Below, in pieces: positions 1 through 64,000 of a stretch of 64,000 nt of DNA. How positions within the stretch are numbered: position 1 is the stretch's first letter; the number at the start of each line of letters is the position of its first letter. Made by a program: the position numbers and the translations under genes. Origin of the DNA: an uncultured delta proteobacterium (GTDB lineage Bacteria > Desulfobacterota > RBG-13-43-22); NCBI GenBank assembly GCA_963790475.1, contig CAWBOS010000012.1, positions 768,001-832,000 on the forward strand, in the 5' to 3' direction. The notes under the pieces are model-generated. The model had not been told where the DNA came from. It searched no databases and saw nothing but the letters and a program-made list of their open reading frames with translations.

Positions 1-2480
1 TGGTCAAGAAGTGGAATTGAATGCCTTCACGGAAGGCCTCTTCAATTTCCTCTTTCCAGGCCGGCATATCCTGCCGGGTGCGTCGGTAAAGGATATGGAC
101 CCTTCTGGCCCCCAGACGCAGGGCGGTTCGGGCGGCATCGATGGCCACGGCACCGCCGCCGACGACGGCCACACTCTTTCCTTTGACCTCGGGGGCTTTG
201 CCTAAGGCCACGTTTTTCAGGAACTCGACCCCCTGATAGACTCCGGGAAGGTCTTCGCCGGGGATGCCCAAACGACGTCCTTTATGGGCGCCGATGGCCA
301 GGATAACGGCACTTATAGCCGTCCCGGTCCAGCAATCCGTCAATGGTGAAGTCTTTTCCCATTTCTTGTCCCAGTTTGATTTCCACACCGGCCCGCTTGA
401 TGGCTTCGATTTCCAGATTCAGGATATTTCGCGGCAAACGATATTCCGGAATCCCAACCGCCATCATGCCGCCGGCCACCGGCAGCTTATCCAAGACGGT
501 CACCGGATAGCCCCGTTGGGCCAGTCTGAGGGCAGCGGTCAAACCGGCCGGACCGGCCCCGATAACGGCCACCTTTTCCTTTTTAGGACCCTCAATCTTG
601 GCCGGAGTCCAGGGTTTTTCCATTTCATGATCGGCCATGAGCCTCTTGGCCTGGCGGATGGCCACCGGTTCGTCAATATCCCCGCGCCGGCATTTCTGCT
701 CGCAAAACGCAGGACAAACCCGGCCGCAGATCAAGGCGAAGGGGTTCTTCTCCCGATGGACCTCCAGACCTTCGGCGTATTGACCCTGAGCAATCAAGGT
801 AATAAACGAGGGGACATCCACTTCGGCCGGACAGGCATTGGTACAACGGGCCCGCACCAGGCTCTTGCAGGCTCCTGCCGGACACTCCCCGTCAAGGATA
901 TGGGATAAAAATTCGGCTTCAAAATATTTCAAGGCCGACATGACCGGACCGGGGGTCAATTGCCCCAAGGCGCACAGGGATCCCGTTTCCATCCCTTTGG
1001 CGATGGTCTTGATGGTGTCCAGATCTTCCAGTCTTCCCTGGCCTTCGGTGATGCGGGTCAGGATTTCCAGCATCCGTTTCCCGCCGACCCGGCAGGGAAT
1101 GCATTTTCCGCAGGATTCGGCCTGAGCGAATTTTAAAAAGAATTTGGAAAATTCCACCATGCAGGTGTCTTCATCCACTACAATCATACCGCCGGACCCC
1201 ATGACCGCGCCCACTTCCTGCAGGGAATCGAAATCGACTTCCACATTGAGGTGTTGCGGAGGGATGCACCCCCCCAGGGGACCTCCGGTTTGGACGGCCT
1301 TGAAGCGCTTGTCTTTGAGAATCCCCCCGCCGATATCAAAGATGATTTCACCCAGGGTGATCCCCATGGGCACCTCAACCAGACCGGTGTTATTCACCTT
1401 TCCGGTTAAGGCAAAGATGGCCGTGCCGGGACTTCGTTTGGTGCCGATGTTATTGAACCAATTGGACCCGTTGGTAATAATCTGAGGAACATTGGCGTAA
1501 CTTTTAACATTATTCAGGTTGGTCGGCTTCCCCCACAGACCGGAGGCGGCCGGAAAGGGGGGACGGGGCCGCGGCTCACCGCGGCGGCCTTCAATAGAGG
1601 CCAGCAGGGCCGTTTCCTCTCCGCAGACAAAGGCCCCTGCCCCTTCCTTGATATGCAGATGAAATGAGAAATCGGTGTTCAGAATATTATCTCCCAGCAA
1701 GCCATACTCTTCCGCCTGGGCAATAGCCACATTGAGTCGTTTAATGGCTAACGGGTATTCGGCCCGACAATAGATGTATCCTTCGCTGGCCCCAATGGCA
1801 TACCCGCAGATGGTCATGCCTTCGATCAAACTGTGGGGGTCGCCTTCCAGCAGGGATCGGTCCATAAAGGCCCCGGGGTCCCCTTCATCGGCATTGCAGA
1901 CCACGTACTTGATATCTCCCGGGGCCCTATAGGTAAATTCCCATTTGGTACCGGTGGAAAACCCGGCCCCTCCACGTCCTCTCAATCCGGAACGTTTTAC
2001 CTCTTGGATCACTTCCTCCTGGGTCATATCAAATAAGGCCTTGGACAGACCTTCATATCCGCCTTGAACAATGTATTCGTCAATCTTCTCCGGATCGATG
2101 ATTCCGCAGTTCCGCAGGGTAATCCGGACTTGTTTGCTGTAAAAGGGAATATCCTGATACCGGGGAAGTTCCTTGTAGGTATCAGGGGTTTTATAGGTTA
2201 AACGGCCGACTACCCTTCCTTTGACCAGGGTTTCTTCGACAATCGTCTGGACGTCCCTGGGCTGTACCTGACAATAAAAAATCCCTTCAGGGTAGATGAC
2301 CATGATCGGTCCCATAGCACAAAAGCCGCGACATCCGGTCGGTACAACACGGACCTCCTTCTCCAATCCACGGCGGGCAATCTCTTTGCCTAATCCGGAG
2401 ATGACCTCTTGGGAATCCGAGGCCGTGCACCCCGTCCCGCCGCACACGAGAACGTTGGCCCGATAAAAAGGTTCAGCCAT
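1..2480 (-). CDS. HydB/NuoF-type NADH:flavin subunit fused to a C-terminal GltD/NfnB-like NAD(P)H-FAD domain; 1-nt frameshift near 312, runs off the window start
   Basis: N-terminal thioredoxin-like 2Fe-2S domain (CGGTGC...GCRGFC), GLRGRGGAGF, NADEGDPG, GAFVCGEETAL, SCGKCIPCR, then CTNACP, CGRVCP..CE..C and GAGPAG. After 'DGYK' the shifted frame continues AVILAIGAHKGRRLGIPGED...VAVVGGGAVAIDAARTALRLGA..ILYRR to the window edge. Confidence 0.85.
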
Positions 2481-2532
2481 GTCTGCCTCCTACAATATGC
2501 TTAATGTTATTGGTTTCAAATTCCAAATCCGA

Positions 2533-2913
2533 TCAGGTTTTTTGGGCTTCCATTCGACTGACCGCCCATTCCGAAATCACCTGACCTCGAACCAGATGTT
2601 CCTCAATTAAACGGGGCACCTTTTCCTGAGTGATATTCCCGTATCGAACCCTGGATTTTCCCGCTTGTTCTATATCCACCAGGGGTTCTTTGGCACACAT
2701 CCCCACACAACCCACCGTTTCCACATGGGCTTCAATCTTTCGTGTATCCAGTTCCTTTAAAACGGCCTGCATAACCTCCCTGGCTCCGGCAGCAATGCCA
2801 CAGGTCCCCATGCCGATAATAATCCGGGTCCCGGTCTTAACACGGGATAAAAGATCTTTCCTGGCCTCTTCACGGATCTTTTTTAATTCTTCGATGCTTT
2901 TTAATTTTGTCAT
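2533..2913 (-). CDS. Thioredoxin-like [2Fe-2S] ferredoxin subunit (HydD/HndB-like)
   Basis: GMGTCGIAAGA...VGCVGMCAKEPLV motif; position next to the NuoF-like gene. Confidence 0.85.
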   Translation of the reverse strand: MTKLKSIEELKKIREEARKDLLSRVKTGTRIIIGMGTCGIAAGAREVMQAVLKELDTRKIEAHVETVGCVGMCAKEPLVDIEQAGKSRVRYGNITQEKVPRLIEEHLVRGQVISEWAVSRMEAQKT

Positions 2914-2953
2914 TGATTCCCTCCTGTTTCCTCTGCCGATCGCTTATTCCTTT

Positions 2954-3523
2954 TTAGGCCGTCGCCCTCATCGCTGCGGCCTTAGAAAACAAATCGTTTT
3001 CACCTTTATTCAAAAAATCAAGCAGCCAATTCCGCACTTTGGGGTGAGTGATGGGTATGTCTACTAATTCCTTCCGAATATCAGAGGATTCCAGTCGGAA
3101 TTCCTCCTGGTCGACCTTATGGATATAGAGCCAATCTATTTTATTTTCCGCAAAAAGCACGGTCATAAGGACCGATGGTATATTCCCCAAGGGAGCTCGA
3201 TCGATATGGCTATGACGAAAGGTGGCTTGAATCGTTGTCCCGGTCCCCGGATGGGAATGGATTTCCAGATTCCCGTCACATTGGCGGCAGGCCTCCAGCA
3301 ACAAGGGAAGCCCCAGGCCTATATGCCGGGTTGTACGGGTGGTATAAAAAGGATCCAGAACCCTGGCAATCTGCTCTTCGGACATGCCCCGCCCATTATC
3401 ACTGATTTCCATGACCAATAAGTCCGCTCTTAAATCCTCATGGATTTTTATTTCAATCTTGGACGCACCGGCTTCAATTGAATTTTGAACCATGTCGAGC
3501 AGATGTAGAGAGAGTTCTATCAA
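2954..3523 (-). CDS. Stand-alone HATPase_c (histidine kinase-like ATP-binding) protein
   Basis: ELSLHLLDMVQNSIEAGA, DNGRGM, DPFYTTR, GLGL, HIDRAPLG; typical of hydrogenase operons. Confidence 0.85.
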   Translation of the reverse strand: MIELSLHLLDMVQNSIEAGASKIEIKIHEDLRADLLVMEISDNGRGMSEEQIARVLDPFYTTRTTRHIGLGLPLLLEACRQCDGNLEIHSHPGTGTTIQATFRHSHIDRAPLGNIPSVLMTVLFAENKIDWLYIHKVDQEEFRLESSDIRKELVDIPITHPKVRNWLLDFLNKGENDLFSKAAAMRATA

Positions 3524-3528
3524 GGTCT

Positions 3529-3996
3529 TTAGGTCTCCTTTAAGATCTGGGCCATTTTTTCAGGGACTAAACGGCCCACCACCTTGTTGTCCACCACCGC
3601 CACCGGGGCCAGCCCGCAAGCCCCCAGACAGTAGACGACTTCAAAGGTATACTTATAGTCCGGGGAAGTTTCTCCAGCCTGAATCCCCAATTGATTTTGA
3701 ATCGTATCGGTGATCTTTCCCGCCCCGCGCACATGGCAGGCGGTCCCGTCGCATTGCCGGATAATGTGTTTACCCCGTCGCGTCAGATAAAATTGGGAGT
3801 AAAAAGTAGCTACCCCATAGATCTGACTTAAGGGGATACCCGTTTTCTCAGATATCCAGTTGAGTGCCTCAGGCGGAAGATAACCGTAAATATCCTGGGC
3901 TTTCTGTAAAATCGGGATTAAAGTCCCGGTCTGCCCGTTATACTCCTCGATTATTTTATTGAGAGGTTCTAATTCGATGGTTTCCGATTGGGTCAT
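3529..3996 (-). CDS. NuoE/HydC/HndA-like [2Fe-2S] subunit
   Basis: GVATFYSQF, CDGTACHVRG, CLGACGLAP. Confidence 0.9.
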   Translation of the reverse strand: MTQSETIELEPLNKIIEEYNGQTGTLIPILQKAQDIYGYLPPEALNWISEKTGIPLSQIYGVATFYSQFYLTRRGKHIIRQCDGTACHVRGAGKITDTIQNQLGIQAGETSPDYKYTFEVVYCLGACGLAPVAVVDNKVVGRLVPEKMAQILKET

Positions 3997-4011
3997 TTTT
4001 CCCTCCTATTA

Positions 4012-4824
4012 TTAATAATCCCGGCCAATCATTTCTTTTGGCCACTCCACCACAACCTGCCGTCCTTCCTGACCTTGGAAAGCCAGGATCATTTCTTTGA
4101 TCTCCGGATGGGCCATCCTGAAAAGCGTTCGATCTTGGATCTCGTTCAGCCGATGGGCATCTCCGTTGACGATAAGACACCATTCCTTTAATTGAGGCCA
4201 CTCCAGGAAGCCCTTTCGCGGATCAAAATAAGGGGTAACCTCCAGAGCGCTGACCTCCAGGGTCGCCGGGATCAGACCAAGATTGGATAATAAACTGTAG
4301 GATGGACGGTCTACATGGGCCGGGATGGCCATCCCCCCCAGTGAGGCAACCTGCCCGACAATTTCTTCCAAGGTCATATCCGCTGATTGGGCCAGCAAGC
4401 GCTCTTCAGTCCAAAGCCATTCTCCGGCGGCATTGACCACATACTGCGGCCCGAACAAGTCCTCTTTGTTGGCCATAGGGGGCATTTTTTCAAAAATCTT
4501 TTCTTGCCAGGCCTTACAGGGCTCAACGGAATCAAACAGACAAAGGAGGTGGACTTCCTCCTTAGACTGCAGTTCCATTCCCGGCAAAACATGTATATTG
4601 GTGCCCACAGCCGCCTCCATGACCGCTTCCGCATTATGACAGGCATTATGATCGGTAATGGCTATCAGATTTAAACCTTTTCTTTCTGCCTGCCACAAGA
4701 TCAAGGAAGGTATCATCTCTATTTCCGCGCATCCCGACAGTACGGTATGAATATGTAAATCCGCCTTAAAAAGTTTCAACCGATCCGGATTAAACGGGGT
4801 GCTTTTCTGTTCCTTATTCACCAT
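4012..4824 (-). CDS. PHP-domain phosphoesterase
   Basis: DLHIHT, ITDHN, AHVDR, GDAH; the ATG at 4824 overlaps the end of the upstream DRTGG gene. Confidence 0.85.
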   Translation of the reverse strand: MVNKEQKSTPFNPDRLKLFKADLHIHTVLSGCAEIEMIPSLILWQAERKGLNLIAITDHNACHNAEAVMEAAVGTNIHVLPGMELQSKEEVHLLCLFDSVEPCKAWQEKIFEKMPPMANKEDLFGPQYVVNAAGEWLWTEERLLAQSADMTLEEIVGQVASLGGMAIPAHVDRPSYSLLSNLGLIPATLEVSALEVTPYFDPRKGFLEWPQLKEWCLIVNGDAHRLNEIQDRTLFRMAHPEIKEMILAFQGQEGRQVVVEWPKEMIGRDY

Positions 4825-5158
4825 TGATCCCCAGAAGGTTAAGTTGCCCGACAATGGAAAAGGTATTATTAGGAGTAAGCAGCAATATCACCTTTTCTTT
4901 TTCCGCCTGGGCGATGGTCTCTGGGGCTGGCCGGTTTCCTTCAGTTATGATGACACCGGCCAGATTTAACAGACTGGCTACCGCTACCACATTGACATGA
5001 GACTGAAGGGTAACCCAGAGGAAATCCTTTTTCGCTCCCCGCATGGCACAACTGAGGAGGTCCGAAGCATATCCACCCGCCACCGGACGATTCACCGATT
5101 CGATGGAAGTAACCGCCTCCAATTTTAATTGTTCAATGACCGATGGTAGACCAATCAT
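4814..5158 (-). CDS. DRTGG-domain protein
   Basis: GGYASDLLS, WVTLQSHVNVVAVA, IITEG; ATG at 5158 with AGGAGGGG RBS. Confidence 0.85.
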   Translation of the reverse strand: MIGLPSVIEQLKLEAVTSIESVNRPVAGGYASDLLSCAMRGAKKDFLWVTLQSHVNVVAVASLLNLAGVIITEGNRPAPETIAQAEKEKVILLLTPNNTFSIVGQLNLLGINGE

Positions 5159-5211
5159 AGTAGTTTCGGATGAACCCCTCCTTTTATTGACCTTTTCAAA
5201 ACTGTTAAAGT

Positions 5212-5228
5212 AGCAAGGTCTGTGCCAG
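5212..5228 (-). promoter_or_regulatory. Sigma54 (-24/-12) promoter
   Basis: Minus strand CTGGCAC-AGACC-TTGCT, consensus TGGCAC-N5-TTGC, about 55 bp upstream of the DRTGG start. Confidence 0.8.
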
Positions 5229-5590
5229 AAAAAAGAGGGGAGACCATGAAACCTTCCCAAGGCAAATGGACCCTTACCGGCTGTAATTATTAAACTAAAC
5301 AAATGGGAAAGGAATTGGGGAAAGGCGACTCGCTTTATTTTTTAAGCCTGAGGTCGATTATTTTTTACAGGTTGTAAAAAAAACTGGCAGCTATTTTAAG
5401 AAAAACAATTTCAAACCGTTTCCGAATTCCCGCTCTTAAAAATTGGAGGGTATTGGATTTCAGTTACTGAATTCGAAGTAGGAATAACCAATTTTTGCCC
5501 TGAATTCCGAACTGAGTACTTCGGTGGGTAAACCTCTTTGAGAAGAAGATTGTGCAATCAAAAAAATGCTTTTTTTGAGTTGGCAGCCCA

Positions 5591-6490
5591 TCAAAGGGAA
5601 ATCCCGATATCCAATTGGGTTCCTATGCCAAGATTCGATTCAATGGTGAATGAATCGGCACACTTCTTTATATTGGCCAAGCCCATTCCCGCCCCGAAAC
5701 CCAACTCCTGGATCCAGGCAGGGGCCGTTGAATATCCGGGAGACATGGCCTGTTCCACATCGGGGATACCAGGACCGCGATCGGTTACCGTCATCCGAAT
5801 CAATTCAGGTTCAATTTCAACATTCAAATCTCCACCGGCATCGGTATGAATTATGAGATTCATTTCGGCCTCATAGGCACAAATGGCCACTCGGCGCAGT
5901 ATTTGGGGTGGGATCCCCAGTTGCTCCATGGACTTTTTAATCTTGCTGGAGGCACTTCCCCCGCTCTTAAAATCCTTCTCCTTGATGTGGTATCTTAGAA
6001 TCAGACTGGTCTGGTCGGAAACAATATCTTCTCTAAAAATAATTTGGGGGCTTCGTTTGAGTTCTTTATCATTCTCGTTTAAGCTGATGGCTTCCAACAA
6101 TCCCCTGGTGATATCACTGCCGGTTAATATTCCTGTTAAGGCTCCTCGTTCATTAACAACTAAGAGTCGACCGACATGAAATTGGGAAAATTTTCTGACA
6201 GCCTCGATAATGGAGGCCTTTTCCATGACGGTAATCAACTGCTTGGTCATTCTCTGACTAACGGGTACGTCGAGCTCCCCGGCCTCCAAGGCCTTGATCA
6301 GATCCTCGATAGAAACAATCCCGATCAGGTGACCGTTATCCAGCACCGGGGTGCCGGATATCCGATTGATCCTTAATATTTCCTTTAATTGCCTGATGGT
6401 CGTTTCCGGTGTGACAGTGATGATGTTCTTCCTCATCACATGTTCAATCGGCAAATTATAAATGAGTTCTTGTTTTTTGGTAAATTCCAA
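5591..6490 (-). CDS. CBS-pair fused to an RsbT-like anti-sigma Ser/Thr kinase (HATPase)
   Basis: Two CBS repeats (ISGTPV..IGIVS; GRLLVV..GILT) then AYEAEMN, DRGPGI, GFGAGMGL. Confidence 0.85.
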   Translation of the reverse strand: MEFTKKQELIYNLPIEHVMRKNIITVTPETTIRQLKEILRINRISGTPVLDNGHLIGIVSIEDLIKALEAGELDVPVSQRMTKQLITVMEKASIIEAVRKFSQFHVGRLLVVNERGALTGILTGSDITRGLLEAISLNENDKELKRSPQIIFREDIVSDQTSLILRYHIKEKDFKSGGSASSKIKKSMEQLGIPPQILRRVAICAYEAEMNLIIHTDAGGDLNVEIEPELIRMTVTDRGPGIPDVEQAMSPGYSTAPAWIQELGFGAGMGLANIKKCADSFTIESNLGIGTQLDIGISL

Positions 6491-6717
6491 TGGGAAATAT
6501 CCTTACTTTGATTATAAAAAAGAAGGGCCACAAAAAATGAAAAAGATTCAAAGGGGGCATCGACCGGGTTAGTCCTGTGTAATGAGTTATGAGTTCGGAG
6601 CTTAATCTATTACTCCGAACTCCGTACTCCGAACTTTATACCCGAGTTACAACACCTTCTGATCCGTCTCCATGCATCAGGGAGTCCCTCTGAAAATGAA
6701 CATTTTTATAGAAAAAA

Positions 6718-7074
6718 TCAACGTCGCGTTAAAGGAACGGAGGCCATGCCTGCTTGATAAAGGCGTCCGCAAGATTCGAACATTCCGAAATTCGTCCTGA
6801 CGAGAGGAATGCCCAGCTCTTCGGCCAACTGGATGGTTTCCGGGTCGGGGACCTTCCCCCGTACAAAAAGAACAGCGGTGACATAGGCCATTTCCGCTGT
6901 CCTGATGGCTTGAATGTTTTTTAAACCGGTAAGGAGCATGGAGCCGGGAGGCAGGTAGGCCAGGGCGTCACTCATTAAATCCATGGCCCCGCAATATTTA
7001 ACCTCCATGTCCATATCGCTTCCCCGGGTCAGAATGGTTCCTTGTACGATTTCAACAACTTCTTTTAGTTTCAC
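6718..7074 (-). CDS. DRTGG-domain protein
   Basis: DLMSDAL, LLTGL..QAIRTAEM, FVRGK, MFESCGRLY. Confidence 0.85.
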   Translation of the reverse strand: MKLKEVVEIVQGTILTRGSDMDMEVKYCGAMDLMSDALAYLPPGSMLLTGLKNIQAIRTAEMAYVTAVLFVRGKVPDPETIQLAEELGIPLVRTNFGMFESCGRLYQAGMASVPLTRR

Positions 7075-7148
7075 AGCCTTGAATCCTCGGATAATTTATT
7101 TTTTTATGGTGCTTATTTTATCTCATAACCCTTAAAAAGAAAATTTAA

Positions 7149-7643
7149 TTATTTTCCCTGGCCGATCTCCTTGATCAGCCAATCACAAGCTCGGGGAATG
7201 GCCTCTTTCACCTCAGGACAAAGACCGGGGCGTACGGTATCCGGAACTTCCTTGGCCTGAACCACAAGTATCCGAATATCCACACCGGTTAAGCCCTCCA
7301 GTTCATGCAATTGAATAATCGAAGGGAACTGATGAGAGGGCCTTCCGTTCATTTTTCCATCGGGCAATTGGTCAAGATTGATTTCGAAGAGTTCCCCCGC
7401 TTTTCGATCAGGTTGAGAAATGGCATCCAAGACATAGATACATTTCGGCTTGACAGGGGCCAGGATGAGATCAAAAAGAAAATCTTTGATACCCGTTCCC
7501 ATATCCACGGCCAGAACATTCTCCGGCAATGAGACATTCTTTTCCAGGTAATCAATGACAGCCGGACCAAACCCATCGTCACCGAAAAGGATATTACCAC
7601 ACCCTAAGATTAAAATCGGATTCCTAAGGATATCCTGAATCAT
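7149..7643 (-). CDS. [NiFe]-hydrogenase maturation protease (HycI/FrhD-like)
   Basis: ILGCGNILFGDDGFG, DMGT, LDAI, SHQ motifs. Confidence 0.85.
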   Translation of the reverse strand: MIQDILRNPILILGCGNILFGDDGFGPAVIDYLEKNVSLPENVLAVDMGTGIKDFLFDLILAPVKPKCIYVLDAISQPDRKAGELFEINLDQLPDGKMNGRPSHQFPSIIQLHELEGLTGVDIRILVVQAKEVPDTVRPGLCPEVKEAIPRACDWLIKEIGQGK

Positions 7644-7702
7644 TTCTGTCTCCTGTAATATGTTTTACCGAATAGCGGCTTAAATTGTTAATGAAAAATT
7701 AA

Positions 7703-7719
7703 TGCAAAAAAAATGCCTG
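7703..7719 (-). promoter_or_regulatory. Probable sigma54 promoter
   Basis: Minus strand AGGCA-TTTTTTTT-GCA: GG-N10-GC, about 60 bp upstream of the protease start. Confidence 0.6.
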
Positions 7720-7894
7720 AATAAAATAGGGAAAAAGGTCCTATTAAAAATGCTGACTTTAACTTCTGAAGATGATATATAACTATAATCTAAGGTTCCG
7801 GAGGAAAACAATGGATAAAAAATTTTCGCCGCAATCCTTTGACCCTTTTGTTCGGCAAATTAAGGGCAATCTGAGCATCTTAGGGGGGACTGCA

Positions 7895-8479
7895 ATGAAG
7901 AAACTTTTTATTTTTGGTTCGATCTTAATTTTGGCGCTGACCATGACCGGATGCGGCTATAACACCATCCAAACCAACGAAGAAGCAGTCAAAGCCGCTT
8001 GGGGAGACGTGGAGGCGGCTTATCAAAGGAGAAACGATCTGATCCCCAATTTAGTCGAAGTGGTCAAGGGCTATGCCAAGCACGAGAAGGAGACCCTCAC
8101 CGCAGTTACCGAGGCACGGGCTAAAGTGGGTTCAATCCAAATCAACAAGAATATGTTGGAAGATCCTAATGCCTTCGGCCAATTCCAGGCTGCCCAAGGG
8201 GCCATGAGCAGTGCCCTGTCCAGGTTGATGGTGGTGGTGGAACGATATCCCGATCTCAAAGCCAACCAGAATTTCCAAGACCTTCAACATCAACTGGAAG
8301 GCACGGAAAACAGGATTAATGTGGCCCGGGTAAGATACAACAAGGCCGTTGAAATCTTTAACGGTTCGATCAGGACCTTTCCCAACAGCCTAACCAATAA
8401 ATTTTTATTGGGGTTAAAGCTTAAGGAACCTTTTAAAGCCGAAGCCGGGGCGGAAAAGGCTCCGCAGGTTAAATTTTAA
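7895..8479 (+). CDS. lemA: LemA family protein
   Basis: [41 protein letters not shown]; lipobox-like MTGC. Confidence 0.92.
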
Positions 8480-8512
8480 AACCTCCCGAAAGGATTCGAG
8501 GGATCGGGTCAT

Positions 8513-8569
8513 GTAGGACAGGCGCCCTCGCCTGTCATTAAAAATCACAGCCGGGGGCGGCTGTGCTAC
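8513..8569. repeat. GTAG-type REP doublet (REPIN-like)
   Basis: GTAG-GACAGGCG CCCT CGCCTGTC ... CACAGCCG GGGG CGGCTGTG-CTAC, inverted pair. Confidence 0.65.
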
Positions 8570-8622
8570 CTACCAGGAATTCGCGTATCCTTATTTTCGT
8601 TTTGAAATAGAATGGTTAAAGA

Positions 8623-9498
8623 ATGAAAAAAATCGCTCTATTTTTCTCTTTTTTCCTTTTCTTCCTTCCCTCAATAGTCCAGGCCCTGGCGGTACCGGCG
8701 CTTCAGGGTCATGTCAACGATTATGCCGGGATGATTTCCCAGACGCTCCGAGATCGCCTGGAAGGAGAACTAAAGGCTTTCGAACAATCCGATTCCACTC
8801 AATTGGTTCTTCTTACCGTTCCCAGTCTGGAAGGGGAACCGATAGAATCCTTCAGTATCAAAGTCGGGGAAACCTGGAAGATTGGGCAAAAAAACAAGGA
8901 CAACGGGATCATTGTGGTCGTGGCCAAGCAGGAACGGAAGATAAGGATCGAGGTCGGCCGCGGCTTGGAAGGCCGTTTGACGGACTTACTGGCCGGGAGG
9001 ATAGTGGACTTGGTTATTACCCCCAGGTTCAAAAGAGGGGATTTTGACGGCGGATTCCAGGCCGGGATTTCCGCCTTAATTGATGCCACCCGAGGTGAAT
9101 TCAAGGCCGATGAAGGACAAGGGGCAAGAAGAGGTAAAAGGGCCCCGTCTTTCTTTACTCTTCTTATTATCGGATTTGTTGCCCTGTTATTTATTGGAAG
9201 CCTTTCCCGTATTATTGGTGGTATTGCCGGGGCCGTAGGTTTGCCGGCCTTGATTCATCTGGGTCTTTTCCCCTTAGGAATTGTAGGATTGATCCTTGCC
9301 GCCCTGGCCGGTTTGGGAATAGGCCTGTTTCTTCCCTCCCTTTTTTCCGGTACGGGGGTGGGAAGGGGAGGTGGCTTTTGGACCGGAGGCGGATTTTTCC
9401 CTCCCGGCGGTGGTGGCTGGGGCGGCGGGGACTCGGGAGGAGGTTTCGGCGGTGGAGGAGGGGACTTCGGCGGCGGTGGCGCGTCGGGGGACTGGTAA
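8623..9498 (+). CDS. TPM-domain (YgcG-like) membrane protein
   Basis: HVNDYAG, DNGII, RIEVGRGLEG, Gly-rich tail GGGDFGGGGASGDW. Confidence 0.9.
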   Translation: MKKIALFFSFFLFFLPSIVQALAVPALQGHVNDYAGMISQTLRDRLEGELKAFEQSDSTQLVLLTVPSLEGEPIESFSIKVGETWKIGQKNKDNGIIVVVAKQERKIRIEVGRGLEGRLTDLLAGRIVDLVITPRFKRGDFDGGFQAGISALIDATRGEFKADEGQGARRGKRAPSFFTLLIIGFVALLFIGSLSRIIGGIAGAVGLPALIHLGLFPLGIVGLILAALAGLGIGLFLPSLFSGTGVGRGGGFWTGGGFFPPGGGGWGGGDSGGGFGGGGGDFGGGGASGDW

Positions 9499-9566
9499 AA
9501 TCAATTGCGGATTTCGGATTGCGGCATTTAGATACCGGTATCCGTATAGCCTTTTTAAATAAAGGG

Positions 9567-9759
9567 TTTCACCGCAGAGCCGCAGAGGACGCAAAGAAGA
9601 TAATTTGTGTTTGCCGGTGAGAGGCCGGCAAACACAAAACTTCGCTACCCTGCGGGTAATTATTTGGGCGGAGGCCAGAGTTGGTTTGCTCAATCCCGCC
9701 TCTCACGGGATTGAGCAAAAAAAAATTCTCTCTGCGCTCTCTGCGACTCCGCGGTGAAA
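9567..9759. repeat. Structured intergenic repeat, copy A (kissing-loop MITE/ncRNA-like)
   Basis: Imperfect terminal IR (TTTCACCGCAGAG...CTCCGCGGTGAAA). Hairpin 9604-9638 has loop TGAGAGG; hairpin 9685-9719 has loop CCTCTCA. Homologous to 35762-35940. Confidence 0.85.
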
Positions 9760-9815
9760 AACATTTTCTCTTAAAACCAACTTGATGCGGAAAAATAATT
9801 TAATCGGTTGAAACT

Positions 9816-10445
9816 ATGAAAGCAGCCATATTTTTCACCTCAGAAGAAAAGGAACGGATCAAGACCACAACTCATTCGGTGGAATCCCGAACCGATGGAG
9901 AGGTCGCGGTCATGGTGGTGGACCAAAGCGATCGGTACCCGGATGCCGAAATCCTGGGGGGAATCATTTTTGGAGGCCTCCTTTCCTTGGTGGTCTCGGA
10001 TTTATTCTTTGATGACTCCCTTTTTTATTTCATTCCCTTAAGTTTTATCCTCTTTTTCCCTTTTCGATGGATCGGGGCCACGTTCCCTTGGCTGAAACTG
10101 TTATTTGTCGGACCTCACAGGAAAAAGGAAGCCGTTCGCCGAAGGGCCGTTCAGGCCTTTTATGAAAAAGGACTTTATAAAACGAGATTTCATACCGGCG
10201 TCTTGATTTTCCTTTCCTTGCTGGAACACAAAGTATGGATCCTGGCCGACGCGGGCATTTATGAAAAGATGACCCAGGAAACCTTAAATCGATTTTCCCA
10301 AGAAGTCTCCTTGGGGGTCAAAGAGGGCCGGGCTTGTGAGTCCTTGTGCCAAGCCATAGAAGGAATAGGCCGATTGTTGACCGAACACTTCCCCTTCACT
10401 CCTGGATATATCGATGAATTGCCGGATGAAGTGATGACTGAATAG
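9816..10445 (+). CDS. TPM-domain (DUF477-like) membrane protein
   Basis: ESRTDGEV, TGVLIFLSLLEHKVWILADAGI, ELPD; usual third gene of lemA-TPM-TPM. Confidence 0.85.
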   Translation: MKAAIFFTSEEKERIKTTTHSVESRTDGEVAVMVVDQSDRYPDAEILGGIIFGGLLSLVVSDLFFDDSLFYFIPLSFILFFPFRWIGATFPWLKLLFVGPHRKKEAVRRRAVQAFYEKGLYKTRFHTGVLIFLSLLEHKVWILADAGIYEKMTQETLNRFSQEVSLGVKEGRACESLCQAIEGIGRLLTEHFPFTPGYIDELPDEVMTE

Positions 10446-10460
10446 AACTATGGAGGACCT

Positions 10461-10877
10461 ATGGATTATCTTAAGATGACCGCTCCCTGCGGGATTGACT
10501 GTTTTAATTGTCCGATGTATCTGGCCAAAGACAATCAGGATCTGCGAACGAAGATCTCTCAGAACATGGGGATTCCTGAAGACAAGGCGGTTTGTCAGGG
10601 ATGCCGTTCCGAAAAAGGGACCATTGCCTTTCAGAACATGACGGAACCCTGCAGTGTTTATCGATGTATAGAAAATAAAGATCTTGATTTTTGCGGTGAC
10701 TGCACTGACTTCCCCTGTGATCATCTCCATCCCTATTCCGATATGGCCTCGCAAAGACCTCATAACACCAAGGTGTTCAATTTGTGTCTGATCAAAAAAA
10801 TGGGGGTGGAATCCTGGGGAAAGACCAAAGCCAAAGAAGTAAGGGACACTTATCTTAAGGGGAAATTTAAGTTGTAA
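10461..10877 (+). CDS. DUF3795-like Cys-rich protein
   Basis: APCGIDCFNC, CQGCR, C..Y.C...K...FCGDC..FPC. Confidence 0.8.
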   Translation: MDYLKMTAPCGIDCFNCPMYLAKDNQDLRTKISQNMGIPEDKAVCQGCRSEKGTIAFQNMTEPCSVYRCIENKDLDFCGDCTDFPCDHLHPYSDMASQRPHNTKVFNLCLIKKMGVESWGKTKAKEVRDTYLKGKFKL

Positions 10878-10984
10878 TCCAAACAATTGGGAATAGACCG
10901 AAAGGTCACCCCTGAACAGATAGAAAAGGTGTCCAAAAATGAAATGCTCTCGAGCTCAAAAATAATCATTTCTTACATAATCCG

Positions 10985-11167
10985 GTGTACATCGGCGATA
11001 CCGCCAGCGATGAAACCGCAGCTAAACTGTCCGGCATGGGCTTCATCCATGCTGCCTGGGGTTTCGGTCGGCAGGTCAACGAATCAACAACCGTCCACTC
11101 GTTCAGCGAGTTGCTCGGCTATTTAAGCCCTGCGGCCACAACAGAAGCTGACTACAGGCGGCCTTAA
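10985..11167 (+). pseudogene. C-terminal fragment of a HAD hydrolase
   Basis: YIGDTASDETAAKLSGMGFIHAAWGFG is HAD motif IV; no N-terminal part is present. Confidence 0.6.
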
Positions 11168-12189
11168 AAAAACTCCCGCAACTCCGTACACAACAGCTCC
11201 GGCTTCCTATAATCAAGGGACTCGCCGTGGATCTTCTCAAAATAACTGACGTCGCTGGCGCCGACTGGCGGCAATAACCTCCGGGTCACCATCCTGGCGT
11301 TCACCCGGAAAGAATCATCCTCCGGATATTTACCGGAATACAATCCAAGATTGAAACTCAGGTGATTGAATTCCTGAAAGTAACCAAAGACCTTGATCAA
11401 TCCTCGGACGAAATCTCTAATATCCCGGTCCGAAAGACCGACAAGCGAGGTCTTGCTCCTAAAAATGCTCGAAATATCCGTGACCCCTAAGGGCGCATAG
11501 CTCGCCAGCCAAGTCGTCCGGCCAAGGGCACTGATATATCGATGGCCGAGACTCTTCTCCGTGTCAATCAAGTCCTCCCAATAGTTTTTTCCAAAACGCT
11601 TCTGATAGCGTCTGCACCCCTGAATCATGGCCCCCTGGTAATGGGTGGGAAATTCACCGGCCAGAATTTGCAGGTGAGGGTGGATGATACTTCCTCCGGA
11701 CATGGGGAAATAATTCCAGTTGATGGAAAAAAACCGAACGGCCGGATCCGCCTCAACCACCCGGCGCAGAAAGAGGCAGGCAGCGGAAAAAGCGTTAAAA
11801 AGGATATCTTCAGTGAAATCGTTCAGGGGCACGTAATGCTGTTTGGTGAAAACGACCACGGCACAATGCCGGTCAAAAGGGATCCGGTTTGGGAATACGC
11901 AAACCTCCCCCAATCGCAGCTTCCCCTCTTGAATAAAATCTTCGGTGAATCGGGGGGTGACCTTCTCCAGGGCCTCAGGGCAAAAGGGGCAAACCGCTTT
12001 TCCCCCTTTCTCCAGCATCTCTTCCAAAGGCCAGGGAGGAAATTTTGTTATCGGAAGATCGAGGACCCGTGCGGTCCTCTTGGTCAGTGGATCCCAACGC
12101 GTTTCTACTGTGAGAATCATCTCCTTAAAATTATCGGCAGGATTCAAAATTTTCGTCTGCTGAATCCGTTTTTTAAAGGTTATTCCCAA
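11164..12189 (-). CDS. GalT/HIT-like nucleotidyltransferase
   Basis: ETRWDPLT, CPFCP, FPN, NWNY..SGGSIIHPHLQ; probable TTG start at 12189 after AAAGGAGA. Confidence 0.75.
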   Translation of the reverse strand: MGITFKKRIQQTKILNPADNFKEMILTVETRWDPLTKRTARVLDLPITKFPPWPLEEMLEKGGKAVCPFCPEALEKVTPRFTEDFIQEGKLRLGEVCVFPNRIPFDRHCAVVVFTKQHYVPLNDFTEDILFNAFSAACLFLRRVVEADPAVRFFSINWNYFPMSGGSIIHPHLQILAGEFPTHYQGAMIQGCRRYQKRFGKNYWEDLIDTEKSLGHRYISALGRTTWLASYAPLGVTDISSIFRSKTSLVGLSDRDIRDFVRGLIKVFGYFQEFNHLSFNLGLYSGKYPEDDSFRVNARMVTRRLLPPVGASDVSYFEKIHGESLDYRKPELLCTELREFF

Positions 12190-12481
12190 CGGCTTGTCTC
12201 CTTTCTGATGAATTCCAATTCGCAAAAAATTTAACAGGGTCAGCGAAGGGTGTCAAGGGCGAAGAAAACGCCAGCAGATGAAGAAAAAATGCAGATATCG
12301 GGATGCCTCCGGCAACGACATTATGCCCAAAGGCGAATTCGTTCGGTGGGTTAAGGAAATTCAAAGGGAAAGAAACCGGTCCAAATCCCCGAAAAGAATC
12401 AGGCCGAAGACCAGGCGTTTATCAATTTGTAAAATTAACTTGAGATAGAATTCGGAAAGGAGAGGAGAGTCAAAAAAGATT

Positions 12482-13375
12482 TTAGAATGGTATTCCGGAT
12501 TCTGGATTCTGAATTCTGGTTTCAGCAAAAAGTTCCCAGGCCCTAAAAGAGCTCCGGACCAGGGGCGCCGAGGCCACCGCAACGAATCCCATCTCCCTTC
12601 CCAGGCGGTCGTATTCCTTAAATTCGTCCGGATGAATATACTGGACCACCGGATGATGCTGAGGGGAAGGCTGGAGGTATTGGCCGATGGTCAGGAGATC
12701 GCAACCGGCCTGCCTCAAGTCTTTCATGGCTTCCAAAAGCTCCTCTTGGGTCTCCCCCAGACCGACCATGAACCCCGATTTGGTGATGATCCGCGGATCA
12801 AATTCCTTTATTTTCCGGAATAGCCCTAAGGATCGTCGATAATCGGCCAGAGGTCTTACTTCGGAGTAAAGGCGATAAATTGTTTCCATATTGTGGTTGA
12901 TCACATCGGGATGGGCATCCACCACCATCTGCATTGCTTCCGGGGACCCCTGAAAATCCGGGATCAGGACCTCCACCGTGATCTCCCTAATTCTTTCTTT
13001 TAACCCGGTTACTACTTTCGCAAAATGGATTGCCCCGCCATCCGGTAAATCGTCCCTGGTCACCGAGGTAATGACCACATGCCGGAGCCCCATTTGCTTT
13101 ACCGCTTCAGCCAGATTTGCCGGCTCATCCTCGTCCACAGGAAGGGGAAACCCTTTTTTCACCGCGCAGAAGGTACAGTTCCTGGTGCAGACGTCACCCA
13201 GGATTAGGAAGGTAGCCGTTCTTTTGGAAAAGCATTCCCCCTGATTGGGACAGAGGGCGCTTTCGCAGATTGTGTGGAGATGCAGATTACCGATCAACCC
13301 TTCCATTTCAGTCATGGTTTTGAAATCGGGGATATTCTTTTTAAACCAGTGTGGAAGCCTTCCTCGCATAATCAC
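12482..13375 (-). CDS. lipA: Lipoyl synthase
   Basis: CESALCPNQGEC, CTRNCTFC, TSVTRDDL, GQYLQP, VRSSF. Confidence 0.95.
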   Translation of the reverse strand: MIMRGRLPHWFKKNIPDFKTMTEMEGLIGNLHLHTICESALCPNQGECFSKRTATFLILGDVCTRNCTFCAVKKGFPLPVDEDEPANLAEAVKQMGLRHVVITSVTRDDLPDGGAIHFAKVVTGLKERIREITVEVLIPDFQGSPEAMQMVVDAHPDVINHNMETIYRLYSEVRPLADYRRSLGLFRKIKEFDPRIITKSGFMVGLGETQEELLEAMKDLRQAGCDLLTIGQYLQPSPQHHPVVQYIHPDEFKEYDRLGREMGFVAVASAPLVRSSFRAWELFAETRIQNPESGIPF

Positions 13376-14040
13376 TGCCTCAATTGATCAATGGAACCCT
13401 GCTTCATGGTCATGGAAAAGACTTGGGAAAAATGGACAATAAAGTGATTAATAACTTCCTCCATAGAAGAGGCCCTCTCTCTGAACCTGGCCATGGAAGT
13501 CACCCCCCTGCCTACAATACCGCAAGGGGTAATAATGGAAAAGGAATTGAGATCGGTATTCACGTTAAGAGCCAGACCATGCATGGTGATCCATTTGTGG
13601 ACGGCCACCCCGATGGCGCATATCTTATCTTCGCCCACCCAGACCCCAACGTGTTTCTGATCTCTTTCCCCGACAATAGAAAAGTCGGCCAGTGTTTTAA
13701 TGACCGTCTCCTGGAGCTCATCGATATACCGATGGATATCTTTACCCCGTTTTCGCAGATCGACAATCGGATAGACAACGAGCTGGCCCGGACCGTGATA
13801 GGTAATATCACCCCCCCGATCGGTAAAAAAGAGAGGAATCCCTTTATGGGCCAGTTCATCCCTCTCCACGAGGAGATTTCTCAGTTTTCCCGATTTACCC
13901 AGAGTCAGGGTCGGCGGATGTTCCAGCAGAAGCAAGGTGTCTTCCTCCTGTCCCGCCGCCTTCTCGGCCAAGATCCGTTTCTGGAGATCATAGGCCTCCC
14001 CATATTCGATCAAACCAACTTTATAGTACGCACACTTCAT
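13372..14040 (-). CDS. lipB: Lipoyl(octanoyl) transferase
   Basis: LLEHPP, RGGDITYHGPGQ, KICAIG, HGLALN, PCG. Confidence 0.95.
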   Translation of the reverse strand: MKCAYYKVGLIEYGEAYDLQKRILAEKAAGQEEDTLLLLEHPPTLTLGKSGKLRNLLVERDELAHKGIPLFFTDRGGDITYHGPGQLVVYPIVDLRKRGKDIHRYIDELQETVIKTLADFSIVGERDQKHVGVWVGEDKICAIGVAVHKWITMHGLALNVNTDLNSFSIITPCGIVGRGVTSMARFRERASSMEEVINHFIVHFSQVFSMTMKQGSIDQLRQ

Positions 14041-14431
14041 AATTTTTGATTTTTTTTACTCTTCTGCCCTCTGTCCCATTTTTTCCCTTATAATCCTTTT
14101 CAAAATCCTGGCCCCTGTTTTTACCGGTGAGGGTTGCCCTCAGTGAGTCTGCGCCGGTTGATTTTGAGCTTATGATGATATTAGCAAAAAAAAGCAGGAA
14201 AGGAAACGGAATGTAAAATGGGATGGCATTAATTATCAGATCAGTATGGAGTAGACAAGTTTCCCCGAAGTTTCCGACACCAGGGCATGTCTAGGATACC
14301 GCCGCAAATTTGCATCAATGGAATCTCTTAAAATTAGCGATTGGGGGTGAAATCAATAAACATTTCCTCCAGTATTCCAACAGATGGAGAGAGAACCAGG
14401 AATCCAAAGTTTTTTTTAACGAAGTCCGTTT

Positions 14432-15154
14432 TTATTTTTTTGTCGCTTTGGCCACCTCATCGATCAGAACCATGGCCTCCGGGTTTTTCACCTCCCGCCG
14501 GATGAAGATATCGGTCGGACTAGCTTGCTTGTTGTAAAAGGCGGCATTCAGGCCGTCGCGAACGACAACGACGCTCCCCTCCAGAGAAATTCCGCCGTAA
14601 AGTCCTTTGGAGCGCGAAAAACTGATCAGGTCGGCGCTGAGATTGGAGGTGGCCACTGCCGCCCCCACCCCGACCGGGCCGACGGCCACGCCCAAATCCA
14701 CCCCCAGTTTAAGGCTGTTGGATAAAAAGGAGGAAATCCCCCTATCAGTCATAACCAGAATAGCCATTTCGGAAGCCGCAGCTCCAATCTGGAGCCCAAA
14801 GCTGGCCCCGCCGACTGCATAGAAGGCCGGTCCGATCCAGGTCCCGGTCTTCGGATCATCCACCAGAAGCAGGCCATTGCCCCCCGAACCCCCAAAGATA
14901 AAGCCCGCTTTGAACAGTTCCGGGATAAGAAAGACCGCCTTGGCCCGTTTGATAAGATCTCCAAAGGCTTCCAGGTTGCGGTCGGACATGAAACTTTCCA
15001 TCATTAGCTTGGCCTTGACCACCAGTTGAGAGGCTTCCTGCTTGTCATCGGCCAGGGCCGGGGACGTCAAAAAGGTTATATTTACAAAGTTCAAAACGAT
15101 TATGGCCATAAAAAAGGCCTTTCCCAATCTCTTACACTGATTTTTCCCCTTCAT
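14432..15154 (-). CDS. SYLF/Ysc84 lipid-binding domain protein
   Basis: KAGFIFGGSGGNG, ASFGLQIG, SRSKGLYGGISLEG; ATG at 15154 with AGGAGG. Confidence 0.85.
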   Translation of the reverse strand: MKGKNQCKRLGKAFFMAIIVLNFVNITFLTSPALADDKQEASQLVVKAKLMMESFMSDRNLEAFGDLIKRAKAVFLIPELFKAGFIFGGSGGNGLLLVDDPKTGTWIGPAFYAVGGASFGLQIGAAASEMAILVMTDRGISSFLSNSLKLGVDLGVAVGPVGVGAAVATSNLSADLISFSRSKGLYGGISLEGSVVVVRDGLNAAFYNKQASPTDIFIRREVKNPEAMVLIDEVAKATKK

Positions 15155-15185
15155 GATCTCCTCCTTTTTTTTAAGCAGTCCTACC

Positions 15186-15347
15186 CTAATATCTTCTTTC
15201 CTCATGCTCATGTCGTTCTTCATGCCTTTCCCGGTCTCTATCCCCCCTATGACCTTCTCTTCCATGTTCTTCAACAGGTATAAAACATCCCCCCAGGAAT
15301 ACCGTCATGATTACCAATATCATCCCCGACATGATGATTCTTTTCAT
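15186..15347 (-). CDS. Small His/Arg/Glu-rich lipoprotein
   Basis: Signal peptide with lipobox LGGC then EEHGREGHRGDRDRERHEERHEH; GGAGG RBS. Confidence 0.65.
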   Translation of the reverse strand: MKRIIMSGMILVIMTVFLGGCFIPVEEHGREGHRGDRDRERHEERHEHEERRY

Positions 15348-15631
15348 TTCTCTACCTCCCCCGCCTAAACGAGCAGTTGTCAAAAGTTTTTTCCATAATA
15401 TAAGGGAGATGTTTCTTAAAAACTATAGGGTAAAACATGTATTTTATTAAAATAAAGCCGGTATTTTAGACCAATTTTGGAATCTTCTTCTTCCCCGGTT
15501 TTTTCTCCTTGCCCCCTCCTTGGGCTTGTCTTATATTCTTCTCATTCAAAGAGAATCCTTGTCAAATTAACCATGAGGTTCGAGAACCTTTCCCTTTCTT
15601 TTTAACTAACTAAGAAGATTGAGGTTAACAG

Positions 15632-16861
15632 ATGACCACCAGAAGGATAGCTCGAATCGAAGATTACGAGCAGTATATCGGCGCCGAAGCGATGGACCGG
15701 ATTGAAAAGAAGGCCTCCAGGCATAAGGATCTTCATGTGGTCCACATTAATTCCACCTATTACGGCGGCGGAGTGGCCAGGCTTCTTGGATCGATGACCC
15801 TCCTCATGAACAACATCGGGATCAAAACCGGGTGGAGGGTTATTCAAGGGGCACCTGACTTTTTTAGCATTACCAAAAAGATGCATAACGCGCTCCAAGG
15901 AGGCCCGATCAATCTGAGTAAGCGCAAGAAGGAGATATATCGGGAGGTGATCCGGGAAAACGTCTGCCGGAATCACCTTGACAACCATAATATGGTTATC
16001 GTCCATGATCCGCAACCACTCCCTATGGTCGAGCACTATAAGAAGGTCGGCCCCTGGATCTGGCGGTGTCATGCCGATCTCAGCAAACCCAATAAAGAGC
16101 TCTGGAAATACCTCGTTCCTTTTGTAGAAAAATATGATGCGGTCATTCCCAGTCTAAAGGAGTACGAACAACACCTCAAGGTGCCCCAACTCTTTTTTCT
16201 TCCGGCCATTGATCCCTTTTCGATCCTGAATGCGGAGATGGGACCGGAGGAAGTGAGGGAACGTTTGGAGCATTACCGGATTCCCACCGATTGGCCGCTT
16301 GTGGTGCAGATTTCCCGATTCGACACCTGGAAAGATCCGAAAGGGGTCATCGAGGCTTATAAAATCGCCCGCAAAGAGGTAAACTGCACGCTGGTGCTGC
16401 TCGGGAATGTGGCTACCGATGACCCTGAAGGCGCCGAGATCTATCATTCACTCCTTGACCGGCGCGAGGAACGTATTATTATCCTAAGCCATCAGGACAC
16501 GGCTCTGGTGAATGCGTTACAAAGGACCGCTATCGTAGTGCTGCAAAAATCCATTCGGGAGGGTTTTGGTCTCACGGTAGCTGAGGCCATGTGGAAGGGA
16601 ACACCGGTAATTGGCGGCAAAGTGGGCGGAATCCGGTATCAAATCCAAGACGGAGAGAATGGGTTTCTGGTTTCTTCGATTGAAGAAGCGGCAAAAAGAA
16701 TCGTGCAGCTGGTGAAGGATAAAGGGTTAAATAAACGAATGGGTAAAAAGGCTAAGGAGAGTGTGACTAAACATTTTTTGTTAACCCGCTATCTTGAACC
16801 CTCGATCTGTTTAGCTCCTTCGAGACCATATACCGTCTCCGGAAATGAAAAATTCTGCTAA
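15632..16861 (+). CDS. TreT-like GT4 glycosyltransferase (trehalose synthase), C-terminal frameshift
   Basis: HINSTYYGGGVA, HDPQP, WRCH, ISRFDTWKDP, EGFGLTVAEAMWKG. The natural end LDLFSSFETIYRLRK* lies in another frame after ~16799. Confidence 0.85.
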   Translation: MTTRRIARIEDYEQYIGAEAMDRIEKKASRHKDLHVVHINSTYYGGGVARLLGSMTLLMNNIGIKTGWRVIQGAPDFFSITKKMHNALQGGPINLSKRKKEIYREVIRENVCRNHLDNHNMVIVHDPQPLPMVEHYKKVGPWIWRCHADLSKPNKELWKYLVPFVEKYDAVIPSLKEYEQHLKVPQLFFLPAIDPFSILNAEMGPEEVRERLEHYRIPTDWPLVVQISRFDTWKDPKGVIEAYKIARKEVNCTLVLLGNVATDDPEGAEIYHSLLDRREERIIILSHQDTALVNALQRTAIVVLQKSIREGFGLTVAEAMWKGTPVIGGKVGGIRYQIQDGENGFLVSSIEEAAKRIVQLVKDKGLNKRMGKKAKESVTKHFLLTRYLEPSICLAPSRPYTVSGNEKFC

Positions 16862-18108
16862 TAATTCAGTAAAGAAATCAGGATTGATTCCTAAGGGTTC
16901 TTCATCTTCTTCGTATCCGGGACCGCTTTCAGGGATTGGTGCACCAAGGCCCAAGAGCTTTCTCAATTCAGGATTGACCTCCCAGGCATAACCGGGGCTC
17001 CACTGAACCTGTCCCGTAGACAGCGTCCTGGCCAGCCGGATTAGACCGTTTTGGCTGATTTCCAGCCCAAAGGCGCGTCCCAGATTGTCCAGAATCTTCA
17101 GGGAATCCATGGCGGTGAAATAACCCATATACCCAAAGAGTGAAGTGGCATCTTCCCGGATAAGTTGCTTTCTCAAGATCGGCCCCAGTTCGGTCCAGCT
17201 TTTTATGAACTGTTCCCGAACCAGGTCGCGTTCCGGGGACTTGTGGTCTAAAGCATTCACAAAGCCGTACCGCATTTCCAGCAGCGTCTTCAGCAAGGCG
17301 TGTCTTTCCTCTCCGGTCAAGGGCCTCCCAACCAAAGAAAGCAACTCCTGGACTAAAAAAAAGTCCCAGGTTTCCCAGGTATTGATAAACCCTTCCTTTT
17401 CCGCTTCGGTCAGAAGCTCGGGAGCATTACCGGGTTCAATTCCCTGAGGAACATCCAAGTCTAACAGGATTTCCGCCTCCATGGCTTTAGGACCGACCTT
17501 TACCGGACCTGGTCTGAGGGACTTCAATCCCATTTTTAATTTTTCCTGCTGCTCCGATTTAACAAAAAAGGGGAGCAATTGGGTAACCTCATTTATCGGA
17601 GGGGTCAGATCGATCATCACCTGACCCAGAGGGGGATGTACATATTTTTCAATTAATTTCCAGATGATCTTAGCTACCGTCATCTTTTCATGTCGCTGAT
17701 TATAGAAGTTGGAATCCTGCGCTTTGAATCGCAAGCGCCAAATCTCCTGTTCCAGATAGGGCTTCAGTCGGATTTCACAACTCCTTCCCAGGCCACAGGC
17801 TGAAGACAGCGAGCACCCAGTACAAAGCCGGCTCGCACCTTGATCTTATTTATAAGCAGAATCGAAGAACTCTCCGGCCTGACCCTGGGGTCGGAAAGCT
17901 CAAGGCGAACACAGCGGTTGCTTTGATCCAGCAGAACGGCTTTCCGGCCCGGCTGGGTATAAACCTGAGTCAACAAGACCGAACGAATCAAAAGGTAACC
18001 GAGGGAAACCGGCAGAGCGATGGTTTTGGGTTCGGCCCGGGCGCTGAAACCCCATCCGATAGTCAATAAACCCAGAACCAACATCAGGGGCAGGCGTTTC
18101 ATATTCAT
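16811..18108 (-). pseudogene. Split, truncated exported protein (two fragments: 17764-18108 and 16811-17734)
   Basis: A signal-peptide fragment is followed in a different frame by a long helical fragment that ends abruptly against treT. Confidence 0.5.
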
Positions 18109-18159
18109 CTTTAATATCGGCCAAAGATCTACATCAACCTTAGAAACTTCCAGAAAGAG

Positions 18160-18483
18160 GTGGAAAGCACGGTTCCTAACGGCTGCCTAAAACTCCTGTT
18201 CAAGGATTTGCAGGTCTATGATCGACGTTCAGCCGAAGAGAAAAGCCTCTTTCATAGACTCTACCTGGGGTTGGTCAGGGGCCTCCCCAAACTCCTCGAA
18301 AACAGAGTCCGTGGAGAGGCAGCTACCGAGGCCGCTATCTCAGGACCCGTCGGGAACCCCAATATCAGCACCTGGCAGATCATTGCCAATCTGATCCGGA
18401 ATGCCTTCATCAAATCCATCCTTCCAGGATTTGATGAAGAAGTGGGCCGGTCCCAAAGCAGTCCGGCACACTCGCAACAGTAA
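18160..18483 (+). pseudogene. DUF748-like C-terminal fragment
   Basis: ISGPVGNPNISTWQIIANLIRNAFIKSILPGFD resembles the conserved DUF748 C-terminus; N-terminus missing. Confidence 0.6.
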
Positions 18484-18627
18484 CGCTTCAAAACTCGTTG
18501 CCAGGCGTTTTTCAAAGGTCTCAGGATCGCGATGCGGGCACGATCTTTTTAAGCGTTTCTCCACTCTCCTGCCCGGAGGGGCGGATCTCTTACGCCTTTT
18601 GAACTTCGATCCGGTGTGGAGGTCCGG

Positions 18628-18810
18628 CTAATCCTTGGGTGGCGGTGGTACCTTGGCCCCTTTTTTACGGGCCTCCGAGAGTCCGATGGCCACAGCCTGT
18701 CTTCTGCTGGTCACCTTTTTTCCGCTTCGGCCACTCTTCAATGTTCCTTCTTCAAACTCTTCCATAACTTCTTTGACAATCTCCTGCGCTTTCTTCCCAT
18801 ATCGGGCCAT
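18628..18810 (-). CDS. DUF6496 small basic protein
   Basis: VMEEFEEGTLKSGRSGKKVTSRRQAVAIGLSEARKKGAKVP. Confidence 0.85.
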   Translation of the reverse strand: MARYGKKAQEIVKEVMEEFEEGTLKSGRSGKKVTSRRQAVAIGLSEARKKGAKVPPPPKD

Positions 18811-18903
18811 TTGATCCTCCTTTCCATTGCCCTATTTTAAACCTCGGGCTGCCTTAACACCATAACCAGGCTGAAGACGAAAAGCAGCCAACACCTCTCT
18901 ATT

Positions 18904-19290
18904 TTAATCCTTAGGTTCCTTAAAACGAGAGATCGCTTTTTTATAGGCGTTTTCCACTTCCTGAACCGCTGCGTTCATATCGGATTTTGCCTTTTCCCAC
19001 CCATGGGCGGTCGCACCCTTTACTTTCCCCCATTCCTTTTTAGCGTTTTTTTGTTTCTTGTGCAGTTCGGTCATCTCCTTATTAAACTCCTTTTTGACTT
19101 CTCCTTTTAACTCGGCAGCCTTTCCTTTCAGCTCATCGATCTTCTGGTCCAAGTCCTTAAGTTTTTCTTGCACCTCTTTCTTGTAGCCTTCTTTTTCTTC
19201 CTTTTGTGCGTCGCTCCAGGCACTCGAAAACCCTCCCAGAACAAAAGCGATGGTGATGATTGAGACCAAACCTAAGTTGCGGACTTTCAT
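18904..19290 (-). CDS. Secreted coiled-coil stress-type protein
   Basis: Signal peptide, then Lys/Glu-rich heptads (KLKDLDQKIDELK...WEKAK). Confidence 0.65.
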   Translation of the reverse strand: MKVRNLGLVSIITIAFVLGGFSSAWSDAQKEEKEGYKKEVQEKLKDLDQKIDELKGKAAELKGEVKKEFNKEMTELHKKQKNAKKEWGKVKGATAHGWEKAKSDMNAAVQEVENAYKKAISRFKEPKD

Positions 19291-19399
19291 GTTGTTACCT
19301 CCTTTTTAATGGTAGTTTGAAAGGGCGGTCAAGGCCCTATTTCAACTTCGTAAAGCCGGTGTCCGTTAAGCCGACCAACTGGGACAGGTCCTCTCCACT

Positions 19400-20783
19400 T
19401 TAAAGCCAGGGGGCAAGAAGGCGAGAAAAGAACTCCTTGATCCTTTCCAGAATCGGTCTCTGCGACCATTTCTCGCCTGTCACCTCGTCCGATGCCGACA
19501 ATGTCCTGCTCGAACATTTCTTCCATCTTGTCGGCGAATTCCTTTCCGATCACAATGACATTGATCTCGTTGTTGTAAAGGAAGCTCTGCAGGTCTATGT
19601 TGGTGGATCCTACCGTGGACCATACCCCATCGATGACCGCAGTCTTGGCATGAACCATTCGGCCATGCAACTCGAAAAGCTTTACCCCCGACTCAAGAAG
19701 ATCGCTGTAAAAGGAGCGGCCGGCATAGAGGGCGAGATTCGAATCGCTGGAGCCGGGAAGGACGATCCTCACAGCGACCCCTCGTTTTGCCGCTTCGGCG
19801 ATGGCCTTCCTGGTCTGATGGTCCGGCACAAAATAGGGCGTTGTAAGATCGATTAAATTCCGGGCGTTTTTGATGGCCGCCACGTACATAACATAAGTAA
19901 GGCGATGAGTCTCTCCCGGGAAGCTCGGTATTACCTGGACGAGCTCTTTTCCCTGAGCATTCAGGGGGGGAAAATAGTTTCTGTCGGCCAGAGAAGGCCC
20001 CTTTTGGTGACCCCAGGCTTGAATGAAAGACTTCTGCAGTTCCGCTACGGCAGGTCCTTCGATCTGAATATGGGTGTCCCGCCAGCTTTCCTTAGAATGG
20101 CCCGATTCGCCGCTCAGGGAAGAGAAACTGCCGTAATAGACGCTGCTGATATTCACTCCCCCCGTAAAGCCAATCTTTCCGTCTATGACGACCACCTTGC
20201 GGTGGTCCCGCCGGGTGGTGAGAACCTTCTTCCGTACCTTCAAGGGGTTTATGGGATTGAACTCAAGAACATTCACGCCGGCATCACGCAGGTGCTGAAA
20301 GAAGGCTGACGGCGTGCTGATCGAACCCACCGCGTCATAGAGGAGGTTTACCTGCACCCCCTCCGCCTGTTTCCTCATCAGCAGGTCGGCAAATTTCCGA
20401 CCGACCTCGTCGTCGCTGAAAATGAAAGTCTCGAAATTGATATGATCCTTCGCGCCTTTGATAGTTTTGAACATGGCCTCGTAGGTGGCCGGCCCATCGA
20501 TGAGGAGAGTGACCTTGTTTCCTGCCGTCAGCGGGTGACCGCCGACGGATTCCATGAGGGCGACCGTCTTTTTGATCAGCTCTTCGGCGTTCGCACCCTG
20601 CTGTTCCCGGGAAAGCACCGTCTGCGCCCGCGATCCGGTCAGCTTTCCCTTCGGTCCAACTATTTCAGGGGGAGTGAGAGGTGTACTTTCCGTCACCGAG
20701 GTAACATTGGGAAGTGAGGCGGCACATCCTCCCAGAAAGAATAGGCACAGGGACCCAAAAAGTGCGAGTATGGTATGCCGCAT
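19400..20783 (-). CDS. cls: Cardiolipin synthase (PLD family), 1-nt frameshift near 19502
   Basis: Two HKD motifs (RDHRKVVVIDG; VHAKTAVIDG..GSTN). The natural end LSASDEVTGEKWSQRPILERIKEFFSRLLAPWL* is in the shifted frame and stops at 19400. Confidence 0.85.
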
Positions 20784-21083
20784 TTCTGCATCCTTTATCA
20801 ACAGGGAGTCCCCGCTAAAAGAACCGTCCAGGGGAAGGTCATAGATATCCAAACCTTTTGAGATTTAATGGGGTTTAATCCTCCGTGGCCATGTTCTGAT
20901 TGCTGACGGTAGTTTTCCGGAACAGGGCTGATTTAAGGTCGCCCCTATTAAGCCTGACAGGTCTCCTCCGGCCGCTTTCTTTAATTCACGACTTCCGATC
21001 AAAGACACAACCAGAAGCGTTTGGGGGATCACCCTTAATCCTCCCGGAGGCACCTGCCTCCGGAGAAAAAATAATACAGGCCT

Positions 21084-21632
21084 TTACCATAAATAGAAGG
21101 TTAAGCCGGCACTGACGATATAACCATTCGTTTTCAGGTCCTTAACTTTTTGATCGCTAAAGTTCAGGAAGTAGTAACGCAGATCAGCGTTAAAAACCAC
21201 ATTGGGGGCCAACCGGATATCAACCCCGCCCCCTAAGTGAGCGCCAAAGTCATTGGTCCAGGTGCTGCCCTGGCTATCTTCTACTTTAGAATAATACCAG
21301 CCAACCCCACCCAGGAGATATGGGGAAACCGGTGCCCCTGGTATGAGATAGAACAGGGCGGAAACCAAAACCGGGTAACTGGTGATCTTTCTATTGTTTG
21401 GAAAGGTCTCTTCCGGGTGGTAATCCACCAATCCTTCAATGGCCAGGGCCGGAAAAAGCTTCCACCGGGCCTGCAGTCCTCCGTAAAGCTTTCCGTCATT
21501 GGCATCCTCGGCTTTGTACCAGCCCCCTCGAATCCCCAGGCCGAATTTTCCGCCATCATCGGCATGGCTGACTACCGGATACAAAAATAACCCCAAGACC
21601 AAGAACATTAAAATTAACGTCGTTTTTTTCAT
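21084..21632 (-). CDS. Outer-membrane beta-barrel (OmpA/porin-like) protein
   Basis: Signal peptide, amphipathic strands, SPYLLGGVG, aromatic C-terminus AGLTFYLW. Confidence 0.8.
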   Translation of the reverse strand: MKKTTLILMFLVLGLFLYPVVSHADDGGKFGLGIRGGWYKAEDANDGKLYGGLQARWKLFPALAIEGLVDYHPEETFPNNRKITSYPVLVSALFYLIPGAPVSPYLLGGVGWYYSKVEDSQGSTWTNDFGAHLGGGVDIRLAPNVVFNADLRYYFLNFSDQKVKDLKTNGYIVSAGLTFYLW

Positions 21633-21859
21633 GTTACCCTCCTTTTTTCAATACTGTCCCTCAAGCCATGGATTTAAATTATCTTCTATGTCGGTAACCT
21701 CCGGCAGACTCCCCGACTAAATATCCACCCAAGGCTCCTAAACCGGCGCCAAGGGCAGCGCCTCCGAGAGTATTTCCTCCTACAATAGTGCTGAACAAAG
21801 CCCCTCCCCACGCGCCTCCTGTCCAAATATCTAACCTTCTCCAAAAAGGTCCAAAAGGA

Positions 21860-22009
21860 TTACAATGGTCTTCGTCCCCGAATGACTCGGATCAGTACTA
21901 CAACGATGGCGATGACCAACAGGATATGAATGAACCCACCAATCGTATAACCACTAATGAATCCCAAAAGCCACAAAATTGGGAGAATCACAAATATGGT
22001 CTAAAGCAC
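21860..22009 (-). pseudogene. lmo0937/DUF5670-type small membrane protein with a nonsense codon
   Basis: AGGAGG RBS, GTG start: ML*TIFVILPILWLLGFISGYTIGGFIHILLVIAIVVVLIRVIRGRRPL*; TAG (22001-22003) replaces the expected Trp3. Not in the ORF track. Confidence 0.75.
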
Positions 22010-22728
22010 CGCAGCCTCCTTTCCATCACCCAAAGTGCCTATTTTGTTTAATTCATTCCATGACGCACCATCGAAATAAAACTATCCTCTTTGTACTACA
22101 ATATCTTCATCATGGACCCCATGCCCCATGGGAACTGCGAAATATGAAATAGGATTCAGGGAGTCTAGTGAAAAGCAGTGAAATTAAAACTCTTGAACCC
22201 CCGAACTTTTTTTGAAATTATCGTTGAAAGTGACCTATGAAGTAAATAACGGGATTCCGGTATTTTTTCAGAAAAAATCATGTAGCTTGAAATAGATTTC
22301 CCTTCTTGAAGGCGAAAGACGATCCTTTTTTAGCCGGACCCTGGAAGAATACCGGGTCATTACCCATCGGCCAAGACGGTGAAGCCCCCAAGAAGGAAGG
22401 GTCTGCCAGTTCTTTTCCCCTTGACCGTGTCTTTTTTGTTCCTTATACTCTTCTCATTAAAACAAATCGTTATCAAATGGATGTGAACGCCGGCCCGCTC
22501 TGTCCTGGAAGCGTGGGTTTGATCTGAATATCCCGGGAACGTCCCCTCGACATGCCTTAAGATAAGTGACGGCAGCGATAGTGGCTGTGGCCGCATAGGG
22601 ATGTTCTTGAGGCCGTAGAACCATTCATGAGCACACCACCGGCCATCAAAATGGAGAAGAAGACGTCTATTTGCAGAACTAGCGGGAATTCATACGAGGC
22701 AGCCACTACTTAATGGTGAGGAGCCTTT

Positions 22729-24123
22729 ATGATTCTTGAAATGCATTGTCACACTGCCGAGCACTCCGGCTGCAGCCACGTGAGTGCTGCAATGGTTGCC
22801 CAACGCAATTTTGAGATAGGCTTGCAGGGTACGGTGTTTACTGATCATCATTACCTATGGCCGCCTGAGGAAATTAAGCAACTAAGGAACAAGATCAAAG
22901 CGCCCGACTATTATTTTGTCTTATCCGGTCAGGAGGTGGCTACCCCGGAACTAGGTGATGTTCTCGTCTACGGTGCGGATGCTTCAATCGAAAAAGGGAC
23001 TTCCCTGGAAAATATACGAAAGCATTTTCCCCCCGCGGCAATTATCTGGGCTCATCCCTATCGCCATGAAAATATCCCGGCCCACGACAAGTTATTTCAT
23101 CCCCTTATCGACGGAGTAGAAATATTCAGTTCAAATCATACGGTGGGCGAAAGCAGTCGAGGGCTGCGTGACTGGCATAATCTTAAGTTTACCGCTATTG
23201 CAGGAACCGATACCCATGCCTTAAGTTACGCCGGGCTTTATCCCACTATTTTTGACCATCTTGTCTCTAATATAGCTGATTTGGCTTTTGAAATCAGAGC
23301 GGGTCGCTGCCGTCCTTTTTTTAAAGAGATTCCTCGCGCGGGTTCCAGCAGTACCCAGGTAACGGAAATCACCGTCGGAACCGGCCGCCGCGGCGATATT
23401 CGCGAAAGATACGTCATTAAGAAACACGAAGATTTCAACGCCTGGCAATCCGCCTCCCGGAGGTCAAAAGTAATGGATGAGATCCGCCGCCACGGATTTG
23501 AGAAAGGGAAATTTCGTGTCCCGAAACCGCTGGCCAATGACCGGGAAAGCCTTACGATCATTGAGGAGGGAATCAAGGGCAAAACCCTTTTCGACAAGCT
23601 GGTTGAGTCCGAGCCACAGGAGGCCAGGGAATGTCTCGAAATGGCGGCCGAGTGGCTGGCTCGCCTGCACAACTGCCGGCTGCAAATTGCCCCGCCCGAA
23701 GAATTTTTCTCAGATGAAAAATCTCATCTCCAACGGTATCTCTCGGGTTTTTACGGGACCGGCCATCCTCATGCCCGAAAGGCCCAGGAGATTATGGACC
23801 GGGTCATCGAGGCCGAATTGTCTTTGTACGGCGGACACCCGGACAAGCTGATACAGGGACACGGAGATTACCATCCAAAAAATATTTTTATCGGGCAGGA
23901 TTCTGACGACCCCGTTTCCCGGTTTGTGGCTGCTATTGATTTCGGGAGCTCCTACACTATGCCGCCCGCCTCCGATGTAGGCACATTTCTTGCCCAGTTC
24001 AGAAACCAGCTTTACGGCCGGAAAGAGGTTTATGCCAAAGTCACCGAAAACGTCTTCCTCCAGAAATATCTGAATGAGGCTAAAGATTTGGATGATGATT
24101 TTCTCACCCCTTACTCCCCATAG
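22729..24123 (+). CDS. PHP phosphoesterase fused to an APH/choline-kinase-like phosphotransferase, probably C-terminally truncated
   Basis: LEMHCHT, TDHH, AHPYR, GTDTH; then WLARLH, HGDYHPKNI, IDFG. Confidence 0.8.
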   Translation: MILEMHCHTAEHSGCSHVSAAMVAQRNFEIGLQGTVFTDHHYLWPPEEIKQLRNKIKAPDYYFVLSGQEVATPELGDVLVYGADASIEKGTSLENIRKHFPPAAIIWAHPYRHENIPAHDKLFHPLIDGVEIFSSNHTVGESSRGLRDWHNLKFTAIAGTDTHALSYAGLYPTIFDHLVSNIADLAFEIRAGRCRPFFKEIPRAGSSSTQVTEITVGTGRRGDIRERYVIKKHEDFNAWQSASRRSKVMDEIRRHGFEKGKFRVPKPLANDRESLTIIEEGIKGKTLFDKLVESEPQEARECLEMAAEWLARLHNCRLQIAPPEEFFSDEKSHLQRYLSGFYGTGHPHARKAQEIMDRVIEAELSLYGGHPDKLIQGHGDYHPKNIFIGQDSDDPVSRFVAAIDFGSSYTMPPASDVGTFLAQFRNQLYGRKEVYAKVTENVFLQKYLNEAKDLDDDFLTPYSP

Positions 24124-24571
24124 ACAGAAGCGGACACACCATCCATCGGGTTGCCATTCGACAATTTCGTAAGCCACAAAATTAAGAGAATCACAAACAT
24201 GGCCCAAAGTGTGTTCGACTCCTTTCTGACAACCAGAATCCACCTGTCTATAAGGCAAAACTTGAAATAGGGTTATCCACATGTTTTTCACAAGAAATAC
24301 TGTATGCTGGGACCGGTTTCCCATGGACGAGACGAGGGCGACTTGCCTTTCAAACTTTAAAAATGAATCAACTCAAACTCAGTGGCGGCTCTTTGCGCCG
24401 GCAACCGGACCGAGGATGTCTGGCCTAGGGGATAAGGGCATCTTGATTTTTTTTTGACGAAGTATCCGCGAGATGTTACTATAAAAATCGATCATATCGA
24501 ACCATTTGTTCTCTCCGGTCGGGATATGAGAGGTCATAGCGACCAGCCAATCAAGGCATTGGAGGACTGAA

Positions 24572-25297
24572 ATGAATGCCGTATGGATACCCAATACACT
24601 TACCTTGGGAAGTCTCACCTGCGGCTTCGTATCGGTGGTCTATGCGAGCCACAGCTCGTCAGACGGTAGCATCATGGCCGCAGTCCTAATACTGCTGGCA
24701 GCGCTACTCGATGGACTGGACGGAGAGGTAGCCCGCCGGCTTGGCGTAGTAAGCCCCATAGGGAAAGAACTCGACTCTCTTGCGGACTGTGTCACTTTCG
24801 GGGTTGCCCCGGGTTTTCTCGCCTACAAGGCTTACCTGGGCGGTACCAGCCTGGCGCTGGCAGGACACACCATCGACCTGGGAATCCTGATCGCGGCCGT
24901 CTTCCCCGTCTGTGCGGCTTACCGGCTTGGGCGGTTCAATGTCCAGTCTTCACCGGGTTCCTTTAGTGGTCTTCCTTCGACCATCGCCGGAAGCTTGGTG
25001 GCGCTCACTCCACTCACCTTCCATACCACTGCCATCTCTAAGCCGGTTTTTTCCATCGTATTTCTTATTGTGGGATTTCTTATGGTCTCGACGGTAAGCT
25101 ATTCCAAACCTCAGTCCTATATTCTTAAGAATCTACATGGAATTAAAGCTGTAGGATTCATTGCCTTGCTTACCCTCCTTCTGCTCCGGTTCGGGTTCAG
25201 GATCATATTTCTCTTCATCTTTCTTTTCATCGCTATCTATGTGCTTTCAGGACTTCTCGGCTATATCATTAAAACCATCGAAGAGCACCGTTACTGA
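24572..25297 (+). CDS. pssA: CDP-diacylglycerol--serine O-phosphatidyltransferase
   Basis: IPNTLT, DGLDGEVARRL...GKELDSLADCVTFGVAP, RLGRFN, FSGLP. Confidence 0.88.
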   Translation: MNAVWIPNTLTLGSLTCGFVSVVYASHSSSDGSIMAAVLILLAALLDGLDGEVARRLGVVSPIGKELDSLADCVTFGVAPGFLAYKAYLGGTSLALAGHTIDLGILIAAVFPVCAAYRLGRFNVQSSPGSFSGLPSTIAGSLVALTPLTFHTTAISKPVFSIVFLIVGFLMVSTVSYSKPQSYILKNLHGIKAVGFIALLTLLLLRFGFRIIFLFIFLFIAIYVLSGLLGYIIKTIEEHRY

Positions 25298-25592
25298 TCC
25301 CGATAATCCGGACGGTACTTCCGGGTAGGCATTCGTTATCTCTGACTGCCGAAACGGAGTATCAATGAAGATCCTGTCGAAGATTATTTTGAGGCCTAAG
25401 GGCCTGAAGACCACCCAGGCCTATTTGGGCAAGATAATTTGGAGCATAGTTTCCTGAGCTCTTTATCTGTGATAAATTTGGAAAAAATCAAGATCGCAAA
25501 GGGTAATCAATAAAAGCTATTTTGCCAAAAAGTATGATATTGCTAATTTTATATTTTCTGGTAGCACAGACACGATATCTCCTATTATGCAA

Positions 25593-25685
25593 TTGGCTAA
25601 TGCGGCGTTGATCCGTGGCCCGCAGCTTGAGGGGGCCGAGGGTCCATTCAAGCAAGTGACATCGGTGTCCAATGGCCTGGTGGTT
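25593..25685 (-). other. Degenerate attC-like site
   Basis: Homologous to 26390-26480 (CTAATGCGGCGTTGA...GTGACA...GTCCAA.GGCCTGGT). Confidence 0.45.
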
Positions 25686-25737
25686 ACCGTTGCAGCGGAG
25701 CCGACCGGGACAGGGGCCCGACGGGGCAAGGCCGTTG

Positions 25738-26034
25738 TCATGGCAAGATTTCATCTATTGGCAGTATCTGCTTGCCGTGCCGAATTGTGAGGATTGATAT
25801 TTGTTTTTTTTCAATGCGATAAAGGATGCGGTAATTGCCGTAAATCAGTTCTCTAAATCGATTGTTTCTAATTCCAGGGACAACCCTACCGATTTCAGGA
25901 GAAGATTTTAAACGCGCCACTTTTGAAAATACCGTGTTAATCCATTTTTCTGCCGCGAAGGGTTTGTCTTGGGCTATATATTCGGCGATTTCCGAGGCCC
26001 TGTCAATGGCCAACGGTGACCAAATAATTTTCAT
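25738..26034 (-). CDS. RelE/ParE family toxin
   Basis: MKIIWSPLA..., PEIGRVVP, RELIYGNYRILYRI, TIRHG. Confidence 0.9.
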   Translation of the reverse strand: MKIIWSPLAIDRASEIAEYIAQDKPFAAEKWINTVFSKVARLKSSPEIGRVVPGIRNNRFRELIYGNYRILYRIEKKQISILTIRHGKQILPIDEILP

Positions 26035-26312
26035 TGTTGGACTCTTTTCAAGACTTTTCTCCTTGCCTCTTCATGAGCAATTCCTTGCCCGTTTTCGAGT
26101 TGATTCAGGGATGCCTGAACATCCGTCAAAAGTTCAAGTTTCTCCTGAATGGCTTCATATTCATGAGCATCCAGCAAAACGGCAACACTTTTTCCATGCT
26201 GGGTAATAATCACAGGTCTCTTTGTGTCATGAACTTGCTTTATGAAATTTGCGATAGCTATCCTTACTTCAGATAACGGTTTTATATCTTGATCAATTTT
26301 AACTCTTTGCAT
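26031..26312 (-). CDS. Phd/YefM family antitoxin
   Basis: DIKPLSEVR, RPVIITQHGKSVAVLL; 4-bp overlap with the toxin. Confidence 0.9.
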   Translation of the reverse strand: MQRVKIDQDIKPLSEVRIAIANFIKQVHDTKRPVIITQHGKSVAVLLDAHEYEAIQEKLELLTDVQASLNQLENGQGIAHEEARRKVLKRVQQ

Positions 26313-26340
26313 TTTGCACACCTCACATTGTCTATAAATT

Positions 26341-26361
26341 ATGTACATTATAACGTACAAT
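26341..26361. promoter_or_regulatory. Probable TA autoregulatory operator
   Basis: ATGTACAT-TATAAC-GTACAAT: TGTAC/GTACA palindromes just upstream of the antitoxin. Confidence 0.55.
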
Positions 26362-26389
26362 AAAAAGTATTTGCAAGGGATTTATTCAG

Positions 26390-26480
26390 GCCTAATGCGG
26401 CGTTGACCCGTGGCACGCCGCTTGCGGGTCGAAGTCTCACACCTACGAGTGACATTGTTGTCCAACGGCCTGGTTGATGC
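26390..26480 (-). other. Degenerate attC-like site
   Basis: Minus strand CATCAAC-CAGGCC-GTTGGAC...GGTCAAC-GCCGC-ATTAGGC, with the R' G mutated to A. Confidence 0.5.
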
Positions 26481-26636
26481 GCCTGCGGCGGTTCTCAAGA
26501 ACTTCGTCAAAAGGAAAATCGGTATCACCTCATCCCCTTTACCGTGCCTCGTCTCATTTACTCCCATAGAAACTTGCCTTTCCATCTTGAAAAGCCTGGC
26601 TGGAGTAATTAGATTGAATACAAATAAAAGTTAGGA

Positions 26637-27341
26637 ATGAGAGCCATGAAAAAAGACACCCATATCTCCCGACGTACCCTCCTGGCAGCAGCAGGCGGCG
26701 CTATGGTCAGTATCGGTCTGCCGGGGAGTTTTGTGAAACTCTTTGATTTTGAACAACAGGCCCTTGCCGCCCAAACCAGGCCTGACGGAAGGCCCCGTAT
26801 ACCCCCGGGTCAGGAAGCGATAAAAAAGATTCTTAATATGGGCGGTAGTCCTGGAACAGCTACAGTTGACAACTTTACGCTCCATATCAAAGGTGAGGTG
26901 GAAAAAGCACTTGTTCTTTCTTACGAGGACCTGCTGGCACTTGAGCAGGTTCAATTAACCTGTGATGTACATTGCGTTACGGGCTGGACTCTATTGGATT
27001 CCCATTGGAGCGGGGTCCGCCTGAGCACCATAATGCATCTGGCTAAGCTACGGAAAGAGGCCAATTTTGTTATCTTTAAGGCCGCTGCCGGTTATACCAC
27101 CAACATCCCTATAGCAGAGGCCCGCAAGGAAAATGTTATTCTCGCCCATAGTTTCTTTGGCCAGAAGCTTCCGAAGGAGCACGGCGGCCCTGTGCGGGCC
27201 CTGGTGCCCGACCGCTACTTTTACAAAAGCGCCAAGTGGCTGGAAGAAATTAAATTTACAGCCAAAGATGAGCCGGGATACTGGGAGAGTAATGGTTACA
27301 GCAATTCCGCCGATCCCTGGAAGGAAGAGCGCTATAGATAA
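26637..27341 (+). CDS. Tat-exported molybdopterin oxidoreductase (sulfite oxidase/MsrP-like)
   Basis: SRRTLL twin-arginine signal, RIPPGQ, DVHCVTGW, HGGPVR, YKSAKW, GYWE. Confidence 0.88.
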   Translation: MRAMKKDTHISRRTLLAAAGGAMVSIGLPGSFVKLFDFEQQALAAQTRPDGRPRIPPGQEAIKKILNMGGSPGTATVDNFTLHIKGEVEKALVLSYEDLLALEQVQLTCDVHCVTGWTLLDSHWSGVRLSTIMHLAKLRKEANFVIFKAAAGYTTNIPIAEARKENVILAHSFFGQKLPKEHGGPVRALVPDRYFYKSAKWLEEIKFTAKDEPGYWESNGYSNSADPWKEERYR

Positions 27342-27347
27342 CGCCGA
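27192..27347 (+). repeat. Direct repeat copy 1 (3' end of the molybdopterin oxidoreductase gene)
   Basis: Near-identical to 28090-28245. Confidence 0.9.
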
Positions 27348-27385
27348 AGGGGCCGTATTTCTGGCTGATTCGCTGCACAGCGTGG

Positions 27386-27721
27386 TCAGGCAATGATCTC
27401 GTTCAGTCCTTCAATGACCTGAATCAATTCTTCTTGAGAAGTCTTGCCAATAAGCTTTCCGATTCTTTCAATGGAGAGAGTTCGTATTTGACCGATCTTA
27501 GCCCATGATTGTTTTGGTAGGTTGCCCGATTTCAGTTCAAGTGTCAGAGGGAATCCTGCTTTCTGGGACTGGCTCGTGATAGCGACGGCTATGACAGTTC
27601 CAGATCGCTCGTTAAAGATATCGTGACTTAGGATCAATACTGGGCGGAGGCCAGCCTGCTCTCGACCTCGGGTGGGATTTAGGTCTGCCCATCGAATCTC
27701 GCCTCTTAATATTCCGGCCAT
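27386..27721 (-). CDS. PemK/MazF family toxin
   Basis: RGEIRWADLNPTRGREQAGLRPVLILS, QIRTLS.ERI; its stop lies in an attC-like GCCTGAC box. Confidence 0.9.
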   Translation of the reverse strand: MAGILRGEIRWADLNPTRGREQAGLRPVLILSHDIFNERSGTVIAVAITSQSQKAGFPLTLELKSGNLPKQSWAKIGQIRTLSIERIGKLIGKTSQEELIQVIEGLNEIIA

Positions 27722-27948
27722 TGGCTCACATCCTCGGTCATTCCTTCCTCAGCCATTGCCTTTTCAGCTACCCGGTCGAGTTTGGAACATTCAATCGCCA
27801 GTCGGCTTCGTTTGAGTCGCAGTAATTTCTCGCTAACCGCTTCTCGGATGGCCTGGCTGCGGTTTTGAAAAACGTGCCTCTTGACCAGTCGATCCAATTC
27901 GCCAATGAATTCCTCATCCAGTGTAATTGCTATCTTTTCTTTAGCCAT
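27706..27948 (-). CDS. Ribbon-helix-helix antitoxin
   Basis: KIAITLDE...LDRLV....NRSQAIREAV; GTATGA-N7-TCATAC palindrome upstream. Confidence 0.88.
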   Translation of the reverse strand: MAKEKIAITLDEEFIGELDRLVKRHVFQNRSQAIREAVSEKLLRLKRSRLAIECSKLDRVAEKAMAEEGMTEDVSQWPEY

Positions 27949-28023
27949 CTTATTGCCCTCCTATCCATAGTATGACATTATATCATACCGTCAACCATAC
28001 AAGCAATCACCATTTTTATTCCA

Positions 28024-28097
28024 GTCGTAAAGACGCGGTTAAGTAGGCAGCAAATCCGCTTCGCTCCTTTGCCGCCCACTTAACTGCTTGTACGGGC
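28024..28097. other. attC-like hairpin
   Basis: GTTAAGTAGGCAGCAAA...TTTGCCGCCCACTTAAC flanked by CGTA/TACG; abuts direct-repeat copy 2. Confidence 0.5.
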
Positions 28098-28245
28098 TCT
28101 TGTGCCCGACCGCTACTTTTACAAAAGCGCCAAGTGGCTGGAAGAAATTAAATTCACAGCCAAAGATGAGCCGGGATACTGGGAGAGTAATGGTTACAGC
28201 AATTCCGCCGATCCCTGGAAGGAAGAGCGCTATAGATAAAGCCGA
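28090..28245 (+). repeat. Direct repeat copy 2 (orphan gene 3' end)
   Basis: Encodes [16 protein letters not shown]...KEERYR*; the coding differences from copy 1 are synonymous. Confidence 0.9.
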
Positions 28246-28254
28246 CGGCTTTAT

Positions 28255-28318
28255 TTATAACACGGAGTTCACCGGGAAGCCCGGCTGTCGGGCGATCCGG
28301 TGGAACGCCTGGTTAGGC
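28255..28318 (-). other. Canonical integron attC site
   Basis: Minus strand R'' GCCTAAC-CAGGC-L'' GTTCCACC ... L' GGTGAAC-TCCGT-R' GTTATAA; the DUF2442 stop codon lies in R''. Confidence 0.8.
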
Positions 28319-28570
28319 GGCGGCTTGGGGATTTTCTTTGCCAACAATTTGCCATAGCGCTTCTATGGTATCTGCAGATAAATCGGCACCACAGTCCCAT
28401 TCAACGAAGTATCCCCCGTTGATAACCTTCATGAATTCGGTGGGGTTTTTAAGGGCTTCAAAGGCCTCATACTTCAGATAGGGACTGACATCAAAATTGC
28501 CGATGTGACCGTCGTCTGCGACGATGGACAACACCCAATTAGGTTGTGGTGAAATTCTTACTATTCTCAT
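28313..28570 (-). CDS. DUF2442 protein (TA antitoxin-like)
   Basis: FDVSPYL..., VEWDCGADLSADTI. Confidence 0.85.
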   Translation of the reverse strand: MRIVRISPQPNWVLSIVADDGHIGNFDVSPYLKYEAFEALKNPTEFMKVINGGYFVEWDCGADLSADTIEALWQIVGKENPQAAA

Positions 28571-28839
28571 TGGTCAAGTCCTTTGATTGGAAAAGGTTTC
28601 TTACCGTTTACCGCTAAGTTCCAGTCGGCAATCAAATCTTCTTGATGAATTTCAATCCAGGCAACGACCAGCTTGTGTTTGTTAGGTGGCAGTTCACCAG
28701 CCAGAAGCGTTCCGTCAAGAATTGAATAGATAGCAACTGCCCCTTGGTAATCGGCATGTATGTGTGGCACATGGTGTTTCTCGATATCTCGAAAGAACAT
28801 CCGGATGAGAATCCCATAAAACATCGAGATGGTCGGCAT
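28567..28839 (-). CDS. DUF4160 protein (TA toxin-like)
   Basis: MPTISMFYGILIRMF, HHVPHIHA, AWIEIHQEDLIADW. Confidence 0.9.
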   Translation of the reverse strand: MPTISMFYGILIRMFFRDIEKHHVPHIHADYQGAVAIYSILDGTLLAGELPPNKHKLVVAWIEIHQEDLIADWNLAVNGKKPFPIKGLDQ

Positions 28840-29203
28840 CTATTCTCCTTTTGATTAATTAAATAAGCCTCTAATCCTCTAACTTTATCATTTTATCCAA
28901 AACAATTCATCAAATATTATCAGGGCTTCTTGAACAATGGATTGAAACGACCTTTCAGGATCGTCTCAATCCTTAGTGGTTAGCTTGCGAACTTGATAAT
29001 TAATCATCCGCCTTTCTCTTCTCCGGAAACTTTTTATCAATGTCCCGACGAATGATTCCTTAATCCCCGCTTTCCCGGGCATGACACGTTTTAGGTATTT
29101 TGTTGCCGTTGTAATAAATGAGCCCTACGCCATCTTGCCTTTGTCTTGATTTCCTCTCTTATTACATAGTACAATTACCCGAAATTTTATAAAAAAGGAA
29201 CAT

Positions 29204-29980
29204 ATGTCAAAAATAAAAATCAGTGCTGAATTGTCGCATATTTGCCCGTTGACGGAGATCGTCCGGCAGGTCAGGGTTCTTGAAGACAAAGGATTTTATC
29301 GGGTCTGGGTCCCGGATACGATTGTATCACCCTGGGAGGCCTGGCTGGCGGCTTCTTTGATCGTCCAAAATACCACCAGGCTGAGAATCGGTCTTGGGGT
29401 GACCAATCCCTATACGCGTCATCCGGTGGTTATGGCCCAGATGGCTTGTACCCTTCAGACCTTGAGCCAGGGGAGATTAACCCTCTCTATCGGCAAAGGG
29501 ATAGCCCGTTTCCTGGAAAAGGCCGGGATAAGACAACATGAAAAGGCGGTTGAGGAATGTGTGACCATTATTCGTCACTTGATCAGCGGTGAGCGATTCA
29601 GCTTGGAAGGGGCGGCTTTTCATCTGGACGCCATCCGGTTAAGGACGGATCCACCGGAAAATAAAATTCCCATTTATCTGGCGGCCATCGGCCCCTCCGG
29701 TTGGGAAAAGGCCGCCCGGTTGGCCGACGGCGTTTCTACGATTTGGGGGGAAAAGATAAACGAGTTTCGTCATCAATACCTGGCAGGGAATCCGCTCCCG
29801 GTGGCGGTGCTGGTCCCCTTCTCTAAAACCAAGCCTGATTTTTTCCCGAATCAGCTTCAATCCGTCGAGATGCTGACAAGACGTGCGGCTGAACTGGAAG
29901 AGGCGGGCTTTGATGAAATCATCATCGCCTATGGGGACATGAAAGATCTGGAATTGGTCCCGAGCAGGTTCGGGGAATAG
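29204..29980 (+). CDS. LLM-class flavin/F420-dependent oxidoreductase (short)
   Basis: GFYRVWVPD, IGLGVTNPYTRHP, IPIYLAAIGP, ADG. Confidence 0.8.
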   Translation: MSKIKISAELSHICPLTEIVRQVRVLEDKGFYRVWVPDTIVSPWEAWLAASLIVQNTTRLRIGLGVTNPYTRHPVVMAQMACTLQTLSQGRLTLSIGKGIARFLEKAGIRQHEKAVEECVTIIRHLISGERFSLEGAAFHLDAIRLRTDPPENKIPIYLAAIGPSGWEKAARLADGVSTIWGEKINEFRHQYLAGNPLPVAVLVPFSKTKPDFFPNQLQSVEMLTRRAAELEEAGFDEIIIAYGDMKDLELVPSRFGE

Positions 29981-30064
29981 CGATTTCAGTGACCGATTAG
30001 CTCTGTTGTTAATCCCGCCCCTTAGTGTAGTGTCTCAATGACAGGTTTACAATAGTCCCGATCT

Positions 30065-30129
30065 GTCATTCCGGCGAAATCAGGAATGCAGGTTGAAAGG
30101 ACTGGATTCCGGATCAAGTCCGGAATGAC
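30065..30129. repeat. GTCATTCC...GGAATCC REP-like palindrome
   Basis: GTCATTCCGGCGAAATCAGGAATGCAG...CTGGATTCCGGATCAAGTCCGGAATGAC; relative at 31180-31247. Confidence 0.65.
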
Positions 30130-30323
30130 GACCTTGGAAAGCGAATACTGTTACATTACGTTAGCTTGATCGTCTTTCTTGACCTTGAACGAAATTGAAC
30201 GTTTTTCGAAGCCTTTGGTTTGTACGATAGAAGGACTTTTTCTGGTCGGTTCATTGATATTTGGCTTTTTCATGTTTATATTAAACAAATACGAATTCTA
30301 ATCGGTCGGAAGAGGGGCAGGGA

Positions 30324-31154
30324 ATGTCAAAAAAAGGAAAATCGGATAAGTTCGAAAACGGAGATTTCAAGATAGTCCAGGAACCCTTTTATCTCCCCCA
30401 GGGAAATGAGATAGCTATTTTTGAGGCGGCTCATAAGAACAAGCTCCCGGTCCTGCTTAATGGACCCACGGGAAGCGGTAAGACCCGGCTGGTCGAACAC
30501 ATGGCCTGGCGCCTGAATCTTCCCCTTTATACAGTGGCCTGCCATGACGACTTGAGCGCCAATGATCTGACCGGACGCTATATCATCAAGGGCGACGAAG
30601 TGGAATGGATAGACGGTCCGCTATTGATGGCCGTTCATGAAGGGGGTCTGGCCTATCTGGACGAAGTGGTGGAGGCCCGGAAGGACGTGACCGTGGTCAT
30701 CCACCCTCTGACCGATCACCGGCGGTGTCTGCCGGTGGAAAAACGGGGTAAAATTTTTCATGCCCCGGATGATTTTATGCTGGTCATCAGCTATAATCCC
30801 AATTACCAGAGCGTTCTCAAGGAATTGAAACCCAGCACCCGGCAGCGTTTCGTCTCCATCAACCTGGGCTGGCCGAGAGAGGATCTGGAAGTGCGCATCG
30901 TCAGCCAGGAGGCCGGGGTGGATGAGGCGACGGCTGAAAAGCTGGTCAAGGCGGCCAACCGGATACGGAATTTGGTCCACCAGGGGCTGGAAGAAGGCGT
31001 TTCCACGCGGGAGCTGGTCTATGCCGGAACCCTGCTCAGAAATGGATTGCCGGCCAGGGATTCCCTTCAGGCCACCATGATCGAACCCCTGACCTATGAC
31101 AGTGATCTGAAGAAAAGCATCGAAGAGGTGCTGAAAAATTATTTCAGTTTTTAA
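30324..31154 (+). CDS. CbbQ/NirQ/NorQ (MoxR) AAA+ ATPase
   Basis: GPTGSGKTR, CHDDL, YLDEVVEARKD, HPLTDHRR, SYNP, LKPSTRQRF, STR. Confidence 0.93.
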   Translation: MSKKGKSDKFENGDFKIVQEPFYLPQGNEIAIFEAAHKNKLPVLLNGPTGSGKTRLVEHMAWRLNLPLYTVACHDDLSANDLTGRYIIKGDEVEWIDGPLLMAVHEGGLAYLDEVVEARKDVTVVIHPLTDHRRCLPVEKRGKIFHAPDDFMLVISYNPNYQSVLKELKPSTRQRFVSINLGWPREDLEVRIVSQEAGVDEATAEKLVKAANRIRNLVHQGLEEGVSTRELVYAGTLLRNGLPARDSLQATMIEPLTYDSDLKKSIEEVLKNYFSF

Positions 31155-31179
31155 AACGCTCCAATGAAGACCTTTTATA

Positions 31180-31247
31180 GTCATTCCTGCGAAAGCAGGA
31201 ATCCAGTTATATAATTCTCTCTGGACCCCGGCTTTCGCCGAGGTGAC
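31180..31247. repeat. REP-like palindrome
   Basis: GTCATTCCTGCGAAAGCAGGAATCCAG...CTGGACCCCGGCTTTCGCCGAGGTGAC. Confidence 0.7.
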
Positions 31248-31293
31248 AGAATTTATATATTCTATTTTTTGGAGTTCAACAATCACGAACATC

Positions 31294-34200
31294 ATGCCCC
31301 AGAACTCTTTAATAGACAGGGAAAAGCCAACGGCCGTCGATGAAGCTCGCGAAGACGAATTGATTGCCCGTTTTGGTGACGCCCTTTCCCCTTTGATCAA
31401 TCGCTTCGGCTACGAAGGGATCGATTCCATTGGCCTGCTGATGGCCCGGCTGAGACAGGCGGACCGCCAGGCGGCCCTGGCCCTGATGGAGAAGAGTCCT
31501 GCCCTTATCGAGGGCCTTCTTCCTTATGGAGAAGAACTGGTCCGGGAGGTTTTTGGTCTGGCCGATCAGTTGATTCCTCTCGGACCTCTTTGTGCCTTCA
31601 GATTTCTGGAGATGAGTCCCCGAATTCTGGAAAAGAGCGACTATGAAACGCTGGTCAAAACAACTGCCCTAATCGGCGAAATCGCCGCTGTCCATGAGGA
31701 TTTGGCGATGTGCCTGATGGGGCATAGTCCGGAGCTCATCGAGTCCGCCGGCTTTGCCGGGCTGGAAAAGTTGGCCCATTTCGGCGCGGCCATCGCCGGT
31801 TCAAGCCGGACCTACGCCTTGAAGACCATTGAAAACAGCCTCTCCATCATCCGACCCCTCCAAGAAATGGGCGGGATTCCCTTAGTCCACGCTGTCTTCA
31901 ACCTGGGGATAAAAATGGCCGCTGAGGATTGGAATTACGCTCTGGAATTTTTTGAAAAAAGCCCGGCCATTGTATCAAAACTCCAAGGCCAGGGAGCAGG
32001 TTTTGACCTTCTTGATCAGGCCCTCCGGGCCGTTCCCTTCAGCGCCCAATTGACTTTAGCCCTTCTGGATTCCGCCTCCTATTTAATCGACTGCCTGGGT
32101 CCAACTGGTCTGGATTCGGTTTGGCAATGTGCGCTGGTCATGGCAGCCGACCATACGGAAAAAGGCAATATCATTCTCCGGGAAAGTCCGGGTATCGTTG
32201 ATCGACTTCTGGACTTTGTTACTCCCGGTCAGGTGATCGAGATTTTTGAATTGGGAAGGGAACTGGCCGGGTTGGGTTCAGAAGCGACCCTTGAATTTAT
32301 CTTGGGAAGCATCGAGCTTGCCCGGCAATTTGATTTTTCAATCTTGAAGGTCGTTTCCGATGCAGCCGAAGAAATTGCAGCCAGCAGCCGGAATACGGCT
32401 GCGGACTTTTTGAAGGCTGCCCCGGCATTGCTGAGCCGGGTGGATCGGCAAGGACTATGGAAAATTGTCGATCGTATAGTCCCCATAGCCCGTGACAACT
32501 GGGAAACGGCCTCGCGGCTTCTTCTTAAAGCCCCCGATGTGATTGATCGTTTGGGACCTGAGGGTTTGGAAAAGATCACGGATTTTTCAGCATTTCTGGC
32601 CCGGGAAAGCTGGTCGACCGCAGTTCAATTCCTTGAAAAATGTCCTCTTCTTATTGATGAACTTTTGAAACAAGGCGATGCCTCTTTGGTATTTGAGGTC
32701 TGCCGGCTTGGCCGCCGGATTGCTCAAACCAATGCCCGGCTGGCCGTGAGCCTGATGAGCCGCAGTTCCGAAATTATTGAATTGATCGGCTTTGAGGGTC
32801 TGGAAAAGGTGGAGGAACTGGCCCTTCGGATAGGCCCCGAGAATTGGACTACGGCGGTAAGCCTGGCGGAGGCGAGTCCCCTCCTTTTGGAAAGGGTGGG
32901 TTATGAGGGCTTGGAACGAATCTCGGGCGTGGCCCGAAATCTGGCCCGGGAGAATAGCTTTGCGGCCGTGAGTCTCCTGGAAAAAGCCCCGGACTTGATC
33001 GATCACCTCTTGGAAACCGGAATTAAAAATCAAATCCTCCCTGTCTATGAACTGGTAGGGGAGGCCGCCGCCGCAAACTGGAGATTGGCCACGGCTCTTT
33101 TGGAAAAAAGCCCGGAACTGTTGTCTAAACTGGGTGCTGAGGGATTAGAGAAGCTGGCGGCCTTGCTCATTCAAACAGCCAGAGTTAACGGACAAATTGC
33201 TGTCCGACTGTTGGATCTGAGCCCGGTTCTGCTGGACCAACTCGGTTTTGAAGGAATGGAAATCGCAGCCGGCTTGATTTCTTTTCTGGCCGGGTCCGAT
33301 TGGATGGCCGCCCTGGCCTTGTTGGAGAAAAGCCCTTTAATAATCGACCGGCTGGGTCAATCCCGAGAAAGGGCCATGGCCCCGGCCGTTTTTGACCTGG
33401 CCGCCAAGGTGGCCCGCACCAGTCCGGCAGCGGCTGCAAAACTTCTGGAAAAAAGTCCGGAATTGATTGATTGGGTGGGATGGGAAGGTTTCGGAAAAAT
33501 AGCCGCATTTATTGAAAACACGGCCGGAGAGGATGAACAAAAGGCCCTTTCTTTTTTGGCCAGCGAATCCCCCACCTGGACCGATTTTCTGGAAAATATT
33601 CCCAAAGGTTTGGAGTTGAAGACCATCCAGTCGATCCTTTCCCATTACCTTAAGGCCCTTTTGGGTCGAAGGGTGGAAATCGCCGAGGCCGGGAAGGCCT
33701 ATACGGACGGAAAAAAAATCTACCTCCCCGGACGGATCCGAGATTTTCAGAATCAGGACGATAACTTTATGGCCTATAAAGTCGCGGCCACCCATCTGGA
33801 AGGCCACCTGGAGTACGGGAGTTTTGAATTCGATCTTAGCCGGATCGAAGACTACCTTAACAGAAAGGGTTTTCTTTCGGCAATCGAGAGCCGGGATGAT
33901 GAAAGCGATATGGACCGGTTTGCCGCATTTTTTCCGGAACCGGATCTGGCCCGGGATCTTTTCAATCTTATGGAAGACTGGAGGATAGAAAAAATATTGC
34001 AGGGAGAGTATCCCGCTTTGGGAGAGGAAATTTTTCGGATAAATATCCACCGGGTCTCCAAACGCAGTTCTCCCCGAAAAATGACCAATCCTAAACAACG
34101 GATCGTGGAAATGATCGGGCAATCCTTGCTGGCCGGAAAGGATTTCAGAGATGGGGATCCTCGAAGTCTGGACATTCTGCAGAAGGCTTTGGAAAAGGCA

Positions 34201-35679
34201 AGTTTACTGGAGCGGCCGGAGGCTGATGTGCATACGGCGGCTGGAATAGCCATTGATCTGTATCTCCTGATCAATGAACAATTCCAGGAAGCCTACCGTC
34301 CGGCAAAGCCCCTAGCGAACCCCCTGGATCAGAATAAAGTCGCCCAAAATATCGGAAGCTTTGGAAAGACCTCCCAGCAAATACAGGACCGGATCCGAGG
34401 CAGACGGGGTGCCGGGGGGAATCGGCCCCAAACGCAACCGGAAGCTGAAAGCGGGTCTGAGGGAGAAACCCAACCGACCAGCAGCCGACCGGGTCAGGAA
34501 AATATTCAACAGCGGCAACAGGCTGCCGGCAAAGAGCAACGCACCTTTCAAGGACCGGCCGGGGGAGGAAAACAGGAATCCGGCGATGCGGACCCGGCCG
34601 GGGAAGAAACGGGCCGGGTGGGTGAGGACATGAAGTTCGATTCCCGGGAAAAGATAGAGCGGCTGCTCAAGGCCCTTTACCATGAGCGGGGGATTACCCC
34701 CAAGGAAATCGAACGGCGGTTTGAATCCCTCAATCAAAATGAAATTTATCTCTTCCTTAATAACCTGGAGGCCTCGCTGGCCAAAAAGACGGAACTCCAA
34801 AGCGAAAGGGGGAGCTCTTTGTATCCGGAGTGGGGAGAGGATATCCATGACTACCGCGCCAACTGGGCCAGAATACGCGAGCAGACCCTTCCGGGGAGAT
34901 CGCTGGGCTTTTACCGGGAATCCTTGGATAAACACTCCGGACTCCTGAAAAAAATCAGAAGAGAGTTTCAGATGCTGAAACCGGAAGGGTTTACCCGTCG
35001 TAAGCGGCAATATGACGGGGATGATATCGACCTGGAAGCCGTGGTCGAGTATTGGGTGGACCGGAAAGTCGGACTGTCCCCTTCGGAAAAAAACTATACC
35101 CTTCATCAGAAAAAAAAGCGCGACATCGCCGTGGCTTTTCTAATCGATATGAGCCGGAGCACCAAAGGGGCCACCATCGAATTGGAGAAGGAGGCGCTGA
35201 TCATCATGTCCGAGGCCCTGAACGAAGTCGGAGATGCCTTTGCCGTCTTCGGATTTTCAGGCGATAACCGCGATAACGTGGACTATTTCCGGATCAAGGC
35301 TTTTGACGACCCTTATGACAATCCGGTGAAAAAAAGGATCTCGGCCATTACCGACCGCTTCGAAAACCGGGATGGAACGGCGATCCGGCACACCATCCAT
35401 AAACTGAGAAGGAGATCGGAACGGACCAAATTGCTTATTCTATTAAGCGACGGCAAACCGGTGGACAAAGAATATGCCGGCGCCTACGCCATTGAAGACA
35501 CGCGCTTGGCTTTAAAAGAAGCTCGTCATTACGGGATCAGGACATTCTGTATTACCGTAGATCGCACGGCCGCCGAATACCTGCCCCGGATGTACAGCCA
35601 CAGCAGTTGGACCGTCATTGACGAAGTGAACAAACTTCCTGAAAAAATTACCCGTATTTACCGCATACTGACGGCTTGA
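31294..35679 (+). CDS. Giant NorD/CbbO-like VWA protein with ~19 N-terminal alpha-helical repeats
   Basis: C-terminus YPEW...Y, DGDDIDL, MIDAS DMSRST, NRDGTAIRH, LSDGKP. N-terminal ~37-41-aa repeats A..LLEKSP.LI..LG.EGLEK. Confidence 0.88.
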   Translation: MPQNSLIDREKPTAVDEAREDELIARFGDALSPLINRFGYEGIDSIGLLMARLRQADRQAALALMEKSPALIEGLLPYGEELVREVFGLADQLIPLGPLCAFRFLEMSPRILEKSDYETLVKTTALIGEIAAVHEDLAMCLMGHSPELIESAGFAGLEKLAHFGAAIAGSSRTYALKTIENSLSIIRPLQEMGGIPLVHAVFNLGIKMAAEDWNYALEFFEKSPAIVSKLQGQGAGFDLLDQALRAVPFSAQLTLALLDSASYLIDCLGPTGLDSVWQCALVMAADHTEKGNIILRESPGIVDRLLDFVTPGQVIEIFELGRELAGLGSEATLEFILGSIELARQFDFSILKVVSDAAEEIAASSRNTAADFLKAAPALLSRVDRQGLWKIVDRIVPIARDNWETASRLLLKAPDVIDRLGPEGLEKITDFSAFLARESWSTAVQFLEKCPLLIDELLKQGDASLVFEVCRLGRRIAQTNARLAVSLMSRSSEIIELIGFEGLEKVEELALRIGPENWTTAVSLAEASPLLLERVGYEGLERISGVARNLARENSFAAVSLLEKAPDLIDHLLETGIKNQILPVYELVGEAAAANWRLATALLEKSPELLSKLGAEGLEKLAALLIQTARVNGQIAVRLLDLSPVLLDQLGFEGMEIAAGLISFLAGSDWMAALALLEKSPLIIDRLGQSRERAMAPAVFDLAAKVARTSPAAAAKLLEKSPELIDWVGWEGFGKIAAFIENTAGEDEQKALSFLASESPTWTDFLENIPKGLELKTIQSILSHYLKALLGRRVEIAEAGKAYTDGKKIYLPGRIRDFQNQDDNFMAYKVAATHLEGHLEYGSFEFDLSRIEDYLNRKGFLSAIESRDDESDMDRFAAFFPEPDLARDLFNLMEDWRIEKILQGEYPALGEEIFRINIHRVSKRSSPRKMTNPKQRIVEMIGQSLLAGKDFRDGDPRSLDILQKALEKASLLERPEADVHTAAGIAIDLYLLINEQFQEAYRPAKPLANPLDQNKVAQNIGSFGKTSQQIQDRIRGRRGAGGNRPQTQPEAESGSEGETQPTSSRPGQENIQQRQQAAGKEQRTFQGPAGGGKQESGDADPAGEETGRVGEDMKFDSREKIERLLKALYHERGITPKEIERRFESLNQNEIYLFLNNLEASLAKKTELQSERGSSLYPEWGEDIHDYRANWARIREQTLPGRSLGFYRESLDKHSGLLKKIRREFQMLKPEGFTRRKRQYDGDDIDLEAVVEYWVDRKVGLSPSEKNYTLHQKKKRDIAVAFLIDMSRSTKGATIELEKEALIIMSEALNEVGDAFAVFGFSGDNRDNVDYFRIKAFDDPYDNPVKKRISAITDRFENRDGTAIRHTIHKLRRRSERTKLLILLSDGKPVDKEYAGAYAIEDTRLALKEARHYGIRTFCITVDRTAAEYLPRMYSHSSWTVIDEVNKLPEKITRIYRILTA

Positions 35680-35761
35680 GAGGGTATCATGACCTTTTGG
35701 TTAAAAGAATATATCAGGTGTAAATATATCGTACCAACATAGGTATATGAAAAAGGGCTTT

Positions 35762-35940
35762 TTTCACCAGACGCTGAGGACGCAGAGAAGATAATTTATT
35801 GATTGCCGGTGAGAGGCCGGCAATCAATAAACTTCGCAACCCTCTGGGTATCTTTTTGGCCAAAAGGCCTGAGCAGTGTTGAACAATCCCGCCTCTCACG
35901 GGATTGTTCAACAATAATTCTCTCTGCGTCCTTTGCGTCT
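35762..35940. repeat. Structured repeat copy B (interrupted by IS110; remainder at 37541-37551)
   Basis: Hairpins 35795-35831 (loop TGAGAGG) and 35877-35913 (loop CCTCTCA). The terminal CTGCGGTGAAA is displaced to the far side of the IS. Confidence 0.85.
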
Positions 35941-35984
35941 GGTTTATTGTTGTCAAGAGTTTTTTAAATATTATTAAACAAACT

Positions 35985-36165
35985 GGTAACTATCTTAGAG
36001 TGACACCTTGCCCAACTCTGGTAATTTGAGAGTCTCAACAGAGCTCTAACCTTGCTTTATTGGGGTTAAGGTGCAAGCGGAGAGTTATTTAAGCTCTGCG
36101 AGAAGGTCGACTTAGTCGCCTTAGATGCCGCAAACGATAATCTCTCCGCTTACACGCTAAGAAGG
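35985..36165 (-). ncRNA. Candidate bridge RNA/seekRNA in the 3' non-coding end (boundaries approximate)
   Basis: Two stem-enclosed internal loops, each with an apical hairpin, carrying short matches to target and donor flanks (see findings). Confidence 0.7.
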
Positions 36166-36166
36166 T

Positions 36167-37426
36167 CTAAGCAGCCAGTTTTAACGTTGCTCCTTTTGAA
36201 TAATTTTCCATATATTCGTTATGATCACGCACCAAGGCAAAAATAACACCGAGAAGCTTCCGGGCAATGGCTACCAGGGCCTTGATCTTGGGCATTCCTT
36301 GATCCAGATGCCTTTGATAGGCCGTATGCATCACTCCCCCTTTTCGAACCGTATTGATAGCGGCAAAAAAGAGGATTTTCCTAAGAAGCGACCGGCCTCT
36401 TTTGGATATATGACGATTCCCTTGGTGCCTTCCAGAACTGATTTCAAAGAGGTTCAGTCCGGCCAACTTCAGGACTTCAGCCAGCGTATGAAATTTACGA
36501 AAATCCCCGACTTCTCCAATCAGTCCGGCGGCGGTAACCTCTCCTATCCCTTTCAAGGACAGAATCGAATGACTATAGGGGATCTCGGGAAGAAGGGCCG
36601 CCATCTCCTGTTCCGCCTTCTCAATAAACTGGTCAGAAGATTCAATCTCAGAAAGAAGTTCTCGTATCTCAAAAAGAATCGCCTTGCGGCCTTCTTGAAG
36701 ACCTACGGAATGGCCAGCGGCCGCATAAAGGGCCGGGGCTCGCTCTTTATCCAGCTTCCCTCGGCTAACCCGTCTCAGCGTGGCCCTCAAGGTCCCAAGA
36801 CCACATTGGATAATATCTTCCGGGCACGGATAATGCCGCAACAGATATTGGGCACTGCGGGTTTTAATATTCTTCATCACTTGCAGAAACTCGGGGAAGA
36901 CAATAAAGACCAAATCCTGAATCTGGTTCAAAAGGCCCGTTCGTCTTCGTATGGCTCTCTCCCTGGCATGGGTCAGTCGGCGAAGTTCAGCTGCCGCGCC
37001 TTCGGGAATGACCACGGTAAGGGCATGACCCAGCTCAATAATATCCGCAATGACTTTGGGATCTTTCCTATCCGTCTTATTGGGCGAGTTACCCTGGACT
37101 TCCTTCAACTTCTTCGTATGCATAGGATTAACCTGAACCAGTGTCACCGGCCGTTTCATCAGAAAATGTTGCAAGGGTTCTCCATAAGACCCGGTGGATT
37201 CAAAACCAACCACGATTTCTTCCAAGTGATTGGCCTCTTTGGCCTCAACCATCCGATTCCAAAATTTCGTAAATCCTTGATCATTATTGAAAAACTCAAA
37301 AGGTTTGATTTCCGTCCGGTCTGGACAGCGGCCATATCCCATATTGGTCGTTTTGCCTATGTCCACGGTACCGATAAGGGTTTTTTCATTGACCTTCTTA
37401 AGTTTTTTTGTTTCAATCTTATTCAT
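36167..37426 (-). CDS. IS110 family DEDD transposase/recombinase
   Basis: GTVDIGK (D), GFESTG (E), KTDRKD (D,D), GIG..TA..LIGE, SSG (Ser), ISKRG, ARKL. Confidence 0.95.
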   Translation of the reverse strand: MNKIETKKLKKVNEKTLIGTVDIGKTTNMGYGRCPDRTEIKPFEFFNNDQGFTKFWNRMVEAKEANHLEEIVVGFESTGSYGEPLQHFLMKRPVTLVQVNPMHTKKLKEVQGNSPNKTDRKDPKVIADIIELGHALTVVIPEGAAAELRRLTHARERAIRRRTGLLNQIQDLVFIVFPEFLQVMKNIKTRSAQYLLRHYPCPEDIIQCGLGTLRATLRRVSRGKLDKERAPALYAAAGHSVGLQEGRKAILFEIRELLSEIESSDQFIEKAEQEMAALLPEIPYSHSILSLKGIGEVTAAGLIGEVGDFRKFHTLAEVLKLAGLNLFEISSGRHQGNRHISKRGRSLLRKILFFAAINTVRKGGVMHTAYQRHLDQGMPKIKALVAIARKLLGVIFALVRDHNEYMENYSKGATLKLAA

Positions 37427-37605
37427 GGCTATACTCCTTTCCTTGGTTTGGGTTTAACCAACTTGCAAATTGGACCTCAAATCAAGAAAGAGTATAGCCT
37501 TTTTTGTACGGCTTAACTACTTTCTAAAATATAGCAAGCTCTGCGGTGAAATTTCGTGTTTAAAAAAGCGAAATAGATACAAAAAATAAAACTTGGAGGT
37601 GACTT

Positions 37606-38175
37606 ATGGCTAAGGATTCTAAGGAAAAGAAGAAGGAGGCAATTGTCGGAGTGATGAACCAGGCGCGCTCCATGGAGTTGCTGGCAATTAACCAATACAT
37701 GAATCAGCATTACAATCTGGACAATATGGATTACGGAGATCTGGCCGCCAAGGTCAAGCTGATCGCCATCGACGAGATGCGTCATGCCGAGATGTTCGCC
37801 GATCGTATTAAAGAATTAGGCGGGGAGCCGACCGCTGACCCGGCGGGAAAGGTGGAAAAGGGGCAGAAGGTGGAAGCCGTTTTCCCCTTTGATGCTGATC
37901 TGGAAGACCATACCATCGAGCAGTATAACCAGTTTCTTGCCCTCTGCCGAGAAAACGGCGACAGCATCAGTAAGAAGCTTTTTGAAACCATTATCGATGA
38001 AGAACAGATTCATTTTACTTATTTTGACAATATCAAGGACCACATTAAGAATCTGGACGGGACTTATTTAGCCCAGATTGCCGGGACGCCGTCCACTACC
38101 GGTCTGCAGACGCAGGGTTTTGTCGCCAGACGAGGAACGACTGGAACACCGGGAAAGCCCCCGGCAGGGGCCTGA
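37606..38175 (+). CDS. bfr: Bacterioferritin
   Basis: ELLAINQY..H, DEMRHAE (haem-ligand Met), RIKELGG, DEEQIH. Confidence 0.85.
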   Translation: MAKDSKEKKKEAIVGVMNQARSMELLAINQYMNQHYNLDNMDYGDLAAKVKLIAIDEMRHAEMFADRIKELGGEPTADPAGKVEKGQKVEAVFPFDADLEDHTIEQYNQFLALCRENGDSISKKLFETIIDEEQIHFTYFDNIKDHIKNLDGTYLAQIAGTPSTTGLQTQGFVARRGTTGTPGKPPAGA

Positions 38176-38289
38176 TTTGAGAAGGCAATGGATCTGGTTC
38201 TCATTTTTCTCCTTGCCTCTTATGCAGCTCTCCCATATACTTCTAATCTCTTTTCCTGAAAAAGGAAGAAAGACTATTAAAAAGAAAGG

Positions 38290-38865
38290 ATGAACAGAAT
38301 GGATTTTACAGAACTTCTTGAAAAACGGCGTGCCGTCAGGGATTTTGAGGACAAGGCAGTCCCTTTGGAGGTGATTAAGGCCATCATCGCCGACAGCATC
38401 AAGGCCCCCAACGCCAGCAACCGGCAACCCTGGAAATTTATCGTGGTCAATAATAAGGCCATGCTGAAGAGGATTTCCGATGCCAGTAAAAAGGTCATTA
38501 TTGCCGGGATTGAAAAAGACCCCAACTCACCTATGAAGGGATACCTGGATACTCTGAAAAAGGAAGATTATAACGTCTTCTACAACGGCTCCTGCGCGGT
38601 GATCATCGTTGCCCCGGTCAAAGGGGCTACCATCGCTCAAGACTGCGGTTTATTGGCGGCTTATTTTATGCTCTCAGCCGCTTCCAGGGGTTTGGGCACC
38701 TGCTGGATCGCTCAGGGTGCGGAAGCCCGTGATCCGGAACTGCTCAAGGAACTTGGTCTGCCTGATGGCTACCGGATGTGGGCCCCTCTCGTCCTGGGTT
38801 ATCCCAAAGCGATTCCGCCTATGCCGGACCGTAAGGAACCCGATATCCTGAAAATCATCAGTTAA
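38290..38865 (+). CDS. Nitroreductase family protein
   Basis: RRAVRDF, APNASNRQPWKF, GLGTCWI, LGYP. Confidence 0.9.
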   Translation: MNRMDFTELLEKRRAVRDFEDKAVPLEVIKAIIADSIKAPNASNRQPWKFIVVNNKAMLKRISDASKKVIIAGIEKDPNSPMKGYLDTLKKEDYNVFYNGSCAVIIVAPVKGATIAQDCGLLAAYFMLSAASRGLGTCWIAQGAEARDPELLKELGLPDGYRMWAPLVLGYPKAIPPMPDRKEPDILKIIS

Positions 38866-39642
38866 AAAGCCATTGTTCCTTCTGGCGAAAACAGGAATCC
38901 GTAAATATCTATTTCCGCTTGACCCCGAAGAACCCCGGACCTGATCCGAGGCTCTTCGGGGAGATTTTTGGGATTGCAGTTTTTCCCCTGGTTTTATTGC
39001 TGACCGTTCAACGCCGAACGTCTTTCATCCAAACTCCTTTGAGTTTTCGGCTTTGAGCTGGTTTTTCCCTCCCGCCTCCCGCCTCGCACCTTTTTTCCCT
39101 TGACTTCCCCCCTTTTTCCCTTTATTTTCTTGCTATTATTGGGCTTAAGCTCTGAGCCTTCCACCTTAAACTTTTAGTTTTAAGATTTAGGCCTCAAACA
39201 TTGAACATTGAACCTTGAACTTCTTCTTTTAGCCTTTCTTTTTTTTGTGAAGTTAACATTTCCTTGCTTTTGAATTAAGTTCCCCGGTCAAACGGTTTGT
39301 TGAAGTGATAACTGAGCAAACGATTCTTTTTTTAACAAAAGCGATTCAAATTTTATTTAAATAGGGAAGTGTCCCTATTTTTTTTAGAATCTATTTTATA
39401 TGGGAAGTGGCCGTTATTTTTAATCTTCCCTGTTGATTTTACCTATGGGGTGTCTATGGGGTGGGGTCAGGTATTTTCTTGACATTTTTTCCGAAGACAT
39501 CTTACAGATTTCTTGAAACAGTGGGCAGACATGCCCTTTCCATGATCCAGAAAAAAGAGATGGGGAACAAGGCCCACCTTCCGGTATTTCTCCGATAACT
39601 TTATGAAATTGCTTTAAATTATTAATTCCTAAACTCCTAACT

Positions 39643-39999
39643 ATGGTTGACGCCATGTTTCTAAAGATAAAAAAATTGATCATCCTCCTGGCTGTATTTT
39701 GTTTTTGGGCGGGCTGTGCTCAGGTTAAACAAGTCGTCACCGATGTACAAGAGGGGGTTAAAGGGGTTTTCAAGGGGGAAAAGGAAGATACTCAAAAGGC
39801 CCCGGCCGAGAAAAAAGAATCGGAACCGGCAAAGGAACCGGAGACTACCGGTAAGGATACAACAAAAGGAGGTAAAGAGGAGCCTCCCTCTCCGGCAAAA
39901 GCCAAGAAAAAAGAGACCAAAACAACAACCCCCGTAGGCAAAAAAGGGACCACAAGAACGACCCCTATTCCATCCGGAGAAGTCTTCGGACCTAAATAA
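39643..39999 (+). CDS. Lys/Glu/Thr-rich lipoprotein
   Basis: Signal with lipobox WAGC, then a low-complexity tail. Confidence 0.6.
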   Translation: MVDAMFLKIKKLIILLAVFCFWAGCAQVKQVVTDVQEGVKGVFKGEKEDTQKAPAEKKESEPAKEPETTGKDTTKGGKEEPPSPAKAKKKETKTTTPVGKKGTTRTTPIPSGEVFGPK

Positions 40000-40200
40000 A
40001 CCCTAAGAGGTAGTTTAATATCAAGAAGAGATGCGAGGATTCCCGGATTCTCAAAAGGGGTCACCCATTAAAAGGCCCCTCTCAAATCTCTGTTTGACCT
40101 ATTGAAAGGAATTAGATCCCTATTATATTTCATCCCAGCCTAAGCCAGCGTAATAAGGAGGACGTATTACCGATGATCATCTGCCTGGACATAGTTTAAA

Positions 40201-40569
40201 TTAAGAAATATCTAAGACCGCTTTAAGAGCTTGTTCAACAGCCGCCATTTTTTTAGAGGGCATGGTTCCGGCCATATTTGTCTTTCCGGTACGGGGATCG
40301 ATAAACCGCGACGGGTCCAGGGAACGGATCTGGAAACATAGAAAAACCGTATCTTCGGGCAAACCGGTTTCCTTGGTGCTTACTCTGACATTGGTAGGGT
40401 AGTCATGCGTAACATTAGAAGCCTTGGTTCCAACCACCACCGTAATGACCAGAGGTTGACGATTAATTGCATCAGCCGATACAACCAAAACCGGGCGATA
40501 ACCTGCCTGTTCGCGCCCTTTAATTGGCATTAACTCCACAAAATAAATTTCTCCACGCCTAATCATCAA
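40201..40569 (-). CDS. PemK/MazF family toxin
   Basis: RRGEIYFVEL.P..GREQAGYRPVLVVS, QIRSLD. Confidence 0.9.
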   Translation of the reverse strand: MMIRRGEIYFVELMPIKGREQAGYRPVLVVSADAINRQPLVITVVVGTKASNVTHDYPTNVRVSTKETGLPEDTVFLCFQIRSLDPSRFIDPRTGKTNMAGTMPSKKMAAVEQALKAVLDIS

Positions 40570-40837
40570 CCTTTAATCCGTCCTTTTCCGTTTTGAGAAA
40601 CTTCTTGTTTATGATATGGCATTCGGCAAGAATTTCAGGATCTGAGCCCATTTGATTCATAGTTTCTTCAAAGGTCCGTTTTTTGCGCCGAGCCGTAAAG
40701 TTCTCAAGAGCAATGATAACCAGCCGGTTGAAATTATCCCCTATTTCGCTGGGAGCTACTGATTTTGCTTCATCTACCAATTCTCTCGGCAGGGCGATGC
40801 TCCTACGAACAAGTGCAGACCTTGGTTGTGATTTCAT
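40559..40837 (-). CDS. Putative antitoxin (RHH-like)
   Basis: RRSIALPRELVDEA...FNRLVIIALE; overlaps the toxin start. Confidence 0.7.
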   Translation of the reverse strand: MKSQPRSALVRRSIALPRELVDEAKSVAPSEIGDNFNRLVIIALENFTARRKKRTFEETMNQMGSDPEILAECHIINKKFLKTEKDGLKVDD

Positions 40838-41034
40838 TTAACACCTTCCTTAACACTAAAATACACCTTATATTGGTGAAAATCAATAGCAAAGTTAGAA
40901 GTGAGACGGGCGCTGGTTTTAAAACAACTTAATGTTTCCCATTGGGCAGATTGTTTTTGTTTTAACCCAATTATTCTATTCTCTTTTATCATCCACCCCA
41001 ATACAAAAGGTGAGGATTAAGTAATAAAAAGTAA

Positions 41035-42040
41035 TCTGGGGTATTCACTTGACTAAGGTTACCCCAACATATAGTAATGGGGCGTGGAATCGTACCCCAA
41101 AAGTTTGACTGAATTTGAGTCTTGGTTTTCTTCGGAACAAGATTGTCGAGACTACCTTTATCGTTTGAGATGGCCGGAAGGCTTTATCTGTCCACGATGT
41201 GGGAACCCGGAAGCCTGGCCAATTGGTACTATGTTGTTCGAGTGTTCCGGTTGCCACTATCAGTTGTCGGTTGTAGCGGGAACAATTTTTCAAGATACCC
41301 ACAAGCCGTTGATGGTGTGGTTTAGGGCGATATGGTGGGTAACTGGACAAAAAAATGGAGCCAGCGCTCTGGGCCTTAAACGCATCCTTGGTCTGGGAAG
41401 CTATCGCACGGCCTGGACCTGGTTGCACAAACTGCGTCGGGCCATGGTCCGTCCTGACCGGGACTGCTTGTCTGGTATTATTGAAGTAGATGAAACCGTT
41501 ATTGGCGGAGAGAAACCTGGTAAACGAGGTCGTGGGGCGGCCGGTAAGGTACTCGTAGGTATCGCAGTCGAAGACAAGGGAGATGACGGCGTTGGGCGAA
41601 TTCGTCTTGGTATTCTTCCGGATGCCTCTGCAAACAGTCTCAACGCCTTTATTAAGGAAAGAGTCACGGGAGGAAGTACCATTCGAACCGACGATTGGCT
41701 TGGCTACAGCAAATTGGATTCTGTTGGTTATCGGCACGTCACTATTAAAAATACTGAATTGAAGCTTGCTCACTTGGTAGTATCTCTTCTGAAACGTTGG
41801 CTTCTGGGTACCCATCAAGGTGCAGTCAGTCATGAGCATTTAGCCTACTATTTGGATGAGTATGTTTTTAGATTCAATCGCCGAACTTCGACTCACCGCG
41901 GCAAATTATTTATGCGCCTCCTGGAAAATGCTGTACAAATCGGACCGGTCACCCAATGTCAGATCATTCAGCATGTTAGAGGACGCAAACCCAAAGAACA
42001 CAACATATAGGGAATACCTTAGTCAAGTGAATACCCCAGA
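41035..42040 (+). mobile_element. IS1595-family insertion sequence
   Basis: Perfect 25-bp IRs (TCTGGGGTATTCACTTGACTAAGGT) and 8-bp TSD AAAAGTAA (41027-41034 / 42041-42048). Confidence 0.95.
41084..42010 (+). CDS. IS1595 transposase
   Basis: Zn ribbon CPRCG..CSGC, EVDET, TDD, YLDEYVFRFNRR. Confidence 0.95.
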   Translation: MESYPKSLTEFESWFSSEQDCRDYLYRLRWPEGFICPRCGNPEAWPIGTMLFECSGCHYQLSVVAGTIFQDTHKPLMVWFRAIWWVTGQKNGASALGLKRILGLGSYRTAWTWLHKLRRAMVRPDRDCLSGIIEVDETVIGGEKPGKRGRGAAGKVLVGIAVEDKGDDGVGRIRLGILPDASANSLNAFIKERVTGGSTIRTDDWLGYSKLDSVGYRHVTIKNTELKLAHLVVSLLKRWLLGTHQGAVSHEHLAYYLDEYVFRFNRRTSTHRGKLFMRLLENAVQIGPVTQCQIIQHVRGRKPKEHNI

Positions 42041-42108
42041 AAAAGTAATATGCTAAGAAAATAGACCTGGCCCCGGACCCGGATAACTTTTATATTTATT
42101 GGATTCAT

Positions 42109-42879
42109 TTACGGCCGCGACAGTAAAATGCCGCCATCCACCAAGATGGTCTCTCCGGTGATATAGGTTGAAGCATCTGAGGCCAGAAAGAGAGCGACAG
42201 TGGCTATGTCTTCGGGTTGGCCTATCCTCCCCAGAGGGATGTTGCTTATGAGTTGCTCCTTCCCATCGGGTGTTCTCCATTGTGAGGTTCCGGGGGTATC
42301 GATGTGACCGGGAGCTATGCTGTTTACCCGTATGTTGTATGGGGCCAGCTCCAGTGCCAACGTTTTGGTAAGGCTGATAACCCCGGCCTTTGAAGCCCCA
42401 TACGGTACCGCGCTTGCAGAAGCACGGAAGGCATCCATAGAAGAAATATTTATGATATTTCCCGATTTTTGCCCGACCATTATTTTAGCCGCGGCGCTGC
42501 TGCACAGGAAAACGCTTTTCAGGGTGGCCCGAATCACCGCGTCCCAACCATTTTCGCTAAGATCCAGAAAGGATTTCTTGAAGTTCCCGGCGGCATTGTT
42601 CACCAGAATATCGATCCTGCCGAACTTATCCATGGTCGTTTTCATCATCTCGGCCACCTGTCCCGAGTCCCGGACATCCGTGACTGTCGCCAGAACATTT
42701 CCCCCTTGCTCGGACAGCGCTTGAGCCGTGGCCTGAACCGTCTCGGCAATCATATCCGAAATGACGACATAGGCCCCGGCTTCGGCGAAAATCGAGGCAA
42801 TTCCCTTGCCGATTCCCTGGCCGCCGCCGGTGATGAGGGCCACACGATCTGTAATTTTAAATTTATCTAACATCGTCAT
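42109..42879 (-). CDS. SDR family oxidoreductase
   Basis: TGGGQGIG, NNAAG, YGASK, VNSIAPG, VDGG. Confidence 0.92.
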   Translation of the reverse strand: MTMLDKFKITDRVALITGGGQGIGKGIASIFAEAGAYVVISDMIAETVQATAQALSEQGGNVLATVTDVRDSGQVAEMMKTTMDKFGRIDILVNNAAGNFKKSFLDLSENGWDAVIRATLKSVFLCSSAAAKIMVGQKSGNIINISSMDAFRASASAVPYGASKAGVISLTKTLALELAPYNIRVNSIAPGHIDTPGTSQWRTPDGKEQLISNIPLGRIGQPEDIATVALFLASDASTYITGETILVDGGILLSRP

Positions 42880-43218
42880 GGTCTGTTTTCCTCCTGTGCC
42901 CCGTTCAGCCCGGGCTAACTCGAAGCCGCACAAATCGTAAAAACCAGAATAATTTGGATTTTTAAAAGTGTAAAGTCAATAAAATAAATATTTATAATTC
43001 CAACGTCTCAGGAAAGAGGGAGCCTGATGATGCCCTGCAGCTGCGATCATCCTTTTTCCTTTAATATAACCTATTATTTCTACTATGAAAATTTTGGAGG
43101 TATCTTTATGATGTTATATTAAATTGACTTCGCTTTTTTAGTGTGCCAATTATTATAAATAGGTTTGAAGGTGGCTTTGAATTTAATAATCTTAAATTAA
43201 AAGAGGGAGATCAAAGTC

Positions 43219-44025
43219 ATGGCCGATTACAGTCGTTATGAATTTATTAAGGTTGAAAAAGAGGGCAAACTTGCTACCTTAACCTTAAACCGTCCGGATT
43301 CTCTAAACGCCATACACTCGCAACTTCACGGTGAGCTCGAGAATATCTGGATGGAGGTGGCCCGGGATGAAGAGGTCAATGCCATCATTCTTACCGGCGC
43401 GGGAAGAGCGTTTAGTGCGGGTGGAGACGTGAAAGGTATGGATTCGAGAAGCGACCCCGACCAAGAGAGACGCTATTCACTTATGACCGTGGCTAATGCC
43501 CGCAGGCTGATTCAAAATATGTTGATGGTCGAACAGCCGATCATCGGCGCTATCAATGGGGATGCCGTGGGGCTGGGGGCCACTATCGCCCTCTTCTGCG
43601 ATGTGGTGATAGCAGCGGAGAAAGCTCGCTTTGGAGATCCTCACGTAAAGGTCGGCATCGTTGCCGGGGATGGAGGAGCGATTATCTGGCCGGCACTCAT
43701 TGGCGTCTCCCGGGCCAAGGAATTTCTAATGACCGGAAAGCTGATCAATGCGGTTGAGGCAGAGCGGATGGGCCTTGTCAACCATGCCGTCCCGCAGAAC
43801 GAGGTCCTGCCGAAGGCCAGGGAGTTGGCCCAGGAACTTGCCGAAGGTCCCACCTGGGCCATTCGCTACACCAAGGTAGCTGTCAACAAATGGCTAAGCC
43901 ATCAAGTCAATTTGATCCTCGATGCTTCCCTCGGAATGGAAATGCTCACCTTTAACACGGCCGATCATAAAGAGGCCACCCGCGCCTGGATGGAGAAAAG
44001 AAAACCCCAATTTAAGGGATTCTAA
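43219..44025 (+). CDS. Enoyl-CoA hydratase/isomerase (crotonase) family protein
   Basis: TLNRP, FSAGGD, INGDAVGLG, DPHVKVGIVAGDGG. Confidence 0.9.
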   Translation: MADYSRYEFIKVEKEGKLATLTLNRPDSLNAIHSQLHGELENIWMEVARDEEVNAIILTGAGRAFSAGGDVKGMDSRSDPDQERRYSLMTVANARRLIQNMLMVEQPIIGAINGDAVGLGATIALFCDVVIAAEKARFGDPHVKVGIVAGDGGAIIWPALIGVSRAKEFLMTGKLINAVEAERMGLVNHAVPQNEVLPKARELAQELAEGPTWAIRYTKVAVNKWLSHQVNLILDASLGMEMLTFNTADHKEATRAWMEKRKPQFKGF

Positions 44026-44069
44026 AGATTTTCAAAAGGGAGAATTGGGAGGGCAATCGTCAGGTGATC

Positions 44070-46427
44070 TTATCCGGTATTCTCCCTTTTTTCTTTTAAG
44101 GCCCGCCAGAGGCGCTCGGAGGAGACAGGGAGTTCGGTGATGCGCACCCCGGTGGCATCATAAACCGCATTCAGGATGGCCGGGATAGTGGGCATGATGG
44201 CCCCTTCACCGACTTCCTTGGCCCCGAAAGGGCCGTTGGGTTCATTACTTTCAATAATAAGCGATTGGACCTGCGGCACATCGAGGGCCGTAGGAACCTT
44301 GTATTCCCCCAGGGAGGCATTGATAATCTGTCCCCGGTCGTTGAATTTCACTTCTTCAAACAAGGCCTCACCCAGGCCCATGGCCACCGAGCCTTCCATC
44401 TGCCCTTCCACAGAGGTCCGATTGATGGCCAGGCCGCAGTCATGGGCATCGGTCACTTTATCCACAGTTACCTCTCCGGTTTCCAGATCCACGCTGACCT
44501 CGGCAATCATAGCCGAACAGCCATAGGCCGGTGATGTTCCGACCGTCGCCCCTTTAAAGGAGCCCCCCAGCTTGGGAGGTTTGTATTTACCGGTGCCGAC
44601 AATCGTCCCTCTTTTTAGATAGGCCAGACGGGCCGCTTCCCTAAAAGTCAGTTGATCTTCACTTGGGGGATCGGTCCAGCCCCGGTGTTCTTTGATATAC
44701 TCGATGCGGATCGGTTCAAAATCGGGAGCGGGGCCTTCAAAAAAGACCAGGCCGTTGCGGATCGACATCTTTTCCAGCGGAACGTTCAGCGCTTCGGACA
44801 ACACCTCCAGGACCTGACGCCGGGCATCTTCGGCCGCTTCCTTGGCAGCGAATCCGGTCATCAGGGTCTGACGACTGGAATAGGCCCCCAGATCAACTGA
44901 AAGATCGGTATCCCCGGAAACAACCTGCACATCTTCGTAGCGAACCCCCAGGGCCTCGGCGGCGATCATGGCCAAGGCCGTGTCCGATCCCTGGCCGATT
45001 TCCGCACTGCCGGTCCGGACCTGGACGGTCCCGCCGTCCTCGGAAATTTTAATGACTACCGTGGCATGATAGGTATCGGAACGATAAATAGGATAGCCCG
45101 CACCGGAGACAAAAAAGCCGCAGGCCAGTCCTATCCCTTTGCCTTTAGGCAGGCGGCCTTTTTTCAGCTTCCAATCGGAATGATCCCGAATGGCCTCGAT
45201 GCATTCTTTCATCCCCAGACTGCTCATGTTCAGCTCGTTGCAGGTCGTGTCGCCGGTTTCCATAATATTTTTCAAGCGCATTTCCACGGGATCGATCCCC
45301 AATTTTTCGGCAATAATGTCCAACTGCTGTTCGAAACCGGCCCGGGCAGCCACGCCGCCGTGTCCCCTTTGGGCCCCGCAGGCCGGGCGGTTGGTGTAAA
45401 CCCGAAAGCCGTCATATTTCATATTGGGGAGTTTGTAAGGGCCTCCTAAAAGGGAACCGGCGTAATAGACGGTGGCGATCCCGAAACTGGAGTAGGCCCC
45501 GCCTTCCAGGACACAGGTATTATGGAGGGCCATCAAGGTACCGTCTTTTTTGACTCCGGTTTTAAAGGTATGGAAAAATTGATGCCGGGCCCGGCTGTGG
45601 AGAAAGACCTGTTCCCGGGAGAAATGCATCTTCACCGGTCGATGGGTTCTCATGGAAAGAAGGCAAGCCGTCAATTCCAGGGTGGAAGCTGAAGCCTTGG
45701 GGCCGAACCCGCCGCCGACATAAGATTTGATGACGCGGACCTTCCCGATGGGCATTTTTAAGACCATGGCCGCGGTCCGCTGGACATAATGGGGGACCTG
45801 GGTGGAACTGTAGAGGGTCAAATAGCCTTGTTGATCAAAAACAGCCACGGCGTTATTGGGTTCCAGAAAGGCGGCATCCTGACGTTTATTGACAAATTTA
45901 TGCTCATGGATCAGGTCGCACCCGGCAAAGGCCGCTTCCACATCGCCGAACTCCTGATGGACCTCGGCGCAGATATTACGCACAAAGGCCTCATGGATCA
46001 GGGGGGCCCCTTCGGTCATGGCCTGGAAAGGATCAAAGACGGCCGGAAGTTCTTCATAATCCACCCGGATCAACTCCAGGGCTTCCTGGGCGGTTTCCTG
46101 GTCCACAGCGGCTACGGCGGCCACCTCATCCCCGACATAGCGCACCTTATCCACGGCCAGGATGGTCTCATCATAGCGGGCCGGGGAAACCCCAAAAGGA
46201 ATGATCTGCAAGTCCTGGGCGGTTACCACGGATTTGACTCCCGGAAGGGCTCTGGCCTTCGAGGTGTCAATATTTAGAATGCGGGCATGGGCCAAGGGAC
46301 TTTGTAGTATGGCCCCGGAGAGCATATTCGGAAAATGCAGATCATCGGTATAAATGGCCTGACCGGTGGCTTTGTCCGGTGCGTCCAGTCTCGGGGCCCG
46401 GCTGTTGATGACGCTGTAGGTGCTCAT
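44070..46427 (-). CDS. Xanthine-dehydrogenase-family Mo subunit, 4-hydroxybenzoyl-CoA reductase alpha-like
   Basis: TQVPHY, VGGGFG, QRGHG, GAYSSRQT, GAKEVGEG resemble HcrA/PcmR-type signatures. Confidence 0.75.
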   Translation of the reverse strand: MSTYSVINSRAPRLDAPDKATGQAIYTDDLHFPNMLSGAILQSPLAHARILNIDTSKARALPGVKSVVTAQDLQIIPFGVSPARYDETILAVDKVRYVGDEVAAVAAVDQETAQEALELIRVDYEELPAVFDPFQAMTEGAPLIHEAFVRNICAEVHQEFGDVEAAFAGCDLIHEHKFVNKRQDAAFLEPNNAVAVFDQQGYLTLYSSTQVPHYVQRTAAMVLKMPIGKVRVIKSYVGGGFGPKASASTLELTACLLSMRTHRPVKMHFSREQVFLHSRARHQFFHTFKTGVKKDGTLMALHNTCVLEGGAYSSFGIATVYYAGSLLGGPYKLPNMKYDGFRVYTNRPACGAQRGHGGVAARAGFEQQLDIIAEKLGIDPVEMRLKNIMETGDTTCNELNMSSLGMKECIEAIRDHSDWKLKKGRLPKGKGIGLACGFFVSGAGYPIYRSDTYHATVVIKISEDGGTVQVRTGSAEIGQGSDTALAMIAAEALGVRYEDVQVVSGDTDLSVDLGAYSSRQTLMTGFAAKEAAEDARRQVLEVLSEALNVPLEKMSIRNGLVFFEGPAPDFEPIRIEYIKEHRGWTDPPSEDQLTFREAARLAYLKRGTIVGTGKYKPPKLGGSFKGATVGTSPAYGCSAMIAEVSVDLETGEVTVDKVTDAHDCGLAINRTSVEGQMEGSVAMGLGEALFEEVKFNDRGQIINASLGEYKVPTALDVPQVQSLIIESNEPNGPFGAKEVGEGAIMPTIPAILNAVYDATGVRITELPVSSERLWRALKEKRENTG

Positions 46428-46581
46428 GGGAGTTACCTTTCTATCCGTTTCCTGGTTATAGAGGGATCATTTTGTTAGTGATTGTTAGTGAAAAGTGAAA
46501 GGTGACGAGTTACAAGAAAAAGCTTAACCCCTTCCTTTAAAACCTCTTACTTGTTTCTTCTTTCCTGCCACTTGACACTTG

Positions 46582-47043
46582 TCACTTTTGGGCTACTGAT
46601 TCAATGGCATCCACTATTTTTTGATAGCCCGTGCAGCGGCAGAGATTGCCGCTGATGGCTTCCCTTATTTCCGATTGGCTGGGAGAAGGGTTTTTGTCCA
46701 GCAAGGCCTTGGCGCTTAGGATCATGCCTGGACTGCAAAAGCCGCATTGGATGCTGCCATGTTCCACAAAGGCCTGTTGAAGGGGATGGAGTTTCCCTTC
46801 AGCGGATAGTCCTTCGATGGTCATTATCTCGTGCCCTTCGGCCTCCACGGCCAGGACCAGACAGGAGTTGACCGGTTTTCCGTCCATCAGGACGGTGCAA
46901 GACCCGCAGTCTCCCATTTCGCAGCCTTGTTTGGTACCGGTGAGTCTTAGATTTTCCCGGAGCACTTGGGTCAAGGTCCGGTTTACGGGAATGACCAGAT
47001 CGTATTCCCGGTCATTGACTTTGAGGGTAATCATTTTTTTCAT
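46582..47043 (-). CDS. 2x[2Fe-2S] subunit (HcrC/CoxS-like)
   Basis: GCEMGDCGSCTV, QCGFCSPG, NLCRCTGY. Confidence 0.92.
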   Translation of the reverse strand: MKKMITLKVNDREYDLVIPVNRTLTQVLRENLRLTGTKQGCEMGDCGSCTVLMDGKPVNSCLVLAVEAEGHEIMTIEGLSAEGKLHPLQQAFVEHGSIQCGFCSPGMILSAKALLDKNPSPSQSEIREAISGNLCRCTGYQKIVDAIESVAQK

Positions 47044-47052
47044 AGGGATCTC

Positions 47053-47943
47053 CTAACCATTTTTCAGAAGCTGGTTATAGGCGGCTTTCAGGGTGCGCAA
47101 GGTCAGAATCTCGATCATGTCCCGCCGATATTCGGCTGAGCCACGATGATCGGTAATGGGTTTGGAATCCTGGACCGCCGCCCGGGCGGCTTCTTTGAAA
47201 ACCGGATCGTTCTTATTTTTCGGTTTGACTCCCTCCAGGACCTGGGCCGCTGAGGAGGCCAGGAAAGGGATCGGGGCCACCGCTCCCAGGGCCACCCGGG
47301 CCGTTTTTATTGAACCATCGGAGGCCAGTTCGAGGAAAGAAGCGGCATTGACCAGGGCAATCTCCAGGGCCTTCCGGGTTCCCAATTTGATATAGGCCCC
47401 GGCGTCCGGTCCCTGGGTTTTAGGAATAAGGATCCCGGCCAGGATCTCGTCCGCCTGGATGACCGTTTGCCCGGGGCCGAGAAAAAATTGCTTAAGAGAT
47501 AAGCTGCGCTCCGCTTGCGGTCCTTTGAGAATCAAGATTGCCCCCAAGACCAGTAGAGGCGGGGCCAGATCGGAGGCCGGACGGGCAGTGATCAGGTTTC
47601 CCCCCACGGTCGCCCGGTTGCGGACCAAAGGCGATCCCAGTCTTCCGGCCCCCTGGGCCAATACGGAAATCCGGTCTTGAGTCAGCTTAGAGGTGGCCAG
47701 ATAGGCAGCCGTGGATAAGGGACCGATGAAAAGACCGTCGCCGTTTTGGGTTGTGGCCTCACCCAGTCCTTCAATTTTATTCAGACTGATAATATGATCC
47801 GGAGAGAGGAGCTTTTTTTTCATGTTGACCAGAAGATCGGTCCCTCCGGCCAGGACTTTGGCTTTTGTCCCATAGTGACTCAGCAGGGAACAGGCCTCAT
47901 CAATCGTTGTTGGGGCATAATAATCGAATTTCGGTAAAAGCAT
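47053..47943 (-). CDS. FAD subunit (HcrB/CoxM-like), without a [4Fe-4S] insert
   Basis: LAGGTDL, RNRATVGGN, DHRGSAEYR. Confidence 0.9.
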   Translation of the reverse strand: MLLPKFDYYAPTTIDEACSLLSHYGTKAKVLAGGTDLLVNMKKKLLSPDHIISLNKIEGLGEATTQNGDGLFIGPLSTAAYLATSKLTQDRISVLAQGAGRLGSPLVRNRATVGGNLITARPASDLAPPLLVLGAILILKGPQAERSLSLKQFFLGPGQTVIQADEILAGILIPKTQGPDAGAYIKLGTRKALEIALVNAASFLELASDGSIKTARVALGAVAPIPFLASSAAQVLEGVKPKNKNDPVFKEAARAAVQDSKPITDHRGSAEYRRDMIEILTLRTLKAAYNQLLKNG

Positions 47944-48114
47944 CTAATCCTCCTAAAAAAGTGACGATTGACGACTCCGGAATCAAAGTTATATTGTAGT
48001 TACAATATAGTTATTTGGAAGTATAAAGGGAACGGAAGAAAATTGTCAAGAGGAAAATGGGCGAAGAAGGATGGCCCTGGATTCGTTTGGCCGGACCGAT
48101 AATTGGGTTGTGGC

Positions 48115-48474
48115 CTATCCGGTTATTGATGCCTTTATTTGCACCCCAATCTGCATCCCGGCCGCCCAGGCTTTAAGGTGTTGGGCATTGGTTTCGGATT
48201 GTTTCATTCGCACCTTTTGGATCTCGGCTCCATAACAGCCGGCCGGCTGTTTATATCCCGGACAGCGGAAATAGCGCCAACCTTTATAGCCTCCAAAAGG
48301 GGTCCCGTCCTGGGGGCGATTGCCGGCCTTTATCCCCCGGGCGATCTGCCGGTCCACGGGCACTACTACGTGATAGCGGCCGCCATCCGGGGCAATTCCG
48401 ATATAACCTTCATTACCGCAGTCTTCATCCAGAGTGGCCCGGAAAATATCGTTGAAATCGATTATTAAAGACAT
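48115..48474 (-). CDS. Hypothetical protein
   Basis: Plausible composition (GYIGIAPDG..YHVVVPVD...GTPFGGY.GW.YF); no family recognised. Confidence 0.55.
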   Translation of the reverse strand: MSLIIDFNDIFRATLDEDCGNEGYIGIAPDGGRYHVVVPVDRQIARGIKAGNRPQDGTPFGGYKGWRYFRCPGYKQPAGCYGAEIQKVRMKQSETNAQHLKAWAAGMQIGVQIKASITG

Positions 48475-48562
48475 AGTTATGAGTGACGTGTGACGAGTGA
48501 CAAGTGACGAGAAAATAATAATCAATAATTTTCTACCAGTGACCGGTAACTCGTAGAAGTGG

Positions 48563-48763
48563 TCAGCCCCCAAAGGCCGGATGAATTAATTCCAAAACAT
48601 CTCCTTCGGTTAACTGAGTGGTCTCATAATCTTTTGGATGAATAAATCGATGATTTAATTCGACGATCATATGAATCTCAAATTCCCGGCTGGAATGGAT
48701 CACTGCGGCTATCGACGCCTTTTCCGGAATGGATTCTTTATAACCATTGATAATAATCCACAT
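48563..48763 (-). CDS. ThiS/MoaD-like sulfur carrier
   Basis: 66 aa, VELN, EGDVLEL, C-terminal GG. Confidence 0.85.
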   Translation of the reverse strand: MWIIINGYKESIPEKASIAAVIHSSREFEIHMIVELNHRFIHPKDYETTQLTEGDVLELIHPAFGG

Positions 48764-48787
48764 AGAATTGTTTTTGTTGGGGATCGC

Positions 48788-49147
48788 TTACTCTTTTAAG
48801 TGTCTTTTCACGGCCTCTTTGAGTTCCGTCAGATCGGAAGATTTGACCACATAATCATCCGAGGCCCAAACGGAAAAATCCTGCTTAAATTCACTGTAGG
48901 CCGAGCAGAGGATGACCGGTATCCGGGGATATTTTTCTTTGATGGCCCTCAGGGTGTCAATGCCGTTCATCTCCGGCATACGGATATCCATAATAATAAT
49001 ATCCGGCACATGATCCGGATCCTCCAACCGGGAGAGCACCTCTTTGCCGTTTCCGGCCAAAACCACCTCGTAACCATCTTCTTCGAACTCTTCCTTGTAG
49101 AGCCTTTGGAGGGCCTCTTCGTCGTCAGCGATTAATATCCGTTTCAT
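48788..49147 (-). CDS. Single-domain response regulator
   Basis: ILIADDE, MDIRMP, CSAY, YVVKS. Confidence 0.92.
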   Translation of the reverse strand: MKRILIADDEEALQRLYKEEFEEDGYEVVLAGNGKEVLSRLEDPDHVPDIIIMDIRMPEMNGIDTLRAIKEKYPRIPVILCSAYSEFKQDFSVWASDDYVVKSSDLTELKEAVKRHLKE

Positions 49148-51587
49148 GGTTTTCCTCCCCAAAACTTTTTATTTTTCGTAAATATTGCCGGGCCTCTTTG
49201 GCCGAGGGGAACTTGATAAGAAAAGAGACCCCTTCTCCCGGCCGGTTGTCAATATCCACCTCCCCATTATGACGGGTAACAATTTTATGGACAATAGGGA
49301 GACCCAACCCCGAGCCATGATCTTTGGTTGTAAAAAAAGGATTGAAGATATTATGCAAGACATCGGGTTGAATTCCTCCACCGGTATCCGTTATCTGACA
49401 GGTAACCCATTCCCGGTCCAGGCCTTTGTCTAAATAGGTCCGGATCGTCAATCGGCCTCCTTGGGGCATGGCCTGACAGGAGTTCAAAAACAGGTTGTAA
49501 AAAACATGCCCCAACTGGCGGTTGTCTCCAAATATTTTGGGGACTTTCCCCCATTGCTTTTCAACCTTGATGTTTCCCTCATCCAATTCCCTTTGGATAA
49601 GGCCCAAGGCGTCCTCCACAATTCGATTAAGTTCCCATTCCCTGTAATTACCGCGAGGGTCCTGGGAAAAATCCATGATTTCGTTGAGGGTTTTTTCCAG
49701 CCGCTCCACTTCGTTAATGATGACCTGGAAATAAGACTGGACCTGTTCATCGCCTGGAAATTTTTTATAAAGGCGGCGGACAAAACCGCCAATGGAAACC
49801 AGAGGATTTCGGATCTCATGGGCCAACCCAGAGGCCATTTCCCCGATAGCCACCATTTTTTCCGAATCAATCAAGCGTTCCCGGGCCACTTTAAGTTCTT
49901 CGTTGGTTTTTTCAATAAAGGCATAGAGGCGGGCATTCTCCAGGGCCAGGCCGGCCTGATGAGACAACATGGATAATAAATAGAGGTCTTCTTCGGTGAG
50001 GGGACGTTTATCTATAAAATTATCCACTTCGATAACTCCGACTACCTTATCCTTGGCATATATGGGGATGGAAGCAAAGGAGTCCAAATGCAACCGTTTG
50101 GCCAGTTCTTTGTTGATCCGCGGGTCTTCCGAAATATGATCAATCAAAAAGGTCCGGCCTTCCAGAAAAGTACGGGCCAGGATCCCGGAATCCTTGGTAA
50201 GGGGGACTTTGATATTGTGGACCACTTGATCGGCTTCCTGGCGGGTTTTCCTGGTTTGAGCAGCTTGGCTGACCAATAAACCGCTTAATTCATTTCCGGT
50301 CAAACCTTCTTGTTTTTGAAGGGGAACGTCCTGGTCGGCCTCTTTTTGTATCGACCAGGCCATGGGGGTAAGGATCTTTTTGTCTTCATCGGCCAGGAAC
50401 AGGATGGCCCGGTTAAACCCCAATCCTTCCTTCAGGGTAATGGCCTCCAAAATAATCTGGGGAAGGTCTTTTAAAGAAGCCGAAGTCATCATGGCACTGT
50501 CAATCTGGTACAGGGTGGACAGATTTCTGACCATCCATTCATTCTTCCGGGCCAGGCTCTCGATTTTTTGAAAGGTCAAGGCGTTTTCCAAAGAATTGGC
50601 AATGATGTTTCCGATGGTGGAAAGAACCGACAGGTCATCCTCATTAAATTGGGAGGCCGTATTGCCCCCCAAAGGAATTTTTTCATAGACACACAGGCGA
50701 CCCTGATAAGGGCCTTTAAAATTCAAAACGATACACATAAAGGAGGAAATGGGAGGTTTCTTGGCCGATCCTGGTTGGTTTTCCTCTTCCGGGGTAAGGA
50801 TGATCCGGTCTCCGGCAGGAGAATTCCCGTTTTGATTATAAATATGATTTCCTTTGTGATTCAGAATGTCCTTAAGGATTTTCTTTTTAACGGAAGAAGG
50901 TACCAGTCCGAATTCTGATTCGACAATGATGTTTTCAGACCCTTTTTCCAGTATCATCAAGGCTGAACCGGTGGCGTTGATCACTTGAGCGGTAATGGCT
51001 ACGGTGCGTTCGATCAGATCATTCAGTTCCAGGGTTGAGCCGATCACCTTGCCGACCTGATACAAGACACTGAGTTCAGCTATTCTTTTCTTGGATTCGG
51101 TATAGACCCATGAATTTCTAATAATTCCGGCCAGTTCCCGGGCAACCATATCAAGCAGTTCCCATTGGTCCGGGTCCGGGTTTAAGTCTTTTCGGGAAAG
51201 CAGGCATAAAACGCCGTATAATAAATTATCATCTTCAACCGGCTGGGCGATCAGGGAATTAAACCCTTTAAATAGAGGGTTCTTGATCAGGGCCTTGTGT
51301 TCTTTACGATTTAAACGGGGGATTAAAATGGGTTTTCGATTTTGAAGGGTTTCTCCGATCGGGGTCCTGGCCATAGGAAAGGAACGGCCGTCCCAGGAGA
51401 CCTCCCGGGGACTCACTTTTTTTAATTCCAGGACTTCATGTTCCGGTGTTATGGAAAGAAGGACCGCCCTTTCCACCCTTTCTTTGCGGACCAGTAAATC
51501 CAGGATACCCTGAAGGCGATCTTCAAATCCAATACTGGAATTGGCTACCTGGATAACTTTTTTTATTAGTTCAAGCCCGCGGTCCAT
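49125..51587 (-). CDS. Multi-GAF sensor histidine kinase
   Basis: About three GAF-like domains, AHEIRNPL, N box, DTGGG, PFFTTK, GLGL. Confidence 0.92.
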   Translation of the reverse strand: MDRGLELIKKVIQVANSSIGFEDRLQGILDLLVRKERVERAVLLSITPEHEVLELKKVSPREVSWDGRSFPMARTPIGETLQNRKPILIPRLNRKEHKALIKNPLFKGFNSLIAQPVEDDNLLYGVLCLLSRKDLNPDPDQWELLDMVARELAGIIRNSWVYTESKKRIAELSVLYQVGKVIGSTLELNDLIERTVAITAQVINATGSALMILEKGSENIIVESEFGLVPSSVKKKILKDILNHKGNHIYNQNGNSPAGDRIILTPEEENQPGSAKKPPISSFMCIVLNFKGPYQGRLCVYEKIPLGGNTASQFNEDDLSVLSTIGNIIANSLENALTFQKIESLARKNEWMVRNLSTLYQIDSAMMTSASLKDLPQIILEAITLKEGLGFNRAILFLADEDKKILTPMAWSIQKEADQDVPLQKQEGLTGNELSGLLVSQAAQTRKTRQEADQVVHNIKVPLTKDSGILARTFLEGRTFLIDHISEDPRINKELAKRLHLDSFASIPIYAKDKVVGVIEVDNFIDKRPLTEEDLYLLSMLSHQAGLALENARLYAFIEKTNEELKVARERLIDSEKMVAIGEMASGLAHEIRNPLVSIGGFVRRLYKKFPGDEQVQSYFQVIINEVERLEKTLNEIMDFSQDPRGNYREWELNRIVEDALGLIQRELDEGNIKVEKQWGKVPKIFGDNRQLGHVFYNLFLNSCQAMPQGGRLTIRTYLDKGLDREWVTCQITDTGGGIQPDVLHNIFNPFFTTKDHGSGLGLPIVHKIVTRHNGEVDIDNRPGEGVSFLIKFPSAKEARQYLRKIKSFGEENHETDINR

Positions 51588-51591
51588 AGTC

Positions 51592-53053
51592 TTACCTGTT
51601 GCCTTTTTTCTCCAGGGCCTTTTGATAAAGCGATTGATATTGAGAGGCCGATTTCTCCCAGGAAAAATCCTGGCTCATCGCCCGTTGCATCAATCGCTTC
51701 CAGCGAGGTTTGTCGCGATAAACCAATAAGGCCCGCTGGAGGGTCTGAAATAGTTTCTCTTCTTCATATTCCTTGAATTTAAAACCCGTCCCCTGATCTT
51801 TTTGAGGGTTGTAGTCTTCCACCGTATCTTCCAAACCCCCCACGGCCCGGACAATGGGGATTGTTCCGTATTTCAAGGCATACAGCTGATCGAGTCCGCA
51901 GGGTTCATAACGGGAGGGCATCATCAAAATGTCGGCCCCGGCTTGAATCTGATGGGCCAGGGGCCCGTTATATCCCATTTCCAGACCGATGAGGCCCGGA
52001 TATTTCTCGACTGTCTCCTGTGCCCAGGCTTGATATTGTTCGAGACCTTGTCCCATTAAGATGATTTCTATTTCCAATTCCATCAATCGGGGGAATATCC
52101 GGCTGACCAGGTCCAGGCCTTTCCGGTCCAGAAGACGGGAAATAATGGCTATTACCGGGGTTTCTCCTTTTTTCTTGAGATGAAATAATTCCTGGAGATT
52201 GGATTTACAGACTTTTTTATTCTCCAGGTCGTCGGTGGTATAGGCAGCCGGTAAAAAGGGGTCCTTGGCCGGGTCCCAAATCTGGTAATCCACCCCATTC
52301 AATATGGCATATAAATCTGTTTCACGGGTATTGAGCACCCCTTCCAGACCAAATCCGTTGGCCGGGGTCATGATTTCTTTCCGGTAATTGGGACTGACCG
52401 TAGTCAAGATATCGGCAAAGACGATCCCGCCTTTCATCAGGTTAAGCTTCCCGAAAAATTCCAGGCCCTTGGGCGTGAAAAGTTCCCAACCCAATCCGGT
52501 TAAATGGAGGTCATAGTGCCAGAAAATTCCCTGATATCCCAAATTGTGGATGGTGAAAAGACTGGCGGTTGATTGGAAAGAAGGGTTTTGGGCATAGAGG
52601 GTTTTCAAATAAACCGGTATCAATCCGGTTTGCCAGTCGTTACAATGAATGATATCCGGGCGAAGATCCAAGGCCAGACATAATTCCAGAACAGCCCGGG
52701 AAAAGAAAATAAAACGTTCGGCGTTGTCCTGGTAGTCCCCGTATTCATTTCCATATAGCCCTTCCCGGTCATAAAGGTCATCCCGGCCGATAAAATAAAC
52801 CGTCACCTGATCGTTAATATTGGCCTGAAAAATTTGGGCTGTTTTTTTCATCCAGGAGATAGGGACCTCCAGATGGGTATTCAGGAGTTTCAAGGGGGGA
52901 CTTGACATTCCGGCTTTGACGGTACTTAGGAGTGACAATAAATACTTCATGTCCCATTCGGGCCAGGGCCAGGGACAACTCACAGGAAACATCAGCCAAT
53001 CCCCCGGCCCGGGAAAACGGACTGACTTCGGAAGAGGCGAACAGGATCTTCAT
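51592..53053 (-). CDS. glgA: Glycogen synthase, frameshifted at a G6 run (52894-52899)
   Basis: N-terminal MKILFASSEVSPFSRAGGLADV (ORF 52814-53053) joins the frame with DNAERF, HCNDWQ, TIHNL.YQG, PSRYEPCGL. Confidence 0.9.
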
Positions 53054-54060
53054 TTTTCCTCCTCAAGAAGGACCTCCCTAAGATATTTGGCGGCTTCCTC
53101 GGGAGGAGAGGGGTTGATATAAAATCCGGAGCCCCATTCAAACCCGGCGATCCGGGTCAGTTTCGGGACGATTTCGAAGTGCCAATGATAGTAATCCTTA
53201 TGGGATTCCTTGATAGGAGAGGTATGAAGCATAAAGTTATAGGGCCGCTTGTTCAAGGCCTTGTCCAAACGTTTCAGGGTTTCGGAAAAAATTTGGGCCA
53301 GTGAATAATATTTGTACTCTTCCAATTCAGTATAAACGGCGTTATGGGATTTGGGGATGATCCAGACTTCGAATGGGGAACGAGGGGCGAATGGGCTGGA
53401 AACCAGGAAATCCTGGTTTTCAATAATCACCCGCACCTTGGCTTCCTGTTCCTGCCGGACGATATCGCAATAGACACAGCGGTCCTTATAGTCGTAATAT
53501 TTTTTGGAACCGTTCAATTCCTCGTGGGCGATTTCAGGAATTACCGGCAGGGCTATCAATTGGGAGTGACTATGTTCCAGAGAAGCCCCTGCTGCCCGGC
53601 CCTGGTTTTTGAAGACCAGGATGTATTGAAAACGGGGATCCTTGGATAAATCGACGATACGGTCCCGGTAGGCCCGTAGGACATCGGCAAAACGGTTGAT
53701 CGGCATGGTGGAGAGGGTTTCCTCGTGGTCGGGGGTCTCGATGATGACCTCATGAGCCCCGATCCCGTTCATTTTGTCATATAAACCCTCTCCGATTTTA
53801 TTCAGGCTTCCTTCAATAATGAGGGCCGGAAATTTATTGGCCACAACGCGTAGGGTCCAGCCGGAGCTATTGGGCTGTGTTCCCGGGTTGCGATAGGCGG
53901 AAATCTCCGGCGGGGTGGTTTTCTCATTTCCCGGATCAAAGGGACAAAACCCGCCTTTGGGGGTCTCGTCTTCCGGGGCAAAGTCAAAAGGTCTTTTGGC
54001 CCTTTCTGTGGAAATAATCACCCATCGGCCGACAATGGGATCCTTTCGCAATTCCGGCAT
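53050..54060 (-). CDS. galT: GalT-family nucleotidyltransferase
   Basis: ELRKDP, RAKRP, GAHEVIIE, GASLEHSHSQ, AGFEWG. Confidence 0.9.
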   Translation of the reverse strand: MPELRKDPIVGRWVIISTERAKRPFDFAPEDETPKGGFCPFDPGNEKTTPPEISAYRNPGTQPNSSGWTLRVVANKFPALIIEGSLNKIGEGLYDKMNGIGAHEVIIETPDHEETLSTMPINRFADVLRAYRDRIVDLSKDPRFQYILVFKNQGRAAGASLEHSHSQLIALPVIPEIAHEELNGSKKYYDYKDRCVYCDIVRQEQEAKVRVIIENQDFLVSSPFAPRSPFEVWIIPKSHNAVYTELEEYKYYSLAQIFSETLKRLDKALNKRPYNFMLHTSPIKESHKDYYHWHFEIVPKLTRIAGFEWGSGFYINPSPPEEAAKYLREVLLEEEK

Positions 54061-54307
54061 CGAACCCTCCTGTTTTCTTCAAGCTCCTATGATAGGAACC
54101 ATAAGATTGAATAATATATTATCATTTTCTCTCTTTAATGTATAGGCTAAAAGGGAAGCCCTTTTTCTTGACCATGATTAATTTCTTTTAAAGAAATTAA
54201 AAAGTCAACCGGACTAAGGAGGTACGGCAATGACGAACCCTTGACAAAAGGGTATTTTGATTATTATCTTAATAATTATTTTCTGCGGCAAGCGAAGGAG
54301 GGTACTT

Positions 54308-54517
54308 ATGCCTATTTACGAATATCAGTGTTCGGATTGTTCCCGCACTTTTGAAAAAATAATCTGGACTTCAAAAGGTGAAAAGGTTCAATGTCCCTAT
54401 TGCAAAGGAAAGAAGGTCGTTCGACTGTTGTCGGCATTTTCCAAGGCCAGGGGTCAATCGGGGGACGGGGCTTCTTTGCCGTCTTCCTGCGGGCCGTCTT
54501 CGTCAGGATTCTCCTGA
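54308..54517 (+). CDS. FmdB-family zinc-ribbon protein (TGA may be Sec, extending to 54526)
   Basis: MPIYEYQCSDC...FE...CPYC; AAGGAGG RBS; ends SCGPSSSGFS-TGA-GCT-TCT-TAA. Confidence 0.85.
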   Translation: MPIYEYQCSDCSRTFEKIIWTSKGEKVQCPYCKGKKVVRLLSAFSKARGQSGDGASLPSSCGPSSSGFS

Positions 54518-54713
54518 GCTTCTTAATGAGAATAAGAACCGTGAGTTCTTAACCGGCGTATTAAACCCGGAACCGCCCCGAAGGGGGGACGCATGACCTG
54601 GGGCCAATAGAAGTCTTCACATGAACTTCATTTCTTGTCATTCCGCCTGGAGTCTGGACGTTATTGATCAGTCTCTACCAAAAGTTGTTATTTATAAGGA
54701 AAAGGAAAAGTTA

Positions 54714-54866
54714 ATGAAAACCGTTATCTGGTTGTTGATCATTATCGCCTGCTGGTATACCCTTAATCGGTGGGTCTTTCCAAAACTCGGTATCCAGGGG
54801 TGAATGCCTTCCTCTTCCTGCCAGGTTGAAGGGCAGGACCCCAAGAAAAATCCCAAGGATGTCTGA
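54714..54866 (+). CDS. Small membrane peptide, candidate selenoprotein (TGA at 54801)
   Basis: MKTVIWLLIIIACWYTLNRWVFPKLGIQG-U-MPSSSCQVEGQDPKKNPKDV*; hairpin 12 nt after the TGA. Confidence 0.5.
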
Positions 54867-55274
54867 CCCGGTGCCTCATAAATGGTAAGGGCCGTTCCTT
54901 TCTCTTTTCGCCACAGACGATGATACGGCGAGGATTATCAGGAGAGCCATAGATCTGGGCTACCCCCTACCCCCGGGCCATTTCCCATGACTTGGCCATG
55001 GCAATGGATAGAGACCTTCGTGCTATTACAGAATAGGGATGATTCCCACTTCGGAGATGACGAAGATTTGACGGCAAACTGCGCTCTTTTTGCTTAAGAT
55101 CAAATGTCCTGATTCTTTTCAGCACCCCGCCAACCATCTTTGTTATCGTAGTTAGGGGGATCATCTTTGATAAGTTAAGGAAAAAATAGGAAAATAACAG
55201 GAGGCCAGGAGAAAAATAGGTCTGACGGAAAGGAATCGGCTTGCATTTTTTTTCCTTTTTGATACTATGCAACA

Positions 55275-55871
55275 ATGAAGCGAATTTTATTGAAAAATCA
55301 ACCTGATTTCCTTAAGATCCTCGGTGTTTCCGTTCTGCTGCTTCTCCTCTTTTTTCCCGGTCCCAGACCGGCGTGGAGCAAACAGGCCCAAATCAGCGAT
55401 ATTATTGTTACCAACAATCAGGAATATCTTTTGGTTTATTTTTATACCAAGGGGTGTTTCACCCCCGATATGAACAAGGCTATTCAAAACGGGATACCTA
55501 CCACTTTTACCTTTTTGATTGAACTGTATAAACCCCGTTCTATTTGGCCCAATAAGCAGCTTGCTTCCCTAAGATTGCATCACACCATTAAATATGATTC
55601 TCTAAGGGAAGAATTTTCAATCCTTTTAAGCGAACGTGGAAATCAGGTTTTTACCGTCAAAGAATTCAGTAAAGCCCAGGAGATGATGGCCGATGTCAGT
55701 AATGTTCGACTGATCCCCCTCCAGAGCCTGGAAAGGAACAACCAGTATCAGGTACGGATAAAGGCTGAACTCAATAAAGTCAGACTCCCTTTGTATCTTC
55801 ATTATCTATTGTTTTTTGTTTCCTTGTGGGATTTCGAAACGGAATGGTATGTAGTGGATTTTATTTATTAA
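55275..55871 (+). CDS. DUF4390-like exported protein
   Basis: AIQNGIP.TF.F, IKYD.L..EF, LWDFETEW; usual position before an NtrY-like kinase. Confidence 0.75.
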   Translation: MKRILLKNQPDFLKILGVSVLLLLLFFPGPRPAWSKQAQISDIIVTNNQEYLLVYFYTKGCFTPDMNKAIQNGIPTTFTFLIELYKPRSIWPNKQLASLRLHHTIKYDSLREEFSILLSERGNQVFTVKEFSKAQEMMADVSNVRLIPLQSLERNNQYQVRIKAELNKVRLPLYLHYLLFFVSLWDFETEWYVVDFIY

Positions 55872-55899
55872 CCCAGGAACTTCCCACCTCGACAGGTCC

Positions 55900-58131
55900 A
55901 TGACCCCCCTTTTATCAGAAGAACAAAAAGAACAGCGGCGAAAAAAAAGAGATCGTCTGATCATCGTTATCACCGTATTGGTGGTCCTCGGGCTGACGAT
56001 TTGGGAAACCAATATCCTCCGGCCGGATTTCCCCTTTACCCTTTCTCAGCGGGTCATCCTCTTCGCTTTAATCAACATCAATATTATTCTGCTCCTTTTG
56101 TTGATCTTTCTGGTAGTGCAAAATCTCCTTAAATTAGTCACCGAGAGAAGGCGAAAGATCCTGGGATCAAAGATCCGAACCCGTTTGGTTATGGGATTTA
56201 TTACCTTGTCTCTGGTGCCGACTATCGTTTTGTTTCTTATCGCCTATGAATTCTTTGCCATGGGGATGGATTATTGGTTCAATATGCATATCGAGAAATC
56301 ATTACAGGATTCCCTTGATGTGGGCCGGGCCTATTATCAGGCCTCCAAAAGGGGAACCCGGACTTATGCCCAGCAGATCAGCCTTGATCTGAGCCAATCC
56401 AGCCTGATAGCTAAAAACGATCAGGAGGGGATCATACAGAGTATCATGGATAAACGACAGGAATACGGTCTGGCCTGGGTCGGTCTTTTTTTACCCAATC
56501 TGGAACAAAAAGTTCGTGTCGTCACTTCAGAGAGCTATCTGAAATCTTTTAAAGATCCTCCCTTAAGTCTGATACAGAAAGGTTTTCAGCCTAAGGGAAT
56601 TTCCGAGGTTCAATCCACTCCGGAGGGGGATTTTTTCATTGCCGGGGTTCCGGTCTGGGATAATTCACCCCAGCGGAAAGGGCTGGCAACCGTGGTGGTT
56701 GCCTCCTATTTCCCTCGATCTTTGCTCAAGAAGATGGAAACTATTTCCACCGGCCTGGAAGGGTACCGGCAGATGCAGATGTTGAAAAATCCAATTAAAT
56801 ATTTTTACTTGATCATCCTTTCGATTGTTTCTTTATTGATTCTTTTTTCCGCCACCTGGTTTGGATTTTATCTGGCTAAAGGGATGACCGTTCCTATTCA
56901 AAGGCTTGCTGAAGGGACCTTACGGATCGCCCAGGGAGACTATAATTTTTCCGTCGACCTGGAGGCCAAGGATGAATTTGGGTTGTTGGTTAATTCTTTC
57001 AATAAAATGACCTCCGATTTGTTAAAAGGAAAGGAAGAGATCGAACTGACCTATCAAAAATTATGGAAGAGCAACGAGGAAATCAATCAGCGAAAACAAT
57101 ATATGGAGACAGTTCTGGCCAATATCGGAACCGGGGTCATTTCCATAGACGCCGAAGGATATATCAGTACCATCAACCACTCGGCCCGGGAAATGCTTCG
57201 ATTAAAGACCGAACAGGTCCTTGGTCGGCGGTATGAGGAGGTGCTGCGCCCAGAACAAAAGGTCCTGCTTCATGACCTGCTGGCCAATCTGGAACTGATA
57301 AAAAGGGGGACATTAGAACGCACCATTCAAGTCCCTCTTCCGGATAACACTTTGACCCTGTTAGTGAAAGTCAGCTTGTTACAAGACGAAGAAAAGCGAA
57401 ATTTAGGGATGGTCCTGGTTTTTGATGATTTGACTGAGATCGAAAAAATTCAGAAGGTAGCGGCCTGGAGAGAAGTGGCCAGGCGTCTGGCCCATGAAAT
57501 CAAAAACCCCTTGACCCCCATCAAATTATCGGCTCAACGTTTGCAGAAAAAATATTCCTACCTTTTATCGGAAGGAAAAGAAAAGGAAATTTTTGATGAT
57601 TGCACTCAGACGATCATTAATCAAGTAGATGAATTGATCGGCCTGGTCAATGAATTTTTTACCTTTGCCCGATTACCGGCGGTTAACCTTTCCCGGAATG
57701 ATCTTAATGCCCTTATCCAGGAAGTCTTGGTTTTGTACAGTGAAAGTCAAAAGAGGATCGATTTCTCTTTTCAGGCCGATTCCAGGATACCCAAATTCCT
57801 CTTGGACCGGGAACAGATGAAAAGGGTTATGATCAATTTGTTGGATAATGCGGTGGCCGCTATTGAAGCCAGCGGTTCTATCAAGGTCCGGACCGATTAC
57901 GATCCATTATTGGAGATGGCCCGCATTGAAGTTATGGATACCGGAATCGGGATTGCCCCCAGAGACAAAGATCGGCTTTTCGAGCCCTATTTTTCCACTA
58001 AAAAGGGGGGAACCGGCCTCGGATTGACGATTGTCAGTTCCATTGTCTCCGATCATCACGGGCACATTCGGGTTAGGGATAATAAACCCCAAGGGACTAT
58101 TTTTTCCATAGAATTGCCGTTAGGGGCATAA
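55900..58131 (+). CDS. NtrY-like HAMP/PAS sensor histidine kinase
   Basis: TM helices, HAMP (DEFGLLVNSFNKMT), AWREVARRLAHEIKNPLTPI, PYFSTK. Confidence 0.92.
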   Translation: MTPLLSEEQKEQRRKKRDRLIIVITVLVVLGLTIWETNILRPDFPFTLSQRVILFALININIILLLLLIFLVVQNLLKLVTERRRKILGSKIRTRLVMGFITLSLVPTIVLFLIAYEFFAMGMDYWFNMHIEKSLQDSLDVGRAYYQASKRGTRTYAQQISLDLSQSSLIAKNDQEGIIQSIMDKRQEYGLAWVGLFLPNLEQKVRVVTSESYLKSFKDPPLSLIQKGFQPKGISEVQSTPEGDFFIAGVPVWDNSPQRKGLATVVVASYFPRSLLKKMETISTGLEGYRQMQMLKNPIKYFYLIILSIVSLLILFSATWFGFYLAKGMTVPIQRLAEGTLRIAQGDYNFSVDLEAKDEFGLLVNSFNKMTSDLLKGKEEIELTYQKLWKSNEEINQRKQYMETVLANIGTGVISIDAEGYISTINHSAREMLRLKTEQVLGRRYEEVLRPEQKVLLHDLLANLELIKRGTLERTIQVPLPDNTLTLLVKVSLLQDEEKRNLGMVLVFDDLTEIEKIQKVAAWREVARRLAHEIKNPLTPIKLSAQRLQKKYSYLLSEGKEKEIFDDCTQTIINQVDELIGLVNEFFTFARLPAVNLSRNDLNALIQEVLVLYSESQKRIDFSFQADSRIPKFLLDREQMKRVMINLLDNAVAAIEASGSIKVRTDYDPLLEMARIEVMDTGIGIAPRDKDRLFEPYFSTKKGGTGLGLTIVSSIVSDHHGHIRVRDNKPQGTIFSIELPLGA

Positions 58132-58187
58132 AAAGATCAAGTCTAATTTGAAAACCTGACCAAAATATGAAATCAAGGGAGCAAACG

Positions 58188-58264
58188 AATATTGGAATAA
58201 TGGAATATTGGAGTAGTGGAGTGTTGGGTTTTAGACCACTTCTCCACTACTCCATCACTCCAAT
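58188..58264. repeat. Inverted array of 8-nt tandem units
   Basis: (GGAATATT/GGAGTAGT)n ... (ACTACTCC/ATCACTCC)n forming a long imperfect hairpin. Confidence 0.65.
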
Positions 58265-58346
58265 GGGAAAGGTTAGTTTTAAATTCTCAACTGACTAATC
58301 ATAGAATTTATATTGAAATAGAGCTTTCAGGTTAACGGAGAATAGG

Positions 58347-59180
58347 GTGAAACAGATTCGACTGGTAGTCAAAAATATTCCCTTTGCCTATGAAGAAGCC
58401 TTGAAGATCAAGGCCTGGCTGGAAAAGGAAAAGGGGGTTTTGGTTCATTGGGACGAGGATGAAGAGTCTTCAAAATATGAAGTGCGACCGTCGCCTGAGC
58501 CTGTGGATCTGGTGGTAGTTTTGGGAGGGGATGGGACCTTGCTCAAAGCAGCCCGTCTTTTTGGTCATCTGGGGGCACCCATCCTGGGGGTGAACCTGGG
58601 CGGGCTGGGGTTCTTGACTGAAATTTCCCTGGAAGAACTCCGTCAACTTTTTGAGGGAATCCTCCAAGGAGAATATCAGACCGAAAACCGAATGGTATTG
58701 ACGGCCCGGATTGTTCGGGAAGGGGAAGTTCATCCGGTCATTCCTTTTTTAAATGATGTAGTCATCAATAAGGGGGCTTTGGCCAGGATTATCGACCTGG
58801 AAACCAGTATAGGCGGTCAATTCCTGACCTCCTATCGGGGAGATGGTCTGATCGTCGCGACCCCGACAGGGTCAACGGCCTATAACCTGTCGGCCGGCGG
58901 ACCGATTCTGCACCCGGCTCTGAAGACTATTCTCCTCACCCCGATCTGCCCTTTCACTCTGACTAATCGCCCGATTATCCTCCAGGACGATGCGGTCATT
59001 GATATTCTGTTGGGGACCAAGGCCAGTGAGGTCTGGCTGACTTTTGACGGGCAGGTGGGATACCCTTTAAAGGCCGGAGATGTGGTACAGGTTCAAAAGT
59101 CGGTCAAATCCGTACAGTTGATTAAGACGCCTTTTAAAAATTATTTTGAAATCCTTCGTACAAAATTAAAATGGGGATGA
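58347..59180 (+). CDS. nadK: NAD(+) kinase
   Basis: LGGDGT, NLGGLGFL, LND, GDGLIVATPTGSTAY.LSAGGP. Confidence 0.95.
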   Translation: MKQIRLVVKNIPFAYEEALKIKAWLEKEKGVLVHWDEDEESSKYEVRPSPEPVDLVVVLGGDGTLLKAARLFGHLGAPILGVNLGGLGFLTEISLEELRQLFEGILQGEYQTENRMVLTARIVREGEVHPVIPFLNDVVINKGALARIIDLETSIGGQFLTSYRGDGLIVATPTGSTAYNLSAGGPILHPALKTILLTPICPFTLTNRPIILQDDAVIDILLGTKASEVWLTFDGQVGYPLKAGDVVQVQKSVKSVQLIKTPFKNYFEILRTKLKWG

Positions 59181-59198
59181 AAGGGAAAGGAAAAGATT

Positions 59199-59645
59199 AT
59201 GAAGTTTCGATTCTGCATGGTCCTTATTTTCGTCGCCGCTCTTTTTTTGATGGGTATGGGCAAAATGGACCAACCGGAGAAATCCGGGGAGATACCGGTT
59301 CCTGATAAAGAGGTGTCGGCTGTTATCAATGACACTGAAGGTTTGACCCTGAACCTGACCCAATTCAGCATTAACGGGAAGACTTTTTTGCAGGGTAAGT
59401 TAGGGGCCGGCCTTGTGGCCGTTCCTTTCAGCCAAATCCGGGTGATGACCCTGGCTTCGGACCCCAAAGGAATTGCCGTCAAGGTGGAGTTGAACGATCG
59501 CAGTCAACTAAATCTCCTTCTGGAGAAAGGATTAACGGCCTATGGAAAGATCAAGGCCGGGACTTATCAAATTCTTCTGGATCAAATCAAGAAAATAGAG
59601 ATTCAGGGAATAACCGAGAGGAAAAGGGAAAAGGGCCGGTCTTAG
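59199..59645 (+). CDS. Exported hypothetical protein
   Basis: Signal peptide and beta-rich body; follows nadK. Confidence 0.65.
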   Translation: MKFRFCMVLIFVAALFLMGMGKMDQPEKSGEIPVPDKEVSAVINDTEGLTLNLTQFSINGKTFLQGKLGAGLVAVPFSQIRVMTLASDPKGIAVKVELNDRSQLNLLLEKGLTAYGKIKAGTYQILLDQIKKIEIQGITERKREKGRS

Positions 59646-60316
59646 GTTCTGCGGATCGACATCGACTTGAAGGTCAGGATTAAAGCGACCCCGGTTAGAA
59701 ATCCTCCTACATGAGCATACCAGGCCACGGACCCCCCTACGGTCCCGGCGTTTAATAACTGAACCAGGAACCACAACCCGAGAATCAGAACCGCCGGAAC
59801 TTTGATGACCTTAAAAAAAATTATGAAAATAAACAGGGTGGACACGTTGGCCCTGGGGAAAAGGATAAAGTAAGCCCCGAGGACGCCGGCGATGGCCCCG
59901 CTGGCTCCGATCATGGGAATTGGAGAGTTGAGGTCCGACAGGGTATGGATGAAAGCGGCAAAAAAACCGGCAATCAGATAGAAAAAAATAAATTTGACAT
60001 GTCCCAGGTAGTCTTCCACGTTTTTCCCAAAGATCCAGAGATAAAGCATATTTCCGAGTAAATGGACCAGTCCCCCGTGAAGAAACATGGAACTGAAGAT
60101 GGTCAAGGCGTAAGGAATGGTTTGAGGGGAATATTGGTCTCCCTCGAAGCGATGAATTAAGCGGCCGGGAATGGCCCCATAGCGAAAGAGAAAGGTCTCC
60201 AATCCCTCAGAAGATAAAGTGAGTTGATAAACATAAACCAGAATATTGATGGAAATAATGACAATGGTAATCAGAGGAAAGGTATTGTTCGGGGTATCGT
60301 TCTTGAGAGGAATCAT
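59642..60316 (-). CDS. Rhomboid intramembrane serine protease
   Basis: MFLHGG..HLLGNM, GASGA, AHVGGF. Confidence 0.93.
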   Translation of the reverse strand: MIPLKNDTPNNTFPLITIVIISINILVYVYQLTLSSEGLETFLFRYGAIPGRLIHRFEGDQYSPQTIPYALTIFSSMFLHGGLVHLLGNMLYLWIFGKNVEDYLGHVKFIFFYLIAGFFAAFIHTLSDLNSPIPMIGASGAIAGVLGAYFILFPRANVSTLFIFIIFFKVIKVPAVLILGLWFLVQLLNAGTVGGSVAWYAHVGGFLTGVALILTFKSMSIRRT

Positions 60317-60499
60317 CTCATGGCCAGCTGTCGAATTTTCTTCCCCTTGTATCCTTTTCGCCAAATAAGTCAAGGAAATTTTGTCGGCCTTTTCTTCCTT
60401 GATCTTTAATGAGAATTTGGTTACTATATATTAAAAAAAAATGCCCTTCGTCTTCAAACGTCGGGCGTTCGGTGAAACCCTTTTCAATCGGATTTTTTT

Positions 60500-61819
60500 A
60501 TGAAGCAGGTCCATATCGCCACCTTCGGCTGTCAGATGAACGAAAGAGATTCCCAAACCATTGTCCGGATTATGGCCGCTTGTGATTATCAGGTCACCGA
60601 GAGCATGGACCAGGCCGACCTGATTCTGGTTAATACCTGCAGCATCCGCCGAAAGGCGGAAGAGAAGACCTACAGCTTCCTGGGGCGTCTTAAAGAGTTA
60701 AAGAACAGAAATCCCGGTCTGGTCATTGGGGTGGGTGGATGTGTGGCCCAGCAGGAAGGGAAACGTTTATTGGAAAGGGTGCCCCACCTGGATTTAGTCT
60801 TCGGGACCCGGATGATCCATCAGCTTCCCGGCTTGATCGAAGAGGTCAAACAAGGTAAAACCCGGGTATCCCGCATTGAGATGACCGGGGGGGATTTATA
60901 TTCCGACCCCTGGCTGACGACGCCGGGCCTTTCACCGGGGCTCAAGGCCTCAATAACCATTATGCAGGGCTGCAACAATTATTGTGCTTATTGCGTGGTT
61001 CCTTATGTCCGTGGACCCGAGGAAAGCCGGCCGAGCCAGGAAATCCTTCCCGAGGTACAAGCCCTGGCGGCCAAAGGGGTTAAAGAGATTCTCCTCTTAG
61101 GCCAAAACGTAAACTCTTTTGGTCTGAACCGGGTGGGAGAAATTACCTTCGCTCATTTGTTGCTTCGCCTGGAAAAGGTTCCGGGACTGGAACGTGTCCG
61201 TTTCACTACGTCTCACCCTAAAGACCTGTCTCCGGAACTGATTAATTGTTTCGGGCGAATTGCCAATTTGTGTGAACATATTCATCTGCCGGTCCAGGCC
61301 GGCTCAAACCATATACTTAAGAAGATGAACCGCTGCTATACCCGGGAAGACTACCTGAAAAAGGTTGAGCAACTTAGAGAACGATGCCCCGGCATAGCCA
61401 TAACCAGCGATTTTATTGTCGGATTTCCCGGGGAGACCGAAGCCGATTTCGAGGAGACTATGGACCTGGTACGCACAGCCCAATTCGACGATATTTTTTC
61501 CTTTAAATACTCGAACCGTCCCCAAACACCAGCCTCCGGTTTTTCCGGCCAGGTGAATGAGGAAGAAAAAAGCAGCCGTTTAATGAAGATTCAGACCTAT
61601 CAGAAGAAAGTCACTCTTTCAAAGCAGCAGACTATGGAAGGGACCATTCAGCAGGTATTGGTGGAAGGGGCCAGTAAAAAATCCCCTCTGGACCTGATGG
61701 GGAGGACGCGTACCAATAAAATCGTCAATTTCCCCGGCCCCCCGGATCTGTTGGGGAAAACCGTACCGGTCCGCATTGAAAAGGCGTATATCAATTCATT
61801 AAAAGGAAGTTTGGTGTAA
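60500..61819 (+). CDS. miaB: tRNA-2-methylthio-N6-dimethylallyladenosine synthase
   Basis: TFGCQMN, NTCSIR, CNNYCAYC, LGQNVN, TSHP, TRAM domain. Confidence 0.95.
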   Translation: MKQVHIATFGCQMNERDSQTIVRIMAACDYQVTESMDQADLILVNTCSIRRKAEEKTYSFLGRLKELKNRNPGLVIGVGGCVAQQEGKRLLERVPHLDLVFGTRMIHQLPGLIEEVKQGKTRVSRIEMTGGDLYSDPWLTTPGLSPGLKASITIMQGCNNYCAYCVVPYVRGPEESRPSQEILPEVQALAAKGVKEILLLGQNVNSFGLNRVGEITFAHLLLRLEKVPGLERVRFTTSHPKDLSPELINCFGRIANLCEHIHLPVQAGSNHILKKMNRCYTREDYLKKVEQLRERCPGIAITSDFIVGFPGETEADFEETMDLVRTAQFDDIFSFKYSNRPQTPASGFSGQVNEEEKSSRLMKIQTYQKKVTLSKQQTMEGTIQQVLVEGASKKSPLDLMGRTRTNKIVNFPGPPDLLGKTVPVRIEKAYINSLKGSLV

Positions 61820-61914
61820 AAGATGCAGGATGCCGGAGAATACCATAATATAATTTTTCCCCCGCATCGTTTATCGTGCTTCCCGCATCTGGCATCTTTT
61901 CCTGTGGAGGTGTT

Positions 61915-62412
61915 ATGTCCATTCGAATGAAGGTTTTCGGGTTGACCATCGACCCATTAACCAACAGTCCGATTATGATCCTGAAAAGTCTCGAAGGTGA
62001 CAAGACGGTACCGATCTGGATAGGCCTTTTGGAAGCCACGGCCATCGCCGGTGAATTGGAAAACATTAAATTTCCCAGGCCCATGACCCATGACTTGATG
62101 AAGAATATGATGGATCAATTGGGAGTGCGGCTGGTTAAGGTTGAAATTTGTGACCTTAGGGATAATACCTTTTTTGCGCTGCTATATATGATCCTCAAAG
62201 ACAAGGAATTTTCAATGGATGCCCGTCCCAGCGACGCCATCGCTTTGGCCTTACGGGCCGACGCCCCCATCTACGTGGATGAACAGGTTATTTTGAAATC
62301 CAAAGACGTGGATCTGAGTCCCAAGGAAGAAGTTCAATCCGCAGAGGGCAAAAAATGGACGGAAATCCTGGAATCCTTATCTCCCGACGAATTCGGGAAA
62401 TATAAAATGTGA
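61915..62412 (+). CDS. Bifunctional nuclease (DUF151) family protein
   Basis: PIWIG..EA.AI, RPMTHDL, DARPSDAIALA. Confidence 0.92.
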   Translation: MSIRMKVFGLTIDPLTNSPIMILKSLEGDKTVPIWIGLLEATAIAGELENIKFPRPMTHDLMKNMMDQLGVRLVKVEICDLRDNTFFALLYMILKDKEFSMDARPSDAIALALRADAPIYVDEQVILKSKDVDLSPKEEVQSAEGKKWTEILESLSPDEFGKYKM

Positions 62413-62462
62413 CCCTCGGGAGAAAAAACGTTTGGTGTTAATCATTGGGCGAGGCCCTTATC

Positions 62463-62692
62463 ATGATTCGTTATTGGCCCCAAGGGACAACGAGTTCAAT
62501 AGGTGAGGCCGACCATCCCAAGTCTTCTCTCCCCCCGCAGAAATTTTTTATCTTCTCAGTGATGAATTTCATCAATGGTTTATTCCCGGACGTTCTGCCA
62601 CCTTCGGGGATTTTCTGGCTGACACCCTGGGAGGAGGATTCGGGGGTCTGCTCCTATTTAAATTTAAGAGAAAGGGTTTACGGATAAATTAA
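62463..62692 (+). pseudogene. VanZ-family remnant
   Basis: Frame 62555-62692 reads LSDEFHQWFIPGRSATFGDFLADTLG, the VanZ C-terminal motif; the middle of the gene is missing. Confidence 0.65.
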
Positions 62693-62697
62693 CGACC

Positions 62698-63354
62698 ATG
62701 ATCGATCTTCATTCGCATTCTCTATTCAGTGATGGGGACCTCCTGCCTTCAGAACTGGTCCGAAGGGCCGAGGTCAAGGGCTATCGGTATTGGGCCATTA
62801 CCGATCACGCCGATGTCTCCAACCTAGATCATATGGTTCCCCGAATCGTCTCAGCAGCCAGGGAATTAAACGCCCATTGGAGTATCAAGGTGATCCCCGG
62901 TGTTGAGTTGACCCATGTCCCGCCGGAAACGATTGCTGTTTTGGTTCAGAGGGCCAAGGAGCTGGGTGCCCGTCTCATTGTCGTTCACGGGGAAACTATT
63001 TCCGAGCCGGTAGCACCGGGAACCAATCAGGCGGCCATCGAGGCCGGGGTCCATATCCTGGCTCATCCGGGCCTGATTACTTCCCGGGAAGCGGATTTGG
63101 CGGCCCGGAATAAGGTTCTCTTGGAGATCACATCCCGAAAAGGGCACAGCCTGACCAACGGCCATGTGACGCGGATGGCCCAGTCGGCCGGGGCCGGCCT
63201 GGTTTTAAATTCCGATAGCCATTCACCGGAGGACATTGTTGCTTTGGACCGGCGTGAAAAAATTGTGAAAGGGGCCGGTTTGAATCAAGAAGCCCTGCAA
63301 CAGATGGATGAATCAGCCATCCACCTTTTTACTCGTTTGCTGGTTGACCTGTAA
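62698..63354 (+). CDS. PHP-domain (histidinol-phosphatase-like) protein
   Basis: IDLHSHS..SDG, ITDH, GVELTH, HGET, LAHPG, SDSH. Confidence 0.9.
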   Translation: MIDLHSHSLFSDGDLLPSELVRRAEVKGYRYWAITDHADVSNLDHMVPRIVSAARELNAHWSIKVIPGVELTHVPPETIAVLVQRAKELGARLIVVHGETISEPVAPGTNQAAIEAGVHILAHPGLITSREADLAARNKVLLEITSRKGHSLTNGHVTRMAQSAGAGLVLNSDSHSPEDIVALDRREKIVKGAGLNQEALQQMDESAIHLFTRLLVDL

Positions 63355-63637
63355 GCTTTTTCTGGCAGTGAAGGCCATTGGTGCCTTAACATACTTGATT
63401 TCTTGAATGACTTCTTTAGACTCCCCTGGAAAAAAGGTGAGGCCCTAAAGTGGGTCTGGAACTCACAAGCGGATTCCGTTATGCCCTAAGAACAGAGAGG
63501 ACTTTACCTATCATCCTGATCTTCAGGATCCATCGCCATCTCTTTTCCTATTCTTTTGTTGCCTATCGGCTCGAAGAGCAGAACAATATCCAAAAAATCA
63601 ATAGCTTTTTCATCCATTTTTAGAAAGGAGGGTCATC

Positions 63638-64000
63638 ATGTTTTGTCCAGCCTGTGGAACAAAAACCCAGAACAATGAAGAACGGTGTGCAAACTGCGGG
63701 GCGTCATTATTTCTGGAAAAACCGGCCGGCACCGGAACCCTTCCGCCCGATGACAACGATAAAGTCGTTGGCGGAAGAAGGATCGCCCGGCTGGGAGACC
63801 GTTTGCTGGCGATCATTATCGACGGTCTATTGGTTATGGCTGTTTTTGCCGTCGTGGGTACATGGATTGCATCCAGATGGGGAGGGATGGTAGAAAGCGG
63901 ATTTTCAATGACGGGAACCCCGGCGTTGATAGCCATGGGGTTAACAACGGTCTTTGCTTTTCTCTACTTCTGGTTTATGGAGGGCCTTTGGGGGGCCACC
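63638..64000 (+). CDS. Zinc-ribbon + RDD family membrane protein (partial, runs off the window)
   Basis: GGAGG RBS; MFCPACG...CANCG then ARLGDRLLAIIID...YFWFMEG..GAT. Confidence 0.85.
   Translation, partial: MFCPACGTKTQNNEERCANCGASLFLEKPAGTGTLPPDDNDKVVGGRRIARLGDRLLAIIIDGLLVMAVFAVVGTWIASRWGGMVESGFSMTGTPALIAMGLTTVFAFLYFWFMEGLWGAT

Follow-up and report, generated by a model that had tools for sequence, protein, structure and literature searches.

Bacterial non-coding transposable elements (MITEs) tied to DDE insertion sequences include the Correia elements of Neisseria and MITEAba12 of Acinetobacter. Insertion sequences (ISs) of the IS66 family are summarized in ISfinder as having GTAA ends and 8–9-bp repeats, and IS4321 and IS5075, of the IS1111 group, reportedly insert in the inverted repeats of Tn21-family ends. 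REP sequences are palindromes of 20–40 nt with a conserved 5′ tetranucleotide and form inverted doublets. An excerpt of PMC12898284 describes ISDge4, a single-ORF member of the ISBst12 group of the IS66 family, whose ends are GTAACTGCTCAGCA and GTGACTACTCAGCA and which has an 8-bp direct repeat. REP sequences are classic targets of IS110-family elements, which also target transposon inverted repeats, and the IS1111-like pattern places a guide RNA in the long right non-coding end, as outlined in an excerpt of PMC11208160.

The window analyzed here is a stretch of 64,000 nucleotides from an uncultured delta proteobacterium, in which a preliminary description had singled out a repeat of ~190 bp. 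This repeat is very probably the inner part of a non-coding transposable element (MITE) of ~250 bases that is scattered through this genome, of an uncultured sulfate-reducer type, and through its relatives. MITEs are already known as a class; what is found here is a family of them whose core is rich in hairpins and internally mirror-symmetric. Like the Correia elements and MITEAba12, its members are small and gene-less, have terminal repeats matching those of an IS, are flanked by a duplication of fixed length, and occur in dozens of intergenic copies that are present at some sites and absent at others. They differ from both in that their cargo is mirror-symmetric, carries four covarying hairpins and is unrelated to the interior of the matching IS, and in that the same ends bear several unrelated cargos. 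The features of the two window copies are as follows.

9538–9788, + strand: MITE copy 1, whole element, 251 bp; its outer ends fit the family terminal motif
9538–9566, + strand: left outer terminal inverted repeat of copy 1; starts GTATCC, family consensus GTAWCAnTTTAGnTnTTTGAAA
9567–9599, + strand: left inner repeat block of copy 1; three CGCARAG heptads, conserved in the family
9604–9638, + strand: hairpin 1 of copy 1; 14-bp stem TTTGTGTTTGCCGG, loop TGAGAGG at 9618–9624
9647–9657, + strand: small hairpin ACCC-TGC-GGGT of copy 1, from sequence reading and covariation
9666–9676, + strand: second small hairpin of copy 1, mirror image of the first; consensus GGCC-GGA-GGCC, imperfect in copy 1
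9685–9719, + strand: hairpin 2 of copy 1; 14-bp stem TTTGCTCAATCCCG, loop CCTCTCA at 9699–9705
9726–9759, + strand: right inner repeat block of copy 1, mirror of 9567–9599; contains the IS110-family target site
9760–9788, + strand: right outer terminal inverted repeat of copy 1, with the family end motif
35731–35940, + strand: left part of MITE copy 2; outer end, inner block, both hairpins and most of the right inner block
35795–35831, + strand: hairpin 1 of copy 2; same plan as in copy 1, other stem, fully paired
35877–35913, + strand: hairpin 2 of copy 2; same plan as in copy 1, other stem, fully paired
35941–37540, − strand: IS110-family insertion sequence, 1598 bp plus the repeated CT core, splitting MITE copy 2
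36167–37426, − strand: IS110-family transposase gene, 419 aa; Pfam DEDD_Tnp_IS110 (PF01548) and Transposase_20 (PF02371), 2.5e-24 and 1.6e-20
37541–37580, + strand: right remainder of MITE copy 2; end of the inner block and outer terminal repeat

Both window copies carry the two 14–15-bp hairpins, with loops TGAGAGG and CCTCTCA, that had been reported, and their stems indeed differ in sequence between the copies while staying fully paired. The ACCC-N3-GGGT mini-hairpin and the outer inverted blocks (9567–9599 and 9726–9759, a pair of inverted blocks of 33–34 nt) were correctly described for copy 1, and copy 2 has the same parts: its core spans 35762–35940, the final 11 bases pick up again at 37541, and its whole extent, insert included, is 35731–37580. 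The limits first given to the element hold for this inner part, but the unit runs ~29 bp further on each side: conservation within the family extends that far beyond the earlier limits, to the inward-reading motif GTAWCAnTTTAGnTnTTTGAAA, which places copy 1 at 9538–9788. Its 251 bp are in line with the other family members bounded by terminal inverted repeats (250–259 bp). The ORFs across copy 1 are chance frames only and the element holds no gene. The observation that both copies stand between co-oriented + strand genes was also correct, as judged from the flanking ORFs. Copy 1 sits between two TPM-domain (PF04536) genes, at 8623–9498 (+) and 9816–10445 (+), the upstream one encoding a protein with a long glycine-rich tail at its end.

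The two window copies are real but are not the only ones. Across the whole genome (6.34 Mb in 20 contigs), iterated nhmmer searching yielded ~97 loci of the repeat family, 41 of them near full length and 75–85% identical to copy 1; as the assembly is listed as 100% complete and 9.68% contaminated, a second, related organism may have contributed to these counts. Every locus matches the family profile on both strands with near-equal scores. When 40 related genomes were searched with copy 1 by BLAST, the family was present in 20 of the 20 other genomes of the same taxonomic family, in 13/13 genomes of the genus and, elsewhere in the phylum, in only 2 of 20 other families. Scanned for the exact pattern of the hairpin-2 core, the species collection yielded 51 loci, all in uncultured Thermodesulfobacteriota/‘Deltaproteobacteria’ MAGs plus one MAG labelled Pseudomonadota. 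Searches of the open-access literature on MITEs in connection with IS66 and target site duplication, and on MITEs in Desulfobacterota, returned no earlier description of the repeat family.

Related cores (subfamilies B, C and D) have different flanks and loops, and some stand in tandem arrays. Since some cores lack the outer ends and those of subfamilies B and D bear different flanks, the core may be a repeat module of older origin that came to be captured by ends of the IS66 type. Tandem core arrays that resemble BIME clusters and have no IS66-type ends lie at C6:225665-231165 and C15:9095-9556 (C numbers denote contigs of this assembly), with a unit of three CACAGAG heptads and a hairpin with a TGAGGGG-type loop. 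A further subfamily, of 142–146 bp, has two adjacent hairpins and asymmetric flanks. At C10:300876-301142, C12:1541404-1541590 and C15:632564-632791, the relatives carry the MITE and this genome carries other palindromic repeats, such as units based on TAGACTGAAGGCTGAAGG plus its complement. Several unrelated families of intergenic repeats abound in this lineage.

The outer 22–29 bp at each end of the element, starting GTAWCAnTTTAG, form its terminal inverted repeats. The end motif matches the genome 90 times at up to 3 mismatches, and at up to 4 mismatches it forms 26 close inverted pairs that bound elements of 79–398 bp. The 8-bp flanks of these elements agree with 0–2 mismatches in 18 of 26 cases, six of them exactly, whereas the adjoining outward 8 bp, taken as a control, do so in 2/26. 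The flanks of copy 1 itself do not match over 8 bp and give no recognizable duplication, by which its insertion looks old. The same ends also enclose unrelated inner sequences, including a minimal element of 79 bp with an exact 8-bp duplication, and one transposase may serve several MITE families. Elements with other cargo, the same outer ends and 8-bp duplications lie at C6:333933-334162, C12:228491-228734, C15:472246-472481, C1:20874-21040, C6:553317-553486, C12:1225001-1225162 and C10:476786-476864; one such family measures 162–170 bp and has CCCCCTTTTTCAAAGGGGG-type hairpins, and another is the 79-bp minimal element.

We compared the flanks of copies from other genomes with this genome and observed at least six sites at which a relative carries the element and this genome does not (L002, L003, L017, L021, L030 and L047), together with at least four orthologous sites that are filled in both. 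At L003 the empty allele retains one copy of the duplicated word. At L002 the flanks are 94–95% identical and the length difference, ~335 bp, is larger than the element plus its duplication; not all junctions are clean, and some of the presence/absence differences could be deletions. Terminal repeats, an 8-bp duplication, a small non-coding multicopy unit, ends shared with an IS and insertion polymorphism together place the family among MITEs of the DDE type. Of the identities first offered for the repeat, that of a non-autonomous mobile element is therefore the one upheld, by IS66-shared ends, 8-bp duplications, high copy number and the filled and empty sites.

The IS with matching ends is found in congeners. 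An element of ~2.0 kb in four of them encodes, in a single DDE_Tnp_IS66 ORF, a protein of 511–535 aa, with Pfam matches of ~3e-33 for two of the proteins, and terminates in GTAACAGTTTAG and the corresponding reverse complement; L110 and L111 show both ends, and L109 and L108 one end each. In L110 the 535-aa transposase is encoded at 613–2220 and is preceded by a small ORF. The first 12 nt of the MITE family consensus equal both ends of this IS66-family IS. Against a link, the match spans just ~12–14 nt, and the MITE core is unrelated to the IS interior. Also against it, the 8-bp duplication of the IS itself was not seen in L110, the sole copy with both flanks visible, where the flanks GAAACCAC and CTTCTGAC differ; the other copies meet contig ends or are truncated. 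DDE_Tnp_IS66 matches occur in 12/20 genomes of the family. In this assembly, the domain search recovered only a 139-aa ORF fragment with a weak IS66 match, a blastn search with the congener IS had no hit, and tblastn with its transposase returned just the same weak 139-aa fragment. A candidate transposase, matched to the repeat through its ends, is present in congeners, but no intact copy is present here. Likewise, no long element bounded by MITE ends with a matching duplication was found in this genome, except MITEs holding an IS110-family insert.

The arrangement resembles the IS66/ISBst12 group, for which ends starting GTAAC and 8-bp direct repeats are given in the ISDge4 excerpt (PMC12898284), and to which the single DDE_Tnp_IS66 ORF of the candidate partner corresponds. 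It differs in that the window element has no transposase, the assembly has no intact partner and the partner's own duplication was not seen. We infer that the DDE transposase of such an IS66-family IS, of the single-ORF ISBst12 type that makes 8-bp duplications, would move the gene-less MITE in trans. With the partner in congeners and no intact copy in this assembly, the copies in this genome, 75–85% alike, look mostly old and stranded.

The break in copy 2, which had been noted to resume at 37541, is a 1.6-kb insertion of the IS110 family. A TnpB/IS605 identity for this insert was considered and is ruled out by the IS110-family transposase domains. The genome holds 10 copies of the IS at 99.9–100% identity (for example C13:271179-272778 and C6:14567-16166), and all 10 occupy the target ...TTTGCGTCT|IS|YTGCGGTG, with CT on both sides. 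Nine lie inside MITE copies, one of these in the mirrored left block, and one at a look-alike site. The uninterrupted orthologue of copy 2 in another MAG (L031) reads ...GCGGCT-CTGTG. Near-identical IS copies within MITE copies that are 75–85% alike point to a recent, site-specific invasion of old repeats by the IS110-family element. As in the IS1111 group (IS4321, IS5075), this is an IS with a DEDD transposase, a short left end (114 nt, non-coding) and a long right end (226 nt, non-coding) at a fixed position and orientation in the inverted repeat of another mobile element; unlike in that group, the host is a MITE and the site lies in the inner repeat block, not at the very end. The right end folds into a long structure with a 7-nt match to the target (TTTGCGG), which is no more than suggestive of an IS1111-type guide (bridge/seek) RNA carried there.

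To follow how the hairpins vary, we placed 65 distinct copies from several genomes in one alignment with a structure that we specified. The claim of compensatory stems is borne out: double changes occur at 11/14 stem pairs of hairpin 1 and at 6/12 of hairpin 2, as well as at 3/5 and 4/5 pairs of the first and second mini-hairpin. None of 500 shuffles reached the covariation score of the whole structure, and 89.9% of cells are paired in it, versus 40–44% when the 3′ partners are slid by 1–3 columns. An independent RNAalifold run also arrived at the outer portion of the hairpin-1 stem, at most of hairpin 2 and at some of the inner-block pairing. In the putative ‘outer stem’ formed by the inner blocks, the heptads are kept and the variable positions are mostly unpaired (for example, in 42/65 copies at one position and in 30/65 at another); the behaviour of the blocks is that of a recurring sequence motif rather than of a helix.

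Stem variation consists of a few discrete, old alleles that different species share and that have been recombined. One orthologous site has an entirely different hairpin-1 allele between genomes, with 9–10 compensated pairs, and inner blocks that differ at 4–10 of 58 positions, which suggests that the hairpin was replaced as a whole through conversion or recombination. In four close orthologous pairs, 12 stem changes break a pair, 2 are compensated and 6 produce a wobble; the proportions of changed positions are 4–12.5% in stems, 5–14% in inner blocks and 12–34% in linkers. Orthologous copies are ~85–92% identical, versus 82–89% for the flanking coding DNA. The contrast between stems and linkers and the conservation of the copies hint, from these four pairs, at constraint or gene conversion beyond plain decay. 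Template-switch correction inside palindromes is a known mutational route. For the stems to be kept paired, either hairpin formation in ssDNA or RNA would have to matter, or template switching within the palindrome would restore pairing. The pattern seen in this small sample is accordingly open to several roles for the hairpins, being compatible with their selection in transposition, with template-switch correction or with some host use.

One form that host use could take is a domesticated MITE whose core acts in cis on neighbouring genes, as stable RNA stem-loops in operon transcripts or as a heptad protein-binding array. This reading, which is compatible with the MITE origin, is possible, if rather unlikely. 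Orthologous copies persist across species at an identity near that of the flanking coding DNA, and their stems and inner blocks change less than their linkers; yet the comparison comprises four close pairs, stem changes in them mostly break pairs, and many orthologous sites lack the element altogether. Gene context, judged with a rough codon-usage gene finder made for this analysis, places 33 of the 41 full copies between co-oriented genes, usually less than 100 bp from both. Within these 33, the element has the same orientation as the flanking genes in 13 cases and the opposite one in 20, with no bias, so an orientation-specific RNA role is unlikely. A terminator reading was rejected after giving only weak pattern matches, and the hairpins have no terminator-like tail on the coding strand, which also speaks against domestication. 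In one groundwater metatranscriptome run, 4% of the sampled words were present; the five contigs obtained, 85–95% alike and at a depth of 3–5, stem from other copies or relatives and perhaps from DNA carry-over, none being from the window copies, and they are uninformative on the transcription of these copies. A more elaborate version, in which the core would be a selected module in operon spacers, an exapted MITE acting on neighbouring transcripts whose shared 7-nt loop serves RNA loop pairing or one host or transposon protein, appears doubtful.

It is quite improbable that the repeat is instead a REP/BIME-like mosaic, moved or maintained by a Y1 (RAYT-type) transposase that reads ssDNA hairpins, to which the IS66-like ends would be secondary. 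Covarying stems with conserved loops are what ssDNA hairpin recognition would produce, and the related cores without outer ends, also in tandem arrays, fit a mosaic of this kind. The genome has 20 Y1_Tnp matches, including four proteins of 285–328 aa that are not of the IS200 kind and may be REP-associated transposases. Their genes are at C12:179921-180778, C6:222996-223961, C11:140133-141047 and C6:805628-806614; the proteins combine a Y1 domain with a long C-terminal extension, unlike the multi-copy IS200-type genes of 168–189 aa. Hairpins of the MITE type (perfect stems of at least 8 pairs) are absent within 700 bp on either side of these four genes, and the reading is therefore left without direct support. 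The two 35-nt hairpins of the element, separated by 45 nt, stand in inverted orientation to one another and differ in their stems. REP, BIME and REPIN systems share with the MITE the intergenic palindromic units, compensated stems, mosaic modules and the role of IS110-family landing site, REP being the classic IS110-family target in the PMC11208160 excerpt. The MITE unit, in contrast, greatly exceeds a REP doublet in size and complexity, has no neighbouring Y1 gene that we could link to it, and bears shared DDE-type ends with 8-bp direct repeats, which favour DDE transposition of the full element.

The complementarity of the two loops, on which the preliminary description had built a selected loop–loop pseudoknot and possibly a new structured ncRNA, most likely has a simpler source. 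The 190-bp core is an inverted duplication: its left arm and the reverse complement of its right arm are identical at 69 of 99 aligned columns, with an alignment score of 33, whereas 300 shuffles averaged −15 and did not exceed 5. In the alignment, heptads face heptads, each hairpin faces the other hairpin and each mini-hairpin the other mini-hairpin, with TGAGAGG opposite TGAGAGG, and each arm consists of three CGCARAG heptads, a T/A-flanked hairpin of 14–15 bp (loop TGAGRGG) and a mini-hairpin of 4–5 bp. The loops would be complementary because both arms are diverged inverted copies bearing one loop motif; this requires no selection, and the matching loops most likely derive from the mirror symmetry of the element.

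Variation among the 65 aligned copies agrees with this interpretation. The loops had been called invariant, which holds between the two window copies only: at position 5 of loop 1, 29 copies have G and 26 have A, so that one of the proposed pairs varies on one side only (AU 26, GU 29). Over all 7 pairs we counted 2 compensated cells, versus 3 unpaired sequences at one position and 7–9 at each of the other six; where the loops vary, pairing is lost rather than compensated. Loop 2 is inverted in one copy (L034) and loop 1 in another (L041), and several copies have hairpin 1 replaced by hairpins with unrelated loops. At least 7 Watson–Crick complementary loop bases are present in just 9 of the 59 two-hairpin elements of the genome, and a further 25 of the 59 have TGAGGGG opposite CCTCTCA.

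As an RNA, copy 1 (9538–9788) has a predicted folding energy of −111 kcal/mol, compared with −67.7 ± 4.4 in 200 shuffles (z = −9.75). The absence of a known Rfam family was confirmed: the whole window has 0 matches at the gathering score, and a permissive scan of 9500–9830 gave only eukaryotic microRNA and snoRNA models far below threshold, the best, a microRNA precursor, at 26.4 bits against a cut-off of 140. Some observations would suit a repeat kept for its tertiary fold, as RNA or ssDNA with two loops kissing by 7 base pairs: the loops are among the better conserved parts, 53–60 of the 65 copies having the prevalent pair at six of the seven positions; the frequent A/G exchange in loop 1 would still allow a G–U pair in RNA; one copy of a subfamily with GAGATA and TATCTC loops is again complementary, and another copy has GAGGTA and CACCTC; and elements in short spacers between co-oriented genes would be co-transcribed. 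Such a fold is nevertheless highly improbable, given that arm symmetry yields the complementarity unaided, that varying, inverted and unrelated loops lose it, that no Rfam family matches, and that 20 of the 33 placements run opposite to the flanking genes, where the G variant becomes a C–A mismatch.

Read as a MITE, a striking structured repeat is explained as ordinary mobile DNA, and about a hundred loci per genome in an uncultured lineage are spared misannotation as a new RNA gene. Its defined ends, target duplications and filled and empty sites provide markers for comparing MAGs. The IS110-family element, with its 10/10 site preference, offers a natural case of a MITE used as a landing pad, and its target sequence can be compared with the RNA encoded in the right end of the element. 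The conservation of the stems and the retention of whole copies at orthologous sites leave a modest chance that the family has a function for its host.

Follow-up and report, generated by a model that had tools for sequence, protein, structure and literature searches.

An insertion sequence of the IS110 family, located in a window of 64,000 nucleotides of DNA from an uncultured delta proteobacterium, very probably moves by bridge-RNA-guided recombination. Recombinases programmed by bridge or seek RNAs, a type first described in 2024, are a young class, for which bench studies cover only a few orthologues. The present element appears to be a recently active insertion sequence carrying its own two-loop guide RNA, which is predicted to be encoded directly downstream of the transposase gene. 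All coordinates given below are positions in the window.

The element is 1,598 bp long (35941-37538, minus strand) and lies between a CT at 35939-40, which adjoins its right end (right meaning 3' of the transposase), and a CT at 37539-40, which adjoins its left end. On the plus strand, it starts with GGTTT at 35941 and finishes with TAGCAAG at 37538; on the transposase strand, the core dinucleotide reads AG. The genome contains 10 copies, each of 1,598 bp, and the nine others differ from the window copy at a single base, 36532. CT is found at both junctions in 10 of the 10 copies and once in empty sites, of which TTTGCGTCTTTGCGGT reads as the two flanks of the occupied copies joined by one CT. 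Because the empty site carries a single CT, the boundaries and the 2-bp core are fixed, and insertion is site-specific at the shared core, with no further duplication. The two CT dinucleotides, the target and the donor sequences all lie where a preliminary description of this DNA had placed them. It had also noted the lack of obvious subterminal inverted repeats, a point that bears on classification. We found no long ones: in the terminal 70 nt, no inverted match was better than 8 of 9 bases (positions 10-18 against 53-61), the two halves of which are not equally far from the ends, and this score was reached in 434 of 500 shuffles. IS1111-group repeats, which are usually perfect or nearly so, have terminal extensions of 7 and 3 bp; of these, only a 3-bp ATA...TAT flanking the donor was seen. 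The non-coding ends measure 226 to 228 nt 3' of the transposase gene and about 87 to 110 nt upstream of it.

The transposase, or bridge recombinase, is a protein of 419 amino acids (36167-37426, minus strand), assigned from Pfam, NCBIfam and an alignment with IS621. Its DEDD and Tnp_20 domains were both recognised (PF01548, E = 2.5e-24; PF02371, E = 1.6e-20), and the NCBIfam model NF033542, 'IS110 family RNA-guided transposase', scored 218 bits, its cutoff being 140. In the alignment with IS621 (8wt6_A, E = 4.4e-8), residues E76, D119 and D122 stand opposite E60, D102 and D105, and an SSG motif aligns with the catalytic serine S241. Residues D22, E76, D119, D122, S330, S331 and G332 are invariant across five relatives; D22, which is outside the IS621 alignment, is a putative catalytic residue on account of its TVDIGK motif. 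Judged by its sequence, the DEDD/Ser recombinase gene is intact. No ISfinder name was found for the clade; of the 3,931 proteins with E <= 1e-30, the best 120 have generic names, for example 'IS110 family transposase' or 'transposase'.

The target was analysed in the frame of the bridge RNA, in which the left half TTTGCGT (35932-35938, plus strand) occupies positions 1 to 7 and the right half CTGCG (37541-37545, plus strand) positions 10 to 14. Across the 10 copies, the left flank reads ...GCGT-CT, with TTTGCGT in nine and TCTGCGT in one, and the right flank reads CT-YYGYG, the site being summarised as TTTGCGT-CT-YTGYG. Positions 10 and 13 are C or T, and each faces a G of the guide, with which G:T wobble pairing is possible. 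Nine of the 10 copies are situated in the tail of a hairpin repeat of the host, about 25 to 35 nt downstream of the conserved hairpin; the tenth, C6:14567, is outside the repeat, at the same 14-nt sequence, and has no such hairpin. As for the putative 'kissing-loop' of the preliminary description, the two complementary loops in the window are accounted for by the inverted orientation of two repeat units. Among 38 empty sites of the form TTTGCG-N-CT[CT]TGCGGT, position 7 (N) was most often G (21 sites), followed by C (10), A (5) and T (2). T7 was found in 10 of 10 occupied sites, compared to 2 of these 38 strict empty sites, or 10 of 57 when a loose definition was used (Fisher P = 7e-7 for the loose set). 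A 3-nt crossover as the origin of T7 was considered and rejected by reasoning: it predicts G7 at the left junction for G-variant targets, which was never seen.

The predicted bridge RNA is about 160 nt long (35999-36159, minus strand), starts 8 nt past the stop codon, and matches a covariance model that we call R1 with 160 bits (E = 2e-37). All of its parts are on the minus strand. Loop 1 begins with an LTG-like 5' guide, UUUGCG (36129-36134), which has the sense of the window plus strand and so would pair with the transposase-sense strand of the target; it mismatches the target at two places, position 7 and the second core base. Then come a conserved hairpin, AAGGCGAC-UAA-GUCGACCUU (36103-36122, mean column entropy 0.59 bits), and an RTG-like 3' guide, CGCAGAG, corresponding to the core and positions 10 to 14 and followed by a putative handshake CUU directed to the left-end AAG (36091-36100 for guide and handshake together). 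The 7 nt of this guide (36100-36094) extend to the 10-nt AAGCTCTGCG at 36091-36100, which is identical to 37536-45. Loop 2 is built in the same manner: an LDG-like 5' guide, AGCAAG (36051-36056), matches the left-end bases 37533-38, a conserved hairpin follows (36029-36047; for its pair 140-158, 32 rows have AU and 31 have GC), and an RDG-like 3' guide, ACCAG, corresponds to the core and the right-end GGT and is followed by a putative handshake A to target T7 (36017-36022 together). The TCTGGT at 36017-22, which overlaps ACCAG (36022-36018), is identical to 35938-43. The four guide motifs are thus as first described. When the 226-nt 3' non-coding region was put through 200,000 mononucleotide shuffles, none contained all four junction-derived motifs in the order seen here, for which the expected value is about 1e-7.

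Both closing stems that had been proposed for the loops appear in the single-sequence fold (-67.9 kcal/mol, z = -4.6, none of 200 shuffles being as good) and were recovered in the consensus fold. The outer 5 bp proposed for stem 1 (36071-75/36151-55) are an exception, as they compete with the base of stem 2, which covariation favours. An RNA on the opposite strand was also considered, and alone it folds nearly as well (-70.2 kcal/mol, z = -3.55). It was rejected because 210 G-U cells of the alignment become A-C (94% paired cells compared to 85%), and because the transposase strand agrees with the gene order and with the senses of the guides. No Rfam match was found at E <= 1 in positions 35000 to 38500 of the window, and R1 gave exactly 10 matches in the genome, one per element, with no orphan copy of the RNA.

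A scan of genome contigs yielded 167 relatives of the element, and the best 80 were kept. R1 was searched in 75 sources, namely 72 of the 80 loci, L031, L026 and the window; the eight loci omitted were extra copies from two metagenome-assembled genomes that were already represented. In three relatives (L076, L088 and L109), the right end was probably misplaced by the search pattern. R1 matched 73 of the 75 sources, which belong to several phyla, always directly past the transposase gene and on its strand. The two sources that it missed (L060 and L106) have sequences ending 73 and 26 nt past the gene. In an element from Lachnospira, in ISBth13 and in an ISEc32-like element, nothing was found below E = 1.5 with filters off, so that the model appears specific to a clade whose proteins are at least about 52% identical. 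Within the same family, relatives were present in 6 of the 20 genomes searched; they share 52 to 83% identity with the transposase, and each has its own target. These targets are unrelated and non-repeat, and they match the loop 1 of their own element.

We then compared guides and flanks among the relatives. For the 5' target guide, the longest exact match with the cognate flank was 6.06 nt on average, compared to 3.27 nt with non-cognate flanks (35 distinct guides from 46 elements with a usable right flank); for the 3' target guide, the values were 5.84 and 3.36 nt (43 distinct guides from 57 elements). In neither case was the cognate value reached in 5,000 permutations, but these P values overstate independence, since the elements are related by descent and similar repeats rich in YTGCG serve as targets in several lineages. 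Wrong-strand controls gave 2.71 nt for the 5' guide and 3.14 nt for the 3' guide. Cognate matches were short (3 to 4 nt) for 13 of the 35 5' guides, in part through interrupted matches and the probably misplaced right ends of L076, L088 and L109. Examples of loop 1 guides and flanks are TTGAATCC with GATTCAA (G003) and CCCTCCCCT with GGGAGGG (G020); further guides are GCAAGAGTC (L082), TCACAGACCC (L091) and, for guide 2 of L070, GCCGCAGCTT. The donor guides vary only where the ends vary: the 5' guide of loop 2 is AGCACG in L110 and L126, the two that have CGTGCT as their left end, and the 3' guide is ACAAG where the right end reads ...AACA-AG. Column entropies were 1.48 and 1.22 bits for the two target guides, 0.28 and 0.47 bits for the donor guides, and 0.50 to 0.68 bits for the scaffold.

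In the alignment, 94.0% of cells pair, compared to 35.6 to 49.5% when partners are slid, and compensatory double changes were found in 25 of 37 pairs, none of 500 shuffles reaching any of five measures; as the alignment used for these counts was fitted to the structure of the model itself, they are biased towards that structure. In 38 of 46 elements, the handshake base of loop 2 is identical to the base that opens the flank. Among the eight that break this rule are the three elements with doubtful boundaries, L076, L088 and L109. Overall, the arrangement put forward in the preliminary description (a 3' RNA on the transposase strand, with a 5' target loop, a 3' donor loop and handshake extensions) is supported more strongly by the relatives than by the single copy from which it was read, and the covariation check that it had suggested shows loop 1 following the flanks and loop 2 following the ends.

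Other roles for the 3' structure have to be weighed against that of a guide. It could be a terminator, an mRNA-stability element or a translational regulator, its likeness to the flanks being due to chance or to the relic of a captured flank. Single matches are just 5 to 7 nt long and the region is a 3' UTR, as such a role would have it, yet the ordered occurrence of the four motifs, absent from all shuffles, argues against chance, as does the fact that loops follow flanks in many lineages, on the predicted strand only, while donor guides follow changes of the ends. Moreover, the element has no minus-strand terminator with a T-run, and a captured flank would be expected as one contiguous copy of a single strand, not as two halves of opposite sense in a conserved scaffold. 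We regard this explanation as extremely unlikely. It is also extremely unlikely that the protein itself recognises the hairpin of the repeat, in the manner of REP- or hairpin-directed transposases, the RNA having no role in specificity. The position of nine of the 10 copies relative to the hairpin, together with an upstream hairpin at all 57 empty sites, would be in keeping with this. However, the hairpin is present at all variants of the repeat, while only the T7 variant is used; C6:14567 has the same 14-nt sequence with no such hairpin; and in relatives whose proteins are 52 to 83% identical, loop 1 matches the element's own target, which is unrelated and not a repeat.

Guidance by the RNA being preferred, the question becomes whether the element is an ordinary member of the IS1111 family, in which case its 3' RNA would be a case of the published seekRNAs and its classification unremarkable. 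RNA is encoded in the right end of IS1111-group elements (Durrant et al. 2024, PMC11208160; Siddiquee et al. 2024, preprint), and the arrangement described in the preprint, with the RNA downstream of the transposase gene and the guide complementary to the transposase-sense strand located 5', is that found here, the top-strand match being 5' of the bottom-strand match. Yet the 11-13-bp subterminal inverted repeat is lacking, and the transposase has 419 amino acids, compared to 330 to 350 for IS1111, to which it is not related over its full length. In BLASTP, IS4321, an IS1111 member, matched only in the C-terminal part (residues 268-406, E = 5e-6), while ISBth13 matched over residues 21-405 (27.5% identity, E = 4e-48) and an element from a Lachnospira eligens plasmid reached 35.6% identity (E = 1.5e-78). 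The IS1111 side of this comparison consists of one lineage, IS4321, because, in the plasmid searches, the ISEc32-like protein retrieved short enzymes of the IS621 type and the IS4321 search was saturated by IS4321/IS5075. Membership of IS1111 is thus very unlikely. By its lack of sTIR and its 419-aa transposase, the element is very probably not an IS1111-family member, and these same features suggest that its recombinase belongs to the IS110 group with long transposases and no sTIR. IS110 in the strict sense fits as regards the lack of long terminal inverted repeats and does not fit as regards the left-end bridge RNA, a rule to which Siddiquee et al. (2024) describe exceptions. The polarity of the predicted RNA is that of an IS1111 seekRNA: it lies 3' of the transposase gene, its 5' guide would pair with the transposase-sense strand, and the core is AG on that strand. 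According to the same preprint, a non-coding region is also found 3' of the gene in some elements of the IS110 type. Since a 3' location is already known from the IS1111 group, the window element adds to a known kind. What had been announced as a new natural RNA-guided recombinase with a 3' RNA is then new as an orthologue, and the novelty of the 3' location has to be given up, given the IS1111 group and the IS110-type cases of Siddiquee et al.

Among the systems closest to it is IS621, as described by Durrant et al. 2024 (PMC11208160) and Hiraizumi et al. 2024 (PMC11208158; PDB 8wt6). Shared features are a recombinase of the DEDD RuvC-like and Tnp_20 type in which the catalytic residues align, the CT core, a target loop 5' of the donor loop, and stem-closed internal loops whose 5' side reads like one DNA strand, while the 3' side is its complement and takes in the core. 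Variable target guides, conserved donor guides, handshake bases after the 3' guides and a host repeat as target are also common to both, and a promoter at the circle junction, known for IS621, is predicted here. Here, however, the RNA is encoded after the recombinase gene and not before it; the recognition frame is inverted relative to the gene, with core AG on the transposase strand; the recombinase has 419 amino acids, compared to 326 to 328, and is weakly similar (E = 4.4e-8, mostly C-terminal); and the 5' target guide covers, in most members, only the first core base (ending ...C-A-U). With the IS1111 seekRNA elements ISEc11, ISPa11 and ISKpn4 (Siddiquee et al. 2024), the element has in common a long 3' non-coding region, the transposase-sense-pairing guide in first place, a Pjunc promoter at the junction (here a predicted one), and site-specific insertion with no duplication beyond the common bases. 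It differs from them in having no 11-13-bp repeats and in its transposase, which is about 80 amino acids longer and barely similar to that of IS4321.

The IS110-type elements with a downstream non-coding region (Siddiquee et al. 2024) share the long transposase without sTIR, and the nearest named relative is ISBth13. The latter has room for an RNA upstream only, with about 298 nt before the gene compared to about 95 nt after it. The Lachnospira eligens plasmid element resembles ours in its short left end and in similar end motifs, and has roughly 440 nt past the stop codon. ISPpu9 and ISPpu10, two elements of the IS110 group described in PMC12288879, likewise recombine at an AG that is invariant and is read on the transposase strand, target a repeated extragenic palindrome and form circular intermediates; their bridge RNA, in contrast, is upstream of the transposase gene, and ISPpu9 has a strong native promoter, whereas nothing promoter-like was found on the minus strand inside the integrated window element.

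A promoter may instead be assembled at the circle junction. The right end contains a -35 hexamer TTGACA (35951-35956, minus strand), kept as TTGAC(A/T) in relatives, and the left end a -10 hexamer, read from the sequence as TATATT (37528-37533, minus strand). Joining the ends would create a TTGACA-17-TATATT promoter, the spacer consisting of 10 nt of right end, the CT and 5 nt of left end. The left-end motif AGCTTGCTATA(T/A)T was present in 57 of the 73 relatives whose left end is on the contig.

By analogy with IS621 and ISEc11, we infer the following mechanism. Excision would join the ends into a circle, whose junction promoter would drive a single transcript comprising the transposase mRNA and the RNA; the RNA of about 160 nt would be processed out of this joint transcript and bound by recombinase dimers. 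On the target, UUUGCG of loop 1 would pair with one strand of TTTGCG and CGCAGAG with the opposite strand of CT-CTGCG, while on the circle junction, AGCAAG of loop 2 would pair with one strand and ACCAG with the opposite strand of CT-GGT. Exchange of the first strands at CT would be followed by the handshake, in which CUU of loop 1 would pair with donor AAG, and A of loop 2 with target T7. Such a handshake would account for the fact that, of the variants of the repeat, the rare T7 alone is ever occupied, though the 5' guide of loop 1 has a G at that position. With a G7 target, the handshake C of loop 1 would pair with its own target, a state described as 'locked' for IS621, and with a C7 or A7 target, the A of loop 2 would be unable to pair. 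This explanation of T7 is drawn from IS621 biochemistry, the handshake rule being that of Hiraizumi et al. 2024 (PMC11208158).

On a wider scale, it is conceivable, though rather doubtful, that the element stands for a large group of bridge recombinases, a subfamily so far uncharacterised, in Desulfobacterota, Nitrospirota and Planctomycetota of anaerobic sediment and groundwater, which would combine a long IS110-type enzyme and the lack of sTIR with a two-loop 3' RNA of inverted polarity. The RNA would then have changed ends more than once, or the IS1111 layout would predate sTIRs, and handshake bases, not the 5' target guide, would choose the repeat variant. The mixed layout, with an IS110-type enzyme and an IS1111-type RNA placement, bears on the movement of the RNA between ends in evolution. 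The known mechanism is left unchanged, and the research value is modest: the element could, for instance, be entered in orthologue screens. For this new orthologue, natural variation allows the boundaries, the target and donor, the guide registers and the handshake bases to be read directly. The position 7 data, from 10 occupied and 38 to 57 empty sites, fit the IS621 handshake rules and suggest that these rules shape natural target choice. If so, this genome would amount to a natural experiment, in which all 10 insertions are at T7 and the guide's own G, the commonest variant, is never used.

An insertion sequence of 1,598 bp occupies window positions 35941-37538, with a CT on either side (35939-40 and 37539-40). 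The only long ORF in it that matches a family runs on the minus strand (36167-37426) and encodes a 419-aa transposase in which a domain search found Pfam DEDD_Tnp_IS110 and Transposase_20, and which scores 218 bits (cutoff 140) against NCBIfam NF033542, 'IS110 family RNA-guided transposase'. This protein could be aligned to the IS621 recombinase (PDB 8wt6, E 4.4e-8): E60, D102 and D105 of IS621 face E76, D119 and D122, an SSG motif stands at the catalytic serine, and these residues and the motif do not vary in five relatives. The genome holds ten copies, nine of which depart from the window copy at a single base (36532; Ala299 in the window copy, Thr299 in the nine), so the element has been active recently. 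At this base, the window copy has C, giving the residue kept in relatives, and the nine have T; the variant common to the nine is therefore derived, and the window copy may stand closer to the founder.

All ten copies were found at the same sequence. Nine have TTTGCGT-CT as the left flank and one has TCTGCGT-CT; on the right, CT precedes CTGCG, TTGCG, TTGTG, CCGCG or CTGTG. Since empty sites have one CT, CT is the shared core. Numbering the target so that position 7 is the last left-flank base before the core and positions 10 to 14 form the right half, positions 10 and 13 vary between C and T opposite a guide G, so that G:T wobble is possible. The sole left-flank variant, C at position 2, is compatible with a U:G wobble, and position 11 is truly mismatched in one occupied site.

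For nine of the copies, the insertion site is the tail of a host repeat composed of a hairpin (CCTCTCA-like loop), an A-rich spacer and, after these, YTGCG units that end in GGTGAA; the tenth copy has the identical 14 nt and no hairpin. The repeat family, present in the window (35757-35940 and 37541-37560) and genome-wide, has a conserved loop, covarying stems and a tail with the consensus TTCTtTGCG.tCTTTGCGgCTTTGCGGTGAAAA, and gave no match in Rfam. At least 57 empty copies were counted in the genome, each preceded by the hairpin. In the window, the loops of the two units are complementary because the units are inverted relative to each other; a plus-strand ORF of 1,478 aa (31243-35679) ends about 80 nt ahead of the pair. 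In several relatives (L064, L063, L129, L080, L102 and others), from MAGs of Planctomycetota (Scalindua), Nitrospirota and other Desulfobacterota, the insertion site is likewise a hairpin with a YTGCG tail, ending ...CT-TTGCGGTGA. Repeats of this type appear to occur across phyla.

The preliminary description had proposed that the region 3' of the transposase gene encodes a bridge RNA with four guide motifs, a 5' and a 3' guide in each of a target-binding loop (loop 1) and a donor-binding loop (loop 2). The element boundaries and the four motifs were found where it had placed them, and none of 200,000 shuffles reproduced the motifs. In the predicted fold of the region, two internal loops are each closed by a stem and contain one hairpin (z = -4.6). 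Six of 20 searched same-family genomes contained relatives, with proteins 52 to 83% identical, different flanks and the same end motifs, namely AG-CTTGCTATATT on the left and TTGAC...AATAAAC(C/A)-AG on the right. When the 3' regions of these relatives were aligned, the scaffold was conserved and the loop-1 segments were altered to fit each element's own flanks. Loop 2 varies solely with the ends: AGCACG accompanies a left end CGTGCT, and ACAAG a right end ...AACA-AG.

A contig scan yielded 167 relatives, and 80 of these loci were retained; by record title they belong to delta-proteobacteria/Thermodesulfobacteriota, Nitrospirota, Planctomycetota (Scalindua, Brocadiaceae) and others. A covariance model of the RNA, R1, built on six sequences, matched 73 of 75 searched sources, each time immediately after the gene, and the two misses were contigs ending just past it. 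In the RNA alignment, which was fitted to the model and is therefore biased toward the structure, 94% of cells were paired, compared to 36 to 50% with partners slid. Compensatory changes were present in 25 of 37 pairs. The observed values were attained in 0 of 500 shuffles, and 210 G-U cells show that the RNA strand is the transposase strand.

Readable right flanks were available for 46 of the 73 elements and readable left flanks for 57, the others having no end on the contig or departing from the end pattern; the counts include L076, L088 and L109, three loci whose right ends are probably misplaced. Over 35 distinct 5' guides, the longest exact match to the cognate flank averaged 6.06 nt, compared to 3.27 nt for non-cognate flanks and 2.71 in the wrong-strand control; over 43 distinct 3' guides, the respective values were 5.84, 3.36 and 3.14. 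For either guide, 0 of 5,000 permutations attained the observed mean, although these figures are not true probabilities, given the relatedness of the elements; the targets include about a dozen unrelated sequences. Column variability is highest in the target guides (1.48 and 1.22 bits) and lowest in the donor guides (0.28 and 0.47 bits), a pattern also described for IS621 (Durrant 2024, PMC11208160). The covariation of loop 1 with flanks and of loop 2 with ends supports the proposed 3' guide RNA.

As to expression, no promoter-like site was found on the minus strand within the integrated element. Joining of the ends would set TTGACA (35951-56) and TATATT (37528-33), both conserved in relatives, 17 nt apart; this predicted junction promoter has the arrangement of the Pjunc reported for IS621, ISEc11 and others (PMC11208160; 10.1101/2024.04.26.591405; ISPpu9 paper, PMC12288879).

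In IS621, as described by Hiraizumi 2024 (PMC11208158), the bases that follow the 3' guides pair, once strands have been exchanged, with position 7 (or 6-7) of the other DNA, these handshake positions covary across orthologues, and the complex is locked when the pairing is with the cognate DNA. In the present element, loop 1 reads CGCAGAG-CUU, where CUU complements the donor AAG and does not complement the target T7; loop 2 reads ACCAG-A, where the final A complements T7 and does not complement the donor G7. In 38 of 46 elements, the loop-2 handshake base was identical to the first base of the flank, and the constant C of loop 1 would find a pairing base in its own target in only three elements, those of doubtful boundary. 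Among 38 empty sites of the form TTTGCG-N-CT[CT]TGCGGT, N was G in 21, C in 10, A in 5 and T in 2, compared to T in 10 of 10 occupied sites. At position 7 the 5' target guide has G, in agreement with the commonest empty-site variant, which is never occupied. We infer that the handshake rules would account for occupancy of T7 sites only.

The RNA obeys the guide logic of IS621, with the core inside both 3' guides and the target loop on the 5' side of the donor loop (Durrant 2024, PMC11208160), if the window plus strand is taken as 'top'. Unlike in IS621, the recombinase and RNA genes are on the strand opposite to 'top'; the core is therefore AG on the transposase strand, and the first guide pairs with the transposase-sense strand. 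This is the guide order of IS1111 seekRNAs and not that of ISEc21 (Siddiquee 2024, 10.1101/2024.04.26.591405). Membership of IS1111 itself failed on subterminal repeats, transposase length and similarity: no 11-13-bp subterminal repeats of IS1111 type were found in the element, the transposase has 419 aa compared to 330 to 350 aa (same source), and IS4321 is matched at the C-terminus only (E 5e-6), far more distantly than ISBth13 (E 4e-48, residues 21-405) or a Lachnospira element (35.6% identity). In ISBth13 there is room for an RNA upstream only; in the Lachnospira element, about 440 nt follow the stop codon. The element of the window is judged a new, well-resolved addition to the bridge/seek-RNA-guided IS110 family, in which an IS110-type enzyme is joined with a predicted IS1111-type RNA placement. 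Because Siddiquee 2024 already notes a 3' non-coding region in some IS110-type elements, this placement is an under-described variant and not a new one. A search of articles without their supplements brought up no account of this clade or of its repeat target, which does not prove that there is none; other literature cited comprises a review (PMC13604230), a Nature 2026 paper (PMC13626964) and two preprints (10.1101/2024.06.21.599552 and 10.1101/2025.10.25.684509).

The Lachnospira element (L130; Lachnospira eligens plasmid NZ_CP085937.1, 212471-216682) is of the IS110 family and has a 429-aa transposase, a left end like AG-CTTCCTGTATAAT and the right-end motif CACTTGAT...; R1 gave no match in it. 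To judge from this sequence, a 3' non-coding region reaches distant Bacillota relatives. Some related copies (L024 in genome G010 and L025 in G013) carry one in-frame stop (TAA, TGA) in the transposase gene, and their 3' RNA and ends are recognisable, with flank matches retained. Within 35700-37800, the only terminator-like site is the hairpin of the neighbouring repeat unit (35793-35833, minus), a 17-bp stem followed by a T-rich run, about 110 to 150 nt downstream of the right end on the transposase strand.
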